NCBI RefSeq assembly: GCF_014698825.1
Contig: NZ_JACJTT010000029.1
Location: 3,797 to 67,796, forward strand
Length of the DNA: 64,000 nt
Origin: Richelia sinica FACHB-800
GTDB lineage: Bacteria > Cyanobacteriota > Cyanobacteriia > Cyanobacteriales > Nostocaceae
Direction of reading: 5' to 3'
Shown here: positions 1 to 64,000 of the stretch, in pieces
Layout of the letters: each line of letters starts with the position of its first letter
Numbering within the stretch: the first letter of the stretch is position 1
Made by a program: the position numbers and the translations under genes
Notes under the pieces: model-generated
What the model saw: the letters and a program-made list of their open reading frames with translations, nothing else
Told to the model about the DNA's origin: nothing
Database searches by the model: none

Positions 1-355
1 TTAATAATGAATGCTGAATTTGAGTAACTTGCTCAGGTGTAGCTGGAGCAACTGGATTATTTACTGATGGTTCCTGGTCTACCACCCCAGTTTTTTCTAT
101 CATCCCTACTTTTTCTTCAGCCACACTCAGAGGTGAAAATTCTGGGCTAAATGCTTCCGGTTGGGCAACTTCTACATGGTTTTGATGGGTCTGAAGACGA
201 GATAATCGTCCCTGATTATCAACCTCTGCTGTTGTCTTGACAGGGTGGACTTGTGCAGCCACAACATCAATCGGCGATGCAGAAGCCATCACATCAACAG
301 CTTCTACAGATTGAACAATAGGAGGTAGATCAGCAGGGGCAACTGGATGGAGCAT
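1..355 (-). CDS. partial CDS, hypothetical Pro/Val/Ala-rich protein (N-terminal 118 codons; 3' end beyond window edge)
   Basis: Own reverse-strand translation from ATG 355..353 (MLHPVAPADLPPIVQSVEAVDVMASASPIDVV...) stays open for 118 codons to position 2, with an in-frame TGA immediately upstream. Absent from ORF track because no stop lies inside the window. Confidence 0.3.
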   Translation of the reverse strand, partial: MLHPVAPADLPPIVQSVEAVDVMASASPIDVVAAQVHPVKTTAEVDNQGRLSRLQTHQNHVEVAQPEAFSPEFSPLSVAEEKVGMIEKTGVVDQEPSVNNPVAPATPEQVTQIQHSLL

Positions 356-557
356 ATCTCAAACACAATCAAGCTAATCAACAGGCAGATCATAAAATAC
401 TAGCCGGAAGGATGAATGACACATAGCCTTCCGACTTTCGCCTTTTGCTTACCTCTAGCAAACCGCCAAGAGGAGGACACCGCATCATCATATTTACGGT
501 TGTGTCCGTGGCGTTTTGTGTTTTCCGCCTTCCAGATGTTGGGGATAATTTGTCTGA

Positions 558-674
558 TTACTCTAAATCCCGACGACCAGGGTTACGAGCAGGGTCGTTA
601 GACAAGAACCCAAACACAAAAATGGTAACGAAGAACGCAACAACTATATAAACAGCGATTTTTAAAGTCAGCAT
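558..674 (-). CDS. psbI: photosystem II reaction centre protein I (PsbI), 38 aa
   Basis: Own translation of minus strand: [38 protein letters not shown], ending TAA at 560..558. Near-identical to conserved PsbI sequences. Below the 60-aa ORF-track cutoff. GGAG about 11 nt upstream of ATG. Confidence 0.85.
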
Positions 675-848
675 AGAAAGGACTCCAAGGGGTTAGATAA
701 ATAAACAGAGGCTTTTCTCTGATGTATTTGCTACGCAAAAAAGATAGCTCCTTTATCTTACCCACATCTCGTGCCTTTTTGGAGGACTACATTCAGTGGA
801 ACTGAGTTCCCAACCTGACCTTATACCCGCCAAAAACTCACCATCTGA

Positions 849-1592
849 CTATAAAGATGGCTTAGGTTTGACCATCTGTTCTAGAGGAAGTCGATGCTTA
901 ATCACTCGTGCTGGTACACCTACAGCCACAGAAAAGGGAGGTATATCTTTACTAACAACTGCACCTGCGCCAATGACGCTACCTTTGCCAATTGTGACAC
1001 CATCTAAAACGGTAACGCCATGACCCAACCAACAGTTATCTTCGATGACTATTCCCTGACGAGTAATTCCTTGGTCTTTAATAAGTGATAAATGATCACT
1101 AAACTGATGATTATTAGCAAATATACCCGAATTTGCTGCAATCATACAGTGTTTACCAATAAAAATATTGCCTGGTCCAGCAAGAGAAACATTTGGTCCA
1201 ATAAAGGTTTCTTCATCAATGTATACTTGCGTATTTTCTAAACAACCAATATCTACATGTCTTTCTATAGCTACCTTTTTACCTATATAAATGCGATTTT
1301 GAGGATGTCCCTTGCCATCCAAACGGACATGTTTAAAGATGTTTACCCCATCATCTAACTCAATACAGGAAGTGCCAATAAATTCCACTCCATGTTGGAT
1401 ATAAACTTGCTGACCAATCCGATTAAAAATGTATCGATATATGAATCTTCGTAATCTAGGCCCCAGGGCAATTGTGGGAATATCTCCTAAGAAAGTAGTA
1501 ATTACCAATTCTTGCAAACGCTTTAATTTCTGCTGATACTTTTGATGGGACATACTATCTAACTCTCTAAGTGCATCGATTGTTTTGCTCAA
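849..1592 (-). CDS. hexapeptide-repeat (left-handed beta-helix) acetyl/acyltransferase, WcaF/NodL-like
   Basis: 247-aa ORF; repeated [LIV]-G-x-x-x-x hexapeptides (IGKHCMIAANSGIFANNH..., IGKGSVIGAGAVV) typical of sugar O-acetyltransferases. Confidence 0.75.
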   Translation of the reverse strand: MSKTIDALRELDSMSHQKYQQKLKRLQELVITTFLGDIPTIALGPRLRRFIYRYIFNRIGQQVYIQHGVEFIGTSCIELDDGVNIFKHVRLDGKGHPQNRIYIGKKVAIERHVDIGCLENTQVYIDEETFIGPNVSLAGPGNIFIGKHCMIAANSGIFANNHQFSDHLSLIKDQGITRQGIVIEDNCWLGHGVTVLDGVTIGKGSVIGAGAVVSKDIPPFSVAVGVPARVIKHRLPLEQMVKPKPSL

Positions 1593-2819
1593 ACTAATTC
1601 ATAGAGCGTGTTGCAGGTTGGTTTTGTTGGGGATAAATTCACTCAATCATCCCCGTTTGCATAGCAACTAATTAGCTAAATGGTTGATGAACCAGGCTAA
1701 AACATTGGCATTTATTTGCATAATCAATATGCAATAGAAATCATCGGCCAATTTTCTGGAGTAAATTGTTAATCAATTCAGAATATTTTGTTGATAGTTA
1801 CTCTTTGACTACAACCATTGATAAAAAATATGCCCACTTCACATTAACCAAGTGTCATATTTTTTGAAGATAAGAATTGGCAATAGTCAGTTTATAGATA
1901 TTAGTTGTCTTTTTGTTGTAGCGCATCTAATTTTTGACTGCATACCCAAGATAAACATGCTGATCCTCAAACATGTGAAATTAATGAATATGCAAATTCA
2001 ATTTTTATCAGCTTTGTCGCTGACAACTAATATCATCTATCAAACAGGTATATCTAAACCTAGATTACATATATTGCTGAGGCTGTTTATCACCACTAAT
2101 ATTCTTAACCTCTAGCATCACTATGTAATCTTTGCTGAATCTTTATTTAATTGAATAATTAAAAGCTTAGTTAAGGTGGAGTATCACCAACTTCTGCCAT
2201 CACATTGAAGTTAACCATCGGTGCAAACAGGTAAGCGCTTCCCCGACTGTTATGACGGCTTTCTTGCAACGTATTTCTAGAGTATTTTGCTCTAATCATG
2301 TTGCACACCAATGATTGACTGACTGACAAAATCACACGACAAATTACATGAATTGTTGTTTATAGATAATTTCCTCCCACGATAACACATTTTTTTTGAT
2401 GAGGACAAAATAAATTTTTTGTTTTGCTGAAAAAAAAGGTATTTAGTAATACAGTTATTTTATTTTTTTGCTACTTATCATTCAACCGGAATCACCCCAC
2501 TCCGCCAAAGCCGCACTTTGTATCCCCTCAACCCTTGCAGGGAGGTGTGTAACGCCTGTGGTCAACATAACTAATTTCCCGGATATGATATTAGTTAATA
2601 AATGAACTGGAAGATTTTTAAATAAAAATCTTTAAATATTTATAGGCAGCAATACCAGAGATTAAAAATTAAAAATACCGTAAATCATCATGGTTAATTT
2701 TTAATGAATCTTTTTAATTTAATCTTGATGTTGGTAGGCGGTATTCCGTTGTTGAAGAAAAATAAGCACTCAGCCGTCAGTAAGCAGAGTTGCCCAATGC
2801 TGATAGCTGAATGCCGAAA

Positions 2820-3578
2820 TTAAAACCAACCTTCTAGTTCCAGGGTTTCAATGAGTTGCAAACCACGGGGATCACCTACGCCCAATAATGATGCTTTTGC
2901 ATCTTCTCTCACACCTAAATCTTTGTCTTCTGCAAAAGCCTGAATCAGAGCATCAATGGCTGTGGCATAAACTACATTAGAAGGTAGTTCTTTGCAGAGT
3001 TGCCCTATTGCCCAAGCGCAATTACTTCGCACAGCAGCGATAGGATCTTGAACCAAAGACTCGATTAGGGGTGGAATAGCTGCAACCACGGATTCGTAGC
3101 CCACTTCTGCCATCTGTGCTAGACCACTAGCTGCCCAGAGACGAACAGCAGGAATATCTGTTCTGAGGGCATCTGCTAAAGGAACTAATGAACGGCGATC
3201 GCGACAGTTTCCTAAGGCCCAAACTACACCTTTTCGTACATAACCATTGAAATCTTTGTTCAACTGAGTAATTAACGGCTCAACTGCTTTTGGGCTGGGG
3301 TTTCTGCCTATAGCGTAAGCTGCACTAACTCTGACTAAAGGACAATTATCAGTTAAAAGGTGAATGAGATGGGGTACTGCCCGCTCATCTTCAATATCAC
3401 AGAAAGCACGCGCAGCTAACATCCGTTGCTGGGGCTGAGGGTTTTCCAAGAGTTCCAGCATTAATTCTGGATCAGGTTTGGCCATTTCTGATTCAGCAGA
3501 AAATGGCTCTATTTGATCTAGGGGGCTTTCTAGCTCCTCTTCGGTATCAAGTAGGCTGAGATCGTCTTCGTCGTACAT
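2820..3578 (-). CDS. HEAT-repeat (PBS-lyase type) protein
   Basis: 252 aa; acidic N-terminus then repeated HEAT/PBS-lyase units (AARAFCDIEDERAVPHLIHLL..., PLVRVSAAYAIGRNPSPKAVEPL..., VRLWAASGLAQM..., AVRSNCAWAIGQL). Confidence 0.7.
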   Translation of the reverse strand: MYDEDDLSLLDTEEELESPLDQIEPFSAESEMAKPDPELMLELLENPQPQQRMLAARAFCDIEDERAVPHLIHLLTDNCPLVRVSAAYAIGRNPSPKAVEPLITQLNKDFNGYVRKGVVWALGNCRDRRSLVPLADALRTDIPAVRLWAASGLAQMAEVGYESVVAAIPPLIESLVQDPIAAVRSNCAWAIGQLCKELPSNVVYATAIDALIQAFAEDKDLGVREDAKASLLGVGDPRGLQLIETLELEGWF

Positions 3579-3943
3579 AGTGATTTAACTTGAATCCCTG
3601 CTAGGGATCAACTTGCAACCCCCTATAGCAACAAGCAAAACCTTGTTAGAGATAAGTTACATAATTGTACACCATGAACACTTATCAGGGTGGGGAAGGT
3701 TAGGAGTAGGGCTGACGCTGCGTTGCGCTAACAGGAGTAGGGCTAATACCACGCTGCCCTATCAGCAGTTTACAAGCAGTCTGTGTTTGTTCTTCCTGAT
3801 GGAGAGTTAGGGGAAATTTTTATGTTAAAAACTGCCTAAGTAATAGAGCTTATATCTATTGATTTAGGTCATCAGCGAGAGGAAAAATTCATAAATATTT
3901 CTTACCGTTGTGGTGAATAGTTATTGGAAAAATATAAGAACTT

Positions 3944-4831
3944 ATGTCACTTTACAAACTAGCAGATTTTGATCCTCAATACCGCGACACTTTTGATGGA
4001 CAAGAAATTAAGGGTCTGGGAGTTTATACAGAAGGAACTGACGAAAAAATCGGTAATGTCCATGATGTTTTGGTTGATGATGATGGACATTTTCGTTATT
4101 TAGTAGTTGATTTGGGGTTTTGGATTTTTGGGAAAAAAGTATTATTACCCATAGGTCGCGCACGGATTGATTATAATCGCGATCGCGTGACTGTGATTGG
4201 TTTAACGAGACAACAAGCAGAGGAGTTACCTGAGTTTAACGAGCGTTTAGCCCTAGATTACGACTATGAAGAGCGAGTCCGTGGTGTTTATCGCAATAGA
4301 CCTGTAGAAACAACTGCACCTTTAGAATCGGCAACACCCCTAGAATCATCAACATCACTAGGAACTACCTCTACACAACCTACCTACACCCGCGATACCT
4401 ATACCTATGACAAGGAACCAGGTTTGTTTGGCTTACATGACCAAGACAATCCAACCTTGAGATTGTATGAGGAAAGATTAATTGCGAATAAGCGTCGTCA
4501 GAAAGTTGGGGAAGTAGGAGTTGGTAAACATGTGGAAAGTGAAACTGCAAGGGTAGCGGTTCCAGTGGAAAGGGAACATGTGGTGATTGAAAGGATGACA
4601 CCAACTGATGCCGGCAGAACTGTGACTCCTGGGGAAGCGAACTTCCAAGAAGGAGAAGTAGCACGGATGGAAATCTACGAAGAAACGCCGGAGGTGAGAA
4701 AAGAAGCGTTTATTCGGGAAGAAGTAAGAGTTAAAAAAGTAGTTGAAAAAGACACAGTGGAAAGACAAGAAACTGTGCGACGGGAAGAGTTAGATGTCGA
4801 TGCGTCTGGGTTACCAGTGGATGAAAGATAA
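3944..4831 (+). CDS. PRC-barrel domain protein with C-terminal DUF2382 (YsnF/AvaK-like) domain
   Basis: N-terminus GNVHDVLVDDDGHFRYLVVDLGFWIFGKKVLLPIGRARIDYNRDRVTV is a PRC-barrel signature. C-terminus LRLYEERLIANKRRQKVGEVGVGKHVESE...EEVRVKKVVEKDTV matches the DUF2382 repeat. Confidence 0.65.
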   Translation: MSLYKLADFDPQYRDTFDGQEIKGLGVYTEGTDEKIGNVHDVLVDDDGHFRYLVVDLGFWIFGKKVLLPIGRARIDYNRDRVTVIGLTRQQAEELPEFNERLALDYDYEERVRGVYRNRPVETTAPLESATPLESSTSLGTTSTQPTYTRDTYTYDKEPGLFGLHDQDNPTLRLYEERLIANKRRQKVGEVGVGKHVESETARVAVPVEREHVVIERMTPTDAGRTVTPGEANFQEGEVARMEIYEETPEVRKEAFIREEVRVKKVVEKDTVERQETVRREELDVDASGLPVDER

Positions 4832-4974
4832 AGAATTGTAGTTTTTTCATGAATCGTACTTGTTTTTTGATTTCTTCAAGCATTTATTCTCTTCCTGTCC
4901 CCCCTTCGGGGGAGACAATACAAGAGGAAGAAAAATAGCAAATTTTTTTATTAAAAAATAAATTAAAGCAAAAC

Positions 4975-5490
4975 ATGTCAGAATCTATACATCAAGAATC
5001 AGCAATAAATCTACCTTTCATCGATGATGGTTTAGCTGGGGGAAATAAGTTCACTGAATTGGTAGAGGAAGAGATAATTCCTTTATTAGAGGAAAAATTA
5101 ATTGTTAATCATACCAAGCAAAGAATCGGGGAGGTAATTGTTCGTAAGCAAATTACAACCCAGATGATAGAGATTCCTGTGCGAAGGGAAAGGTTAATTG
5201 TCGAACAAATTAGTCCTACCCATAGACAATTGGCAGAAATCGATTTAAAAACTGGAGATAGAGAAGATATTCAGCTGATTAGTAAAGAATTGCCAGACAA
5301 TGGGCATTTGCACCAAGGTTTACTGGTGTGTGGTCAGTTCATTTCTCCCAAGGTTGCTAGTTTAATTTTAAATGCGATCGCCCTCGAACAAGACCATGGC
5401 TGTCAGCAAGTTCAGGTAATAATCGCTGTGGAGAACGAATCTCAACGGCAAAGGTATCAAGAATGGTTTAATCGTTGTTCTCACAGCTAA
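4975..5490 (+). CDS. DUF2382 (YsnF/AvaK-like) domain protein
   Basis: EEIIPLLEEKLIVNHTKQRIGEVIVRKQITTQMIEIPVRRERLIVEQ resembles the DUF2382 core; paralogous to the C-terminus of the upstream gene. Confidence 0.5.
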   Translation: MSESIHQESAINLPFIDDGLAGGNKFTELVEEEIIPLLEEKLIVNHTKQRIGEVIVRKQITTQMIEIPVRRERLIVEQISPTHRQLAEIDLKTGDREDIQLISKELPDNGHLHQGLLVCGQFISPKVASLILNAIALEQDHGCQQVQVIIAVENESQRQRYQEWFNRCSHS

Positions 5491-5682
5491 GGTGGAAGCA
5501 TTGGCAACAGCATATTTATCTGTCCATATGAAAATATCCCCTAGTGGCAAGCACTTGTGGGGATTTTTTCATAAACTAGCCGAGTCCATAGGGTTATATA
5601 TAAGCTACAAAACATTTGTGTAAAACTAGTGGAGAGATGCAACAAGATTAGTTGTCTCCACTAGTCAAGAGTTATGTAACTA

Positions 5683-6900
5683 TTAAACGGACTTAACTTC
5701 AGGTGTATAATTATTCCGCGCTTTGACAGCCCAAAACAAAACTGCAAACGTCAAAATTCCCGCTAAATATAAGGGATAGCCATAGGTAATGGGATGAGAT
5801 TGTTGAACTATAACACCAGCAATCACAGGGCCAATACCATTAGAAATACTTAAATAAGAAGCATTTAACCCCATGACCATACCCTGTTCTTGAGGTTGGG
5901 CATTTAATGATAGTAATGTACTAATCATGGGTTGGACTAGGGAATTAAAGATAGAAAACAATATACTGATGATGACAAAATAACTAATATTGGGAATCAC
6001 CGGCATTAACACAAATGATAGGCTACGGAAAAATAGCCCTAGAAACATAATTTTTACTACACTTATTTTGGTTTTTAATACAGACACACCCCAGGTTTGC
6101 ATAATTACTGCCATTGTGCCAAATCCCAAAAATAGTAGCGTTAAGGATTCGCTACTTTGCTGCAAAACATTGATAAAGTAAGGTTGAAACGCATAGGTAA
6201 ACATTGTAAAAGTTGTACCTGTACAGAAGTTGATTAATAATAAGATTCCTACCCCTGGTTTGGTTAAGCCTTTAACTAAATTTTCTAAACCCAAATCAAA
6301 AATATTACCTGTTTGGGCAACTGGAGTGGGTAAGGTTTCCGGTAAAAATACAACTGTTAAAATTAGGGCGATTAAGGCTACAGCAGCAGAAACCAAAAAG
6401 GCAGTACCTAAGGAAACTTTTTGTGCTAATAAACTGGTTACAGGGCCTAGCACAAACCCTAAACCCATAGCCGCACCAAAAATCCCAAAGGCTTGAGCGC
6501 GGTCTTTAGGCCCAGTAATATCAGAAATAATTGCCTGGGCCACAGATAAATTTCCACCAGTGATACCATCAAGAAATCTGCCCAAGAATACCAAACTAGC
6601 TGTTGTTGCCGTACCAGCAATCAAATTAGCGATTACAGTACCCGCTAGACTGATAATTAATAACGGCTTGCGTCCAAATCTATCAGATAATTTACCAATA
6701 ACTGGTGTGGCAAAAAACTGAGCGATGGCATACATAGAAAATAATAAACTGGTTTGCAAGTCACTCAGCCCAAATTTTTTACCATATAAATAAATAATGG
6801 GAATTAAAATTGTCACGCTGAGAGAGTTAATAAAAGCAATTAACGCTGTAATCCAAAAATTACGATTCATTATTAACAAATAACCCCGATTTTGATTCAA
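5683..6900 (-). CDS. MFS transporter (12-TM, drug/H+ antiporter-like)
   Basis: 405 aa, hydrophobic throughout; MFS motif GKLSDRFGRKPLL after TM2. The true start may be the internal Met at 6870 (MNRNFWITALIA...). Confidence 0.8.
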   Translation of the reverse strand: MNQNRGYLLIMNRNFWITALIAFINSLSVTILIPIIYLYGKKFGLSDLQTSLLFSMYAIAQFFATPVIGKLSDRFGRKPLLIISLAGTVIANLIAGTATTASLVFLGRFLDGITGGNLSVAQAIISDITGPKDRAQAFGIFGAAMGLGFVLGPVTSLLAQKVSLGTAFLVSAAVALIALILTVVFLPETLPTPVAQTGNIFDLGLENLVKGLTKPGVGILLLINFCTGTTFTMFTYAFQPYFINVLQQSSESLTLLFLGFGTMAVIMQTWGVSVLKTKISVVKIMFLGLFFRSLSFVLMPVIPNISYFVIISILFSIFNSLVQPMISTLLSLNAQPQEQGMVMGLNASYLSISNGIGPVIAGVIVQQSHPITYGYPLYLAGILTFAVLFWAVKARNNYTPEVKSV

Positions 6901-7010
6901 TATTTGTTTTCAATGCACAAGGCTGAGACCTATGGCATTACTCACAGCTAATTCGCTCAATATTTCCCAAGAGAAAATACAAAATGGTATAACGTTATTC
7001 ATCCTACCAT

Positions 7011-7967
7011 TTGCTGCCTTTTTGGATCACCTATATGAAATTTCGATTGCTGAGACTTTCTCGCCACACAAAAAAACTATTAATTCCCAAGATTCAAATC
7101 AACATCGACAATGGCAAGTTGCAGATATCAAATCAGGGTGTATGGCATTCCTATTGGCGAGATCCCTATCATCTATTGCTGACTGTTTCTTGGAGTGGTT
7201 TTATTTTGCTGATTTGTTTATGTTATTTAGCTATTAATGCTGTTTTTGCTTTGGCTTATGTTCTAGGCGGAGATTGTATTGCTAATGCTACACCAGGTTC
7301 TTTTTTTGATGCCTTTTTCTTTAGTGTGCAAACATTAGCATCAATTGGCTATGGTGCGATGTATCCAAAAAGTTTTTATGCTCATATTATTGTCACCATT
7401 GAAGCCATGATTGGTGTGATGGGAATTGCTTTAATGACAGGATTAGCTTTTGCTAGATTTTCCCGTCCTACAGCCCGTGTGATGTTTAGTAATGTGGCCG
7501 TAGTGACTAACTACGATGGTAAGAAAACATTGATGTTTCGTACTGCTAACCAACGCCGCAACAGTATCTTAGAGGCGCAAATCAAGGCCTATTTGATTAG
7601 GGATGAAGTGACTGTGGAAGGGAATTTTTTTCGCCGCATTTACGACTTACGTCTGCTTCGTCCCCAAACTCCTGAGTTTATGTTAACTTGGCTAGTTAGG
7701 CATGTAATTGATGAATCTAGCCCTTTATATGGGATGTCTACAGAATCTTTAATTAAAACTAATTCTTTATTAATCATTTCTTTGAGTGGAATTGATGAAA
7801 CTGTGTCCCAAGTGGTTCATGCTCGTTACAGTTATGGCCCTCATGATATTTTATGGAACCAACAATTTGTAGATATTATTCACCATACGCCAGATGGACA
7901 TCGCTACATAGATTATCAGCATTTTCATGATGTTTTTAGTGTTAATGATTTACAGGAGTCCTCATAG
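7011..7967 (+). CDS. inward-rectifier-type potassium channel (KirBac family)
   Basis: Two TM helices flank a pore helix with selectivity filter TLASIGYG; cytoplasmic Kir C-terminal beta domain follows (VTNYDGKKTLMFRTANQRRNSILEAQIKAY...). Confidence 0.75.
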   Translation: MLPFWITYMKFRLLRLSRHTKKLLIPKIQINIDNGKLQISNQGVWHSYWRDPYHLLLTVSWSGFILLICLCYLAINAVFALAYVLGGDCIANATPGSFFDAFFFSVQTLASIGYGAMYPKSFYAHIIVTIEAMIGVMGIALMTGLAFARFSRPTARVMFSNVAVVTNYDGKKTLMFRTANQRRNSILEAQIKAYLIRDEVTVEGNFFRRIYDLRLLRPQTPEFMLTWLVRHVIDESSPLYGMSTESLIKTNSLLIISLSGIDETVSQVVHARYSYGPHDILWNQQFVDIIHHTPDGHRYIDYQHFHDVFSVNDLQESS

Positions 7968-9989
7968 TTAGCGAATGTGTCGAATTACCTCGGCAACAGA
8001 CCAAGCTTGAGCGATCGCACCTCTGGCTGTATGGGGTGGGTCTCCATCAAAAATTTCAGAAATGGAACCCAGACCAGCACTATGTTGAAAATGGTCTAAC
8101 ATTGGTTGCCAATCAAAAGGTAATGGTGTTTCCGGATAAAATCTCTGCCAGGCACGTATATAGGGGCCAATTAACCAACTCCACACCGTTCCTTGATGAT
8201 AGGCGCGATCGCGTTTCAGGGGACTGCCTTCATAAATGCCCACATACTCGGCATCCTTGGGGGAAAGACTACGCAAACCGTAAGGAGTAAGTAAATCAGT
8301 AGTTGCTAAATCCAAAACTTGCCGACCTTGGTGTTGGGAAAAAGCGCAGTGATGCAGAGATAAAGCCAAAACTGCATTGGGACGAATTTGGGCATCACGG
8401 CGATCGTCTAATTGAATTAAGTCATATAAATAACCCAATTGGGGATTCCAGAACTTTTGCAAAGATGCCTTTACCCTTTCGGCTTGCTGGCTATAGCGTT
8501 GGGCTTGATTAGCAAAGCGTGAAGAATTATCTCCATCCCGATGGCTTAAACGTTCTGCCCATTGACTCAACCAACATAAAGCTGAATACCAAAGGGCATT
8601 AATTTCCACAGGCTTGCCACGACGGGGTGTAATAGGTGTGCCGTTAATCACTGCATCCATCCAAGTCAAGGCCACACTAGGGGCATCCCAAGTCACTAAT
8701 CCATCGATAGCATCAACATGGATATGGTAACGGGTTCCACCTACAAAAGCTTTATGAATCTTTTGCACCGTGGGAAATTGTTCAGCTAAAAATTGCCAAT
8801 CTTGAGTAGCTTCTAAATAAAGACCTAAAGTTTCAATCCACCACAAAGCAGCATCAATGCTGTTATAGAAAGGTTCACCACCCAAATCAGGAAAGGCATT
8901 AGGTATTAATCCATGCTGACAGTAACGACCAAAGGTGCGTAATAATCCTTTAGCAATGTCAAAACGTTTAGTGACTAAGGCTAATCCTGGTAAGGCAATC
9001 AAGGTATCTCTACCCCAATCATTAAACCAGTGATAGCCAGCAATTACCGTCGGCCCACCAATGGAGGGACGATAAACAATAAATTGATCACCTGCTTTGA
9101 GGAGTTGATACCAAATGGAAGATTTTGCTGCTTCGTGGTTTTCTTCTTGATTAAAAGTGTGAATTAGTCTTTCTTGTTCAGTCACAACTGCTTGTGCAAA
9201 ACTTTCCTGGGTAAGACTTTGGTGATGTGAGTTTGGTAACCCTACTTGCGCTTCTAGCACTACTGTATCCCCTGGTTGGAGATGCACAGTTAAAAAACCA
9301 GGACTATAAAGGTCTTCCCGATCACCTACTCCCCGTTTGCTTTCCTCTGGTAAGCCATAATTCCAATACCATACAGGGTCAGCTTGATATTCTCCCTGCG
9401 TCCACCGCAAATGCCAAGGTGTGCCAAACTGACCAGAATTAATGCTTTGGAAACATACATATTGCTGGTCTAGTAATTGGGAAAACTGTAATTTCAGACT
9501 ACCTTGTTGTTGGTGGTGAAAATCGCGATCGCCTATGAGGATTCTCAGCCTTAAAATTGCTGACTCTTGACCTTCGTAACGATATTGAATTAATAACCTT
9601 TGAGCATCAGTGTTGTTTTCCCCCTCTACCTGATGCCAACCATAGGGCATGATCAATTGGCGAGTTAAATGCCAATCATCTTCTCCCCACAGCCATTTGG
9701 GAACTGGCTCATTTTCAAAAGATTGTAAATATTGATAACCTGTCGGTTCAATTTGACCACTACCCCAGATATTTGTCCCTAAAGCGATCGCTTTTTCTGG
9801 CAACTCTAAACTTGCTTCTAAGTGGGAAAGCAGTAGTTTCCTTCCTAATGGTGGATTTGTCGCCGCAAAAAACCAACCATGATAAGTCCTGGTACGGACA
9901 TCAGCAACTGTACCACTAGCGAAACAACCTAACCCATTAGTTAGTAGCCATTCTCTTGTATCAATTGTCTGCATTAACTTCAACCACAC
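7968..9989 (-). CDS. glycogen debranching enzyme (amylo-alpha-1,6-glucosidase, GDE N+C domains)
   Basis: 673 aa; N-terminal TREWLLTNGLGCFASGTVADVRTRTYHGWF and C-terminal GDE_C motifs (LFGRDTLIALPG, ALWWIETL, ASLQKFWNPQLGYLYD). Confidence 0.8.
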   Translation of the reverse strand: MWLKLMQTIDTREWLLTNGLGCFASGTVADVRTRTYHGWFFAATNPPLGRKLLLSHLEASLELPEKAIALGTNIWGSGQIEPTGYQYLQSFENEPVPKWLWGEDDWHLTRQLIMPYGWHQVEGENNTDAQRLLIQYRYEGQESAILRLRILIGDRDFHHQQQGSLKLQFSQLLDQQYVCFQSINSGQFGTPWHLRWTQGEYQADPVWYWNYGLPEESKRGVGDREDLYSPGFLTVHLQPGDTVVLEAQVGLPNSHHQSLTQESFAQAVVTEQERLIHTFNQEENHEAAKSSIWYQLLKAGDQFIVYRPSIGGPTVIAGYHWFNDWGRDTLIALPGLALVTKRFDIAKGLLRTFGRYCQHGLIPNAFPDLGGEPFYNSIDAALWWIETLGLYLEATQDWQFLAEQFPTVQKIHKAFVGGTRYHIHVDAIDGLVTWDAPSVALTWMDAVINGTPITPRRGKPVEINALWYSALCWLSQWAERLSHRDGDNSSRFANQAQRYSQQAERVKASLQKFWNPQLGYLYDLIQLDDRRDAQIRPNAVLALSLHHCAFSQHQGRQVLDLATTDLLTPYGLRSLSPKDAEYVGIYEGSPLKRDRAYHQGTVWSWLIGPYIRAWQRFYPETPLPFDWQPMLDHFQHSAGLGSISEIFDGDPPHTARGAIAQAWSVAEVIRHIR

Positions 9990-10178
9990 CCTGATGCCAA
10001 GAGTATTTTACCCAGTGCCCATGGAAATTAATTATTAATTTATCATTTAGTCAAAATCGTTATGACTATGATATAGTGTTAACAGATCGTAATCAAACTG
10101 TGACAGCGTGGATGGGTAAGTCTATAGCTAACCCAAAATTCAACGCTAAAAGGTAGATATAAAAGGAGACATAAGTAA

Positions 10179-10790
10179 ATGACCGTCACTTACGGAACAG
10201 AAGGAAGCCTCCGCGTTGGTCAACAGGCTCCCGATTTTACAGCCACAGCAGTAGTGGATCAGGAATTTAAGACAATTAAGCTTTCTGACTATCGTGGTAA
10301 GTACGTTGTACTGTTTTTCTACCCCCTAGACTTTACATTCGTTTGTCCCACAGAAATCACAGCATTTAGCGATCGCTACGAAGAATTCAAGAAACTGAAC
10401 ACCGAAGTGCTTGGTGTATCCGTTGACAGCGAATTCTCTCACCTAGCTTGGATTCAAACAGACCGCAAATCTGGTGGCGTAGGTGACTTAAACTATCCCC
10501 TCGTTTCCGACATCAAAAAAGAAATTAGCGCAGCTTACAACGTTCTTGACCCAGCCGCAGGCATCGCTTTGCGTGGCTTGTTCATCATTGACAAAGACGG
10601 TGTAATCCAACACGCTACCATTAACAACCTCGCTTTCGGTCGCAGCGTTGATGAAACCCTGCGGACATTACAAGCAATCCAATACGTCCAATCTCACCCA
10701 GACGAAGTTTGCCCCGCAGGTTGGCAACCCGGAGAAAAGACAATGGTTCCCGACCCTGTGAAGTCCAAAGTTTACTTCGCAGCCGTGTAA
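10179..10790 (+). CDS. typical 2-Cys peroxiredoxin (AhpC/BAS1 type)
   Basis: [15 protein letters not shown] peroxidatic Cys motif plus C-terminal resolving Cys (EVCPAGW); 203 aa. Confidence 0.9.
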
Positions 10791-10795
10791 TTAAT

Positions 10796-10833
10796 AAGTT
10801 ATTGGTAATGGGTCATTCTATTACCAATAACTT
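10796..10833. terminator. 14-bp perfect inverted repeat hairpin (AAGTTATTGGTAAT / ATTACCAATAACTT) just after the peroxiredoxin stop
   Basis: Read directly: aagttattggtaatgggtcattctattaccaataactt, followed by caatttt. Confidence 0.5.
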
Positions 10834-10842
10834 CAATTTTAG

Positions 10843-10870
10843 GGTGCGTTGAGCTTGGCTATAACGCACC
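10843..10870. repeat. GGTGCGTT-N12-AACGCACC hairpin element (copy 1 of 2)
   Basis: ggtgcgttgagcttggctataacgcacc. A near-identical element with shared gctataacgcacc occurs at 17065..17092, also just 3' of a plus-strand gene. Confidence 0.5.
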
Positions 10871-10958
10871 AATAGCTATAAATATATAAACTTGTTATGA
10901 TAAATTCTGTAAGTCAGTTCCCTTGCCTACCTTTATGTAAATCATTTTAAATGTTTAA

Positions 10959-11501
10959 TTGATTATGCTAACTGCAACAGAATTTTCTGACTTATTTAAC
11001 GAGCGATTCTTCCGTAATTTCTTACCCATTCCTGCCCTAGATAAATTTAGATTAGGAGTAGGTACACCAGATTTTCAATTACCAGATATTACTAATAACA
11101 AAACCCTCAAACTCTCAGATTATCGAGGCAAACAACCTGTTTTACTTGCCTTCACACGCATCTTTACAGAAAAACATTATTGTCCTTTTTGCTATCCCCA
11201 CATCAAAGCTGTCAACGAAAATTACGAAGAATTTACCAAGCAGGGAATAGAAATTTTACTAATTACCAGCACTGACCAACAACAAAGTCAAAAAGTTGTC
11301 AGTGATTTAGGCTTAAAAATGCCATTACTCAGCGATCCTAGTTGTCGAGTCTTCCGTACATATCAAGTAGGACAATCTCTAGGAGCACCTTTACCTGCTC
11401 AATTTGCTTTAGATAAAAATGGTCGGCTTCTCTATCGTCACTTATTTTCTTTTTTCGACCATAACGCTAGTGTAGAAACTTTATTAGCTCAATTTAACTA
11501 A
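10959..11501 (+). CDS. thioredoxin-fold AhpC/TSA-family (redoxin) protein
   Basis: [28 protein letters not shown]...HYCPFCYPH resembles AhpC/TSA redoxins with a CxxC pair. Confidence 0.6.
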   Translation: MIMLTATEFSDLFNERFFRNFLPIPALDKFRLGVGTPDFQLPDITNNKTLKLSDYRGKQPVLLAFTRIFTEKHYCPFCYPHIKAVNENYEEFTKQGIEILLITSTDQQQSQKVVSDLGLKMPLLSDPSCRVFRTYQVGQSLGAPLPAQFALDKNGRLLYRHLFSFFDHNASVETLLAQFN

Positions 11502-11595
11502 TTTCATATCAGAGTTAATTAGTAGGAATAATCAATATTTTGCAATTGCCAACGACTCACTACTAATTAACTCCAAAATTTTTAATAACACAGGA

Positions 11596-12591
11596 TTAAA
11601 AACGAATTTGTTGCAAATGACTGCGGGGGTTGTAAGTGCGGATAGCCCGGAGTTTTTCATAATATTCCCGTTCTTGTTGACTAAGGTCTTTGGGTGGGAC
11701 AATTGCCACCTTTACAAATTGGTCTCCACGTCCACCTTTAGCTACAGGCCAACCCTTACCACGCAAGCGCAGAGATTGACCAGAACGAACTCCCGCAGGT
11801 AATTTGACATTCACACTGCCATCAGGGGTAGGTACATCAATGGAAGCACCTAAAGCGGCTTCATCGGGTGTGATGGGCACTTCACAGACTAAGTTATCAC
11901 CTTCGATTTGGAAGAAAGAATGGGGTTGTAGTTCTACTTTTAAATACAAATCACCTCGTTGTTGAGTCATAGGATTAAATTGACCTTTACCCCGAACCCG
12001 TAAACGAGTACCAGTTTTTGACCCTGCTGGAATGCGGACATCTAGAGTTTCGTTACCTAAACTAAAGCGTTTTTGTACCCCAGCAAAAGCCTCAGCAAAA
12101 GTTAAGGTGATAGTAGCTTCTGTATCTTGACCTGCAACACTGCTAGAATCTTGAAACCCATAATCATTAAATCCACCAAAACCACCAGGAGGTTTACCAG
12201 TGGAAGTGCGATAGGAGTACCCCTGTCTTCCACCACGAGGCGCACCACCACCAAAACGACCTAATAATTCATTGACAAAATCATCAAAACTGCCGTATTG
12301 ACTAAAGTCAAAGCCACCCATGTCAACGCCAGCACCACCAGGGAAGCCTTCTCCTACTTGTTTCCAATATTGACCGAACTGGTCATATTTTTTGCGCTTG
12401 TCTGGGTCTGACAAAACTTCGTAAGCTTCATTAACTTCTTTAAATTTTGCTTCCGCTTGCTTGTTGCCTGGGTTAACATCAGGATGATACTTACGTGCTA
12501 GTTTACGGAAGGCTTGTTTAATATCTTCTGGACTGGCAGTTTTGCTTATTCCTAAAATTGCATAATAGTCTTTAAAGTCTGTTGCAGCCAT
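11596..12591 (-). CDS. DnaJ-domain protein with DnaJ C-terminal domains, no Zn finger (CbpA-like)
   Basis: J domain [36 protein letters not shown]...[14 protein letters not shown] with HPD; Gly/Phe-rich linker; C-terminal DnaJ_C beta domains. Confidence 0.8.
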
Positions 12592-12711
12592 CTACCAGCC
12601 TCCTGTAGAAATTTCCGTGATCTTTTTTTCTAAGATATGAGATTTATGGTTTACCTGGTATAGATCCAGGCCAAGAGATTCTGAATTTAAATTAACAAAC
12701 TATCAAGAAAA

Positions 12712-13221
12712 TCAAGTGGGGTTCTTGCTTAAGCCAAAAGCGCAATTCCCGAACTCTCGTAAATGGGGAAAGTGAATCAGCTGGTCTAGTCCCTCTTGTA
12801 AGCTGGGGGGAGCATCTCGCAACTGGCGATACATACGTAAAATAATCTCTTCTGGAACTTGACGACTACGCTGTTTATTCCGTGCTAAACATAGCCAAAC
12901 AGGAGTTCTCACCCAGATGCCTGTAATTTCCTGAAAACCGCAATCTCTAACTAAGGTGATCACCTCCCGGCGGTTTTGACGTTGAGCGTTGGTAGCATCG
13001 AAAATGACGTTATGGTTAGAGGCTATGGCTTGTTGAAATTGTCGCTGTATTTCTTGCCAAATCAACAGCCACGGCCCCTGTATGGCTTCCGACCCAAACA
13101 GTTGCCCCCGGATGGCATCGGTAGAAATGAGTTGCATCTGGGGGCATGTTGCTTGTAATTGTTTTGCCAATGTTGACTTACCGCTACCAGGAAGACCAAT
13201 TAGCAAAAGTAGTTTAGTCAT
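12712..13221 (-). CDS. P-loop NTPase / AAA_33-type kinase
   Basis: Walker A LIGLPGSGKSTLAKQL at N-terminus; 169 aa. Confidence 0.6.
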   Translation of the reverse strand: MTKLLLLIGLPGSGKSTLAKQLQATCPQMQLISTDAIRGQLFGSEAIQGPWLLIWQEIQRQFQQAIASNHNVIFDATNAQRQNRREVITLVRDCGFQEITGIWVRTPVWLCLARNKQRSRQVPEEIILRMYRQLRDAPPSLQEGLDQLIHFPHLREFGNCAFGLSKNPT

Positions 13222-13230
13222 TAGGAATTA

Positions 13231-13305
13231 GGTGACAGGTGACAGGTGACAGGTGACAGTTAATAGTTTTTACCAATCACCAATTACCAATTACTAATTA
13301 CCAAC
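13231..13305. repeat. STRR-type heptamer tandem repeats: (GGTGACA)x4, then (CCAATTA)-like x4
   Basis: ggtgacaggtgacaggtgacaggtgacag ... ccaatcaccaattaccaattactaattaccaa in the 3'-3' spacer between two minus-strand genes. Confidence 0.85.
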
Positions 13306-13307
13306 GA

Positions 13308-14597
13308 CTAGATGATTGTGCCATCAGGGATAACGGCGTTTTTGAGTACGACAACGATACCGCTACGGATGTAGAAGCCTTGATTTTCCCGTTCTGCTTC
13401 TTGGACATTATCTTTGTTGATAATTTTCACATCGTGACCAATGCGGGCATTTTTATCAATGATGGCACGACGAATAATGGTGTCAGAACCAATGCCGACG
13501 GGAATATCATCTTTATCAACGTTGGATTTGGATTCTAGGGCAGCTTGGTAGAAATCTGCACCCATGAGTAGGGATTCTTCTATGATGCAGCCAGATTCAA
13601 TCCGCGATCGCACTCCCAACACAGAATGTTGAATTCGGCAGTTTTTCAGGATACAGCCTTCGCCAATAATTGATTCTGTGATTTGGCAGTCCAACAGTTT
13701 GGATGGTGGTAAATAACGAGGGCGGGTATAAATAGGCGCTTCTTCGTGATAGAAGCTAAAGGGTGGACGTGGTTGCTGAGTCAGAGCTAAATTAGCTTCA
13801 TAAAAGGCTTCGATGGTACCGATATCTTCCCAATAGTCATCGAATAAGTAGGCTTGAACATTGTATTTATTAGCGGCATCGGGGATAATTTCTTTTCCAA
13901 AATCAGTGCGTTCTAAAGATTCTTTCAACAATTTGATCAAAACATCTTTTTTAAAGACATAAATCCCCATGGAGGCGATGTAGGGCTGTAATTGAGCTTG
14001 TTCTTTCGTCAAACCCAACACAGTAGTATCAACGCGCATTTGTTGCAGAGCTTCGCCTTTGGGCTTTTCGCTAAAAGCTACAACTCGCCCTGAGTCGTCG
14101 ATTTTCATTAAACCAAAATCTGAGGCCCGGCGATCGTCTATGGGAATTACAGACAGGGTAATATCCGCATTAGTTTCTCTGTGACGTTGGACAAACAACC
14201 GGTAGTCCATACGATACAGGTGATCACCTGAGAGAATTAGAAATTCATCTACATCCCATTCTTCCAATAGCCATATATACTGACGTACCGCATCAGCCGT
14301 GCCTTGGAACCAGTTGGGGTTTTCAGGAGTTTGCTGTGCCGCTAGCACTTCTACAAACCCTTCACTAAAGCCACTGAAATTGTAGGTACGGGCAATATGA
14401 CGGTTCAGAGAGGCAGAGTTAAACTGTGTGAGAACGTAGATTTTAAAGATTTCTGAATTAATACAATTGCTGACAGGGATATCAATTAAACGGTATTTAC
14501 CCGCTACAGGTACAGCAGGTTTTGCTCGGAGTTTAGTTAACGGATAAAGGCGCGTTCCTGCGCCACCACCCAAAATAATTGCTAAAACTTTTTTCAC
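13308..14597 (-). CDS. glgC: glucose-1-phosphate adenylyltransferase (ADP-glucose pyrophosphorylase)
   Basis: N-terminal [43 protein letters not shown]; 429 aa; C-terminal left-handed beta-helix. Confidence 0.92.
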
Positions 14598-15037
14598 AAA
14601 ATAGTCTCCCGACTGCCATCAACTCTCACCTTCAGTTTAGGACTATGAGTGGCAGCTGATAAGGGGGGAGAGGAAATTCTTACGGAGGATTTTTATCGTA
14701 GCAGGTGAAGCGGCTCATTCAGAACATATGTATTAATTATAGATGAGTAACTGATAGGCCATGCTTTTGAATAAGCTTCTCCAACTTGGTTTATTTATAC
14801 TTCTAAAGTTGTAACTCCAGCCTATGGATAGATGAAATAGCGATCGCATTCCTATAGATTAAACGGGGATGTCTACTTCAGCACCAAGATACCTAGAGGC
14901 TTGGTTCAGCCAAGCCCTTTTATTCTTATTTACCTTTCCCTTCTCCTCCCCAGCAAAATCAACCTAACGTGACATTTAACGGTAAACTCATATATTGCGA
15001 TATATAAACTTTACCGTCAGGACTGGAGAACACAACC

Positions 15038-15679
15038 TTGGGCATAGAACTACGCAGTTTCGTATTTCTAGACAACCTACAGCCTCAACACGCCGCGTAT
15101 ATGGGAACAGTAGCCCAAGGTTTCTTACCATTACCAGGGGACACTTCCCTATGGATTGAAATTTCTCCAGGTATAGAAATTAATCGAATTACCGATGTGG
15201 CTTTAAAATCAGCTTCAGTTCGTCCTGGGGTGCAAATAGTTGAGCGACTTTATGGTCTATTAGAGGTACATTCTAGCTCTCAAGGTGAGACAAGAGCAGC
15301 TGGACAAGCAATTTTAGCCACATTAGGCGTGAGAAAAGAGGAATGTATTAAACCTCGTGTGGTTTCTAGCCAAATTATCCGCAATATTGATGCTTATCAG
15401 ACCCAACTGATTAACCGGACTAGGAGAGGACAGTTATTACTAGCAGGACAAACCCTGTATGTCTTGGAAGTGGAACCTGCTGCTTACGCTGCACTCGCTG
15501 CTAATGAAGCAGAAAAAGCCGCAGCAATTAATATCTTGGAAGTACAAGCTGTAGGTAGTTTTGGCAGGTTGTATTTGGGTGGGCAAGAACGAGATATTTT
15601 GGCGGGTGCAGCGGGGGCTTTAACTGCTATTGAAAATGTCCCTGGTCGGGAAAACCCCCAAAATAAGCGTCAGGAATAA
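15038..15679 (+). CDS. ccmP: tandem BMC-domain carboxysome shell protein, CcmP-like
   Basis: 213 aa with two degenerate BMC domains ([21 protein letters not shown]...; [28 protein letters not shown]...[26 protein letters not shown]). Size and sequence recall CcmP of Synechococcus elongatus (also 213 aa). Located away from any ccmKLMN locus. Confidence 0.6.
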
Positions 15680-15689
15680 AGGAGAGGAA

Positions 15690-16499
15690 ATGGCTAACTT
15701 AGACCATCTAGCTTTACTCAAAGCAGGTGCAGTGACTTGGGTGGAATGGAGAAAGCAAAATCCCCAAGTAGAACTAGACCTCAGCACTGCTAACCTGCAA
15801 GGGGAAAATCTCCGCGGGGCAAATCTCCAAGGGGTAAATTTAAGCAAGGTAGATTTAAGTTATGCTTTGCTGGTGCGAACTAATTTGATGGACGCAAATC
15901 TCAGCAGTGCCAACCTTTCCCACACTAAATTAATTGAGGCAAATTTAAGTAGAGTTAATTTCAGTCTTGCTAAATTGAGTCATGCAGTCCTAAGCAATGC
16001 AGATTTGAGCAAAGCGAATTTAATTGGTGCTGATTTGAGCGAGAGTAATTTACAGGGTGCTGTAATTACGGATGCTAATTTAATTGGTACTGATTTACGA
16101 GATGCATATTTAAAATATGCCGACTTGGGAGCGGCCCAACTCATTCGCAGTAACTTGAGTTTTGCAAACTTGATCGAAACAAATTTCATCGGAGCTGATT
16201 TAAGTGAAGCTAATTTATATGAAGCCGAAATGATGAAGGCTCATTTATACAAAGCTAATTTGCATAAGGCAAATCTAGCAAAGGCTCATTTAGGTGGTGC
16301 ATATCTTTTCAGGGCTAATTTGACTGAAGCTAACTTGATAGAAGCTGATTTAAGTTGGACTAATTTACGAGGCGCTAATTTAGGTGGGGCTAATTTAGGT
16401 GGAGCTAACCTCAGAGGGACAAATCTTCACGGTGCAAACCTCAATGGAGCAAATCTTACAGGTGCAATTATGCCCGATGGCTCAAGAGTTGATGAATGA
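15690..16499 (+). CDS. pentapeptide-repeat protein
   Basis: About 50 consecutive A(D/N)LxxA(N/D)Lxx pentapeptides. The internal ATG at 15690 is preceded by AGGAGAGG. The ORF-track start at 15630 is a TTG that overlaps ccmP. Confidence 0.85.
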   Translation: MANLDHLALLKAGAVTWVEWRKQNPQVELDLSTANLQGENLRGANLQGVNLSKVDLSYALLVRTNLMDANLSSANLSHTKLIEANLSRVNFSLAKLSHAVLSNADLSKANLIGADLSESNLQGAVITDANLIGTDLRDAYLKYADLGAAQLIRSNLSFANLIETNFIGADLSEANLYEAEMMKAHLYKANLHKANLAKAHLGGAYLFRANLTEANLIEADLSWTNLRGANLGGANLGGANLRGTNLHGANLNGANLTGAIMPDGSRVDE

Positions 16500-16682
16500 G
16501 AGATTTATCTCTTTATACAACTCTCATCGCTAGCAAGGAATTATTGTAAAGTTTTGTAGATTGGAAGTAACTCTCCATTCAAATGGAGATTATAGGATGA
16601 ATATCAAAGGAGTTTCGACCACTTGATAAAAACAATACTTATTAATTCTAGAGCAGCATTATTTTGGATGATTTTGTAAAAA

Positions 16683-16699
16683 TCTGCCATGATGGCAGA
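16683..16699. promoter_or_regulatory. perfect 8+1+8 palindrome TCTGCCAT-G-ATGGCAGA upstream of the HMA chaperone gene
   Basis: Read directly; about 145 nt upstream of 16842. Candidate operator site. Confidence 0.35.
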
Positions 16700-16841
16700 A
16701 AAATTTGTCAATAGTGCTATTAACCTACAACTAAGTATTGAGCTTGCAGCTATTATCAAATGGCTATCTCCTGAATTTCCAGCAATGGAGAGATAGTTTC
16801 AGGTTTTATCTGAATTTGTTGTTCATCCGCTTGTTAAAACT

Positions 16842-17036
16842 ATGACTATTCAACTTACTGTTCCCGGTATGGCCTGTTCTACTTGCGCCAACAATATTAC
16901 TAATGCAGTGAAAAGTTTGGATGCTAATGCTCATGTGGAAGCTGACCCAAAAACCAAATTGGTGAATATCGATACTCAAGTTTCAGAAACAGCAATTAAG
17001 GAAGCTTTGGTTGCGGCTGGTTATCCACCTGTGTAA
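16842..17036 (+). CDS. heavy-metal-associated (HMA) domain copper chaperone, CopZ/Atx1-like
   Basis: 64 aa with GMACSTC (MxCxxC) metal-binding motif and ferredoxin-like fold pattern. Confidence 0.8.
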   Translation: MTIQLTVPGMACSTCANNITNAVKSLDANAHVEADPKTKLVNIDTQVSETAIKEALVAAGYPPV

Positions 17037-17064
17037 ATTATGCTGCTCTAAATAACCTGTGATT

Positions 17065-17092
17065 GGTGCGTTAGTTGTTGCTATAACGCACC
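17065..17092. repeat. GGTGCGTT-N11-TAACGCACC hairpin element (copy 2 of 2)
   Basis: ggtgcgttagttgttgctataacgcacc, 9-bp perfect stem, directly after the HMA gene stop. Confidence 0.5.
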
Positions 17093-17353
17093 CTGCAATT
17101 ACATCTAAAATTTAATCAATTTACATAGAAACTATATTTTTTAACATAGTAAATACTTTGTCTCTACAGATATAAAAAGTAACAGTACAGAAAGCCTTCC
17201 TGTGTCTAGATTTTAGTGTTAGCGAATGTGCTAATTGACTTGTCTATAGCTATAAATTGAATATTTCTGATTCTCGTACTGAAAATGACTGTTTTTCTGG
17301 GTTGTTCATGATAGGTCTAGATCAGCCGATTCACTACTAGTGAAACCCTACAA

Positions 17354-18442
17354 ATGAAGGTCAACTCAGATAATTTTAACTCGAATCGTAAACCCAAAAA
17401 TTTTCATAATCCAGAGCGTTTTGTGGAAGGATGGTATTGGGTAATACCTTCTCAAGATTTGCGGGTTGGTGAAGTGAAACCTGTGACAATTATGGGGAGA
17501 GAACTAGTTGTTTATCGTGGTGAAGATAAAAGAGCAGTGATTTTTGATGCTTACTGTCCCCATATGGGCGCTCATTTTGCTGAGGGCAGAGTAGAAGGAA
17601 ATGAATTACGCTGTTTTTTTCATCACTGGAAATTTGATCAGGAAGGAATATGTGTTGATGTTCCTTGCGCGGAGGAACCACCAGCTTTAAAAACCAAAAC
17701 TTGGCCGAGTGCTGAACAATATGGCCTGATTTGGGTTTGGACTGGGGAGAGTCCACAACAACCTTTACCGTTTATTCCTGAATGGGAAAATCGAGATTAT
17801 GAGGTGAGTATTGGTAATAAATTTGTGAGCAATTGTCATCCCCATGGTTTATTAATTAACGCTATCGATACTCAACATTGGAATACAGTACGGAAATTAC
17901 CTTTAAAAATTTTGTTTGAGAAGCAAGAGTTAAATTACAATGCCATAATTTTTCAGAATATTACACAAATTTGGGAAATCTCCAGTTGGGGAAGATTGAT
18001 TCAACGTTTTTATAAAAGTCCAATTATCTATAGTATTTGTTATTGGTTTGGTGCTAATAGTATCGTTTCCCTGGGAACTAATTTTATCCATTTCCATTTG
18101 ATGTTTGTGACGCGGATGCTGTCTGAGGGGAGAACAGAAGGCAGAATTTTATTTATGGTTAGGAAGCACAATGGAATACTGGGATGGATAGGAAATAAAG
18201 TTTTATTGTGCTTATTAAAGAAAGTAAGTTATTATTTCGTCAGTCACAGCCAGACAATGTTACCAAAGGTGAGTTTTGAAGTGAAAACTCCCATTCAAGC
18301 TGATCAATCTATTGTGCAATTTATTAATCATCTAGAAAGACAAAAACCAATTAAGTGGCAGAGTTGGAATTTGGCGCGATCGCTAGAAACAGAAATGAGA
18401 GATAATCGTGAGAAGCGCCGTGATGAGTCGGTGAATGATTAA
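17354..18442 (+). CDS. Rieske [2Fe-2S] domain protein (Rieske non-haem oxygenase-like)
   Basis: CPHMGAHFAEG...CFFHHWKF gives the CxH-X17-CxxH Rieske motif in the N-terminal 110 aa. The C-terminal half is poorly conserved and Ile/Phe-rich. Confidence 0.65.
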   Translation: MKVNSDNFNSNRKPKNFHNPERFVEGWYWVIPSQDLRVGEVKPVTIMGRELVVYRGEDKRAVIFDAYCPHMGAHFAEGRVEGNELRCFFHHWKFDQEGICVDVPCAEEPPALKTKTWPSAEQYGLIWVWTGESPQQPLPFIPEWENRDYEVSIGNKFVSNCHPHGLLINAIDTQHWNTVRKLPLKILFEKQELNYNAIIFQNITQIWEISSWGRLIQRFYKSPIIYSICYWFGANSIVSLGTNFIHFHLMFVTRMLSEGRTEGRILFMVRKHNGILGWIGNKVLLCLLKKVSYYFVSHSQTMLPKVSFEVKTPIQADQSIVQFINHLERQKPIKWQSWNLARSLETEMRDNREKRRDESVND

Positions 18443-18615
18443 TTGTCAAAAAGCAATAAAAATGAAGTGGCTTGGCCACTTCATCAATTCCCAGGTAGAA
18501 CCTTAAGAATGAGTATAACGACTAAGAAAATTAAAAATAGTATAAATTTACACTAATTTTTCAGAACAAATGTTTTCCTAATCATTGAGAGTGAGTAGAT
18601 GTAGAACTGCGGTTT

Positions 18616-19467
18616 TTAAGTTGGGGTTTGAGAAATTTCTGTAATTAAATTGTCTAATTCTTGCTGCATTTTTGCCTGGACTAACTTATAGCATTCGTTA
18701 ACATAGGAGCGATCGCTTGCTGCTTCCCGTCCATACCGTTCAAAGACAATAGGTGGACAAACTCTGGTGTACATGGGTACTGGCAAAGGGATATTAGGCA
18801 AAGGGCCAATACCTAAGCCCCAAGGTAGTCCGAGATAAATTGGAAAGACTAAAGGGTCTACTCCAAATAACCAAGGCATCCCCCATTTGTGCAGTTGTTG
18901 AACAATTTTGTATAAGTCGGCCAGGATAATTAGTGTATCGTGCGCTCCCCAAGAAATCGCCGGGACAATAGGCACATTTTCCCGCAAGGCTAGTTTGATA
19001 AATCCTTGTCTGTGGGCAAAATAGATTTTGTCCCGCATCGCGTAGGGACGAAAAACATCTTCTGCACCACCTGGATAAACTAACACACTAGCGCCAGCTT
19101 TAAAAGCCGCATGAGCCATTTTCGGATGGGCTATAACAGCACCTCCTTTCATGGCTAATTCTGCCGCTTGGGGGAGAACTTCCCAGACTTTTGGGTGCAT
19201 CAAACCATAAATGGGTTTTTCTGGGCCAAAACGACGTATCCAGTCGTATAGCATCATTGATGTATCTGGAGAAGCTAACCCACCATTGTGAGACCCAACA
19301 AATAGAACTTTTTCGTCGGGGATATTTTCCCAACCGCTAGTGTGAACACGAAAATAGAAGTTATAGATAAAGCCTAAAATAGGCATCATAGCTGAAATGA
19401 ACTTTGGATCTCGTCGGTCTAAAGTCCATCCTAGTTTTTTGTTTTGGGGATGTTGAGTTGTTAACAT
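18616..19467 (-). CDS. lysophospholipid/glycerol-3-phosphate acyltransferase (PlsC-like) family protein
   Basis: HNGGLASPD (HX4D-like) and VYPGGAED blocks characteristic of PlsC-family acyltransferases; 283 aa. Confidence 0.5.
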   Translation of the reverse strand: MLTTQHPQNKKLGWTLDRRDPKFISAMMPILGFIYNFYFRVHTSGWENIPDEKVLFVGSHNGGLASPDTSMMLYDWIRRFGPEKPIYGLMHPKVWEVLPQAAELAMKGGAVIAHPKMAHAAFKAGASVLVYPGGAEDVFRPYAMRDKIYFAHRQGFIKLALRENVPIVPAISWGAHDTLIILADLYKIVQQLHKWGMPWLFGVDPLVFPIYLGLPWGLGIGPLPNIPLPVPMYTRVCPPIVFERYGREAASDRSYVNECYKLVQAKMQQELDNLITEISQTPT

Positions 19468-19669
19468 CGAGGCATTTTATCAGGATTGATCAGTATGAAA
19501 CAATCCGGTTGTTTGCAGTTTTATGTCAATAAATTAGCTAACCAGTCCTATCAATAAATGGAATTAGGACTTTTTCGGTGAATTTTGCGTTTTAGTGGCA
19601 TTTTTGCCCAACAAGTTTGATGATGGGCTAAATGATGAAGTCAGGATTACAGTGATGTAAAGTTCCTAC

Positions 19670-19891
19670 CTAATATAAAATTGTACCACTATTATTACTA
19701 TAAGCTTTTACAACTTCATTACCTTGAACACCTGCACCAAATGGATTTGATGGCTGTACATTGGGAAAGCCTTGACCCAATACATCAGCCATTTGACCTA
19801 AACTGAATGATGTTTGTCCGCCTTGAAAAATATCTTGTTCGGCTATGGATAAATCTCTTAATATCTGGGGTTTAACATTTTTTTCGTGCAT
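19670..19891 (-). CDS. small peptide with double-glycine-type leader (LSIAEQDIFQGG)
   Basis: MHEKNVKPQILRDLSIAEQDIFQGG|QTSF...; leader fits LSxxELxxIxGG except Q at -7; Gly-rich core. Confidence 0.35.
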   Translation of the reverse strand: MHEKNVKPQILRDLSIAEQDIFQGGQTSFSLGQMADVLGQGFPNVQPSNPFGAGVQGNEVVKAYSNNSGTILY

Positions 19892-20127
19892 AATAAATAT
19901 CTTCTCTGGGGTTGTTTGCTAATTCAGTAATCTATTTTAGATTTTGTCTATTATTGAGCTATACATCTGTAGATATAAAATCTGGTTATTAGTTCTTGTT
20001 TTGGTTTTTTTAACTTTTGCTCAGGGACGGTTTGGCTTATATAATATAAAGAAATATTGCTAAGATAAATGACCTTTTTGCTTATTTTACTATTTTATTA
20101 ATTGTCAATTTTCATAATCAGAGGAAA

Positions 20128-20448
20128 TTAACTATAAACTGGTAGTGGTAGGGGAATAGTAATATTGATAGCATTTTTAACGTTTGGTTTTGTTCTTGGA
20201 GATGGTTCAATCGGGTTTAAGCGAGGTAGTTTAGTAGCAGGTAAAGTGGGAGCAAAAGGAGTCATTCCATAAGCCTGATAATTTCCTGGTAGTGGTAGGC
20301 TATTGCTGGTTAATTGGGGTTGAGTATTATCAATAATATTTACAGCGATAGGTTCTGAAACATCTGTTGAACCACCCAATATATGAGCAGCAGTTTGATT
20401 ATTGAGTTCAATGAATAAATCTTCTATGTTGTTGGAAAAATTGGACAT
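20128..20448 (-). CDS. hypothetical small protein with GG motif after N-terminal helix, Pro-rich C-terminus
   Basis: MSNFSNNIEDLFIELNNQTAAHILGG|STD...; weaker match to GG-leader consensus; same strand and 236 nt from the previous gene. Confidence 0.3.
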   Translation of the reverse strand: MSNFSNNIEDLFIELNNQTAAHILGGSTDVSEPIAVNIIDNTQPQLTSNSLPLPGNYQAYGMTPFAPTLPATKLPRLNPIEPSPRTKPNVKNAINITIPLPLPVYS

Positions 20449-20801
20449 TATTAGCGAATTATTTTGATGATTACCATTGTCAGAATACAGGAAATAAATT
20501 CATTCCAGTATGAATCTAGAGAGGTAATTATCTGGTGGGGTAAATCAGAGATTTTTTCAGACTATTTAGAGAAAAATGGTAGTGGTAATTTTATAGCTAC
20601 TATCTTTAGTTATAAATTGGTTTGCTATCAGTTATAAACTATTGTGCATTTAATTTATCTAAGTCCAATGAGCAAGATGACAGTACGACAAGACTTAACT
20701 ATATAAGAATGAGCAAATTTAGCTGCGTAACAGCTTAAAATGCTATAGCTATCCTGTGGTAAATTACTCACAAATTCTCAATAACGGCTATTTTTCCTCA
20801 G

Positions 20802-21167
20802 ATGGAATATGAACATGCACTTCTCACTATTGGTACAGTGAATTTTGATAAATTAGTATATTTTTATACTCAAATTTTAGAAAAACCACCAATTAATTTA
20901 ATTGCGGGTGTATACGCTGAGTTTGAAATTGTGAATCTCAGATTAGGAATTTTTAAACCCAAAGCTAGATATGAATCAGAATTTGCAGTTAATGACCGAA
21001 GTCCGCTAAGTTTGTGTTTAGAAGTGAGTAATTTACAGGATGCGATCGCTCATCTTCAGTCTTTAGGCTATCCACCACCGGGAGAAATCAGCCACGCCTC
21101 CCATGGTCAAGAAATTTATGCCTACGACCCAGACGGTAACAGATTAATTTTACATCAATCAAACTAA
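20802..21167 (+). CDS. VOC (glyoxalase/bleomycin-resistance/dioxygenase) family protein
   Basis: 121 aa; beta-alpha-beta(3) pattern and C-terminal GQEIYAYDPDGNRLIL typical of the VOC fold. Confidence 0.6.
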   Translation: MEYEHALLTIGTVNFDKLVYFYTQILEKPPINLIAGVYAEFEIVNLRLGIFKPKARYESEFAVNDRSPLSLCLEVSNLQDAIAHLQSLGYPPPGEISHASHGQEIYAYDPDGNRLILHQSN

Positions 21168-21170
21168 ACA

Positions 21171-22058
21171 ATGGGAATTACACAGAACTACAAATTAAAT
21201 TTAATCCAGTGGTACCCAGGTCACATTGCCAAAGCAGAAAAAAATCTGAAGGAACAACTCAAACGGGTAGATGTGATTTTGGAAGTGCGGGATGCACGTA
21301 TTCCCCTATCTACCCATCATCCCCAAATGAAAGAATGGGTGGGTAATAAAGCTAGGGTACTGGTATTAAACAGAGTTGATATGATTTTGCCTCAAGTGCG
21401 ATCGCTCTGGACAGAATATTTTCAAGCCCAAGGAGAAGTCCCCTACTTTACCAACGCCCAACAAGGTCAAGGTATCACAGCCATCGCCAAAGCCGCCCAA
21501 GCCGCAGGGGTAGAACTCAACCAACGCAGAAAAGAACGAGGAATGTTACCCCGTCCGGTACGCGCTGTAGTGATTGGTTTTCCTAATGTTGGTAAGTCAG
21601 CCCTAATTAACCGTCTGTTGGGGCGACGAGTAGTCGAAAGTGCAGCCCGTCCCGGTGTCACTCGTCAACTACGCTGGGTGAGAATTTCTGACCAATTAGA
21701 ATTACTAGACGCGCCTGGTGTTATCCCTTCCAGACTAGACAATCAAGCTGCGGCAGTCAAATTAGCTATTTGTGATGATATTGGTGAAGCTTCCTATGAT
21801 AATCAACTGATAGCAGGGGCATTCGTAGATATATTGAATGAATTGCAAGAAATTAACCCCCATGCTTTACCAGGCAACCCCTTACTATCTCGCTATGACC
21901 TGGACTCTATTATTCATACCGGGGAAGCATATTTACATCTACTAGCAGAACACCGTTACAAAGGAGATGTAGAAAGGACTGCTAGACAACTGATTACAGA
22001 TTTTCGCAAAGGTTTATTAGGAACGATACCTTTAGAGTTGCCCCCAGCGCATGTATAG
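21171..22058 (+). CDS. rbgA: ribosome biogenesis GTPase A (YlqF/RbgA), circularly permuted GTPase
   Basis: IQWYPGHIAKAEKNLKEQLKRVDVILEVRDARIP...VLNRVD...GFPNVGKSALINRLL gives the permuted G4-G1-G3 order. Confidence 0.88.
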   Translation: MGITQNYKLNLIQWYPGHIAKAEKNLKEQLKRVDVILEVRDARIPLSTHHPQMKEWVGNKARVLVLNRVDMILPQVRSLWTEYFQAQGEVPYFTNAQQGQGITAIAKAAQAAGVELNQRRKERGMLPRPVRAVVIGFPNVGKSALINRLLGRRVVESAARPGVTRQLRWVRISDQLELLDAPGVIPSRLDNQAAAVKLAICDDIGEASYDNQLIAGAFVDILNELQEINPHALPGNPLLSRYDLDSIIHTGEAYLHLLAEHRYKGDVERTARQLITDFRKGLLGTIPLELPPAHV

Positions 22059-22060
22059 CA

Positions 22061-22089
22061 GGTGACAGGTGACAGGGGACAGGTGACAG
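22061..22089. repeat. STRR heptamer repeat (GGTGACA)x4, one degenerate
   Basis: ggtgacaggtgacaggggacaggtgacag immediately after the rbgA stop. Confidence 0.85.
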
Positions 22090-22506
22090 TGCTAAAAGGC
22101 TTTTATTGTCTACGTTTTATCTGTTGGGAATGTTCTAACTCCCTTGTCTATAGCTATATAGCAGGAATTTTAGTCTGGATTGAAAAGTTTCGAGCCAAAA
22201 TATTAGACATCTCCATGTTTTTGTCTTGGGGCAGTCGCCCCTAATTAATAATACCAGCAACACACTAGACCTCTTGCATAAATAATTTTTTGTCTCACGC
22301 AAAGGCAAGGCAGCGCGTTGGGCAGGTTTCCCGACTTGTTCGCCGTCTCCGATAGGAGAAGTGAATGCAGTGCAAAGACAAAGAAGAAGCCAAAAAAAGG
22401 ACTTTTGCAAGAGGTTGAATCTACAAATAGAAATTGTCAGATAAACCAACATTGCGTAATTTATACGCCTTATTTGTCATGGTTCATCTTGAACCTTAAA
22501 TTGGTT

Positions 22507-23088
22507 TTACTTACCTAAATTACGCTTCATTTGTTCTAGTTCATCTTCTGTTTCCCAACGGCGAAACTTCTCTTCTAAATCATCACCCTTACTAGAGTAA
22601 CTATTGACAGGATTTCGCCAAGCATTGGTTTCTAAACGCTGCTGACTTTGGGACTGGGTTCGTGCTGTTTGGGCTGCGGTGGCTTTGGCTTGGACTTCTT
22701 GACGACGTTCTTGAATTTTCCGCAATAATTCTTCTGATTGGGTAATGCGTTCCTTTAAGCCCTGCATATGCCCCCATTTTTGACTTCCTTCTCGGAGTAA
22801 GGCTGCTTCCCGTTGTTGGGCTGGCACAACCAAATCTTCTCTACCAGCAGCTTGGGCTTTTTGGATGCGGATATGCCAACGTTGAATTTCTTGGGCAGTA
22901 TCGAGAATTTCTTCTTGCGATCGCTTCTCCTGTAATTTTAAATCTGCAATCAGCTTTATGGTATCCTCTTCCTGTTCCCGTAATTGCTCCAGCAGCATTT
23001 CTAACTCTAAATGAGGATTGTTCCGGAGAAATTCTTCTAAGCGATTTTCTAAAAAGCGACTAAAATCATCAAATAAGCCCACTGCCAA
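22507..23088 (-). CDS. hypothetical coiled-coil protein (charged, Glu/Arg/Gln-rich)
   Basis: 193 aa, heptad-like EELRK/QEE pattern throughout; no catalytic motifs. Confidence 0.45.
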   Translation of the reverse strand: MAVGLFDDFSRFLENRLEEFLRNNPHLELEMLLEQLREQEEDTIKLIADLKLQEKRSQEEILDTAQEIQRWHIRIQKAQAAGREDLVVPAQQREAALLREGSQKWGHMQGLKERITQSEELLRKIQERRQEVQAKATAAQTARTQSQSQQRLETNAWRNPVNSYSSKGDDLEEKFRRWETEDELEQMKRNLGK

Positions 23089-23222
23089 AACTCCAAAAGT
23101 TGGGTATGTGACAATTTTATTGTAATCATTCGACCAGTCAGAAAATTAAATCTTCGTAGTTTTCAACCATTGTTGAGGCATAGCCACAGAACACCACCTG
23201 ATTCATGATCAAACAAGTGTAT

Positions 23223-23768
23223 TCAGTTGCGACGATTTTGCCAGTACCACTCGTACCACTGTTTCGCACTGCGGACAGCAAACCACAGCAAGCATAAAGC
23301 AATCAGTCCCCCTTGACGAGGGGCATCAACGGCAAAAAATACCAAAGCAATGCAAAGGATATCTTGTAATAATACTGCCCACAGAGGCAACCCCCGGAGG
23401 CGATAAAACCAGCCTACCAGGACTAACTGAAGTACCAATGCCAATAAACCACCAATAAAAGCAATTAGCCAGGCTGGTGTTGCCGTTGCTGTAGCCACAG
23501 CTAACCCCATAATTGCCCCAGCTAATGGTGATAAAAATAATTCAACTTGCTGTACTATTCTTTGTCCAAGGAGCTTTTTGGACGCAAATAACTCAAATAA
23601 TGACCAACTTGTCAGTAAACCGATTAAAACATGGGGAGAAATATGTGATAAAATCGGCACCTGTGACCACAGTTGTTGCCCCTGCATAATTCCAATAATC
23701 AGCAAGGGTACACCGACTCTCATTCCCGCTGCGGCACTGGCAGAAAGTGTGGCGAGGATTTCAATCAT
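23223..23768 (-). CDS. DUF4126-family integral membrane protein
   Basis: 181 aa, four to five TM helices; N-terminal AAGMRVGVPLLIIGIM and overall pattern resemble DUF4126. Confidence 0.5.
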   Translation of the reverse strand: MIEILATLSASAAAGMRVGVPLLIIGIMQGQQLWSQVPILSHISPHVLIGLLTSWSLFELFASKKLLGQRIVQQVELFLSPLAGAIMGLAVATATATPAWLIAFIGGLLALVLQLVLVGWFYRLRGLPLWAVLLQDILCIALVFFAVDAPRQGGLIALCLLWFAVRSAKQWYEWYWQNRRN

Positions 23769-24433
23769 GAAAATATCTCAGGAATGACTAGATGAATAAA
23801 CAAACTTGGTCAAAGGCATTTTTATGTGAGAATGGCTGCTCACAAAAATGTAAATGCAACGCTGAATCCATAGTCAATTTTAGGTATCTATTCTGATATA
23901 TACACAGTTTTAAACCATAAGCCACGTATTTGGGTAGGTGTAACACACGTAATTTATTACTAAATGGTTATAAAAGTGCCGATTAAAGAATGTATTACTC
24001 CCATGATAGGATACCCACTTTGGTCATCAGTCGCACACAAACAGCCAAAACATCATATTTTCACTTGAATATTTGCTAACTGCCTAAATTGTTAATGGCT
24101 ATGCAGAACCAAACTTGCTCAGATTGGTAATTTATGAGGACAGATAAATCCAACTCTGAGAAAAAAGGAAATTATAGTCTACCCGTTCCCCCCTTACCTC
24201 TTTTAGTGGATAATTAACACTCTTGTGGAAGTCAGGAGAGTTTTAGCGTAGTGAGTTCACTATGTATGGTTAACTCAGACGACCATACAAACAGGAGTGT
24301 TTCACCTCTCGTCTATCTTGATAAAATTTGACTGTTAGCTTTTGCCAACGCTAGCTAAAATGGCTGACGTTAACTAAGCCCAACTTAAGATTAAAGACCG
24401 TAACTTTAAGTACAACAGGGATACTTCAAAATA

Positions 24434-25471
24434 ATGGTTCAAGAACGCACATTACCCACATTTAATGCGGCCACCGTCAAGATTACCAAAGAAGAAGGGT
24501 TGCGGTTATATGAAGATATGACATTAGGGCGTTTTTTTGAAGATAAATGCGCCGAAATGTATTATAGAGGAAAAATGTTTGGCTTCGTTCACCTTTACAA
24601 CGGTCAGGAAGCTGTTTCCACCGGTATCATTCAAGGGGCAATGCGACCTGGTGAAGACTATGTTTCCAGCACCTACCGTGACCACGTTCATGCTTTGAGT
24701 GCAGGTGTGCCAGCTAGAGAGGTAATGGCAGAATTATTTGGTAAAGCCACAGGTTGCAGCAAAGGACGCGGTGGTTCAATGCACATGTTTTCTGCTGAAC
24801 ATCGCTTACTCGGTGGCTATGCCTTTGTGGCTGAAGGTATTCCTGTGGCTTCTGGTGCAGCTTTCCAAAGCAAATATCGCCGAGAAGTATTAGGAGATGA
24901 AAGTGCTGACCAAGTAACCGCTTGTTTCTTTGGTGATGGTGCAGCTAACAACGGTCAATTTTTCGAGACCTTAAATATGGCAGCCCTCTGGAAACTGCCG
25001 ATTATTTTTGTGGTAGAAAACAATAAGTGGGCGATTGGTATGGCCCATGAAAGAGCTACTTCCCAACCAGAAATCTACAAAAAAGCCAGTGTGTTTAACA
25101 TGGTTGGCGTAGAAGTAGATGGCATGGATGTATTAGCTGTACGGGAAGTAGCACAAGCAGCGGTAGCCCGTGCCCGTGCAGGAGAAGGGCCAACCCTGAT
25201 AGAAGCCCTAACTTATCGTTTCCGGGGCCACTCCCTCGCAGACCCAGATGAACTGCGTAGCAAGGATGAAAAAGACTTCTGGTTTGCCCGTGACCCAATT
25301 AAGAAGTTAGCAGCTTATTTGCTGGAACATGACCTGGCAACAGAAGCTGAACTTAAAGCTATTGAGAAGAAAATTCAAGGAGTCGTTGAAGACGCTGTGA
25401 AATTTGCCGAAAGCAGCCCTGAACCCGACTCCAGTGAGTTATATCGCTTCATCTTTGCGGAAGACGAATAA
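24434..25471 (+). CDS. pdhA: pyruvate dehydrogenase E1 component alpha subunit
   Basis: TPP-binding region [36 protein letters not shown] and [15 protein letters not shown] motif. Confidence 0.92.
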
Positions 25472-25484
25472 ATTCGGTAATTAG

Positions 25485-25552
25485 GTAATGGGTAATGGGT
25501 AACTAGATTAACTTCCAATTGCCAATTACCAATTACCAAACACCAATCATTA
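25485..25552. repeat. STRR heptamer repeats (GGTAATG)x2 and (CCAATTA)x3 in inverted arrangement
   Basis: taattaggtaatgggtaatgggtaac ... ccaattgccaattaccaattaccaaacaccaatcattac after pdhA. Confidence 0.8.
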
Positions 25553-25567
25553 CTTACTAACTTACTT

Positions 25568-26437
25568 ATGTTTACTATCGCCCTAGCAGCACAACAATAC
25601 CAGACTTATATCCTCACCGATACGGAAGCTAATTCCCAAATAGAAGTTGTACCAGAAAGGGGCGGTATTATTACCCGTTGGCGTATCCAAGGGCAAGAAA
25701 TTCTGTATTTAGATACTGAACGCTTCGCTCACCCAGATTTAAGCATTAGAGGGGGAGTGCCAATTTTATTTCCCATCTGCGGTAACTTGCCAGATAATGT
25801 TTATACCCACAACTGTAAAGAATATACCCTCAAACAACATGGTTTTGGTCGTGATTTACCTTGGCAAGTAACTGAGCAAGTAACCCAGAATCAAGCTAGT
25901 ATTACAGTAGTCTTACAAAGTAACGACATAACCAGGGCTGTTTATCCCTTCGAGTTTAAGCTGACTTTTACTTATATCCTCCAAGGCAATTCCCTGGTCA
26001 TTAACCAGCATTATCAAAATCTGTCGTCTACACCCCTACCATTTTCGGCTGGGTTTCATCCCTATTTTCAATGTGGTGATAAATCTCAGCTAGAGTTTGC
26101 CATTCCCTCTGGCCAATATCTAGACCAAAAAACCAAGGAAATTCACGCCTTTAACGGTCAATTTGATTTTAGCCGGGAAGAAATCGATTTTGCCTTTGGG
26201 CATTTGCGGAGTCAGTCAGCGGCTGTGACAGATCATGACCGCAAGCTAAAACTGACCCTTGATTATGATGATATCTATGCTATGCTTGTTTTCTGGACGC
26301 TCAAGGGCAAGGATTTCTACTGCCTAGAACCTTGGACGGCCGGACGCAACGCCTTAAACTCTGGTGAAAACCTGACAGTTTTAGCACCTGGGGCTAGCAA
26401 AACTGCTTCTGTGAAATTAGTGGCAAATTTTTTCTAG
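25568..26437 (+). CDS. aldose 1-epimerase (galactose mutarotase-like) family protein
   Basis: 289 aa; GGVPILFPICGNL and FHPYF blocks typical of the aldose-epimerase superfamily. Confidence 0.75.
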   Translation: MFTIALAAQQYQTYILTDTEANSQIEVVPERGGIITRWRIQGQEILYLDTERFAHPDLSIRGGVPILFPICGNLPDNVYTHNCKEYTLKQHGFGRDLPWQVTEQVTQNQASITVVLQSNDITRAVYPFEFKLTFTYILQGNSLVINQHYQNLSSTPLPFSAGFHPYFQCGDKSQLEFAIPSGQYLDQKTKEIHAFNGQFDFSREEIDFAFGHLRSQSAAVTDHDRKLKLTLDYDDIYAMLVFWTLKGKDFYCLEPWTAGRNALNSGENLTVLAPGASKTASVKLVANFF

Positions 26438-26497
26438 AAACCCCTTTACAAATCCCTGGATGTTAGTGCTATAATAGGAAAGTTGCGAAACGCAAAA

Positions 26498-26569
26498 GGG
26501 TCGCTAACTCAACGGTAGAGTACTCGGCTTTTAACCGATTAGTTCCGGGTTCGAATCCCGGGCGACCCA
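26498..26569 (+). tRNA. tRNA-Lys (anticodon UUU)
   Basis: Cloverleaf folded by hand: acceptor GGGTCGC/GCGACCC, D-arm ACTC-AACGGTA-GAGT, anticodon loop CTTTTAA, T-arm CCGGG-TTCGAAT-CCCGG, discriminator A, no encoded CCA. Close to E. coli tRNA-Lys. Confidence 0.85.
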
Positions 26570-26717
26570 TAAAAACCGGATAAGCTGCCAATTAAAGAGG
26601 ATATCTTGGCTGCTGCTAGGCAAAGGCAAAAGTGAATTAATCAAAGCCAGTTCAATGCACCTTATTTACAGGTGTTTTTTAGTTTTTGCGAAATCTGACT
26701 TTATTGAAAGTTTTGTC

Positions 26718-27893
26718 ATGGAAAAAACAGGCGACAGGCGTGTATCTTTGGGGTTGTTAGGTGCGGCTACCTTTATGGTAATTGCCGATGTCCGCGTGAT
26801 TGACCCTTTATTACATATTATTGCCAAGGAGTTTGGGGTTGGTGTTGGAAGTGCAGCCGTGATTGTTTCTGCTTACACCATTCCCTATGGACTATTTCAA
26901 TTATTTTATGGGCCATTGGGCGATCGCATCGGCAAATTAAAGGTCATTACTATTGCCCTCACAGCTTTTGCTGTAGGCACTGCTGCCTGTGCATTTGTTT
27001 CTGATTTAGTCTTATTAACTATTCTCAGGTTTTTGACGGGGATGTTTGCGGCGGGTATTATCCCCATTACCTTGGCATATATTGGCGATAATTTCCCCTA
27101 TTCTGAACGTCAAGCTGCCATTGGTAAATATTTGAGTGCAATGGTGCTGGGTCAAATTCTCGGTGGTAGTTTAGGTGGTATTTTTGGTGAATATGTTAGT
27201 TGGCGACAAATATTTCTGTTGTTTGGTATTGCTTCTTTAATTATTGCTGGATTTTTTTGGCGTAAAATTCATGGTATCTCCGTTAATCAACCACAGCAAA
27301 ATACAGGCTGGCTAAAGTTTAAACCCTATTACCAACTTCTTACCCAACCGCAAGCTAGGACGGTCATGATTGGGGTATTTATCGAAGGTTTTTGGCTATT
27401 TGGGGCTTTTGCCTATACTGGTGCTTTCTTGCGCGATCGCTTTAGTTTACCCTATGTTGCCATTGGTTTTATGCTCAGTAGCTTTGGTGTGGGTGGTTTG
27501 ATTTATAGTCGCGCGGTGAAGTGGTTGGTGCGGAGATTTGGTGAGAATGGCTTAATTGCTGTGGGTGGATGTTTGATGTCTGTGGCTTATATAGCGATCG
27601 CATTATCCCATCACTGGCAGCTATTTGTCCCCATGAATATCCTCATGGGATTGGGATTTTATATGATGCATAGTACACTGCAAACCCGGGCCACAGAACT
27701 AGCACCAGAGTCACGGGGGACTGCGGTATCCCTCTTTGCCTTTAATTTATTTATTGGTCAAGGGATAGGTGCAGCCTTTTTAGGTAGGGTAGTAGATAAC
27801 TTTAGCTACGTTCCTGGGTTTATGATTACAGGTATAGCGATCGCTTTTTTAGCAATTTGGCTAGTGCAAACAGGTAGAAACATATCATCCTGA
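26718..27893 (+). CDS. MFS transporter
   Basis: 12 predicted TM helices; GPLGDRIGK motif in loop 2-3. Start placed at internal Met (MEKTGDRRVSLG...) rather than the ORF-track 26655. Confidence 0.8.
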   Translation: MEKTGDRRVSLGLLGAATFMVIADVRVIDPLLHIIAKEFGVGVGSAAVIVSAYTIPYGLFQLFYGPLGDRIGKLKVITIALTAFAVGTAACAFVSDLVLLTILRFLTGMFAAGIIPITLAYIGDNFPYSERQAAIGKYLSAMVLGQILGGSLGGIFGEYVSWRQIFLLFGIASLIIAGFFWRKIHGISVNQPQQNTGWLKFKPYYQLLTQPQARTVMIGVFIEGFWLFGAFAYTGAFLRDRFSLPYVAIGFMLSSFGVGGLIYSRAVKWLVRRFGENGLIAVGGCLMSVAYIAIALSHHWQLFVPMNILMGLGFYMMHSTLQTRATELAPESRGTAVSLFAFNLFIGQGIGAAFLGRVVDNFSYVPGFMITGIAIAFLAIWLVQTGRNISS

Positions 27894-27912
27894 GCAAAAT
27901 CTTCACAACTCT

Positions 27913-28713
27913 ATGCCCCATGTACAAATCAATGATATTGACCTTTTTTACGACATTAAAGGTACAGGGAAACCCTTAGTTTTAATTTCCGGTTTTCTTT
28001 GTGACCACACCTATTGGTCAATACTCATGTCACATCTGACCAAAAATTACCAAGTCATTCGTGTGGATAATCGTGGTATGGGTCGTAGTTCCGCTATAGA
28101 TAAGCCATACAATATCTTACACATGGCTGATGATATTGCTGCCTTACTAAGAAAACTAGGCATCAATCAAGCCCAGATTATTGGTCATTCCATGGGTGGA
28201 CAAATTGCTCAAGAACTAGCATTAGCATATCCAGAAATAGTAGAAAAATTAATCCTGATTTCCACATGGGCAAAACCTGATTTCCGCTTATGTAGCATTA
28301 TTTCCACCTGGAGTGAATTAGCTGGAAAAATAGATTTAGCACTTTATCAAAAAACCATTTTACCTTGGATTTATACCGAAGAATTCTATAATATTCCCGA
28401 TATGATTGATATGCTCATTAATATGGCAGTCAATTATAATTTTCCACCACTACCACAAACTATATGGCATCATAGCCAAGCTATTATAGCCAGTAATACC
28501 TTCGACCGCCTCAAATATATAGATTGTCCCACTCAGATTATAGTTGGACAAGAAGATATTCTCACTCCTGTGAAGTTTGCCTATGAATTGAGTCAGAATA
28601 TCGCCAATGGGGAACTAGTAATTTTAGAAAAATGTGGTCATGGAATAGTAATTGAATCACCAGAAATATTAGCCTCTACTATTAGTAAATTTCTCAATTC
28701 GCTGGAGAAGTAG
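27913..28713 (+). CDS. alpha/beta-hydrolase fold protein (MenH/BioH-like esterase/lyase)
   Basis: PLVLISGF...GHSMGGQIAQELA gives the nucleophile elbow GHSMGG; C-terminal ILEKCGHG holds the catalytic His. Confidence 0.75.
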   Translation: MPHVQINDIDLFYDIKGTGKPLVLISGFLCDHTYWSILMSHLTKNYQVIRVDNRGMGRSSAIDKPYNILHMADDIAALLRKLGINQAQIIGHSMGGQIAQELALAYPEIVEKLILISTWAKPDFRLCSIISTWSELAGKIDLALYQKTILPWIYTEEFYNIPDMIDMLINMAVNYNFPPLPQTIWHHSQAIIASNTFDRLKYIDCPTQIIVGQEDILTPVKFAYELSQNIANGELVILEKCGHGIVIESPEILASTISKFLNSLEK

Positions 28714-28837
28714 CATATATTTTTAATACAATTCAACAACCTGGAAATGTAATTATCAATATTCAAACTCTGCGCTTGTAAAAGTCTTGCTTGACATTAG
28801 ACATCTTGCAAAAGTCACCGGAGCGTGGGAAAAGTAG

Positions 28838-29104
28838 GTGAGAACTGTGTTGACATCTATGAGCTACGAAAAGGTAAAGAAGCTAAGACCGGAAGAATTC
28901 AAACGCTTATGTGGTGTGCATCCGGAGACTTTTAGTCAGATGACGGAGGTAGTGCGAGCGCGTTCAAAAACAAAGGTGAAAACAGGGCGGCCTGGGAAAC
29001 TGAGGATAGAAGACCAGTTATTAATGGCATTGGAATATTGGCGGGAATATCGCACATATTTTCATAGCGTGAAACAAAAAATATGCAAAATGTCAATTGA
29101 CTAA
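28838..29104 (+). pseudogene. N-terminal fragment of an IS5/IS4-superfamily transposase (DUF4096-type HTH OrfA); no DDE domain follows
   Basis: GRPGKLRIEDQLLMALEYWREYRTYFH is the conserved OrfA motif of IS5-family (IS1031/IS427 group) elements. The ORF ends after 88 aa; no downstream OrfB or terminal inverted repeats identified. Confidence 0.55.
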
Positions 29105-29237
29105 TCACAAAAAATGTAAGCCTATAGTCAATATCTAAATTTAGCAATTTCTATGTAGTGTTGTCGCGTAGCGCAACGCACCGCCAAAAATTGCCAATGC
29201 GTAGCCTCCAGCATAGACTACGAAATAATTTATTTTT

Positions 29238-29432
29238 TCATATAAATTGAATGTTGTGACATTGCTGTTCGAGATTAACTATAGCAATTTCCACAGCTTG
29301 TGAGTTAACTTGACTAATGGGTGCTGGTTGCATATCTCGATAATCAAGAATTTGCACAATAATCAAGTAAGCTATAGCCAGCAATATAGAAATTGCCCCT
29401 GTAATAATTGCCACTATTTTAGAACGATTCAT
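29238..29432 (-). CDS. hypothetical small membrane protein (single TM)
   Basis: MNRSKIVAIITGAISILLAIAYLIIVQIL: one TM helix; 64 aa; support is the ORF only. Confidence 0.25.
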   Translation of the reverse strand: MNRSKIVAIITGAISILLAIAYLIIVQILDYRDMQPAPISQVNSQAVEIAIVNLEQQCHNIQFI

Positions 29433-29545
29433 AACTATTGCCTAGAAAAGAATTGATGGTGTTCTTTATTTTAGAATAAACTGAAATTTGCCATAAATTT
29501 AGCATCAGTCTTTCTATAATTTTCCTGACTCACCAAAGCTAACCT

Positions 29546-31084
29546 ATGTCTCTGACCGAAGAAGTGCTTTCCCAACTACCAGGCAATGTTTTAGAGGGTT
29601 TACGTCGTGCTGACAGTATACTCGCATCATTGAGGAATGGTAACACACCTGTACCTCAAGTAGTGACAGAAAATCAAAATCATTTAGATGCTGTGGAATG
29701 GGATGTCATTATCTGTGGTGGAACCTTGGGTATTTTAATTGGTTGTGCCTTAGCAGTGCAAGGGTTCAAGGTTGCCTTACTAGAAAGAGGAATTTTACGA
29801 GGTAGGGAACAGGAGTGGAATATTTCCCGTAAAGAATTAGCTGTATTGAGAGAATTAGATTTACTTACAGACGAAGAATTAGCCACATCCATAGTTACAG
29901 AATATAATCCTGCACGAGTCAGCTTTCAAGGTGGTACAGAAGTTTGGGTGGAAGATGTTTTAAATATTGGTGTAGATCCAGGTTATTTGTTAGAAACATT
30001 AAAACAAAAATTTCTGAAACTTGGAGGCAATTTATTTGAAAATACACCTTTTATTGATGTAATTGTACATCCTAATGGTGTGAAAATAAATCAGCAATTC
30101 ACCGCTAGATTATTACTAGATGCCATGGGCCATTTTTCACCCATTACTCAACAAGCCCGTCAAGGTAAAAAACCGGATGCCCTGTGTTTAGTCGTTGGTA
30201 GTTGTGCTCAAGGCTTTTCTGAGAATACAACTGGTGATTTATTATTATCTTTTACAAATTTGCAAAATCAATGTCAATATTTTTGGGAAGCATTTCCTGC
30301 CAAAGATGGGAGAACAACTTATTTATTTACCTACTTAGATGCAGAACCTCAAAGATTAACTTTAGAAAATTTATTTGATGAATATTTGCGACTTTTACCA
30401 GAATATCAAGATATCAAAATCAACCAGTTAAAATTTCAACGAGCATTATTTGGTTTTTTTCCTACCTATCGTCAAAGTCCTTTACAAACACCTTGGAATC
30501 GCATTTTACCCATTGGAGATAGTAGCGGTAGTCAGTCACCTTTAAGCTTTGGTGGGTTTGGGGCAATGATACGACATTTACGACGCTTAACCATTGGTAT
30601 TACAGAGGCTTTGCAAACTCAACAACTATCTGCCCAAGCTTTGGCTTTACTTCAACCTTATCAACCTAGCTTAAGTGTAACCTGGTTGTTTCAAAAAGCT
30701 ATGAGTGTGAAATTAAATCAAACAATTCCACCCACCCAAATTAATCACTTACTTTCCGTAGTTTTTGCCCAAATGGAAAAACTAGGTACTCCTGTTCTCA
30801 AACCTTTTTTACAAGATATCGTCCAGTTTCCTGCTTTAACTCAAACTTTATTAAAAACTGGTCTGTCTCATCCTCTTGTAGTTGCTAATATTCTTCCCCA
30901 AGTAGGATTATTTAACCTATTTGATTGGTTATTACATTATAGTAATTTAGGAATTTATGCTGCTTTATTTTCTCTCAGCCCAATTTTAGAACCCTTCATT
31001 AAGAGTTTGTCACCAACACAGCAATATTATTGGCATCGATGGCTAGATGCTTGGAAATTTGGTTCTGGAAGTGATTACGAATAA
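29546..31084 (+). CDS. FAD-dependent oxidoreductase, CruA/CruP-like (lycopene cyclase family) candidate
   Basis: Rossmann dinucleotide motif DVIICGGTLGILIGCALAVQGFKVALLER; 512 aa with long helical C-terminal extension. Family assignment from overall architecture only. Confidence 0.45.
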   Translation: MSLTEEVLSQLPGNVLEGLRRADSILASLRNGNTPVPQVVTENQNHLDAVEWDVIICGGTLGILIGCALAVQGFKVALLERGILRGREQEWNISRKELAVLRELDLLTDEELATSIVTEYNPARVSFQGGTEVWVEDVLNIGVDPGYLLETLKQKFLKLGGNLFENTPFIDVIVHPNGVKINQQFTARLLLDAMGHFSPITQQARQGKKPDALCLVVGSCAQGFSENTTGDLLLSFTNLQNQCQYFWEAFPAKDGRTTYLFTYLDAEPQRLTLENLFDEYLRLLPEYQDIKINQLKFQRALFGFFPTYRQSPLQTPWNRILPIGDSSGSQSPLSFGGFGAMIRHLRRLTIGITEALQTQQLSAQALALLQPYQPSLSVTWLFQKAMSVKLNQTIPPTQINHLLSVVFAQMEKLGTPVLKPFLQDIVQFPALTQTLLKTGLSHPLVVANILPQVGLFNLFDWLLHYSNLGIYAALFSLSPILEPFIKSLSPTQQYYWHRWLDAWKFGSGSDYE

Positions 31085-32022
31085 CTGATATTTCTATTTT
31101 TCCAATCTAAAAATTTCAACTGTTGATATAAACAGGTGATTTGCGGTAAATTGACACCTAAAGATTGTGCTGTTCTGAGAGGATTACCAAAAATCGCCTC
31201 TATTTCTAAGGGACGACGTTCATCATAATCAATTTTCATACTGGTGCGATATGGTGTCATTTTATTTGTGTAATCCAACATGGTAGGGATAAAGTTGTCG
31301 GGAATATTCCGTCCTGTACTTTTTGCCCCTGCAACCACTTCATACATTAAATTTTCCACAAGTTTATATGTATATTCATCTGCCATTAATTCATCGGTTC
31401 TGGCATTAAGAATGACAGATAAGCCATTGTAGGGAATATTCCAAACTAGCTTTTTCCAGCGTGCTAGCAATAAATCTGTTGTCAGTTCTATTTCAATACC
31501 CGCATTTTCAAAATCTAGGGCAATTTGCCGTATTTTGTCACCAATACCTGTAATCTGATAGTTAGAACTATACTCACCTAAAATAATTCTTCCATAATCA
31601 ACATGGTGAATATGTCCAGGTGCAATTTTGTTGGCACAAAGAAAGCATAATCCACCGATAACCTGAACATGACTAACAATTTTTGCGACTTCCGCTTCTA
31701 TACCCAGTCCATTCTGCAATACTAAAACTACTCCATTATCTTTGACTACGGATGGTAGCAACTGGGGTAAGAGATGGTTTTGGGTTGTTTTCAAGCTTAA
31801 TACCACTACATCACAGCGTGGCATTTCTTCAACATTTTGATAAGCGTTAACTTGAGGTAGGGTAAAGTCACCGTCTTTAGATTCAACAATTAAACCATTG
31901 TGACTAACTTGCTGGTAATCACTACGGAGTAAAAAGTGAACTGTATAACCCGCTTTTTGGAGTTTAGCACCGTAAAACCCTCCTAAAGCACCAGTTCCCA
32001 GTATTGCGTATGTGCAACCCAT
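31075..32022 (-). CDS. panE: 2-dehydropantoate 2-reductase (ketopantoate reductase)
   Basis: N-terminal ILGTGALGGFYGAKLQKAGYTVHFLLR NAD(P)-binding motif and ApbA C-terminal domain; 315 aa. Confidence 0.8.
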   Translation of the reverse strand: MGCTYAILGTGALGGFYGAKLQKAGYTVHFLLRSDYQQVSHNGLIVESKDGDFTLPQVNAYQNVEEMPRCDVVVLSLKTTQNHLLPQLLPSVVKDNGVVLVLQNGLGIEAEVAKIVSHVQVIGGLCFLCANKIAPGHIHHVDYGRIILGEYSSNYQITGIGDKIRQIALDFENAGIEIELTTDLLLARWKKLVWNIPYNGLSVILNARTDELMADEYTYKLVENLMYEVVAGAKSTGRNIPDNFIPTMLDYTNKMTPYRTSMKIDYDERRPLEIEAIFGNPLRTAQSLGVNLPQITCLYQQLKFLDWKNRNISYS

Positions 32023-32142
32023 GTCATCTATAGATAAATCTTAGGAAAATCATAAGGGGATATTTTAGCAATATTTTCATTAATAAAAGTTAAACATGAT
32101 TTACTATGCTTTAGAATCTCTGGCAGCGATGAGGTAAATTCA

Positions 32143-32544
32143 ATGGCTGATATTGTGGATATTGCGGTTAGTAATGATAGTTTTAAAACTTTGGTGACTG
32201 CGGTGCAAGCTGCGGGTTTGGTGGACACCCTCAAAAGTCCTGGGCCTTTTACAGTGTTTGCACCCACTGATGATGCTTTTGCAAAACTACCACCGGGAAC
32301 TATTACCACTCTTGTACAGAATATTCCCCAGTTAACCAGAATTTTAAAGTATCATGTCGTCCCTGGCAAACTGACCAAAGCTGATTTAGCGAAACTTGGT
32401 ACTGTGACTTCTGTGGAAGGTTCTCCGATCAAAATTAATTGCGACGATGGTTTTGAAGTGAAAAATGCCACTGTCTTAGCTGCTGATATTGAAGCTGATA
32501 ATGGTGTAATTCATGTGATTGATACTGTAATTTTGATGGGTTAA
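32143..32544 (+). CDS. fasciclin (FAS1) domain protein
   Basis: [14 protein letters not shown]...[10 protein letters not shown]...[24 protein letters not shown] are the canonical FAS1 H1/H2 motifs. Confidence 0.85.
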
Positions 32545-32703
32545 TCTACTCCAGGTGGGTTATACCCACCATAATTATGTCTAGAAAATTCTTTAAATAA
32601 TGTAAAGGTATGAATGTGAGTAATCACTTTTAAGCTAATGTTTTTCTAGTTAACTAAATAAATATTAACTTGAATATAATAAGAATAAGACTATCACCAT
32701 AAA

Positions 32704-33048
32704 TTGATGCTCGATTTCTACACCTTAGCTGAGATATCCCGTAACAACTGCACTGCTATTTGTGCTTTTCTTGTCCCTGCAAATTTATTAGCAACATTAT
32801 TCACTATTATTCTGTTAATTTTCCATCGTCCTCCTGTGCAATTATGGTTATCTACAGGGATTGCTAGTATATTTGCCTGTGTGATGATTTTGCATGTTTA
32901 TACATGGTTTATGGTTGGTGTGGTAATGTTACCAACCTATATCTTGCTCTCCTTAGCTGTAACCTGTTTATTAATTAATGTAATGGTTTTAGTTTGGCGG
33001 AGTAATTCCCTACAATTATTTTCTCTTTGGAGTAGAAATAACGGTTAA
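32704..33048 (+). CDS. hypothetical membrane protein (3 TM)
   Basis: 114-aa hydrophobic ORF, no homology recognised. Confidence 0.3.
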   Translation: MMLDFYTLAEISRNNCTAICAFLVPANLLATLFTIILLIFHRPPVQLWLSTGIASIFACVMILHVYTWFMVGVVMLPTYILLSLAVTCLLINVMVLVWRSNSLQLFSLWSRNNG

Positions 33049-33159
33049 TTTGTTATAGAGACAATGATGAGGATGGGCTAAATACCCATCCCTATCTAAC
33101 ATCTAGTCAGTTATTTTGAGTAGATGATTGACCAAAAATATCTCTACTTGGATAATTGA

Positions 33160-33384
33160 TTAATACCAGTATTTACCCTTTTTTCCCCAATCATAGCTAT
33201 AGTCTTTGTGAGAATAATGGTGAGAGTGAGAGCGCTCATAATGGCTACGATCCCAGCAAGAATGGTGTCCACCACCAACGATGGTTTGTAAATCTTGATT
33301 TGCTAGGTCATTGACAAAGCTGGTAGTGTCGTTAAATAAATCATAACCAGCAGGTAGTAACTGAGCTATTTGAATATTAGCCAT
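33160..33384 (-). CDS. double-glycine-leader peptide with His/Tyr-rich core (bacteriocin/RiPP-precursor-like)
   Basis: Leader ...LANQDLQTIVGG matches LSxxELxxIxGG at -12, -8, -7, -4 and GG. Core GHHSCWDRSHYERSHSHHYSHKDYSYDWGKKGKYWY is 38 aa. Confidence 0.5.
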   Translation of the reverse strand: MANIQIAQLLPAGYDLFNDTTSFVNDLANQDLQTIVGGGHHSCWDRSHYERSHSHHYSHKDYSYDWGKKGKYWY

Positions 33385-33927
33385 GAGTATTCCTCCTTTA
33401 TAAACAGAGAGGAGAGATTTATTTCACCTCGTCTTATTTTTGATTGTTTCAAAATCAAGAGAAGATAACAACCTGAAGGGGTGACTCAATGGGACAAAAA
33501 GTTGATATTTGTGTCTGAAAGAAATTTGATATTCATTAAAAATTACCAAAAAAATATGTAATTTTTCCCAATATTATTTATATTAATTGATATACGAAAA
33601 GTGCTTTTTCTATGAATTAAATGTCATTAATACAGACTAAATAACAGAAATTTTGTCTAATCTATTGCTCTAATACTGATTTTATCTGTGTTTGTCTACG
33701 TTTAATCATGATTGAATTTGATTGGATGCAGCTTAATATTTTCTGGTATAGATAGTAGCTAATGGCTAATACAGTTTCACCTTCATGATGATACAAACAA
33801 AAACTTGGGTAAGGGTTGAGAATTACTCAACCCTTACAAGAAGGAATATAGATGTATCACGATATTGATGAAAGGCTATAACAATGGAAACCTTAGCCAT
33901 TAGCATTAATTATATATCTGAAAATAG

Positions 33928-35283
33928 TTAAGCAGAGAATTCTGTCCGCAATTGATTAACGACCCGATCTAAGCCGACAGAATGGGCTGCTTTAAATAAT
34001 AAGCGATCGCCTGCTTGAACAAATGTCTTTAACCTCTCGACCAAATCAGCGTGGGTAGCAAAGCATTCCGAAGGAATACCATTAGCACTTCTAGCGATCG
34101 CTTCCGCATCTTGTCCGTCTACTAATACCAATAAACCATCTAAATTGAGATTTTTCACCATTTCCCCAACTCGTTGGTGTAATTGTTGGGATCTTTCTCC
34201 TAATTCTTTCATTGCTCCCAAAACAGCAATTTTGCGCTTTCCTGGTGTGTCTGCTAATAATTGCAAAGCCGCTAACATGGCTTCTGGGGCAGCATTATAG
34301 GTTTCATCTAAAATCAAGACATCGTTAGGTAAAGTGAAGCGTTGACATCTACCTGTGGGCATATTTAGCATCACCCCTGCTTGCAGAGATGACCAATCAA
34401 TTTCTAATACCTTGGCTACTGCTAAAGCGGCTAAAAAGTTAGTAGCATTATGACGGCCTGGTAATGGTAAAGGTAGGTGCATTCCTGCCACTTCTACATT
34501 GTCATTATCGATTAAATGCCCGTGAATATCGCCACCAGAAAAACCATAGGTGATTACTTTCCCTGACCAAACTCGCGCTGCTGTGGCCATTAATAAAGGG
34601 TTGTCATGGTTGAGGATAGCAATACTATCACTAGGCATTTCTGCCAATAACTCGCACTTGGCTTCTGCTATGGCTTGTTCAGAACCGAGTAACTCAATGT
34701 GGGCTGTTCCTACATTAGTAATTACGCCTATTGTGGGTCTAGCAATTTCTGTCAGTTCAGCAATTTGTCCCCTTCCCCGCATAGCCATTTCAATCACTGC
34801 ATAGTCGTGATTGGTATTGAGTTCCAGGAGAGTTTTGGGTACACCAATTTCATTGTTGAAATTGCCATAGGTTTTGTGAACTTGTCCCTTGGTTCCTAAA
34901 ACTGCGGCAATCAGTTCTTTGGTTGTGGTTTTGCCTACGGAACCTGTCACCCCAATCACAGGAATTGTTAAGCGATCGCGCCACCAGCGAGCAATTTGTT
35001 GATAGGCTTTGAGAGTATGAGGAACTTGTAACACAGGAAAGCCAGGATTTTCATAGTCAAAATCGACAATAGCAGCGATCGCTCCCTTGGCAATAGCCGT
35101 TTCCACAAAATCGTGGCCATCAAACTTTTCACCCCGCAAAGCCAAAAATACCTCACCCGGTTGCAACATCCGAGTATCGGTTTGTATCCCTGTCCCGACT
35201 TGAACTAAAGCAGATGCAGATAAATTGACAGGTTGGGCCCCAAGCACATCAACCAGTTGGGAAAGAGTGGTAGAAACTGACAT
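33928..35283 (-). CDS. murF: UDP-N-acetylmuramoyl-tripeptide--D-alanyl-D-alanine ligase
   Basis: Mur ligase blocks GVTGSVGKTTTKE, TYGNFNNEIGVP, DxYNAAPEAM; start placed at internal Met (MSVSTT...). Confidence 0.88.
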   Translation of the reverse strand: MSVSTTLSQLVDVLGAQPVNLSASALVQVGTGIQTDTRMLQPGEVFLALRGEKFDGHDFVETAIAKGAIAAIVDFDYENPGFPVLQVPHTLKAYQQIARWWRDRLTIPVIGVTGSVGKTTTKELIAAVLGTKGQVHKTYGNFNNEIGVPKTLLELNTNHDYAVIEMAMRGRGQIAELTEIARPTIGVITNVGTAHIELLGSEQAIAEAKCELLAEMPSDSIAILNHDNPLLMATAARVWSGKVITYGFSGGDIHGHLIDNDNVEVAGMHLPLPLPGRHNATNFLAALAVAKVLEIDWSSLQAGVMLNMPTGRCQRFTLPNDVLILDETYNAAPEAMLAALQLLADTPGKRKIAVLGAMKELGERSQQLHQRVGEMVKNLNLDGLLVLVDGQDAEAIARSANGIPSECFATHADLVERLKTFVQAGDRLLFKAAHSVGLDRVVNQLRTEFSA

Positions 35284-35388
35284 ACTGATACAAGCTCTGG
35301 TTTTGTAACGCACTATAGCAGAAGTCAGGAGTCAGTAGGGGTGGAGTCAATCCAAAATAGGTGACTCCACAACCACTGAGACTAGCCA

Positions 35389-36555
35389 TTAATTGACATT
35401 GGTTCCCAACAATTCCGCGATCGCTTGGTGTTCTACAGGAGGCTGAGAAGGTAGAGTTTGCCTTGCATCTGTAATTAACCAATCTAAGGCCGCAGCTTGT
35501 ACATCGATAGTGGCCCCTGTCTTATCCACACAGTAACGTCCAAACACCAACTTATCTACTAGACGAATACCAGGGCCTAAGCGTGACCATTCAAAAATCA
35601 CGCTATTATCAACTGTTGCACCACTGCAAATCCAGCAGTTAGGGCCAATCATGGCTGGCCCGACAATTTTCGCACCATCTTCAATTCTGGTCATACCCCC
35701 AATGTAAACTGGGCCTGTAATATCCACCTTGTCCCAATTCACTGCCACATTCAAGCCAGTGTAGATACCAGGTGCTACCTCATGGCCAGGAATTTGCACA
35801 TTTTTAATTTCTCCTAGCAACACACCACGAATGGCCCGCCAATAATCTGGTACTTTACCAATATCTACCCATTCAAAATCCATGGGAATGGCATAAAAAG
35901 GAGCATGATTAGCTACTAATTTGGGGAACAACTGACTCCCAATGTCATACTCAATGCCCGATGGAATGTAATCTAATACCTCAGGCTCAAAAATATAAAT
36001 ACCAGTGTTGATATTGGTACTCAAAGCCTCGTCAGTGGAAGGTTTTTCTTGGAAAGCTTTGACGCGATTATTTTCATCTGTCACCACCACCCCATAACTA
36101 GACACTTCTTCCAAGGGTACAGATTTAGTAATAATCGTAGCGATTGACCCCTTTGACCTGTGCCACTTGACTGCCTCAGTTAAATCTAAGTCAATCAAAG
36201 CATCTCCACACAAAACCACAAAGGTGTCATCAAAAAAGGGTGAGAAATCTTGAATGCGACGCATTCCCCCAGCAGAACCAATCGCTTCCCCTACCAGTTT
36301 TCCGTCAACAATACTCCCTTCAAAAGAATAGGCAATTTGCACACCAAACCGTTGACCATCCCGGAAATAACTTTCTATTTCCTCCGCTAAATGGCTCACA
36401 TTGACCATAATTTGGTCAAATCCATGCTTGCGTAACAACTCCAGCAAAAATTCCATCACTGGCTTTTGCAGGATAGGAATCATTGGTTTGGGAATTGTAA
36501 AAGTAATCGGACGTACACGAGTACCCTTACCTGCTGCGAGAATCATCGCTTTCAT
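35389..36555 (-). CDS. NDP-sugar pyrophosphorylase (nucleotidyltransferase + C-terminal hexapeptide beta-helix)
   Basis: MKAMILAAGKGTRVRPITFTIPKPMIPI matches the G1P nucleotidyltransferase signature; C-terminal LbH repeats; 388 aa. Confidence 0.8.
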   Translation of the reverse strand: MKAMILAAGKGTRVRPITFTIPKPMIPILQKPVMEFLLELLRKHGFDQIMVNVSHLAEEIESYFRDGQRFGVQIAYSFEGSIVDGKLVGEAIGSAGGMRRIQDFSPFFDDTFVVLCGDALIDLDLTEAVKWHRSKGSIATIITKSVPLEEVSSYGVVVTDENNRVKAFQEKPSTDEALSTNINTGIYIFEPEVLDYIPSGIEYDIGSQLFPKLVANHAPFYAIPMDFEWVDIGKVPDYWRAIRGVLLGEIKNVQIPGHEVAPGIYTGLNVAVNWDKVDITGPVYIGGMTRIEDGAKIVGPAMIGPNCWICSGATVDNSVIFEWSRLGPGIRLVDKLVFGRYCVDKTGATIDVQAAALDWLITDARQTLPSQPPVEHQAIAELLGTNVN

Positions 36556-36845
36556 AAATTTTTATTCCTCAACCACCAGCCAGTTTACTTTTATTGAGTG
36601 ATATTTAAGCATCTGTTTTTATTTTGATCTAACCCAAGAATTTGTAGAAAATCACTCCAATCTACTCTATATACAAGCATAGATATAAATTTCCATGCTG
36701 CTGATAGCGATCGCCCAATCATAGACAATCCCTACTCCTTGATCAATTTTCTCGGATTTTGGGTTGGGTGGATGCAAAAGTTAGGTAAATTATCTCTAAG
36801 GTCAGAGGGCCGTTCTTTCAAGGCTTTGTTCCCATATACCTGTGT

Positions 36846-37667
36846 TCAGTTCCGTCCAGAACTACTAATTGCCGTATTTGGCTGCAACAACCGAATTTTA
36901 ATCTCTTGATAAAACTCCTCTTGAAATAGCTCCACCTTAGATTGTGCGGAAAGTAGTAGTAAAGCCCAAAAAACACCCACTTTATCGCTATGTTCTGAAT
37001 GAGAGTGAGAGTCATTCAGTGCTGGAGGTTTGCTATTTGTCCACATCTGCACCAATTCTTCTAAACTCCAATAATTTTCTTCCCCATGCAAATTTTGGGC
37101 AGACAGCAGCAATACCTGTTCCAATTCCAAAGCGACTTCTGTTAAATTTTCCTGGTGGGCCAACTCTAAGGCCTCACGCATAGTTTGTAAACTAGGCTGG
37201 CGCTTAATTCGCTTAGGCTTATTGGCTTTTTCCACCAACTTTAACTGCTTCGCCATAATCTGCAATTGTTCAATTAACTCTGGCAGAGTGACACGGCGTT
37301 TTGGTGGTGGCATAGCCGCTAAACGACGACGCAAATGCTTCTCCAATTGGAGACGCTGGACAGGATAGAATAATCCACCTTCACCATCTAAAAGTGGTTC
37401 ATCCAATTCATCACCTTCAATTACCTCCGCTGCTGATAACTGCATTAAGGTATTGGCTTTAAACAAAACCAACATAGATGCTGATAAAAAAGCTTGTCCA
37501 GAACGGGACAAGTCGTTTTCATAACCCTTGGGATTGGCCTTGGGTTCCATTAATTCTAAGTAACGGTCAATTACCTCAATGACCTGCACATCCCAAGGGT
37601 CAATATCTCCTCGTTCAGCTTGGTCAATTAAGCGTGTAATCGTTTCTAACAGTTCAGCAGCATCCAT
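36846..37667 (-). CDS. scpA: segregation and condensation protein A (kleisin)
   Basis: N-terminal FEGPLDLL-like DIDPWDVQVIEVIDRYLELM, central charged linker, C-terminal winged helix; 273 aa. Confidence 0.75.
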   Translation of the reverse strand: MDAAELLETITRLIDQAERGDIDPWDVQVIEVIDRYLELMEPKANPKGYENDLSRSGQAFLSASMLVLFKANTLMQLSAAEVIEGDELDEPLLDGEGGLFYPVQRLQLEKHLRRRLAAMPPPKRRVTLPELIEQLQIMAKQLKLVEKANKPKRIKRQPSLQTMREALELAHQENLTEVALELEQVLLLSAQNLHGEENYWSLEELVQMWTNSKPPALNDSHSHSEHSDKVGVFWALLLLSAQSKVELFQEEFYQEIKIRLLQPNTAISSSGRN

Positions 37668-37679
37668 ATTGCCTATATC

Positions 37680-38798
37680 CTATTCGCCAGTTTCCTGATC
37701 CCACCCCTGATTTCCCCTTGGTTCGTAAATATGGAAATTTTGACTAAATTCTCTATGGTTAATATTTTTCATGGCATCAAAGGTGCCTTTGATAGTACCA
37801 GCAATAGGTACGGCCACCAGAGTACCTAGTAAACCAGCAATTTCAAATCCCATCAAAATGGACACAAAAATCCAAATGGGATTGAGACCAATAAAATCAC
37901 CTAGTAATTTGGGAGCCAAGAGATTATCTTTAATTTGCTGCATGATAATAGCCGCAGCCGCTACTGGCAATGCTAACCACCAATTTTGTAGAAATACCAA
38001 AGATACCACTAACCCAATGCCTAAAGTTGCCCCAATAAAAGGTATGAGTTCAGAAATACCAATGACGATCGCAAATAGTAAGGCAAAGGGTACTCCTAAA
38101 AATAGGAAAATTGGTGTGAGAGTAACGACCATAAACAGCCCCAGCAACAGTTGACTGAGGAAAAAATTCTGGAAATTGAGTTGTAAGGACTTAGTTAAAG
38201 GGCCCCGAATCGGTGTAGGTAAAAGATTGACCAAACCCAGCCACACGCGATCGCCATACACCAACATATAAAATGCTAGTACCACCACCAACACCATATT
38301 CAGGAGTCCTGACAGCAAAATTCCTGCCACTCCCACCGCCCCAGAAGCGATTTGTTGCAGTAAATTTTGAATACTAGCGTTGATTTGATTACTAAGAATC
38401 CGCAAATCTATAGGTAAGCGTCTCTGCTTCGCCAAATTTTCCCAATGCTCCAGATTAGCTTGGCTAGCAGCTAACCAATCAGGAATTTTATTTAACAGCT
38501 GAATGCTTTGATCAATCACCATTGGCACCAAGGTGACACCAAGCACACTCACCACAGTTAAAGTAATCAATAAAACTAGAATCACTGACTGAGTACGTGT
38601 AATCCGAGCGCGTTCAAAAAACTTGACCGGATAATTCAGCAAAAAAGCTAAAATCGCCGCAATACTCAAAATAGTAATTGGGTGCTGAAAATAACGAAAC
38701 AGCAAAGACAGCAGCCACACATTAAGAGCGATAATCGGGCCACTCAGACCATAAATTAACAAAGTTTGGATAGAGGCTGAACGGCGCATCTGATTCAA
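37680..38798 (-). CDS. AI-2E family transporter (PerM/UPF0118)
   Basis: 372 aa, 7-8 TM helices, characteristic SELIPFIGATLG segment. Confidence 0.8.
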   Translation of the reverse strand: MNQMRRSASIQTLLIYGLSGPIIALNVWLLSLLFRYFQHPITILSIAAILAFLLNYPVKFFERARITRTQSVILVLLITLTVVSVLGVTLVPMVIDQSIQLLNKIPDWLAASQANLEHWENLAKQRRLPIDLRILSNQINASIQNLLQQIASGAVGVAGILLSGLLNMVLVVVLAFYMLVYGDRVWLGLVNLLPTPIRGPLTKSLQLNFQNFFLSQLLLGLFMVVTLTPIFLFLGVPFALLFAIVIGISELIPFIGATLGIGLVVSLVFLQNWWLALPVAAAAIIMQQIKDNLLAPKLLGDFIGLNPIWIFVSILMGFEIAGLLGTLVAVPIAGTIKGTFDAMKNINHREFSQNFHIYEPRGNQGWDQETGE

Positions 38799-39012
38799 TA
38801 CTATGGACAGAAGGCATGACTACAACCAGATTAAACCTGTTTCCATTATGGAAAATCGAGGCTTTTTTCCTCCTCATAATTTAATCTAAAATCTCAAATT
38901 CAGTAACAGGTAATGAACGCCACTAGCAGGATGCTCTTTTCATCATAGATATTTTTCCCCAAGACTTGTATAAGCTTATCTGATGGGAATTAAATCAAGG
39001 TAAAACCTACCA

Positions 39013-39657
39013 ATGGATAAAAATATCGCTGACCTTCGCAAAGACTACACGCTGCAAGACTTAAACGAAAACGACGTTAATCCTGACCCTGTAATTCAAT
39101 TTCAGGCTTGGTTTACTCAGGCTGTAAGCGCCCAGTTGCCAGAACCTAACGCCATGACTATTGCTAGTTGTACCCCCGATGGTAAGCCCTCTGCGCGTAT
39201 GGTATTGCTCAAGGATGCAGATGAAGGTGGCTTTACTTTCTTTACTAATTACAACAGTCGTAAAGGACAAGAACTCATTGCCCATCCCTATGCAGCATTA
39301 GTATTTTGGTGGGCAGAATTAGAACGTCAAGTCAGAATTACAGGAACAGTAGAAAAGGTATCCTCGGAAGAATCTGATCGCTATTTTGCCATGCGTCCGC
39401 CTAATAACCGTTTAGGTGCATGGGCTTCTAATCAAAGTGAAGTCATTGCCAGTCGAGAAGTATTAGAACAACAATTAGTGGAATTCCAATCAAAATTTGC
39501 CAATCAAGAAGTCCATCGTCCACCCCATTGGGGTGGTTTTCGTGTCATTCCCCAGGAAATCGAATTTTGGCAAGGTAGACCTAGCCGTTTACATGATCGC
39601 TTACTCTATACTCGCCTAGATAACGGCTCTTGGAAAATCGAGAGACTTTCACCTTGA
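39013..39657 (+). CDS. pdxH: pyridoxamine 5'-phosphate oxidase
   Basis: [38 protein letters not shown] are hallmark PdxH blocks; 214 aa. Confidence 0.92.
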
Positions 39658-39909
39658 AAATCTGCATTTTACCTTAATTTTCTAAGCAGTGAATTCAGTG
39701 TTAGCCATCCATACACACCACTGTTACAGCTTTCATTTATATAAGTTTACATTGTCCCCAAAACCCCACACAGACTAATATTTCCATCCCTGATCTACAA
39801 CCATTTTCGAGAAGTTTGACAGCTTGTCTTTTGACGGCAGTAAATGATCTTCATGACAATTGGGGTGGATATTGCACCGAATGATCCTTTGTTGCACAGA
39901 GAACACAAG

Positions 39910-40242
39910 ATGAAAAAGATTATTTCCATTTTACTGTTAGGCATAACTATCTTCACCTTTGCCTTCAGTAGTCCAGCCTTAGCAGCAGATGCTGCAAAGG
40001 GAGCGCAAATATTTAGCGCTAATTGCGCTGCTTGTCATGCAGGTGGCAAGAACTTAGTTAACGCTGCAAAGAACCTGAAAAAAGAGACCTTGGAAAAGTA
40101 TGGCATGTATTCAGCAGAAGCCATTATTGCCCAAGTAACTAATGGTAAAAATGCCATGCCCGCCTTTAAAGGTCGCTTAAAACCCGACCAAATTGAAGAT
40201 GTAGCTGCCTACGTTCTCGACAAAGCTGATAAAGGCTGGTAG
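39910..40242 (+). CDS. petJ: cytochrome c6
   Basis: Signal peptide [25 protein letters not shown] then haem site CAACHAGG and Met ligand region NAMPAF; start at internal ATG 39910. Confidence 0.88.
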
Positions 40243-40278
40243 TCAATTTACATCTATCATAGTTTGATGTGATTTATA

Positions 40279-40312
40279 TAGGGATTTAGCAATGCTAAAT
40301 CCCTATTTTTTA
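40279..40312. terminator. rho-independent terminator, bidirectional, between petJ and the convergent Crp-family gene
   Basis: gggatttagc-aat-gctaaatccc gives a 10-bp perfect stem, followed by tattttttatt. Confidence 0.7.
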
Positions 40313-40334
40313 TTGATATTTTTCTAGATTTTAA

Positions 40335-41000
40335 TCACAAAATTAGCAATTTAATTTTTGTCCCGGTGATTTCAATCTTGCCTTCTTGACTTAATTTATA
40401 AAAAGCACGGGATAAAGTTTCGGGAACAGTGCCTAAAAGTGCAGCTAGCTGTCCTTTTGGTAAATCTAATTCGACAATATCAGCATTACCATAACGCTGA
40501 CTCAACTTTAATAAATAATTTACCAGTCTTTCTGGTACTTCTTGAAAAGAAAGGGTATCAACTAGGTGAGTTAATTGTCGTAAATGGCGGGCAAAGGTTC
40601 CTAGCATAGCGATTCCTAATGTAGGATGTTGCTGCAAAACCATGAAAAATGCTGTTCTGGGTATGAATATGACTTCTGCATTTTCCATTGCTGCTGCTGA
40701 TGCAGGAAAGTTTCCCCCATCAAAAGCGGGTACTTCTGCAAAATATTCATCGGTACCGAATATATGGAGGATTTGTTCTTTCCCAGTATTTGCGACTTTA
40801 AAAACCTTAATTCTCCCAGATTTGACTATGAAAAAACCTGTAGCTGCTTCTCCTTCCCAAAATAAATTTTCACCTTTTTTATAGGTTTGAGGAATAGCGA
40901 TATTTGCAACTGCTTGCAATTGTTCGTCTAGGATATTTTGAAATATTGGTGTTTTCTGGAGAAAATGTTTAACTTCTAAAACCCGTTCAGTAACAGTCAT
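40335..41000 (-). CDS. Crp/Fnr-family transcriptional regulator (cNMP-binding domain + C-terminal HTH); not NtcA
   Basis: cNMP-binding beta-roll (GENLFWEGEAATGFFIVKSGRIKV...) and HTH (QLAALLGTVPETLSRAFYKLSQEG). Confidence 0.8.
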   Translation of the reverse strand: MTVTERVLEVKHFLQKTPIFQNILDEQLQAVANIAIPQTYKKGENLFWEGEAATGFFIVKSGRIKVFKVANTGKEQILHIFGTDEYFAEVPAFDGGNFPASAAAMENAEVIFIPRTAFFMVLQQHPTLGIAMLGTFARHLRQLTHLVDTLSFQEVPERLVNYLLKLSQRYGNADIVELDLPKGQLAALLGTVPETLSRAFYKLSQEGKIEITGTKIKLLIL

Positions 41001-41333
41001 AATTCTGATGATATAAAAGATTAAGGGGTATACTTACAAGAGCTATGGCAATAATTTTATTTTAATGATTTTTACTAAATCAGTCATAGATAAGATGTTA
41101 ATGTATATGACGAAATATAAGTAATTTTTTAGGTATGTTATTCCCTAGTCTAACATACAGCAGAAAGCAGGAGACAAAACATGGTTGCTGTTTGAGTTTT
41201 GGGTTTCAGTTTTTGCCTCATTGATTTGCAATCTGCTGTATTTAGAATTATTGTTAAATTATTGATGCTGTGTTGCGTTACTCGACAACAAACCCTCTAA
41301 AATTTGGTGAAGATTAACTAACAAATTCACTGC

Positions 41334-42449
41334 TTATCTATTACTTAGCCAAAGGATAATCAGGATGATAATTCCAGTGACAAAAGCCCCACCTAAAACA
41401 GCTAATAAAATCTTCATGGTACTGTAGGGTCTTTCACCTTGTACCTCTCCAGTCTGAGCGTTAATCAGCACTTGAAATTGGCGTTGTTTGTAACGATAAG
41501 AAGCTAGCCAAACTGGTAATAAAATATGTTTAAAAGAGATTTTTTGATAATCAGTGGAAATATTATAAACCTCTTGTTCATCACCACCGATATCTCGCTT
41601 CACAGAGTAATTAATTTCATTGTCAATGGTCTTTTTTGCCTCTGTCAACCCTTCTTCGAGAGTAACTTGCGATCGCTGTGCTTCAAAACCTGCTAAATAG
41701 GATGGTTCGTAAGCTCGCAATGATTCCTTTAAATTCCAAGGTTCCAAAGCTTTGAGATTACCAACATCAACTAATTTGGTAGCTGGTACTAGCACATCAT
41801 CAAAACTGCGATTCACCATACCAGATACTGAAGTCCAGCGGGTATGTTTAACTTGTCGAGTTTTTGTCACCTCCTCCCCATTGTCATTTTTTTCTGTATA
41901 ATTTTCCGTCACATAATAATAATCTCCCCTTTGTCCAGAATAAGAACTGAGAGTTTGAGTATCGTAAGTCCAAAAAGGCAAATATACCCCTTGAATCTTT
42001 TCTGGTTGTGCTAACTGCTTCAAATCATTAGGAGCAAACCAAAGATCCTTCATCCATTTTTGCAAATTCTTCCTAGCATCTTGACGACCAAGAGAAAAAG
42101 GGACAATTCCTTCTGGTGCTATGGTTGGGTCAGCAAGTTTTGGTTGTGCGACAATTTTAGCAGCACAAAAAGGGCATGAACCAGCTACTTTTGGTGGTTC
42201 AAAAGTAATATTTGCACCGCAATCAGCACAATTGACTTCTACAGCGGTTGCAGATAATTTTTCTAAGCGAACTTTACTATTATTAATATGTGCTTCATAA
42301 GACCTTTCTTGTGGTTGTTCTTTAGTTTGGCTAATTACTTCTTCATGACCACAGTAATCACATTTGAGCACCCCTTGAATAGGATTAAAAGCCAAATCTG
42401 CACCACAGTTAGAGCATGTGTATTTATTGATAGAAGCAGGATTATTCAT
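41334..42449 (-). CDS. hypothetical protein with two N-terminal zinc ribbons and a C-terminal TM anchor
   Basis: CSNCGADL...CDYCGHEE and CADCGANI...CPFCAAK give 2x CxxC-N~17-CxxC; C-terminal ILLAVLGGAFVTGIIILIILWL. Confidence 0.5.
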   Translation of the reverse strand: MNNPASINKYTCSNCGADLAFNPIQGVLKCDYCGHEEVISQTKEQPQERSYEAHINNSKVRLEKLSATAVEVNCADCGANITFEPPKVAGSCPFCAAKIVAQPKLADPTIAPEGIVPFSLGRQDARKNLQKWMKDLWFAPNDLKQLAQPEKIQGVYLPFWTYDTQTLSSYSGQRGDYYYVTENYTEKNDNGEEVTKTRQVKHTRWTSVSGMVNRSFDDVLVPATKLVDVGNLKALEPWNLKESLRAYEPSYLAGFEAQRSQVTLEEGLTEAKKTIDNEINYSVKRDIGGDEQEVYNISTDYQKISFKHILLPVWLASYRYKQRQFQVLINAQTGEVQGERPYSTMKILLAVLGGAFVTGIIILIILWLSNR

Positions 42450-42623
42450 AATTAGGATTCAAACAGCAGGAAGTAGCGAAGAGTGAAGGACGATAAATCA
42501 AGTAATTAGCTGATGCTGATTGTATGTGAAGCTGCAAAGAAACCTAAAATCATTGATACTATCTTGATTTGCGGTCAATTATTTTTGGTATTTTATTCTA
42601 TGCAGCTTCATCTAAATTTGAGA

Positions 42624-43928
42624 TTACAAGGGTGGTGGTGGTGGTGCAGATGCCAAGAGAGCAGCTAATTCTGAGACTTGGGTAGCTGCTTGCCAATCTT
42701 GCATACCATTCTTCCAAACGAAGGTTTGAGCAGTTAAACCTTGTTGTACCAGTTGCTCAGTGGTAAATGGCCCCAACCGTTGACCATTGCTAGATATATA
42801 CCACTGGGTTTGGACTGGGGGTGGTGGTGGAGGTGCAGCCAAAACAGAAGATAATTCTGGTAATGTAGATGCTTGTTGCCAGTCTTGCATTCCTGCACGC
42901 CATACAGAAGTCTGGCCGGTTAAACCCTGTTGTAAAAGTTGTTCAGTGGTAAAAGGCCCCAACCGTTGACCATTGCTAGATAGGTACCACTGGGTTTGGA
43001 CTGGGGGTGGTGCAGGTGGTGGAGGGGGAGCTTGCATTTGGTTTTGTGCTGGGGGTGGTGCAGGAGCTTGAAAAGAGGGCTGCATTGTATTGGCTAATTG
43101 CTGTGCCATGGCCATTCCCACACCAAAATCTAAACCTGCATTTCCACCACCAGGATTTTGGGCTGACTGTTCTATGGCATTGGCAGCTTGGTATTGAGTG
43201 TATTGCTGCATATTTCCTAATAGCCCGATGGAAGCTCGTTTATCCAATGCTGCTTCTACTTCTGGTGGTAGGGAAATATTTTCGATTAGTAGTTGTGTTA
43301 ACTCAATGCCATAATTTTGGATTTCAGCTTGGATGCCATCGCGCACTTTATTCCCCATATTACGATACTGAGACGTAAAATCTAACAGAGGAGTGCGATC
43401 GCTTCCCACCCAACTAGCAAAGGAAGTGAGAATGACATTGCGGAGATGCTCACTGATTTCATCTACTTGAAACAAACCATCAGTGCTAACAAACTCCTGT
43501 AAGAGCTTCTTGGGTTCAATCACCCGAATACTATAATTACCATAAGCTCGCAACCGCACAGGGCCTAGTTCTGGGTCACGAATAGTTAGGGGGTTAGAAG
43601 TTCCCCATTTGAGATTAGTAAATATTTTGGTACTAAAAAAATAAACTTCTGCTTTGAAAGGAGAATCAAAACCATACTGCCAACCCATCAGGGTACTGAG
43701 TAGAGGCAGGTTTTGTGTAGAGAGTGTATGCATCCCAGGTTGAAATACATCCCCCACTTGTCCTTCATTGACAAAAACAGCCAGTTGTCCTGGTCTAACC
43801 GTAAGTTTTGCACCCATTTTGATTTGGTTGTTATGCCGCTCAAAACGGTAAACAATAGTATCGTTAGTTGAATCTAGCCACTCGATAATGTCTACAAATT
43901 CACCACGTAATTTCTCAAATAAACCCAT
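42624..43928 (-). CDS. SPFH/Band-7 (Band_7_1, COG4260-type) protein with Pro-rich linkers and two C-terminal GYF (DUF4339) repeats
   Basis: N-terminal MGLFEKLRGEFVDIIEWLDSTNDTIVYRF is diagnostic of the Band_7_1 family. A 48-aa unit WY(L/I)SSNGQRLGPFTTEQL(L/V)QQGLT.QT.VW..GMQDWQ occurs twice, each preceded by a poly-Pro stretch. Confidence 0.7.
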   Translation of the reverse strand: MGLFEKLRGEFVDIIEWLDSTNDTIVYRFERHNNQIKMGAKLTVRPGQLAVFVNEGQVGDVFQPGMHTLSTQNLPLLSTLMGWQYGFDSPFKAEVYFFSTKIFTNLKWGTSNPLTIRDPELGPVRLRAYGNYSIRVIEPKKLLQEFVSTDGLFQVDEISEHLRNVILTSFASWVGSDRTPLLDFTSQYRNMGNKVRDGIQAEIQNYGIELTQLLIENISLPPEVEAALDKRASIGLLGNMQQYTQYQAANAIEQSAQNPGGGNAGLDFGVGMAMAQQLANTMQPSFQAPAPPPAQNQMQAPPPPPAPPPVQTQWYLSSNGQRLGPFTTEQLLQQGLTGQTSVWRAGMQDWQQASTLPELSSVLAAPPPPPPVQTQWYISSNGQRLGPFTTEQLVQQGLTAQTFVWKNGMQDWQAATQVSELAALLASAPPPPPL

Positions 43929-44949
43929 TACCGTAGCTCCTACAATGGGAACGTATAAAAACAGATATAGTCCATATATATAATCACTTCCAATAGTGAG
44001 ATATACGGAATTCCTCCAGAAAATATTTATATGTGGTGGCGATATAGGATTTTTTCACAACACCAAGAACGTACCGAAATTGCTGCAATGACTAGCTTAT
44101 AGACTCTTAGCAGGTTATTTAATAGGTTAAATTATTTGATAGCAAACTTTACGAAAGTTCACAATTATGATTAACGAATGGAAAGCCATTATATGGCTAT
44201 CTAATTGGTATTTGTTTAAATAAAATGGGTGGTTAACAGTATTTAAAAGTAGCAGAATATGGGAATATAATAAGTAATTTCTCATCTTCCTCAATTATCA
44301 TAAATATTTTCTCGACGGAGTGCTTCATCAGTAAGATTAACAGAGCTTTCGGGAAATTTTTCTATCCACCATTGCCAAATTTTTAATCTTTCTTTAGGCG
44401 TTAAGAGTTTTTTATTTTGTAAGTTTAAATGCTGAGTAATCAGCTTTTATTGAAACAGTTGTTGTTATTGGGGAGTTAATTTGGAAACAATTTCTACAAA
44501 TGACTCAACAAGTTTTACATTCATGGTTATCTACAATATCTTTAAGGTTTTGATAGCGGAACGTCAATAAATATTATTCGGGAATAGCAAAATCGTTATA
44601 ACCAATAATTTCATATGGATACCGTTTGTTTTATGTTTCTGTTGCAGTAAGCAAAATATACATACTAGAGTTTTTGGGAATATTTACTTACATCCATCAT
44701 CTACTTATGGGTAATAATTTTATAATTTCAAATTGCACATCTTAACCTCTTGTATTATACTGAACTACATAGGTCTAATCCGAACCTTGAAAATGAGTCT
44801 TACCTCTAGGGATTCCCGATCTGGCAGAGGGTATCTGGTAAGACTTTCAATATGGAATACTTGCCAGCACTCTAACCCAAGGACTGTGCGGGAAGGATAG
44901 AGCTTGCCTTTTTCAGTGCCACTAGCAACTTTTTTGTCTAGAAGGCACA

Positions 44950-45315
44950 ATGAGCAAAAAGCGACAAAGGCATCGGCAAAGTTGTAATACCAACCCAGGT
45001 AACACCACACCTGCAAGTAACAGTCCACCTACAAAAAACAGTCCTCCTGACTCAGACAAAACTTTTACTAGAATTAGTACAAAAAAACTGCCAGCATTTC
45101 CTAATGCTGTTTCTACTAAACCAAAAACTTTTGTTCAAGGAGGTGGTGGGAAAAGAAAAAGATGGGAATGTAAATCTTTTATATATGAAGAGGATACGGA
45201 AACAGGCAATGTTGAAAAATATAGAAAAAGCGATAAAAAACATATAGGAGAATTCGACCCAATGACAGGTGAGCAAACTAAGCCTCCAAATCGAAAAAGA
45301 AAATTAAAAGACTAA
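44950..45315 (+). CDS. hypothetical highly basic, low-complexity protein inside low-GC island
   Basis: 121 aa; Lys/Arg/Pro/Thr-rich, predicted disordered; support is the ORF only. Confidence 0.3.
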   Translation: MSKKRQRHRQSCNTNPGNTTPASNSPPTKNSPPDSDKTFTRISTKKLPAFPNAVSTKPKTFVQGGGGKRKRWECKSFIYEEDTETGNVEKYRKSDKKHIGEFDPMTGEQTKPPNRKRKLKD

Positions 45316-45603
45316 TTATTTTTCAAAATTTACACAAAATCAGCATTTTTATTATTAATTCTCGATTATTTTTAATTACAAATTAGTGATTAACCAAGCT
45401 ATGTTTATGAGACAAAATCAAACAGGATAATTGCAAAAATAAATATCTATACTTAGACTTATTAAGCAGGAAAAGTTAGGGTTAGGATTAGACTTATTGA
45501 TGTTTGAACGGCATTGAGAAAGCATCCTCTTGGCAAGTATTCCCATTTTTTTAGTTAATCATGGATCTAAATTTTCACAGTAACCCTTCAAAAATAACAA
45601 GTT

Positions 45604-46527
45604 ATGAATTACTCGGCACTATACTCAGAACTATTAGATATTTTCCAATCATCTCTCTGTCTAACAAATGAAGTTTTTAATTTTTTATACACAAAATACG
45701 AAAGATTAGATGATAAAAATAAATTAAGGTATAAGATTTTGTACAACATGAAATCTACTAGTACAACTATCTTTAAAATGTTAAATCAAAGTCGTGAAGA
45801 TCCACAGAATGTTGATTTTCCATCAGTAGCAATTCTTACAAGAGGTATATTTGAATCTTATAGGAACTTTTATTATTTAACATCTGAAGCTGGTATTAGT
45901 GACAGTGAGTTTGAATTTAGATATCTCATATTTAAATCTTATGGAAATTTTGAAAAACAAGACATGATTAAAAAATTAAAAGCAGAAAACATAGATATAA
46001 TGAGAGATTTCCAAGTGCTAGAGGAAGAATTAGATGAATTAAAAGAAGATATTATAAATAATGAATTTTACCAACAAATAAAAATTGAGAATGAAAAAAA
46101 TAAACGATATAAAAAAATTCAAGATAAACAGTTATTTTCTGAAAGATTTAAAGAAGCTGTTATTGATACAAATGGATGTTTTATAAGCCATAAAAAAATA
46201 CTTTTAAAAAGATTTATAGAGTTAAATAATGGATATGAACAGTACAAACAAAAAATTGAGGCAAGATATGAGTTTTTGTACAAGTATCTATCTAATTTTG
46301 TTCATGTAAGTCCCTTCTCTCTAGATCAACCTCATCATCATATTTCTATAGATGAGTTCAAAAAAATTTTTCTTCCTATTATATTTTATTTGAATATTGC
46401 AAATGAAGACATATTAAATGATTTTCCAGAATTGGAAGAACGGTTACAAGTTACAAAAAATTACTCTAATATTTTTAAAGGATTAGAAGAATTTATTAAA
46501 TGGTTAAAATGTGATATTATAAACTAA
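45604..46527 (+). CDS. hypothetical 307-aa protein, very low GC (roughly 27% by eye), Lys/Asn/Glu/Phe/Tyr-rich, all-helical; function unknown
   Basis: Long uninterrupted ORF with island-wide AT-skewed codon usage; no motif recognised by eye. Followed by two tandem hairpins 46535..46550 (gtccg-ttaaaa-cggac) and 46565..46581 (ctgggaa-ttca-ttcccag). Confidence 0.55.
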   Translation: MNYSALYSELLDIFQSSLCLTNEVFNFLYTKYERLDDKNKLRYKILYNMKSTSTTIFKMLNQSREDPQNVDFPSVAILTRGIFESYRNFYYLTSEAGISDSEFEFRYLIFKSYGNFEKQDMIKKLKAENIDIMRDFQVLEEELDELKEDIINNEFYQQIKIENEKNKRYKKIQDKQLFSERFKEAVIDTNGCFISHKKILLKRFIELNNGYEQYKQKIEARYEFLYKYLSNFVHVSPFSLDQPHHHISIDEFKKIFLPIIFYLNIANEDILNDFPELEERLQVTKNYSNIFKGLEEFIKWLKCDIIN

Positions 46528-46534
46528 TCTTTGA

Positions 46535-46581
46535 GTCCGTTAAAACGGACTTCCGCTATGAGCCTGGGAATTCATTCCCAG
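46535..46581 (+). terminator. tandem stem-loops downstream of the 307-aa island gene
   Basis: Two perfect short inverted repeats read directly from the sequence; no strong T-tract. Confidence 0.4.
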
Positions 46582-46597
46582 AAGGGTTAGAAAGCAA

Positions 46598-46622
46598 ACT
46601 GATAAAATTAAAAAATATCAGC
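46598..46622. promoter_or_regulatory. inverted repeat ACTGATA-N11-TATCAGC 25 nt upstream of yefM; candidate TA operator
   Basis: Read directly. Type II antitoxin/toxin complexes classically autoregulate via palindromes overlapping their promoter. Confidence 0.35.
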
Positions 46623-46646
46623 TACAGCATGAGGAAAAACTCCACC

Positions 46647-46937
46647 ATGTCCAACCAAACAAACTTAACCGATGCTCGTAATAACCTAGCTGACATCTGC
46701 GCTCAAGTAGTTGCAGATAGAGAAATAATGATTATTACCCGACCAGAAGGTGAAAATGTCGCCTTAATTGCTGCTGACGAATTAGAAAGTTTATTAGAAA
46801 CCACTCATTTACTACGCTCACCAAACAATGCAGCGCGTCTTTTAACAGCTTTAGAAAGAGCAAAAACTAGAACTTTAAATCCCCAAAGTATCAACGAACT
46901 ACGTCAGGAGTTGGGAATTGACACAGAAGAAGAATGA
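46647..46937 (+). CDS. yefM: type II antitoxin, Phd/YefM family
   Basis: MSNQTNLTDARNNLADICAQVVADREIMIITRPEGENVALIAADELESLLETTHLL is the canonical YefM fold sequence. GAGGA lies 10 nt upstream of ATG 46647. Confidence 0.85.
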   Translation: MSNQTNLTDARNNLADICAQVVADREIMIITRPEGENVALIAADELESLLETTHLLRSPNNAARLLTALERAKTRTLNPQSINELRQELGIDTEEE

Positions 46938-47217
46938 ACCCAAACCCCAAGAAATTAAAGTTCGGGATGCTGTCTTTCATCCAGAATTTAGGGAAGACCT
47001 TGTTTATTGGGTGGAGACAAACCGTAAAACTGCGCTCCGTGCTTTTGATTTAATTGAAGCAATTATGCGAGATCCTTTTACTGGTGTTGGTAAACCAGAA
47101 CCTCTGAAATATTTAGATTCAGATGCGTGGTCACGAAGACTTACTCAAGAACATCGAATTGTTTATCTAATTAGTGATGACAGAATTGATTTCTTACAAG
47201 CTAGATTTCATTATTGA
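46918..47217 (+). CDS. yoeB: type II toxin, YoeB/Txe family mRNA interferase
   Basis: ...LVYWVETNRKTALRAFDLIEAIMRDPFTGVGKPEPLKYLDSDAWSRRLTQEHRIVYLISDDRIDFLQARFHY aligns over its length with E. coli YoeB. Overlaps yefM by 20 nt. No ATG near the expected start; the ORF-track start is TTG at 46918. Confidence 0.8.
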   Translation: MTQKKNEPKPQEIKVRDAVFHPEFREDLVYWVETNRKTALRAFDLIEAIMRDPFTGVGKPEPLKYLDSDAWSRRLTQEHRIVYLISDDRIDFLQARFHY

Positions 47218-47302
47218 AACTTTAGATGTAATTTCTGTACCTATTTTTTGGGTTAAATATCTCCCTGAAAACTGGGGAAATGGTTAACTCGGCTAGAACA
47301 CC

Positions 47303-48157
47303 TCAATACACCTTAGTCCGAAAACTCCGGGCTACCATCTTGGCAGAATTATGATTTGACACCTTAGAAGATTGAGGTGTATGACGATTTTGTACCAACA
47401 CTACAGCCGCAACTGCTAACAGAAAATAACCAAAGGTTTTCTGAAGTTTTTGCGCTGGCACATATTGAGCAAAATACGCACCGGGAACTGTTCCCAAACT
47501 AGCAGCAATAATAAAGGAAAACATCAAATTCCAATCAAGGGAAACATTTCCCAGATAACCTAAAAAGCCTGTAATTGAATTGAAGATAATAATGAGTAAC
47601 GATGTTCCAATTGCCTTTTTCATAGGTACTTTTCCTAACAATACCAAAGCCGGAACGATCGCAAACCCACCACCCACACCAACTAACCCAGTTAACACCC
47701 CCACACCTAAACCTTCCGTCATTAACCACAACCAACAATACTTGCAGACTGGTTGGGGATAACCTGCCAAATCTTCCTCTGTCATCACAGACTGAGAACT
47801 ACGACGAATCATAAACACTGCTGCCAAAAACATTGTCACGGCAAACAAGGTCATTTGCACAGCGTCGGTAATAATTGGCAGGGTAGCAATTTTAGCCCCC
47901 AGAAATGCCCCCACCATCGTTGTAGAACCGAAAATCAAAGCAGTCTTAAAGCGGACATTTTTAGCTCGCCAGTGGGGTATCAAGCCGAGTATACTCACAG
48001 TACCGACAATTACCAGAGTCATAGCGATCGCAGATTTTGGTGGTACACCCATCACATAAACCAAAATCGGCAACGCTAACACCGACCCACCACCACCGAT
48101 CAAACCCAAGCTTAACCCAATACAGGCAGCCAGTAAATGACCAATCACCCACGTCAT
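47303..48157 (-). CDS. TauE/SafE-family (TSUP, DUF81) sulfite/sulfur-anion exporter
   Basis: 284 aa, 8 TM; duplicated 4-TM halves with Gly-rich GLIGGGGSVLALPIL and GLVGVGGGFAIVPAL motifs. Start ATG overlaps the rhodanese stop (ATGA). Confidence 0.85.
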   Translation of the reverse strand: MTWVIGHLLAACIGLSLGLIGGGGSVLALPILVYVMGVPPKSAIAMTLVIVGTVSILGLIPHWRAKNVRFKTALIFGSTTMVGAFLGAKIATLPIITDAVQMTLFAVTMFLAAVFMIRRSSQSVMTEEDLAGYPQPVCKYCWLWLMTEGLGVGVLTGLVGVGGGFAIVPALVLLGKVPMKKAIGTSLLIIIFNSITGFLGYLGNVSLDWNLMFSFIIAASLGTVPGAYFAQYVPAQKLQKTFGYFLLAVAAVVLVQNRHTPQSSKVSNHNSAKMVARSFRTKVY

Positions 48158-48699
48158 ACACTGCTCCGTTGATTATAAGGTAGCTTCGCTAACAACATAG
48201 CCAACATACAGGTATCTGTAATACCTGCAAACATTAAACCCGCACCCACAAAACCACTGAGAATCAAAAACCAGGGAGAAACAAAAGCACCCAGTACCGT
48301 CCCTGTAAACACCAAAGACCCTGCGACAATTTGCACCTGACGCATTAAACTAATCGGTGCATTACGGTTAATTTTCGTAGCATAACCAGCAGCTTTCCAT
48401 GCACCCAATCCCGAATCTAAATGAGTAACAGCGTTAAAACCCGCATCAAATAGCTTTTGAGCAGCCATTTTTGAGCGATTCCCAGAACGACAGTAAAGAA
48501 CCACCGTTGTATCTTCATCTTGAGGAACCTTATGCGGGTCAAACTGAGAAAGAGAAACCAATCTTGCACCAGGAATATGCTCTCCTGCATACTCACCAGG
48601 TTCTCGTACATCAATTAGCGTCACAATATCTTGCTCAAGTAACTGTTTGAGAGTTTGAGCATCAATAGTTTGCAAAGTTTTCAACCCGGAAGTAGCCAT
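48154..48699 (-). CDS. rhodanese (sulfurtransferase) domain fused to DUF2892 membrane domain (YgaP-like)
   Basis: Catalytic loop LYCRSGNRS with active-site Cys; C-terminal two TM helices with GxxxG-rich DUF2892 pattern; 181 aa. Confidence 0.85.
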   Translation of the reverse strand: MATSGLKTLQTIDAQTLKQLLEQDIVTLIDVREPGEYAGEHIPGARLVSLSQFDPHKVPQDEDTTVVLYCRSGNRSKMAAQKLFDAGFNAVTHLDSGLGAWKAAGYATKINRNAPISLMRQVQIVAGSLVFTGTVLGAFVSPWFLILSGFVGAGLMFAGITDTCMLAMLLAKLPYNQRSSV

Positions 48700-48726
48700 G
48701 AAATTCTCTCCTCAATTCTCTTGTTT

Positions 48727-48747
48727 CTCTCTGCGTCTCTGCGTGAG
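48727..48747. repeat. cluster-specific octamer repeat element (CTCTGCGT)x2-GAG, copy 1 of 4
   Basis: ctctctgcgtctctgcgtgag in the 54-nt spacer between the PDO stop and the rhodanese start. Confidence 0.6.
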
Positions 48748-48753
48748 CTAAAA

Positions 48754-49443
48754 TTAAGCAGCATTACCACAACGCTGATTAGCTGGTACTGCTTCCATAA
48801 TCTTTTTCGGATTCGGCAAATTCAGATTCGCCATTAATGCAATAAACTCATCACGGGTGCGTCCTACCAACCGGGGATTAAACTGCTTTTCTTCCCCAAT
48901 AGTGGAAACAGTCAAACCTTTATAGTCGTGACCAGGATAAACTAAAGTTTCATCAGGTAAAGTAAACAGTTTTTGGGTAATCGCATCGTACATCGCACCT
49001 GCATTCCCGCTTTGGAAGTCTGTTCTGCCACAACCACGAATCAACAGCGCATCTCCTGTGAATAGATGAGTACCATTCACCAGATAGGCATTATGGCTGT
49101 CAGTATGACCGTGAGTTTGAATAGCCTCTACTCTCATACTTCCTAATTCCAATACTTCCCCATCCTTAATAAACCTGTCTGCACAAGCAGCATGGGCGTT
49201 TTCTGGTACAACTCCCAAACAACCTGTCATTTCCCGTAATTTACCCGTTCCAGTGATATGGTCAGCGTGGATGTGGGTTTCTAAGCAATATTTCAGCGTT
49301 AGTCCTAGTTCTTTAAGTAACTTAATATCCCGTTCTACTTGTTCTAATACTGGGTCAACTAAAATCGCTTCTTTCGTCACCCTGTCAGCAATTAAATAAG
49401 TATATGTACTTGTTTCTGCATCAAATAATTGGCGAAATAACAT
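48754..49443 (-). CDS. persulfide (sulfur) dioxygenase, ETHE1-like metallo-beta-lactamase fold
   Basis: MLFRQLFDAETSTYTYLIAD N-terminus, HxHxDH motif (THIHADHITG), downstream H and D ligands, C-terminal GRTDFQ; 229 aa. Confidence 0.8.
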   Translation of the reverse strand: MLFRQLFDAETSTYTYLIADRVTKEAILVDPVLEQVERDIKLLKELGLTLKYCLETHIHADHITGTGKLREMTGCLGVVPENAHAACADRFIKDGEVLELGSMRVEAIQTHGHTDSHNAYLVNGTHLFTGDALLIRGCGRTDFQSGNAGAMYDAITQKLFTLPDETLVYPGHDYKGLTVSTIGEEKQFNPRLVGRTRDEFIALMANLNLPNPKKIMEAVPANQRCGNAA

Positions 49444-49597
49444 AATGCCTGCCTCCTGATAGATTATCTTCTTATCTTTTTGTTTATAGTATAACTATAT
49501 GGTAATAATCTTGTAATGTCTAGTGGAGAGACAGAAAAAATCCAAAAATAAACCTGCCTAAAAAATTACAAAAACCACTCAAAGTATATTGACTAAT

Positions 49598-49617
49598 ATA
49601 TAACCATATGGTTATAT
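49598..49617. promoter_or_regulatory. 20-bp perfect palindrome ATATAACCAT|ATGGTTATAT in the divergent PDO/hdr promoter region; degenerate second copy at about 49490..49507
   Basis: Read directly from sequence; second copy tataactatatggtaata shares the CATATGG core. Confidence 0.45.
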
Positions 49618-49815
49618 TAAAAACAAGTCGATTTAAATGCTGGTTAATATCAGTTTCCAGGTTCCAAGCTAGATATCAGTCACCGCGTATACCATTTTGG
49701 ATTTTGGGGAGAATATCTGCGTTCTTTCCATCTATCTCATTGCCCCTACCTTTAGACAAGGGGTCATGATTACGCATTATCAATTACCAATTACTTTGTC
49801 TATAGGGTTTTATTT

Positions 49816-50517
49816 ATGGGGCAATTATTTAACGAGCTTAAAAGAGATATTCTGTACCAGCATGGCATGAATGCCTGCTTAAATTGTGGGGTTTGCACTG
49901 CCGTTTGTCCAGCCGCAGAGTTTAATGAATATTCCCCTAGAGAAGTGATGAATCTGGTGCAGTCAGAAGATGATGAACTGATTGAAGAATTATTGAAATC
50001 CGACAAAATTTGGTATTGCGGACAATGTTTTTCCTGTAAAACCAGATGTCCACGGGGTAATAGTACAGCCGCTGTTATACTTGCTTTGCGTCGTCTTTCC
50101 ATTCGTCACGGTTACTTTGCAGAATCAGAAAAAGGCAGACAGCAATTAATCGCCAAACGGGTATTTGGGGAAAACGTCTTAAAACGTGGTTATACCTTGC
50201 TGGGAGAAAATATTACACCCTCACACTTTCCCGAACTCGGTGAAAACTGGGAATACTATTATGAACACATGGCCGAAATGCGCCAATGGTGGGACGTACC
50301 AATGAATAAGGAAAATAGCCCTGGTTCCCACCGGATGATTCCCGAAAAAGATTTAGAAGAAGTGCGAGCAATTTATCAAACCACCGGTGCCGTTTCTTTA
50401 ATGGATGCAGTGGAAAAAGGTATGGAAAAGAAACTGGGAAGTAAAGCCGAAGTAGAGAAATACTGGCAAACCTGGCTAGAAACCGGAGATAGCAGAAATT
50501 ATACCGTTCCCAATTGA
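49816..50517 (+). CDS. HdrC-like iron-sulfur protein (two 4Fe-4S ferredoxin motifs) with C-terminal extension; sHdrC1 candidate
   Basis: CLNCGVCTAVCP and CGQCFSCKTRCP give 2x CxxCxxCxxxCP; 233 aa. Confidence 0.7.
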   Translation: MGQLFNELKRDILYQHGMNACLNCGVCTAVCPAAEFNEYSPREVMNLVQSEDDELIEELLKSDKIWYCGQCFSCKTRCPRGNSTAAVILALRRLSIRHGYFAESEKGRQQLIAKRVFGENVLKRGYTLLGENITPSHFPELGENWEYYYEHMAEMRQWWDVPMNKENSPGSHRMIPEKDLEEVRAIYQTTGAVSLMDAVEKGMEKKLGSKAEVEKYWQTWLETGDSRNYTVPN

Positions 50518-50560
50518 GATTTCCCAACTTTTACACGATTTATTTAAACCACACTCTTGA

Positions 50561-50599
50561 CTCCTCTCTGCGCCTCTGCGTCTCTGCGTGAGAAAAAAA
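50561..50599. repeat. octamer repeat element CTCTGCGC-CTCTGCGT-CTCTGCGT-GAGAAAAAAA, copy 2 of 4
   Basis: Between hdrC1-like and hdrB1-like genes. The ORF-track GTG start of the next ORF lies inside the repeat. Confidence 0.6.
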
Positions 50600-50671
50600 T
50601 GTGGTTTATTTACCCGCAAGTTGCTGTATAAGCCAGACGCAATATTACAACATGAAAGGAGTAAACCAGTA

Positions 50672-51718
50672 ATGAAATTAGCAGGAAAAGCCAAAGCTTG
50701 GGAAAGACATCAAAAAGCCGTACCAACAGTAGATGAACCAGGCGGAAAAGTGTGGGGATGTTTCCGTAGTTGTTTTCTGCAAAGTGCTGCTCCTTACACA
50801 GAAGGTATCGCTTATAAAATCCTCAAAAACGACCTGGGGATGGAGTTACGAGAAGCACCAGGACATACTTCCTGTGGAGCGATCGGTTATCATGGCGATG
50901 TTTCCAACTTAGAAACCCAAATGGTGATGGCAGCGAGAAACTTTTCTGTTGCTCATCATGATTTAGGTGTAGATAATCTCTTCTCCTTTTGTGTCACTTC
51001 CTTTGCCAACTACACAGAAATGATCAAACTGTGGGAAGAAGAACCAGAATTAAGAGAATACACAGAAAAAACCTTAAAAGCAACCACGGGAAGGGATTTG
51101 TGGATACCTCACGTTTCTGGTGGTAGACCTTCTGTAGTTCATGCGTCCGATGTCTTTTTTGCCAATCGTCATAAACTAGCTGCCAAAGCAAAGTATAGCC
51201 TCAAAGGTATTAAAGCCACAGACCACGTTGGTTGTCACTATGCCAAAATTTTCCCCGAAGAAGCAATGGGAGGGGCTGAGTTTCCCCAGGTATTAGTGGG
51301 GATGCTAGAAGCCTTTGGTGCAGAGATTGTTGATTATCCCGAAAGAAGACATTGCTGTGGAATGGGTTTTAGACAATGTGCTTTCCCAGAAAATCGAGAC
51401 TACACCGCCGGTTCTGTCTATAAAAAATTAAAGAGTTTAACAGAAAGCCATCCTGACTGCAAACTCATTCTTACCAACTGTCCCGGATGTACAGTATTCC
51501 TCGATGCTGAACAAGGAACAATCAAGGATGTCTTGGAAGAAGAGTTTAACGTCAGTATCCTTGACTACGCCCAACTGACAGGGTTGCTGTTAGGTTATGA
51601 CCCCTTCAAGGATTGTGGTTTGAACGCCAAAGCCGTAGCTATAGAACCGTTGCTAGATATGATTGGCATTCCCTACGACAAATCCAAAACTGCGGAAGAA
51701 CGGAGACGGCCATTTTAA
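50672..51718 (+). CDS. HdrB/HdrD-like protein with cysteine-rich CCG domains; sHdrB1 candidate
   Basis: C-terminal CCG domain CHYAKIF...RRHCCGMGFRQCAF and degenerate N-terminal copy (TSCGAIGYHGD). Start moved to ATG 50672, preceded by GAAAGGAG. Confidence 0.7.
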   Translation: MKLAGKAKAWERHQKAVPTVDEPGGKVWGCFRSCFLQSAAPYTEGIAYKILKNDLGMELREAPGHTSCGAIGYHGDVSNLETQMVMAARNFSVAHHDLGVDNLFSFCVTSFANYTEMIKLWEEEPELREYTEKTLKATTGRDLWIPHVSGGRPSVVHASDVFFANRHKLAAKAKYSLKGIKATDHVGCHYAKIFPEEAMGGAEFPQVLVGMLEAFGAEIVDYPERRHCCGMGFRQCAFPENRDYTAGSVYKKLKSLTESHPDCKLILTNCPGCTVFLDAEQGTIKDVLEEEFNVSILDYAQLTGLLLGYDPFKDCGLNAKAVAIEPLLDMIGIPYDKSKTAEERRRPF

Positions 51719-51809
51719 GAAAGTAGGAGGCAGGGAAACTCCTTCTAACAGACTTCCAACAAGTAAATTATCCAATCTTGTGGGAGTGGCTCTCTAGCCC
51801 GTCCGAGTT

Positions 51810-51839
51810 TAAGGGCAGGCAAGATGCCTACCCCACAAG
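51810..51839. repeat. 30-nt near-palindromic motif AAGGGCAGGCAAGATGCCTACCCCACAAGA (copy A), nested in a larger stem cttgtggg...cccacaag
   Basis: The reverse complement of 59305..59334 (after hcp) matches at 25 of 30 positions. Confidence 0.5.
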
Positions 51840-51886
51840 AATTAATTGAATATTTTTGCTCAACAACGTAAGTAAGGATAAAAACT

Positions 51887-52921
51887 ATGAATAAAAGTGT
51901 AGTAGTAATAGGTGGCGGTGTTGCAGGGATGGCTGCTGCTGGTAAACTCAGAGACTTAGGTCATGATGTAGTTCTCATTGAAAAAGAATCAGAACTAGGC
52001 GGTCACGTCAAAAACTGGTATAAGGTATTTCCTGATTTTACCGATGCTTCAGAAATAATTGCCCAGTTGAAAGGTGAACTACATGGAATTAGAATCTTAA
52101 AAAATACAACCGTGACTAAAATTGAAGGTTCAGCACCCGACTTTCAGGTAACAACATCTAGCGGTGAAAAATTGGATGCAGCAGCAATTTTGGTCGCCAC
52201 AGGATTTAGACATTTTGATGCTGCCTTTAAAGAAGAATATGGATATGGCATCTACGATAACTCTATCACTTCCGTAGAACTAGATGCCATGCTCAAGTAT
52301 CAAACTGTAAAAACCGCCGCAGGTAAAATTCCTAAAAAGTTAGCTATTGTCCACTGTGTCGGGTCACGGGATCAAAAGGTAAATAATAATTACTGTTCCA
52401 GAGTTTGTTGTACTAATGCCATCAAAGTAGCCATAGAAATTAAACAACAAATTCCCGATTGTGAAATTTATTGTCTTTATATGGATATTCGGGTATTTGG
52501 TCGCGGTTATGAGGAACTGTACCGCACCTCTCAAGAAAAGTATGGAGTGCAGTTTATTCGCGGTCGGTTGTCAGAAGCGAATGAGAAGCCGGATAGTAGT
52601 TTATTGTTGCGGGTGGAAGATACTTTAATCGGTAAACCGATGCGGTTGACGGTGGATATGTTGGTGTTAATGGTGGGGATGGAGGGAAATTCGGATTTAT
52701 CAGAAGTTGCGGGGCTAAAAGTGGGATGCGATCGCTTTTACACTACTGCTCATCAACAATACTCTAATAATGCTTCTCCTAGATCGGGAATTTTTCTGGC
52801 GGGTACAGCTACTGGTCCGAAGGCTATTGTTGAATCTATCACTGATGGTAGGTCTGCTGCGGCGGAAGTTGCTGCTTTTGTTGGTAGTGCTAACTGTGTT
52901 TATGCTTGCGCTATTAATTGA
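51887..52921 (+). CDS. HdrA-like FAD-dependent iron-sulfur flavoprotein, short 344-aa form; sHdrA candidate
   Basis: N-terminal VVVIGGGVAGMAAAGKL dinucleotide motif, 4-Cys cluster segment CVGSRDQKVNNNYCSRVCCTNAIK, C-terminal GIFLAGTATGP. Confidence 0.8.
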   Translation: MNKSVVVIGGGVAGMAAAGKLRDLGHDVVLIEKESELGGHVKNWYKVFPDFTDASEIIAQLKGELHGIRILKNTTVTKIEGSAPDFQVTTSSGEKLDAAAILVATGFRHFDAAFKEEYGYGIYDNSITSVELDAMLKYQTVKTAAGKIPKKLAIVHCVGSRDQKVNNNYCSRVCCTNAIKVAIEIKQQIPDCEIYCLYMDIRVFGRGYEELYRTSQEKYGVQFIRGRLSEANEKPDSSLLLRVEDTLIGKPMRLTVDMLVLMVGMEGNSDLSEVAGLKVGCDRFYTTAHQQYSNNASPRSGIFLAGTATGPKAIVESITDGRSAAAEVAAFVGSANCVYACAIN

Positions 52922-52923
52922 AG

Positions 52924-52965
52924 AAAACGAACCGCAGAGGCGCAGAGAACGCACAGAAAAGAGAG
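52924..52965. repeat. octamer repeat element, copy 3 of 4 (inverted orientation, more degenerate)
   Basis: The reverse complement reads ttctgtgcgttctctgcgcctctgcggttcg; lies between hdrA-like and hdrC2. Confidence 0.5.
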
Positions 52966-53045
52966 TTTGAGAGGGTTCTTGCGTGAGTCCTGAGATTAAT
53001 AAGAGGAATGAGGGGTTTTCGCATCATTTCAGTGAGGGTAAGGAA

Positions 53046-53627
53046 ATGGCAGCAAAAAAATGTTTTTTTGGCATTAAAACAGACCGTCAGGTTGATGGGG
53101 ATAAGATGAACCGTCTGTTTTTGGATCAGGTTTTGGCGGAGGGTGGGGAAAATGCGGCTATTGCTGCTTGTATGCAGTGTGGCACTTGTAGCGGCGGTTG
53201 TACTAATGCAGATTTGATGGATCTTTTGCCGAGAAGTTTGGTGTTGATGGTGCAACGGGGGGAATGGGAGAAGGTGTTAAACAGTAATAGTCTGTGGTTA
53301 TGTACTTCTTGCCAAATTTGTACTTCTCGTTGTCCCCGTGGTGTGCAACCTGCGGATGTGATTGAGGCTGTGAAAGCGATCGCTATTCGTCAAGGTATCA
53401 ATAATGATTCTACCCGGTTTAATCAAATATTTGTGGAGTTAATCAAGAAAAGAGGCATCCTCTTTGAACCAGAACTGATGCAGAAATATGGCGGTATTGA
53501 AGCCATGTTAGCACAGGTAAAATTAGGTATGAAATTAGCCTTCAAAGGTAAATTATCCCCCTTACCAGCAAAAGTCCAAGAACCAGAAAAGTTTAATCAA
53601 GCATTAACAAAGGCAGAGCAAAAATGA
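53046..53627 (+). CDS. heterodisulfide reductase subunit C-like (sHdrC2 candidate)
   Basis: CMQCGTCSGGC and CTSCQICTSRCP motifs; start at internal ATG 53046, preceded by GGGTAAGGAA. Confidence 0.8.
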   Translation: MAAKKCFFGIKTDRQVDGDKMNRLFLDQVLAEGGENAAIAACMQCGTCSGGCTNADLMDLLPRSLVLMVQRGEWEKVLNSNSLWLCTSCQICTSRCPRGVQPADVIEAVKAIAIRQGINNDSTRFNQIFVELIKKRGILFEPELMQKYGGIEAMLAQVKLGMKLAFKGKLSPLPAKVQEPEKFNQALTKAEQK

Positions 53628-54496
53628 AATATTCTTACTATCCCGGATGTAGTCTGCATAGCACTGCAAAAGAGTTTGATGTATCCACCAAAGTGGTAAT
53701 GCAAGAATTGGGATTTGAACTGCAAGAACTTCAGGACTGGTCTTGTTGTGGTGGTTCTGTCGCAGGTGGTGTTTCTCATGATGTAGGTATGGCGTTAGCT
53801 GCCAGAAATGTCGTTTTAGCACAACAACAAAATCAGGATTTGTTAGCAGCTTGTTCTGGTTGTTATAACAAATCAGCCAAAGCAGCTAAAGCCTTAGAAA
53901 ATAACCAAGAACGGCAAAAAATTACTGCTATTCTTGGAGATATGGGAATATCTGTATCTGAAAACAACATCAGAGTTAGGAATGTTGTAGATGTTCTCGC
54001 GAATGATATAGATATTTCCACCCGGATTAAAAAACCTCTACATGGTTTAAAAGTAGCTTGTTATTATGGTTGTCTATTAACTCGACCAGAAAATATCACC
54101 GGTTGGGACTCTCCTGTTTTTCCCATGTCTATGGATAGATTAGCGCAAACTTGCGGGGCTGAAGTAGTTGATTTCCGATCTAAAACTAAATGCTGTGGCG
54201 GTCCGATTTTAGTCCCAAAAGAAGATGTTGCCTTTGAACTCACCAAGCGATTATTAGATGAAGCCAAATCTCTAGAAGCAGATTGTATTGTTTTAGCTTG
54301 TCCCTTATGTTCTACCAACCTAGAACTGAGACAGCCAGATATTGAGAAAAAATATAATGTTTCCTATTCTCTGCCTATTCTCTACATCACAGAACTAATC
54401 GGACTAGCACTCGGAATTAAACCTAGAAAACTAGGTTTAGATAAACATATTGTTTCCACCCAACCTGTTTTATCTAAATTAAAAACCTGCTCCTAA
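53624..54496 (+). CDS. heterodisulfide reductase subunit B-like, two CCG domains (sHdrB2 candidate)
   Basis: MKYSYYPGCSL...DWSCCGGSVAG and ACYYGCLL...KCCGGPI...CPLCSTN; ATGA overlap with the upstream gene. Confidence 0.85.
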   Translation: MKYSYYPGCSLHSTAKEFDVSTKVVMQELGFELQELQDWSCCGGSVAGGVSHDVGMALAARNVVLAQQQNQDLLAACSGCYNKSAKAAKALENNQERQKITAILGDMGISVSENNIRVRNVVDVLANDIDISTRIKKPLHGLKVACYYGCLLTRPENITGWDSPVFPMSMDRLAQTCGAEVVDFRSKTKCCGGPILVPKEDVAFELTKRLLDEAKSLEADCIVLACPLCSTNLELRQPDIEKKYNVSYSLPILYITELIGLALGIKPRKLGLDKHIVSTQPVLSKLKTCS

Positions 54497-54542
54497 CTCC
54501 TCTCTTACTCTCTGCGCCTCTGCGCCTCTGCGTGAGAAAAAA
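54497..54542. repeat. octamer repeat element CTCTGCGC-CTCTGCGC-CTCTGCGT-GAGAAAAAA, copy 4 of 4
   Basis: Directly after the hdrB2 stop; near-identical to copy 2 including the ctcctctct lead-in and the A-run. Confidence 0.6.
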
Positions 54543-54633
54543 TCCGTAAATTTCTCCATCACAGGAATCATATTTATGGACATCTATGAGCTATAAGTTT
54601 TAGATAGCAATAGTGAAGTGTGGGATTAAACCT

Positions 54634-55647
54634 TTACTTGGAAGGAATTTTCAGCGTACCAATATTGTATATTCCCTTGGCATCAGATGGAATTGCAAAG
54701 GGAATCAAGGCTGGAGGGTTGGTAAATAAGCGAATTTCATAGCGTCCTGGTTTTAATCCCGAAGTAGCAAACTTACCTGCTCGATTGGTGAATATAGTAA
54801 CTGGTTGCCAATTGCGATCGCCCACAGCAACAATCTGTGCTGATTGTAAAGAAATAGGTTCACCATCACTATTCAATAATACTCCTCGCAAGAAAACTGT
54901 GGCATCTGTTCCCACTCGCACCACTGTACCACTGCTATAAGTGGGTAAAATTTTGATAGCACGATTTCCTAAATCCATTCCCACAGGTAAATTTGGCGCA
55001 TCAATGATCACAGTAGAAATATTATAAGGACTTAAATTGGGGACTACACCAAATCCTAAATTATCAATGCGGGTGGTATAGCCACCGGAACTAGGATTAA
55101 TACCGATTTCTTGACCTCTCACGCTATCTTTTGGAATCAATAAAGCAAAACTATTATTAAGAGAACGTGACCAGACAAAGTTACCATAATTGGTGGCGAA
55201 AATTCTCTCTAAACCAGCAAGTTGTTGATGCAAATCTGCTTGTAAATAACTGCCTAAAGTGAACTGATTGGTTATACATAAACGATGGGATAAAGTCAAA
55301 ATCGGTTGAGTAAAATCATAGGTGCGATTACCTGAAATATCAGCAGATGGAACACCCAAACTATAGGCGAATTGCTGTACTCCAGGTGCTAATAAATCCC
55401 CATCAACCGGATTAGAAAAATTTAATCTTTGCACACGACCCACATCATCTTTAATCACTAATTCTACATCATTAGTACCCCCATTCAAAGGTAAATTGCG
55501 GATATCTTGCCGTCCTGCTCGTAACTGTAAAGTCCGTTCTAATCTACCATTAACTAATACATCAACTAATGAATCAGTTTCTAAGAAAAATTCAAATTGG
55601 CTAATGGGTCGAGTGACTAAATGCAGATCCAAAATCAATGGTAGCAA
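54634..55647 (-). pseudogene. beta-rich secreted-protein-like ORF without canonical start or signal peptide (possible truncated fimbrial-usher/CarboxypepD_reg-like fragment)
   Basis: 337 aa; the ORF opens right after an in-frame TAA with only TTG available as start; N-terminus MLPLILDLHLVTRP is not a signal peptide; C-terminal PGRYEIRLF beta-sandwich-like. Confidence 0.35.
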
Positions 55648-56226
55648 GGGGACTAACGATTAAGCTAGAAGCAATTACAAAAGGACGGAAAAACATCATA
55701 TTTTAATGTTTATTTTTGTGAACTATATACCTAAAATTAATAATTATTGGAATATTTAACCATAGCATAAATATTGAATTTATGACTGAATTTTATCAGT
55801 AGAAATACTATCAAGTTCAAAAGCCAGAACTTTGATTTGTGTACGTGATATACCCTATTTTAATGTTTTGAGTTGACAGCAGTTTTCATCTAGTGAGACC
55901 ACAGTAGAGAAGTTGCATACAACGACTGTAAAAGGGTTTTAAACTTTGTTTTGTGGTTCATTTACCTGAAAATTGCTGTCAGTTTATCAAGTAGGAGTAT
56001 CATCAGTACATTCTCACGAAGATTACGCAAAATACTGACAATCTTCACCATTATTAATGCCAAATATACTACTATCTCATTTGATAGTTATATGCTAAAA
56101 TAGTTTAATAAGCAAAATTTGCGAGATATTCAGTCGCAGATGACCAGGAGAGCAGAATTAAGTAAACTTCTTAGCTGTTGTGGAAGTCCTCTGTGGCACT
56201 AGCTATATTTATTTCATGGGGGTACT

Positions 56227-57501
56227 ATGGCTCGAATTATTGTAATTGGTGCAGGAATTGGGGGATTACCCACATCCTATGAAATGCGGCGTATTTTGCC
56301 ACCAGAACATCAAATTACACTGATTTCCAATACCCCTAAATTTACATTTATTCCTTCTCTTCCTTGGGTAGGTTTAGGTTTAAAATCACTTGAGCATATT
56401 CAGTTAGATGTAGAAAAACTCGTAAAAAATAGAGGTATTGAATGGGTTTTAGGAGGAGTTAGCCAAATTTTGCCAGAGTCAAAGCAAGTGATTGTAGGAG
56501 AGAGAGTAATTTCCTATGATTATGCGGTGATTGCTACAGGTGCAGAGTTAGCTTTAGATGCAGTACCAGGTCTACAAGAAGAAGTTGGATATGTGCAATC
56601 GGTGTGTAATCCTGCTCACGCACTCAAAGCTGCTACGGCTTGGCAAAAGTTTCTCCAAAATCCGGGTCCTTTGGTAGTGGGAGCAATACCAGGTGCAGGT
56701 TGTTTTGGCCCTGCTTACGAGTTTGCGTTACTAGCAGATTGGCTGTTACGACGATACGGGTTGAGAAATCAAGTCCCCATTACTTTTGTCACCCCAGAAC
56801 CTTATGTGGGACATTTGGGAATTAGCGGTATGGCCAATTCTGCGGAATTGGTAAAAAAATTACTTTACCAAAGAGAAATTGAAGTATTTGAAAATGCAGC
56901 TATTAGTCAAATTGAATCAGACAAAATTTTGCTGGCTGATGGTTGCACTCTACCTTATGCTTACGCTATGCTATTACCGCCATTTCGGGGAGCGCGTTTT
57001 TTACGAGAAGCACCTGATTTAAGTGATAAAAAGGGCTTTTTACCTGTACTACCTACTTATCAACATCCTCAATTTCCCTCAATTTATAGTGTGGGAGTAA
57101 CTACTCAACTCAAACCACCAGAAATCACTCCCATTCCCATTGGTGTGCCAAAAACAGGACAAATGACGGAAGCTATGGGTATGGCTGTGGCTCATAATAT
57201 CGGTGTAGAGTTGGGCGTAATTTCTGCTCCTTTAGTGACTCCTACTTTGGAAGCACTTTGTTTAGCGGATTTTGGTGATACAGGAATTGCCTTTTTAGCA
57301 GACCAAGTTTTACCCAATCCTATCACCGGAAAACGCAGACGAGCAGTGGCCATGGAAGGACGCTGGGTCAGTTGGAGTAAAACAGTCTTTGAAAAGTTCT
57401 TTCTGACGAAAATGCGTTGTGGGGTTGCAGTTCCTTGGTTTGAACATTGGGGTTTGGAAGTTCTGGGATTATCACTGGTACAACCGCTTAGCAAAATTTA
57501 A
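56227..57501 (+). CDS. sqr: sulfide:quinone oxidoreductase (type I SQR, flavoprotein disulfide reductase family)
   Basis: MARIIVIGAGIGGLPTSYEMRR FAD motif and conserved Cys (GAGCFGPAYEF, LCLADFGDTG); 424 aa; resembles cyanobacterial SQRs. Confidence 0.9.
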   Translation: MARIIVIGAGIGGLPTSYEMRRILPPEHQITLISNTPKFTFIPSLPWVGLGLKSLEHIQLDVEKLVKNRGIEWVLGGVSQILPESKQVIVGERVISYDYAVIATGAELALDAVPGLQEEVGYVQSVCNPAHALKAATAWQKFLQNPGPLVVGAIPGAGCFGPAYEFALLADWLLRRYGLRNQVPITFVTPEPYVGHLGISGMANSAELVKKLLYQREIEVFENAAISQIESDKILLADGCTLPYAYAMLLPPFRGARFLREAPDLSDKKGFLPVLPTYQHPQFPSIYSVGVTTQLKPPEITPIPIGVPKTGQMTEAMGMAVAHNIGVELGVISAPLVTPTLEALCLADFGDTGIAFLADQVLPNPITGKRRRAVAMEGRWVSWSKTVFEKFFLTKMRCGVAVPWFEHWGLEVLGLSLVQPLSKI

Positions 57502-57629
57502 ACCTGAAAATTCATTCACCTTGTCGGAACAACAGCTTTACCAAACTTCACAACCACAATTGACTTAAGTCAAGGATTTCCTCAACTGAAATCAATACGC
57601 TGGAAGCATAGAGATTTGAGGAAGGAACT

Positions 57630-59264
57630 ATGTTCTGCAACCAGTGTGAACAAACTACCCGTGGAGATGTGTGTCATCAGTGGGGTGCGTGCGGTAAAAG
57701 TCCTGAAGTTGATGCTTTACAAGATTTGCTAGTGCATTGTTTACGGGGGCTTTCTCAAGTAGCACTACAGGCCAAATCTCTGGGAATTGGTACCCGCAGC
57801 AGTGATGAATTTACCTGTGAAATGCTGTTTGCAACATTGACGAACGTCAATTTTACTACTGCTGATTTTATGACTTTTGTGAATCGAGCGATCGCTCTGC
57901 GCGAAAGTTTGAAGTTGCAAATTCAAGCTACAGGTCACAAGGTGATTGAATCCGCTATTACTAGTTTTTTACCCGCAAGTGACCAAAGCCAACAAATTCA
58001 GCAAGGTAAAGATTTAGAATTTGCCTTCATTAGTCAATCTGCTCAAAATGTTGATATTTTCTCTCTTAAACTCACAGTTTTATATGGACTCAAGGGCGTT
58101 GCAGCTTACGCTTTCCATGCCTTAGAACTTAATCAACATGATGAAGGCTTGTATAAATTCTGTCATGAAGTTTTAGCAACATTAGATACTCAAGATAAAA
58201 CCCTGGAAGATTGGTTAAATTTAGCCCTGAAGGTCGGGGAAATGAACCTCAAAGCCATGGAACTGCTGGATGCTGGTAATACGGAAACCTTTGGTCATCC
58301 AACTCCTACAGTTGTACCCCTGGGGCAAACAGTTGGTAAAGCTATTCTCGTTTCTGGACATGATTTATTAGCTTTGAAAGCTATTCTCGCAGCTACCGCA
58401 GGAACAGATATTAAAGTTTACACTCACGGTGAATTACTACCAGCATATGGTTATCCCCAACTAAAACAGGCATATCCCCACCTTTACGGTCATTACGGGA
58501 CAGCATGGCAAAATCAAACCCATGAGTTTGAACATTTCCCTGGTGCGATCGCTATGACTACTAATTGTCTCATGCCTCCCCATGAAGGATACAAAGACCG
58601 AGTATTTACTTTGGGACCTGTGGGTTATCCTGGGTTACGACATGTGAGTATTAGCGATGTTTCTCCTATTATTAATAAAGCCTTAGAATTACCAGGATTT
58701 ACTGAAGCCCAAGATAAAGGCACTGTAACCACAGGCTTTGCGAGAAATGCCGTTTTAGGAGTAGCGGATGCTGTGATTGATGCTGTCAAAGCAGGTAAGA
58801 TTCGGCACTTTTTCTTAGTGGGTGGTTGTGATGGTGCAAAACCGGGACGGAATTATTACACGGATTTAGTGGAACAAATGCCAGAAGATTGTGTGGTATT
58901 AACTTTAGGCTGTGGTAAATTCCGTTTCTTTGATAAAAATCTGGGTGATATTGGTGGCATTCCCCGCTTGTTGGATGTGGGACAATGTAACGATGCTTAC
59001 TCTGCTATTCAAATTGCTGTAGCTTTAGCTAATGCCTTTGGTGTTAATGTCAATCAATTGCCTTTGTCAATGGTACTCTCTTGGTATGAACAAAAAGCGA
59101 TCGCTGTTTTGTTGACTCTCCTGTATTTAGGTATCCAAAATATCCGCATTGGCCCCACCCTTCCAGCTTTCCTGTCAGCTAATGTTGTCAAGCTACTATC
59201 CGAAACCTACAATCTTCAACTCATCACCACTCCAGAACAAGATTTAGCAGCAACCCTTGGATAG
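57630..59264 (+). CDS. hcp: hybrid cluster protein / hydroxylamine reductase
   Basis: N-terminal MFCNQCEQTTRGDVCHQWGACGK Cys cluster and hybrid-cluster ligand regions (CLMPPHEGY, GGCDGAKPGRNYY, GQCNDAYSA); 544 aa. Confidence 0.92.
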   Translation: MFCNQCEQTTRGDVCHQWGACGKSPEVDALQDLLVHCLRGLSQVALQAKSLGIGTRSSDEFTCEMLFATLTNVNFTTADFMTFVNRAIALRESLKLQIQATGHKVIESAITSFLPASDQSQQIQQGKDLEFAFISQSAQNVDIFSLKLTVLYGLKGVAAYAFHALELNQHDEGLYKFCHEVLATLDTQDKTLEDWLNLALKVGEMNLKAMELLDAGNTETFGHPTPTVVPLGQTVGKAILVSGHDLLALKAILAATAGTDIKVYTHGELLPAYGYPQLKQAYPHLYGHYGTAWQNQTHEFEHFPGAIAMTTNCLMPPHEGYKDRVFTLGPVGYPGLRHVSISDVSPIINKALELPGFTEAQDKGTVTTGFARNAVLGVADAVIDAVKAGKIRHFFLVGGCDGAKPGRNYYTDLVEQMPEDCVVLTLGCGKFRFFDKNLGDIGGIPRLLDVGQCNDAYSAIQIAVALANAFGVNVNQLPLSMVLSWYEQKAIAVLLTLLYLGIQNIRIGPTLPAFLSANVVKLLSETYNLQLITTPEQDLAATLG

Positions 59265-59304
59265 AAAATAGTTGGTGAATACAATCAAAACCAATAGTCA
59301 AACT

Positions 59305-59334
59305 CTTACGGGGTAGGCATTTTGTCTGCCCTTG
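59305..59334. repeat. 30-nt near-palindromic motif, copy B (inverted relative to copy A)
   Basis: tcttacggggtaggcattttgtctgccctt is the reverse complement of the motif at 51810..51839 with about 5 mismatches. Confidence 0.5.
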
Positions 59335-59498
59335 TTGTCATTTCTACCCTCTTCCCTCACCATATCACCAGAAAAATCACACATTTTCAACTTGTTGAGG
59401 TATAAATTGTCAAAGGGTTTTAATTTCAAACTACCTGACACGGAGTCACTGACATAGCCCTGAATACTGAGGCTAATTAAAATCCTGGGATCTAGAAA

Positions 59499-60125
59499 TT
59501 GGTACTCATAAAAATGCTAAAAAAATCTTTACGTAAATTCCCGTTTTTATCTCTATTTTCCCTTTCTTGCCTCTCTGGCTCTATTTTAGTTAATTTCCCT
59601 GCCCAAGCTTTACCAGGGCAAAGTACAGAGGAGGTAACAACTTGGATTCAGTCCCATCCCACCCTCCGCCCTACCAGTGGAGAAAAGTTACTAGTGAATA
59701 AGAGTGATACAGCAGCACAAAGATTCACTTTTCAGGCTTCAGTATTGCCAGCGGGTAAGGTAACTTTTACCAAAGACCGGAGTACAATCCGCACAGAACG
59801 CATTAGCCTATTTGATGCAGTCAATGGCGTTTCTTTTCAACGTCTTCAAGAATCTTTACGGGTAATTTACGGTTTGGATATCTATCAAGATTATGATCGT
59901 GCTCAGGTGATTTACGAGTACCCCAATGAAAGTGCGATTAACCAAGCGAGGTTAGCAAAAACACCAATTCGAGAAGCTTTACGGGGACAATTGCGATTAG
60001 GCGATCGTTTTGCCTACTGGGTAGAAGTCGCTAAACCCAAGGAAGGTAAGCCTTTAACAGGTCAAATGACCGTTTTACTCAAAGAAGATATAGATAAATT
60101 AGAAGCTGAATTGAGAAACCGCTAA
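59499..60125 (+). CDS. hypothetical secreted protein (signal peptide)
   Basis: N-terminal KKSLRKFPFLSLFSLSCLSGSILVNFPAQA signal-like segment; 208 aa; no motif recognised. Confidence 0.45.
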   Translation: MVLIKMLKKSLRKFPFLSLFSLSCLSGSILVNFPAQALPGQSTEEVTTWIQSHPTLRPTSGEKLLVNKSDTAAQRFTFQASVLPAGKVTFTKDRSTIRTERISLFDAVNGVSFQRLQESLRVIYGLDIYQDYDRAQVIYEYPNESAINQARLAKTPIREALRGQLRLGDRFAYWVEVAKPKEGKPLTGQMTVLLKEDIDKLEAELRNR

Positions 60126-60182
60126 TCTTGTGTGGAGTAAAGGGTTGGGAGGAAGACAGAAGGAAACAGGTTGGTAATTAAC

Positions 60183-60554
60183 CTATCCTTCATCTTTTAA
60201 CTTAACTTCTGTTGGCATGGTTTGCCATTGGCCGGAAAAGATACTTTCTACAGCCAAAGAAATACGTTGTAAGTCTTCCTTCAGCAAGGGTGGCCAATCA
60301 ATCCCAGCTTTTCTGCCCACAATAAATAATTGTTGACCTTTCACCCCTAATTGATAGAGGGCATAAGCTAAGTCTCTATCCAATGCTAGTGAATCTTTTA
60401 AAGCTTCAAAAGCCACTTTCAGGGCTAATAAGACGGAAGTAATTTGACCTGGAACAGGTGGTTTTCCCTGTTTTAGACGATTTAACAAGGTATCTGGATT
60501 GTTCTCCGATATACCTTGGTCTATTAGGAGTTTACGCGCTATTTCGTAATTCAT
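60183..60554 (-). CDS. hypothetical conserved small protein
   Basis: 123-aa ORF, convergent with the upstream gene; no motif recognised. Confidence 0.4.
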   Translation of the reverse strand: MNYEIARKLLIDQGISENNPDTLLNRLKQGKPPVPGQITSVLLALKVAFEALKDSLALDRDLAYALYQLGVKGQQLFIVGRKAGIDWPPLLKEDLQRISLAVESIFSGQWQTMPTEVKLKDEG

Positions 60555-60662
60555 TTATCTAGCTGCTTTTAATCCCTATTCAGGATTGTAGTCAATTTCC
60601 ACCATCTTTGTCTGGATGTAGCTGAGTGAATTGTTAATACACACAAAACTTATACACCAACT

Positions 60663-61445
60663 CTATTGTCCTAAATAAGCTTCTAAAACTTGAGGATTTG
60701 TTTGGATTTCTGCGGGACGACCAACAGCTAGATTTTGTCCTTCAGCTAAGACCCAGACGCGATCGCATAAGGACATGATCACATCCATGTTGTGTTCAAT
60801 AATTAAAAATGTCAAACCCTCGTCTCGATTCCAGGTGACAATGCGATCGCATATATCATCTATTAATCGGGGATTCACACCAGCTGCCGGTTCATCCAAT
60901 AAAATTAACTTGGGATTAGTCATTAATGCTCGTCCCATCTCCAGTAGTTTCCGTTGTCCCCCAGATAAACCACCAGCATAGTCATGGGCTTTTTTGGCTA
61001 ACCCCACGGACTCTAATAAAAACATTGCCCGTTCTTTGAGTTGTTTTTCTTCCTTTGCCACAATATGGGGTTGAAATTGCACCTGCCAAAAATTTTCACC
61101 TGTTTGTTTTTGTGCCGCCAATAACATATTTTCTAGCACTGACAAGCGAGACAAGGCACGAGCAACCTGAAAAGTACGCACCAAACCCTGTTGGGCAATT
61201 TGATGAGGTTGTAACTGATGAATTGGTTCCCCATCAAAGATAATTCTGCCTTTATCAGGGCGAATAAAATTAGACAGAAGATTGAATAAAGTTGTTTTTC
61301 CAGCCCCATTGGGGCCAATCAAGCCTGTGATACTGCCTTGAGCAACTTCAATATTAGCCTCCTTCACAGCTTGAATCCCACCAAAACTTTTACACAGTCC
61401 AGTCGCTGCTAACAGAGGTAATTGGGTTGACTGATTATTTACCAA
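60663..61445 (-). CDS. ABC transporter ATP-binding protein, branched-chain amino acid type (LivG/NatA-like)
   Basis: Walker A GPNGAGKTT, signature LSGGQRKLLEMGRAL, Walker B LILLDEPAAG; 260 aa; 11-nt overlap with the upstream permease. Confidence 0.85.
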   Translation of the reverse strand: MVNNQSTQLPLLAATGLCKSFGGIQAVKEANIEVAQGSITGLIGPNGAGKTTLFNLLSNFIRPDKGRIIFDGEPIHQLQPHQIAQQGLVRTFQVARALSRLSVLENMLLAAQKQTGENFWQVQFQPHIVAKEEKQLKERAMFLLESVGLAKKAHDYAGGLSGGQRKLLEMGRALMTNPKLILLDEPAAGVNPRLIDDICDRIVTWNRDEGLTFLIIEHNMDVIMSLCDRVWVLAEGQNLAVGRPAEIQTNPQVLEAYLGQ

Positions 61446-62568
61446 GGGTAAGTTCCTCCTTCTTGCCTAAGATACCTTGTGGCCGCCAAATCATCAGTAC
61501 CATCAAAATCAGACCAATGACCATAATCCGAAATGCACCAATCCTTTCTACATCCAAAGGCACAATCTTCGGTAGAAACTCCCGTGTCAAGGCATCGTAA
61601 GCAAAGTAAATGACTGCACCTAAAATCGTACCAATGTTGTTGCCAGAACCACCTAAAATCACCATAATCCAAGCATCGAAGGTGAGTTGAGGCTGAAAGT
61701 TATCAGGATAAATAGCACTAAGTTGCCAAGCAAAAAACGCACCTGCAATGCCAGCGATCGCTCCCCCCAACATTAAAGATTGTAATTTATAGGCAAATAC
61801 ATTTTTACCCAAAGCTTTCGGCACTTCTTCATCCTCACGAATAGCTTTGAGAACTCTCCCCCAAGGCGATCGTACCAAAATCTCTAACCGCCAAAACACA
61901 AAGGCTAACACCAACAACGACAGCACCATCAGACCGGCCTTGGGATTGTAATTATATAAACTAATTACCCCAGAAACATAAATTGCCACAGCTAATAAAG
62001 CAAAAATTGTCCCTACTCCCAACCGTGAGAAAAATTCCTGCTGACTGCTACTGAGTTTACTGCCATTGTTATTTACAGCCTTTTGGGCAGTTCTCACCCA
62101 ACCCCAGAGGGAAAATAGGGTAATCAAAGTTAATCCAGTCAAGACAAAAATCATCACCCAGCGAAACAGTAAATTCGGTTCTGTCCCTAAGGGAATCACA
62201 TAACTTTGCACACCAAAAGCCCCAGAAACCCAACTATCTCCCACTGGTAAATCTTGGTTATTGATAACTAACCTGATTAATTCCCCAGTCCCAATAGTAA
62301 CAATAGCGAGATAATCCTCTCGTAATCGCAGGGTGGCAAAACCAATCACCAAACCCAACAATGCCGCAATTATCCCCCCAATAATCACCGCCAGAAATAA
62401 AGGTACTCCTTTTAAACTTAATAAGACAGTGGTATATGCGCCCAATGTCATAAAAGCGATATTGCCAAAGTTGATTAGTCCCGTAAAACCCCATTGTAAA
62501 TTTAGTCCCAGGGCAAACAAACTAAATACAGCGGTAGAAATTGCCAGAAAAATTAGATACTCAACCAT
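61435..62568 (-). CDS. ABC transporter permease, LivM/NatC-like (branched-chain/neutral amino acid)
   Basis: 377 aa; LivM-type TM pattern with long internal hydrophilic loop; operonic with the LivG-like ATPase. Confidence 0.8.
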   Translation of the reverse strand: MVEYLIFLAISTAVFSLFALGLNLQWGFTGLINFGNIAFMTLGAYTTVLLSLKGVPLFLAVIIGGIIAALLGLVIGFATLRLREDYLAIVTIGTGELIRLVINNQDLPVGDSWVSGAFGVQSYVIPLGTEPNLLFRWVMIFVLTGLTLITLFSLWGWVRTAQKAVNNNGSKLSSSQQEFFSRLGVGTIFALLAVAIYVSGVISLYNYNPKAGLMVLSLLVLAFVFWRLEILVRSPWGRVLKAIREDEEVPKALGKNVFAYKLQSLMLGGAIAGIAGAFFAWQLSAIYPDNFQPQLTFDAWIMVILGGSGNNIGTILGAVIYFAYDALTREFLPKIVPLDVERIGAFRIMVIGLILMVLMIWRPQGILGKKEELTLGK

Positions 62569-62911
62569 CTTCAGTCATAGATTTGATCACTACTTGTCAT
62601 CAAAGGTGAGAAATTATCGTCATGGTCAGGTCAGCGATGACATAACCTACCTACACAAACCAGACACTGACAGACTTTCCATCCCTTCTTCTTTTCCCTG
62701 CTATCTTAATCTGCCACACCCATAAGTTAAACAATTTTCCTTAGCCGTCTGATACAAGTTCTCATTTTTCACCCCTTTCCTACCTCTTGGCAGACAACTA
62801 AAAATATTTATACCTGACTTATCCTGATCTTCCATCCCAAGATATATGCTGTTCACCATCACTGTTTTATGGGAAAAATAAAGTTGTTGTACTCGAACAA
62901 CACATCAGCAT

Positions 62912-63109
62912 ATGAATTTACTCAGAATTAGAATGCATCACCTCATCGAACAAATATCCGATGATAACCTCAATGCCGTCTGGGAATTGGTTTATGCTTT
63001 ACACGCTGACTGCTATATGCTCAAAGCTATAGAAGAAGGTAAGCGATCGCAACAACCATGGGATGTACTCAACCGTGATGAAGCACTCAAAGAGCTAATG
63101 TTTTTATAA
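62912..63109 (+). CDS. putative antitoxin partner of the downstream RelE/ParE-like gene
   Basis: 65 aa, 50 nt upstream of the toxin-like ORF; support is position only. Confidence 0.3.
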   Translation: MNLLRIRMHHLIEQISDDNLNAVWELVYALHADCYMLKAIEEGKRSQQPWDVLNRDEALKELMFL

Positions 63110-63159
63110 ATTCCTATGTCCTCATCCTAACAAGCTGGTTGTCAACAAGGTGATAGCGA

Positions 63160-63417
63160 GTGAACCTGGAAATACGCTACTCTAAATCTTTTTTACTGGA
63201 CTTGAAAAGTTTAGAACCTGCTGCCTATGAGCGGGTATATAATTTCGTCTTCGTCGCATTGTCAGGAAATTGGCAGTTGCATCATCTCCCAGAACTGCGA
63301 CGACTAGACCAAGAAGGCATTTTTTATCGTTTCACATTAGACGAATACCTCATTGGCATAGAACTCAGAGGCGAAATCGTCAAATTTTTGCGCGTTGTCC
63401 CTATGCCTGAAGTGTAA
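63160..63417 (+). CDS. RelE/ParE-like type II toxin candidate
   Basis: 85 aa; N-terminal IRYSKSFLLDLKSL and C-terminal YRFTLDEYLIGIELRGEIVKFLRVV resemble the RelE/ParE beta-sheet core. Confidence 0.4.
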   Translation: MNLEIRYSKSFLLDLKSLEPAAYERVYNFVFVALSGNWQLHHLPELRRLDQEGIFYRFTLDEYLIGIELRGEIVKFLRVVPMPEV

Positions 63418-63697
63418 AGACAAAATATCATCTCATCAGGTTTCATCTATTTACCTTCAATAACTGACCAAACAGCCAACACTGACTGCCAAACCCTTGC
63501 ACAGTCCACAGCCTCAATGCTGTCGCTATAGCTATCCACACAAGCACTGCCAACACCTCACATCGTATTCATCTACTGCTCTAATCTTGCTTGTCTGCTA
63601 GGCTTCCATTTAGGTTGAAAATGTAAAACCCTTGCTGTACTGTACAAGGCATTACGACTGCTTCTAAAAAAAGCTCAAAAAAAATAAGCAAAGGGGG

Positions 63698-63727
63698 TTG
63701 ACAAAGGGAGGGGTTAGGGGATAGAGT
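63698..63727 (+). promoter_or_regulatory. candidate sigma70-type rRNA promoter (TTGACA-18 nt-TAGAGT)
   Basis: Perfect -35 hexamer TTGACA at 63698..63703 and TAGAGT at 63722..63727, about 185 nt upstream of the 16S 5' end, in an A/G-rich leader. Confidence 0.4.
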
Positions 63728-63912
63728 AATAAAGGTGAGAGGCGAAAGAGAAAACGCGCTCCCAACTGAACCGAGAAAAGATAATACTTTGAAAGCCAAA
63801 GAAACCAATCCTCGTCAAGAGAATGAAACTTTGAGCGAAGACTCAAAGGAAATTATAGAGGATTCGGAAAGAATTTTCTAATAATAAAAGAGAAAGAGCT
63901 AAAAGCAAACTT

Positions 63913-64000
<88 letters not shown>

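Follow-up and report, generated by a model that had tools for sequence, protein, structure and literature searches.

Hdr-like five-gene clusters and sulfide-oxidation genes share a neighborhood and an operator-like palindrome in cyanobacteria

In the type I sHdr system, LbpA is the essential partner, acting as substrate carrier and electron acceptor; methanogen HdrA works reductively. SQR, PDO, rhodanese and TauE make up a separate pathway, represented by Cupriavidus, Myxococcus and mitochondrial ETHE1. Genome papers had already noticed a five-gene hdr cluster in cyanobacteria. In the literature searched, no link between an Hdr complex and the SQR-PDO-rhodanese-TauE pathway was described, and no cyanobacterial member had been characterized by biochemistry, genetics or expression, in line with the initial annotation of the locus presented here, which called the pairing of the two modules uncharacterized.

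We analyzed 64,000 nucleotides of Richelia sinica FACHB-800 (hereafter the window), where all 11 ORFs of the initial annotation were confirmed in position (Table 1). The minus-strand pdo-rhodanese-tauE operon that it described is present with the gene identities it gave; tauE comes last, and the rhodanese stop codon and tauE start codon share a 4-nt ATGA overlap. The top solved relatives of the PDO are those of M. xanthus (4YSB, E 1e-85) and human ETHE1 (4CHL, E 8e-71), and the rhodanese-YgaP protein carries the active-site loop CRSGNRS, as read from its sequence. Identification of sqr as type I and of hcp was upheld by solved relatives and by the Prismane family match, respectively: the SQR matches 3SZ0 and 3HYV (A. 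ferrooxidans, A. aeolicus) best (E about 2e-92), while type V and type II enzymes reach E 1e-29 and 8e-17, and its three catalytic Cys align with those of type I enzymes. The SQR, PDO, rhodanese and TauE are ordinary members of their families, but here they are physically linked to an Hdr-like complex and have an operator-like motif in common with it.

Table 1 Features of the Richelia sinica FACHB-800 locus, in window positions.
Feature	Position	Strand	Properties
tauE/safE-family anion exporter	47303..48157	-	284 aa; PF01925 E 5e-51
Rhodanese, single-domain, fused to YgaP-like membrane anchor	48154..48699	-	181 aa; PF00581 E 1.5e-20; PF11127 E 1e-7
pdo, ETHE1-type (type I) persulfide dioxygenase	48754..49443	-	229 aa
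Operator-like imperfect palindrome TATAACTATATGGTAATA	49490..49507		55 bp upstream of pdo
Perfect 18-bp palindrome TATAACCATATGGTTATA	49599..49616		Overlaps promoter-like site of hdrC1
hdrC1, ferredoxin-like subunit	49816..50517	+	233 aa; two CxxCxxCxxxCP motifs; Fer4_8, NF041779 HdrC
hdrB1, CCG-domain subunit	50672..51718	+	348 aa from ATG 50672
hdrA, short FAD/[4Fe-4S] flavoprotein	51887..52921	+	344 aa; CxGSRD...C...CC motif
hdrC2, second ferredoxin-like subunit	52983..53627	+	214 aa as listed; Fer4, TIGR03290
hdrB2, canonical HdrB	53624..54496	+	290 aa; two complete CCG motifs
Usher-like ORF, probable remnant	54634-55647	-	Within 1.7-kb gap between hdrB2 and sqr
sqr, type I sulfide:quinone oxidoreductase	56227..57501	+	424 aa
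hcp, hybrid cluster protein/hydroxylamine reductase	57630..59264	+	544 aa; Prismane family E 6e-160

The divergent HdrC/HdrB/HdrA/HdrC/HdrB set with its 344-aa HdrA, also proposed initially, is borne out by Fer4, CCG and FAD domains. The hdrB1 ORF as listed, from GTG 50588, is over-extended; because 45 of 52 orthologues are 348 aa long and begin MK(L/V), we place its start at the downstream ATG. In hdrC2, translation may really begin at ATG 53046 (median orthologue length 198 aa); hdrB2 overlaps this gene by 4 nt.

This set resembles the type I sHdr-LbpA system (Hyphomicrobium denitrificans, Acidithiobacillus, Aquifex). The five subunits are homologous and encoded in one common order, HdrA is short in both (about 345 aa) and carries FAD and a single [4Fe-4S] motif, the profile hits follow one pattern, and both are linked to sulfur transferases and an ArsR-type (SqrR/sHdrR-like) regulator. 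Each subunit's best match is its own sHdr counterpart; paired with the reference locus L060 (HdrA 99% identical to PDB 6TJR), identities are 30% for C1 (E 1e-39, the top match among Hyphomicrobium subunits), 29% for B1 (E 7e-29), 34% for A, 29% for C2 (E 6e-16) and 34% for B2. HdrA, which lacks ferredoxin domains and the N-terminal domain, matches 6TJR over its full length (E 7e-65); it is identical to a database protein of Richelia sinica FACHB-800. In both systems the HdrB2 CCG sites are intact, and in HdrB1 the first CCG site, which holds the N-terminal non-cubane cluster, has two of its Cys ligands replaced by Ser; Ser occupies these positions (Cys41 and Cys81 of M. thermolithotrophicus HdrB) in 52/52 cyanobacterial HdrB1 sequences and in Hyphomicrobium sHdrB1.

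The two systems also differ. Cyanobacterial HdrB1 is 348 aa long, against 466 aa for sHdrB1, and retains a Cys (Cys231) where sHdrB1 has Asp; it is accompanied by SQR, PDO, rhodanese-YgaP and TauE where sHdr has Sox, TusA and DsrE; and sHdrH, LbpA, DsrE3, TusA, sLpl(AB) and LipS1/S2 do not belong to the set. The initial annotation had noted that LbpA, DsrE, TusA and the gene between hdrA and hdrC2 are not present in the window, and rightly so: LbpA, DsrE3C, TusA and sHdrH are absent from its whole length, and sHdrH, LbpA, DsrE3 and TusA from the surroundings of 53 cyanobacterial hdr loci. The 282-aa sHdrH could not fit between hdrA and hdrC2, since the median gap across cyanobacterial loci is 85 bp. 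In HdrA trees with Hyphomicrobium sHdrA as the sole named sHdrA reference, sHdrA and the other short HdrAs fall into a single clade (79/100 neighbor-joining bootstraps), within which the cyanobacterial proteins group with short HdrAs of uncultured anaerobes and are sister to Hyphomicrobium sHdrA in 0 of 100 bootstrap trees. Because of these absences, this tree and the survey of Tanabe et al. (2023), which counts zero sHdr, zero LbpA and zero LipS1/S2 in Cyanobacteria, we do not file the locus as sHdr. Of the 'sHdr signature' first claimed for it, the C1-B1-A-C2-B2 order and short HdrA stand, joined by the B1 Ser/Ser and the best matches, and membership in the sHdr system falls. It is very probable that the complex is built like sHdr yet forms a lineage of its own that lacks LbpA and sHdrH; we put the synteny and shared motif described below at the same level. 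Without LbpA, the analogy to sHdr is missing the part that the sHdr mechanism depends on.

The closest non-cyanobacterial HdrAs (50-66% identity) come from clusters of uncultured anaerobes (Altiarchaeales-type, Bacteroidales and others) that are as uncharacterized as the cyanobacterial set. They share its C1-B1-A module and a B1 Ser/Ser (or Thr/Ser) signature, but are laid out hdrC1-B1-A-fdx-fdx-fused HdrCB, with a 610-630-aa fused HdrC/B and small ferredoxins replacing the separate C2 and B2. They lack SQR and TauE, one (L058) has an MBL-fold gene upstream of hdrC1, and some have a linked NifX-like PF02579 gene, which eight cyanobacterial hdr loci also have.

The Hdr lineage is kept in more than 50 cyanobacterial species, with the five-gene order retained in 47-50 of 51 loci; the distribution of the cluster in the phylum is patchy, not universal. 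The pairing with SQR and PDO was initially called unusual, yet SQR, PDO, rhodanese, TauE or DUF442 genes lie within 10 kb in 40 of 52 hdr loci across cyanobacterial orders, and 8 of the 12 loci with no sulfur gene nearby are short or truncated. SQR of type I or II occurs in the flanks of 31/52, rhodanese genes recur in 18 loci and PDO in 16, and tauE orthologues adjoin hdr in nine. A divergent MAG locus (L055) carries a PDO-rhodanese fusion, rhodanese-YgaP, TauE and C1B1AC2B2 in one co-directional array, and in Sodalinema-group loci (L019-L021) a type II sqr lies about 270-310 bp upstream of hdrC1. The 'island' label finds no counterpart in composition, for which no signature was seen in the window.

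The intergenic region between pdo and hdrC1 holds two copies of a motif with the consensus TATAAC-N6-GTTATA, which matches the window at three places (0.08 expected) and is conserved in an alignment of four Nostocales intergenic regions. The perfect copy overlaps the promoter-like site of hdrC1 (TTGACT-18-TATATT, 49589-49618). A scan of 946 kb gave 30 strict matches, 21 of them upstream of hdrC1 or pdo; in most cyanobacterial loci the motif sits about 55-70 bp upstream of hdrC1. A position weight matrix built from the hdrC1 sites alone (score ≥14) gave hits at hdrC1 in 25 of 49 loci, compared with 1.3% of random 300-bp windows, and upstream of pdo in 10/14 loci, SQR-I in 4/16, SQR-II in 4/16, petC-like genes in 5/20 and psbA in 3/5; none fell inside the hdr operon. 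In some genomes the motif also precedes an SqrR-like ArsR gene, and the best solved relative of the neighboring ArsR-type protein is the persulfide sensor SqrR. Since the same palindrome stands before hdrC1, pdo and sometimes sqr, petC-like (Rieske), psbA and ArsR genes, we predict from sequence that the hdr and sulfide genes form one regulon.

We read the window as a chromosomal sulfide-response gene set around a soluble five-subunit Hdr-like complex with the mechanism below (probability roughly 0.45). SQR would oxidize sulfide and reduce plastoquinone, and the sulfane sulfur would end up on a thiol carrier such as glutathione persulfide or rhodanese persulfide. With O2 present, PDO would turn this sulfur into sulfite; with O2 absent and photosystem II blocked by sulfide, the Hdr-like complex would oxidize it to sulfite at HdrB1, sending four electrons through HdrC1, the HdrA FAD and HdrC2 to HdrB2, which would reduce a disulfide or quinone-type acceptor. 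Rhodanese would join sulfite and sulfane sulfur into thiosulfate, and TauE would export either product. As to direction and substrate, we propose tentatively, at somewhat under even odds, that sulfane sulfur from SQR is oxidized to sulfite independently of O2. The subunit pairing with sHdr, the B1 signature, the short-HdrA clade, the synteny, the motif and the SqrR-like neighbor count for the reading as a whole. The L055 operon with PDO and TauE points to sulfite or thiosulfate as products, and we count in favor the sqr beside hdrC1 in L019-L021 together with Sodalinema physiology: Sodalinema, the former Microcoleus chthonoplastes strain 11, converts sulfide to thiosulfate, not sulfur (De Wit and van Gemerden, cited in PMC12694226). 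Co-regulation with the O2-dependent PDO is by itself no indication of an anaerobic role, and the modest sHdr identity (29-34%), the closeness of the HdrA core to methanogen HdrA, the absence of LbpA, sHdrH, DsrE3 and TusA, and the 12 of 52 loci with no sulfur gene nearby speak against the oxidative reading. The complex may nonetheless be a candidate enzyme for cyanobacterial sulfide oxidation past elemental sulfur without oxygen.

The same subunits might instead work in reverse, as a persulfide, polysulfide or disulfide reductase, which we consider unlikely. Ferredoxin or NAD(P)H, charged by dark fermentation or photosystem I, would feed electrons via HdrA to HdrB2 and HdrB1, which would reduce glutathione persulfide, polysulfide or mixed disulfide and so remove excess SQR-made sulfane sulfur, serving reactive-sulfur homeostasis, or support the dark anaerobic sulfur reduction of mat cyanobacteria. 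Such dark reduction is established physiology in Oscillatoria limnetica and Microcoleus chthonoplastes, and it counts for this role; we know of no enzyme assigned to it. Methanogen HdrABC (PDB 5ODC, 8RVV, 9SFI) shares the HdrB2 and HdrC folds, and HdrB2 (E 1e-47 against HdrB 5ODC_B) keeps all ten Cys ligands of the non-cubane, disulfide-reducing site in 51/51 cyanobacterial sequences. The thioredoxin-reductase core of HdrA is closer to methanogen HdrA (42-46% identity, E 1e-67, identical CxGSRD..YCSxxCC motif) than to sHdrA (36%), the oxidative sHdr substrate carrier is gone with LbpA, and SQR/rhodanese co-location and the motif fit sulfane removal equally well. Against this, the Ser/Ser B1-type subunit is common to oxidative sHdr and absent from methanogen HdrB, the products suggested by L055 are oxidized ones, and no hydrogenase, Flx or Mvh electron-input module is linked to the hdr cluster. 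Unlike the methanogen complex, the cyanobacterial set has two different B/C pairs, an HdrA without N-terminal, inserted and C-terminal ferredoxin domains, and neither Mvh nor Fdh as partner, and Richelia makes no CoM-S-S-CoB.

Less likely again, the complex is no sulfur enzyme but a general redox-balancing or electron-bifurcating module that might connect ferredoxin and NAD(P)H with a thiol/disulfide or quinone pair. Sulfide and anoxia would induce it along with an alternative Rieske protein and a psbA copy, and its proximity to sulfide genes would reflect nothing more than a shared regulon. The motif before petC-like and psbA genes agrees with this, as do a PetC-like gene after hdrB2 in 21 loci, a relative (L062) among nif genes and the recurring NifX-like genes. 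HdrB2 also scores no lower with the profile of quinone-linked SdhE than with that of HdrB, but genuine sHdrB2 shows the same pattern, and GlcF, the other kinship raised initially, gives negligible matches. The sulfur-gene association in 40/52 loci, also in single operons, and the specific homology to the sHdr B1 module speak against this reading. That the locus is a true Hyphomicrobium-like sHdr orthologue, using housekeeping GcvH or an unrecognized lipoyl protein together with generic sulfurtransferases from other parts of the genome, is improbable: subunit order, best matches, the B1 signature, GcvH in 89% of cyanobacterial genomes (Tanabe et al. 2023) and an LbpA-like GcvH homologue directly downstream in an archaeal locus (L063, HdrA 58% identity) are outweighed by the absence of LbpA, sHdrH, DsrE3, TusA and LipS1/S2 from 53 loci, the tree, the zero counts with the Dahl laboratory HMMs and published tests in which LbpA and GcvH were not interchangeable (PMC6067878).

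The hcp gene, initially counted into the unusual pairing, is common among filamentous cyanobacteria, lies within 10 kb of hdr in none of the other loci and has no operator motif upstream; it is probably a neighbor outside the system. Both sqr and hcp do follow the Hdr set, as first described, although sqr is set off from hdrB2 by the gap that holds the usher-like ORF.

Every gene that the initial annotation listed was reproduced in the ORF table and domain scans of the window. The minus strand encodes an MBL-fold protein, a rhodanese carrying a YgaP-type membrane tail, and the exporter TauE, with the described ATGA overlap between the rhodanese stop codon and the tauE start. The plus strand encodes two ferredoxin-like HdrC, two CCG-domain HdrB and one 344-aa HdrA-like flavoprotein, along with an SQR-like flavoprotein and an Hcp of the Prismane family. 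The MBL-fold protein is an ETHE1-type (type I) persulfide dioxygenase (PDO), as proposed, with full-length similarity to 4YSB (E 1e-85), human ETHE1 (4CHL, E 8e-71) and Arabidopsis ETHE1 (2GCU, E 3e-66). The SQR likewise proved to be type I, matching A. ferrooxidans and A. aeolicus SQR at E ~2e-92, versus 1e-29 for type V and 8e-17 for type II, with Cys at all three residues aligned to redox Cys128, Cys160 and Cys356.

The hdr cluster is best described, from its sequence, as a conserved cyanobacterial variant of the architecture of sHdr, the sulfur-oxidising Hdr-like complex, without LbpA and inside a predicted sulfide regulon, with a testable function. Type I sHdr is defined (Dahl laboratory) by syntenic shdrC1B1AHC2B2 together with LbpA. 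Our reference locus, centred on a protein that shares 99% identity with the crystallised Hyphomicrobium denitrificans sHdrA, has the order dsrE3C-C1-B1-A-H-C2-B2-hyp-lbpA ... tusA. The window shares the order hdrC1-hdrB1-hdrA ... hdrC2-hdrB2, and each of its subunits matches its own counterpart best in that locus (29–34% identity). As in sHdr, HdrA is short (344 aa), with FAD and one [4Fe-4S] site and without ferredoxin domains; it aligns over its full length to the sHdrA structure 6TJR (residues 3–328 against 2–336, E 7e-65) and has the Cys motif CVGSRD..YCSRVCC. When aligned with the sequence of the M. thermolithotrophicus HdrB structure, the window HdrB1, 52/52 cyanobacterial HdrB1 and Hyphomicrobium sHdrB1 all have Ser at the Cys41 and Cys81 positions, so that the first CCG site is modified; archaeal and Bacteroidales HdrB1 relatives carry this signature too. 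HdrB2 has two canonical CCG sites and keeps all 10 non-cubane-cluster ligand Cys. Genuine sHdr subunits give the same profile-match pattern as the window subunits, and short HdrAs including sHdrA form one group in the neighbour-joining (NJ) tree of the HdrA core (79/100).

The initial annotation had interpreted the cluster as an sHdr-like set, and this stood for the architecture (order, short HdrA, HdrB1 Ser signature, subunit matches) and was not supported as regards membership of the sHdr–LbpA system, for which accessory genes were lacking and a sister placement to Hyphomicrobium sHdrA was never recovered. In the HdrA-core tree (Kimura-distance NJ, 100 bootstraps), the cyanobacterial clade was recovered in 100/100 replicates and was sister to Hyphomicrobium sHdrA in 0/100, the labelled sHdrA reference being this alphaproteobacterial group alone; it tended instead to join Altiarchaeales-type sequences (63/100). 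Unlike in type I sHdr, the hdrA–hdrC2 gap is 61 bp in the window, and with a median of ~85 bp over 49 loci it is too short to encode sHdrH (‘hyp’, a 282-aa protein in the reference locus). Neither tblastn nor phmmer matched sHdrH in the window or any cyanobacterial locus, even at E ≤ 1; DsrE3C and TusA were equally without a match at E ≤ 1 in the window or any cyanobacterial locus, as was LbpA among 2351 ORFs (window plus 53 loci). These searches bear out the earlier remark that the window lacks lbpA, dsrE, tusA and the hyp gene between hdrA and hdrC2. Rhodaneses are linked to the cyanobacterial clusters instead of DsrE3/TusA. For Cyanobacteria, Tanabe et al. 2023 (S4 Table) count 0 sHdr, 0 LbpA and 0 of the maturation proteins LipS1/S2 versus 1220 GcvH. 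Tree placement, the short gap, the missing sHdrH, LbpA, DsrE3C and TusA, and these survey counts together argue that the cyanobacterial complex forms a lineage of its own, built like type I sHdr and devoid of the lipoate system.

Outside cyanobacteria, the closest relatives differ in combining C1-B1-A with small ferredoxins and a fused HdrCB. Directly 3' of the fused HdrCB gene in one archaeal locus (L063; HdrA 58% identical) lies a GcvH homologue with the LbpA-like lipoyl-lysine motif VETGKWVG, so that a lipoate link exists in the sister lineage and not in cyanobacteria.

HdrA relatives at 72–84% identity occur in many cyanobacteria of all major orders, and our genome-collection scan gave 53 cyanobacterial-type hdr loci. 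The order C1-B1-A-C2-B2 on one strand is found in the window and in 47–50 of 51 cyanobacterial loci. Two such clusters (L016 and L049, 76–80% identity) lie on contigs labelled Actinomycetota and Sphingobacterium thalpophilum, which are probably mis-binned cyanobacterial contigs. An Oscillatoriales MAG (L025) carries a second, isolated hdrB1 (85% identical) ~9 kb downstream of a complete hdr cluster, with the operator-like motif upstream.

Unbiased clustering of flanking ORFs identified the recurrent neighbours tabulated below. SQR is present in 31/52 hdr loci and at least one sulfide or sulfane gene in 40/52, and 8 of the 12 loci lacking one are short contigs. We estimate the chance of a single-copy gene lying within 10 kb in a 5–8 Mb genome at well below 1%. 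In a divergent relative (L055, 66% identity), a PDO–rhodanese fusion, rhodanese–YgaP, TauE and a hypothetical gene are closely packed with C1B1AC2B2 in one array, all in the same direction. The initial annotation had also included hcp, which we rejected as a module member: in none of the other loci is it linked to hdr, and it is common in filamentous cyanobacteria. The PetC-like Rieske protein (TM_PetC + Rieske, ~177 aa), found ~300 bp downstream of hdrB2 in 21/52 cyanobacterial loci, is not encoded in the window. A psbA (D1) copy lies ≤10 kb from hdr in six loci (L004, L007, L031, L038 and others). A small NifX/NifB-like PF02579 (Nitro_FeMo-Co) gene is linked to hdrC1-B1-A in Altiarchaeales-type loci as well as in eight cyanobacterial ones, and its product may serve in cluster insertion at the atypical site of HdrB1.

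Recurrent neighbours of cyanobacterial hdr clusters and frequency of the operator-like motif (weight-matrix score ≥14)
Gene or region	Loci with neighbour	Motif upstream (loci)
hdrC1		25/49
PDO	16	10/14
Type I SQR	16	4/16
Type II-like SQR, immediately upstream of hdrC1	16	4/16
Rhodaneses	18	
YgaP-TM/DUF2892 proteins	13	
TauE	9	
SulP	10	
DUF442	8	
PetC-like Rieske protein, immediately downstream of hdrB2	21	5/20
NifX-like PF02579	8	
psbA	6	3/5
ArsR-type regulator	5	1–2/5
Within hdr operon		0
Random 300-bp windows		1.3%

The operator-like motif is a palindrome, TATAAC-N6-GTTATA, of which the divergent pdo/hdrC1 spacer of the window holds two copies; the window sqr has a half-site only. A strict pattern (TATNAC-N6-RTWATA) matched 30 times in 946 kb of loci, 21 of these no more than 400 bp ahead of hdrC1 or pdo, and the usual position is 55–70 bp upstream of hdrC1. 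The tabulated frequencies come from a weight matrix built from hdrC1 sites only. The hdrC1 leader of the window exceeds that of three other Nostocales by ~140 bp, with the motif at −208 versus about −66 to −87; this looks like an insertion, and no Rfam RNA family matches the leader.

An ArsR-family regulator of 131 aa, with Cys in helix 2 and near the C-terminus, occurs in loci L006, L013, L017 and L031, and not in the window. The best solved relative of the ArsR-type neighbour is the persulfide sensor SqrR (6O8K, E 2e-8), and because the motif lies 31–39 bp upstream of its own start codon, it is a candidate repressor. The shared motif and this SqrR-like neighbour lead us to predict a single sulfide/persulfide regulon. 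Position downstream of hdrB2 and the motif frequency suggest that the PetC-like protein is an alternative cytochrome b6f Rieske subunit of the predicted regulon; the hdr-linked psbA, with the motif upstream in 3/5 cases, may encode a sulfide- or anoxia-specific D1 isoform.

Sulfide-exposed cyanobacteria of microbial mats, sulfidic springs and Proterozoic ocean analogues are believed to rely on SQR alone, an enzyme that gains two electrons from each sulfide and leaves sulfur as the product. Thiosulfate is nevertheless formed anaerobically by some strains, and we know of no enzyme assigned to that step; sulfite was reportedly described by Rabenstein et al. in 1995 as an intermediate of this sulfide-to-thiosulfate process. 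Full-text searching of the literature found no functional study of the cyanobacterial hdr cluster; passages in genome papers mention it in passing, as ‘hdrB-C-A-B-C’ or ‘hdrA2B2C2’ in cyanobacteria. Homology to sHdr and gene context best support a role in which sulfane sulfur from SQR is oxidised to sulfite independently of oxygen. The Hdr-like complex would carry this out without O2, parallel to the O2-dependent PDO, after which the rhodanese would form thiosulfate and TauE would export it. Such a route fits the report of De Wit and van Gemerden, as cited in PMC12694226, of a Sodalinema/Microcoleus strain that makes thiosulfate, not sulfur. A type II sqr lies immediately upstream of hdrC1 in Sodalinema-group hdr loci. 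Stated in full, our tentative proposal, to which we give a probability of about 0.3, is that HdrC1B1AC2B2, an LbpA-independent sHdr relative, converts sulfane sulfur from SQR into sulfite in the absence of O2; that it is the missing enzyme of anaerobic light-driven conversion of sulfide to thiosulfate in mat cyanobacteria, doubling the electrons per sulfide in anoxygenic photosynthesis; and that a single SqrR-like repressor, sensing persulfide and binding the palindrome, controls it along with pdo, sqr, the alternative Rieske gene and a psbA copy.

The main rival is the reverse direction, with the complex acting as a persulfide, polysulfide or disulfide reductase. The canonical HdrB2 speaks for it, as does an HdrA core closer to methanogen HdrA (42–46%) than to sHdrA (36%); homology to sHdr and gene context favour oxidation. 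As a conserved five-subunit complex sharing location and motif with sqr and pdo, the cluster is a concrete, testable candidate for the anaerobic thiosulfate step. Should the complex prove to oxidise sulfane sulfur, anoxygenic photosynthesis in cyanobacteria would have a different electron yield, a lipoate-independent form would join the sHdr family and sulfur-cycle metagenomics would have a marker gene; should it work reductively, dark sulfur reduction by these organisms would have an assigned enzyme. The predicted motif and regulon are directly testable.

Other known systems fit less well. Type II sHdr (shdrC1B1AHB3-etfAB-emo) differs in its fused sHdrB3, whereas the window has separate C2 and B2 genes, and no ETF/EMO-like family was among the recurrent neighbour families inspected and named. 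A methanogen-type HdrABC was rejected on domain architecture: its HdrA is long (~650 aa) and contains ferredoxin domains, and it has one HdrB/HdrC pair, whereas the window has a 344-aa HdrA, aligning only to the thioredoxin-reductase core of 9SFI_A (residues 143–235 and 321–563), and two different B/C pairs. SdhE/F (type E succinate:quinone reductase) and GlcF, which the initial annotation had named as relatives that would contradict it, fit neither in score nor in gene context: GlcF E-values are negligible (1e-3 to 2e-5), the SdhE and HdrB profiles score HdrB2 almost equally (199 and 201 bits, with an SdhE cut-off of 500), a pattern repeated by genuine sHdrB2 (156 and 148 bits), and neither SdhA nor GlcD lies near the cluster.

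Coordinates of features in the window and, where a locus number precedes them, in other hdr loci
Feature	Position	Strand	Remarks
tRNA gene	26498–26569	+	~26.5 kb of window
YefM (Phd) antitoxin and YoeB toxin pair	46629–47217	+	overlapping genes, directly adjoining tauE
Second palindrome copy	49490–49507		pdo/hdrC1 divergent spacer; adjoins pdo
Perfect palindrome TATAACCATATGGTTATA	49599–49616		pdo/hdrC1 divergent spacer; overlaps promoter-like site of hdrC1
hdrC1 leader	49620–49815		
Tandem 8-mers CCTCTGCG/TCTCTGCG	50542–50588		hdrC1–hdrB1 spacer
hdrB1 start, corrected	50672	+	ATG (348 aa), not GTG 50588
Tandem 8-mers CCTCTGCG/TCTCTGCG	52933–52948		hdrA–hdrC2 spacer
hdrC2 start, possible	53046	+	
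Tandem 8-mers CCTCTGCG/TCTCTGCG	54478–54532		post-hdrB2 spacer
Usher-like ORF	54634–55647	−	337 aa; Usher profile positions 460–546 of 549 (C-terminal part only) + CarboxypepD_reg domain
16S rRNA gene, first 85 bases	63916–64000	+	window end
GcvH homologue	L063:11547–11963		archaeal locus
PetC-like Rieske gene	L047:5863–6396		example
PF02579 gene	L047:6431–6877		cyanobacterial example
PF02579 gene	L056:8172–8543		Altiarchaeales-type locus
PF02579 gene	L057:159–530		Altiarchaeales-type locus
ArsR-family regulator	L017:13993–14388		example
Second hdrB1	L025:19212–20282		Oscillatoriales MAG

Tandem 8-mers occupy three spacers of the hdr cluster, making the intergenic gaps of the window longer than in other genomes and accounting for a spurious GTG extension of the hdrB1 ORF. 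Between hdrB2 and sqr, a correction to the gene list adds a minus-strand usher-like ORF, probably a truncated remnant. A recent foreign island was rejected, GC content being 0.41–0.43, like the flanks. Elsewhere the window is unremarkable chromosomal DNA of uniform GC content, with glgC, a glycogen debranching enzyme, PDH E1, a Mur ligase, scpA, a tRNA gene and the 5' end of a 16S rRNA gene. The toxin–antitoxin pair beside tauE borders a low-GC (0.30) stretch at 44–47 kb, which also contains a DUF5677 gene.
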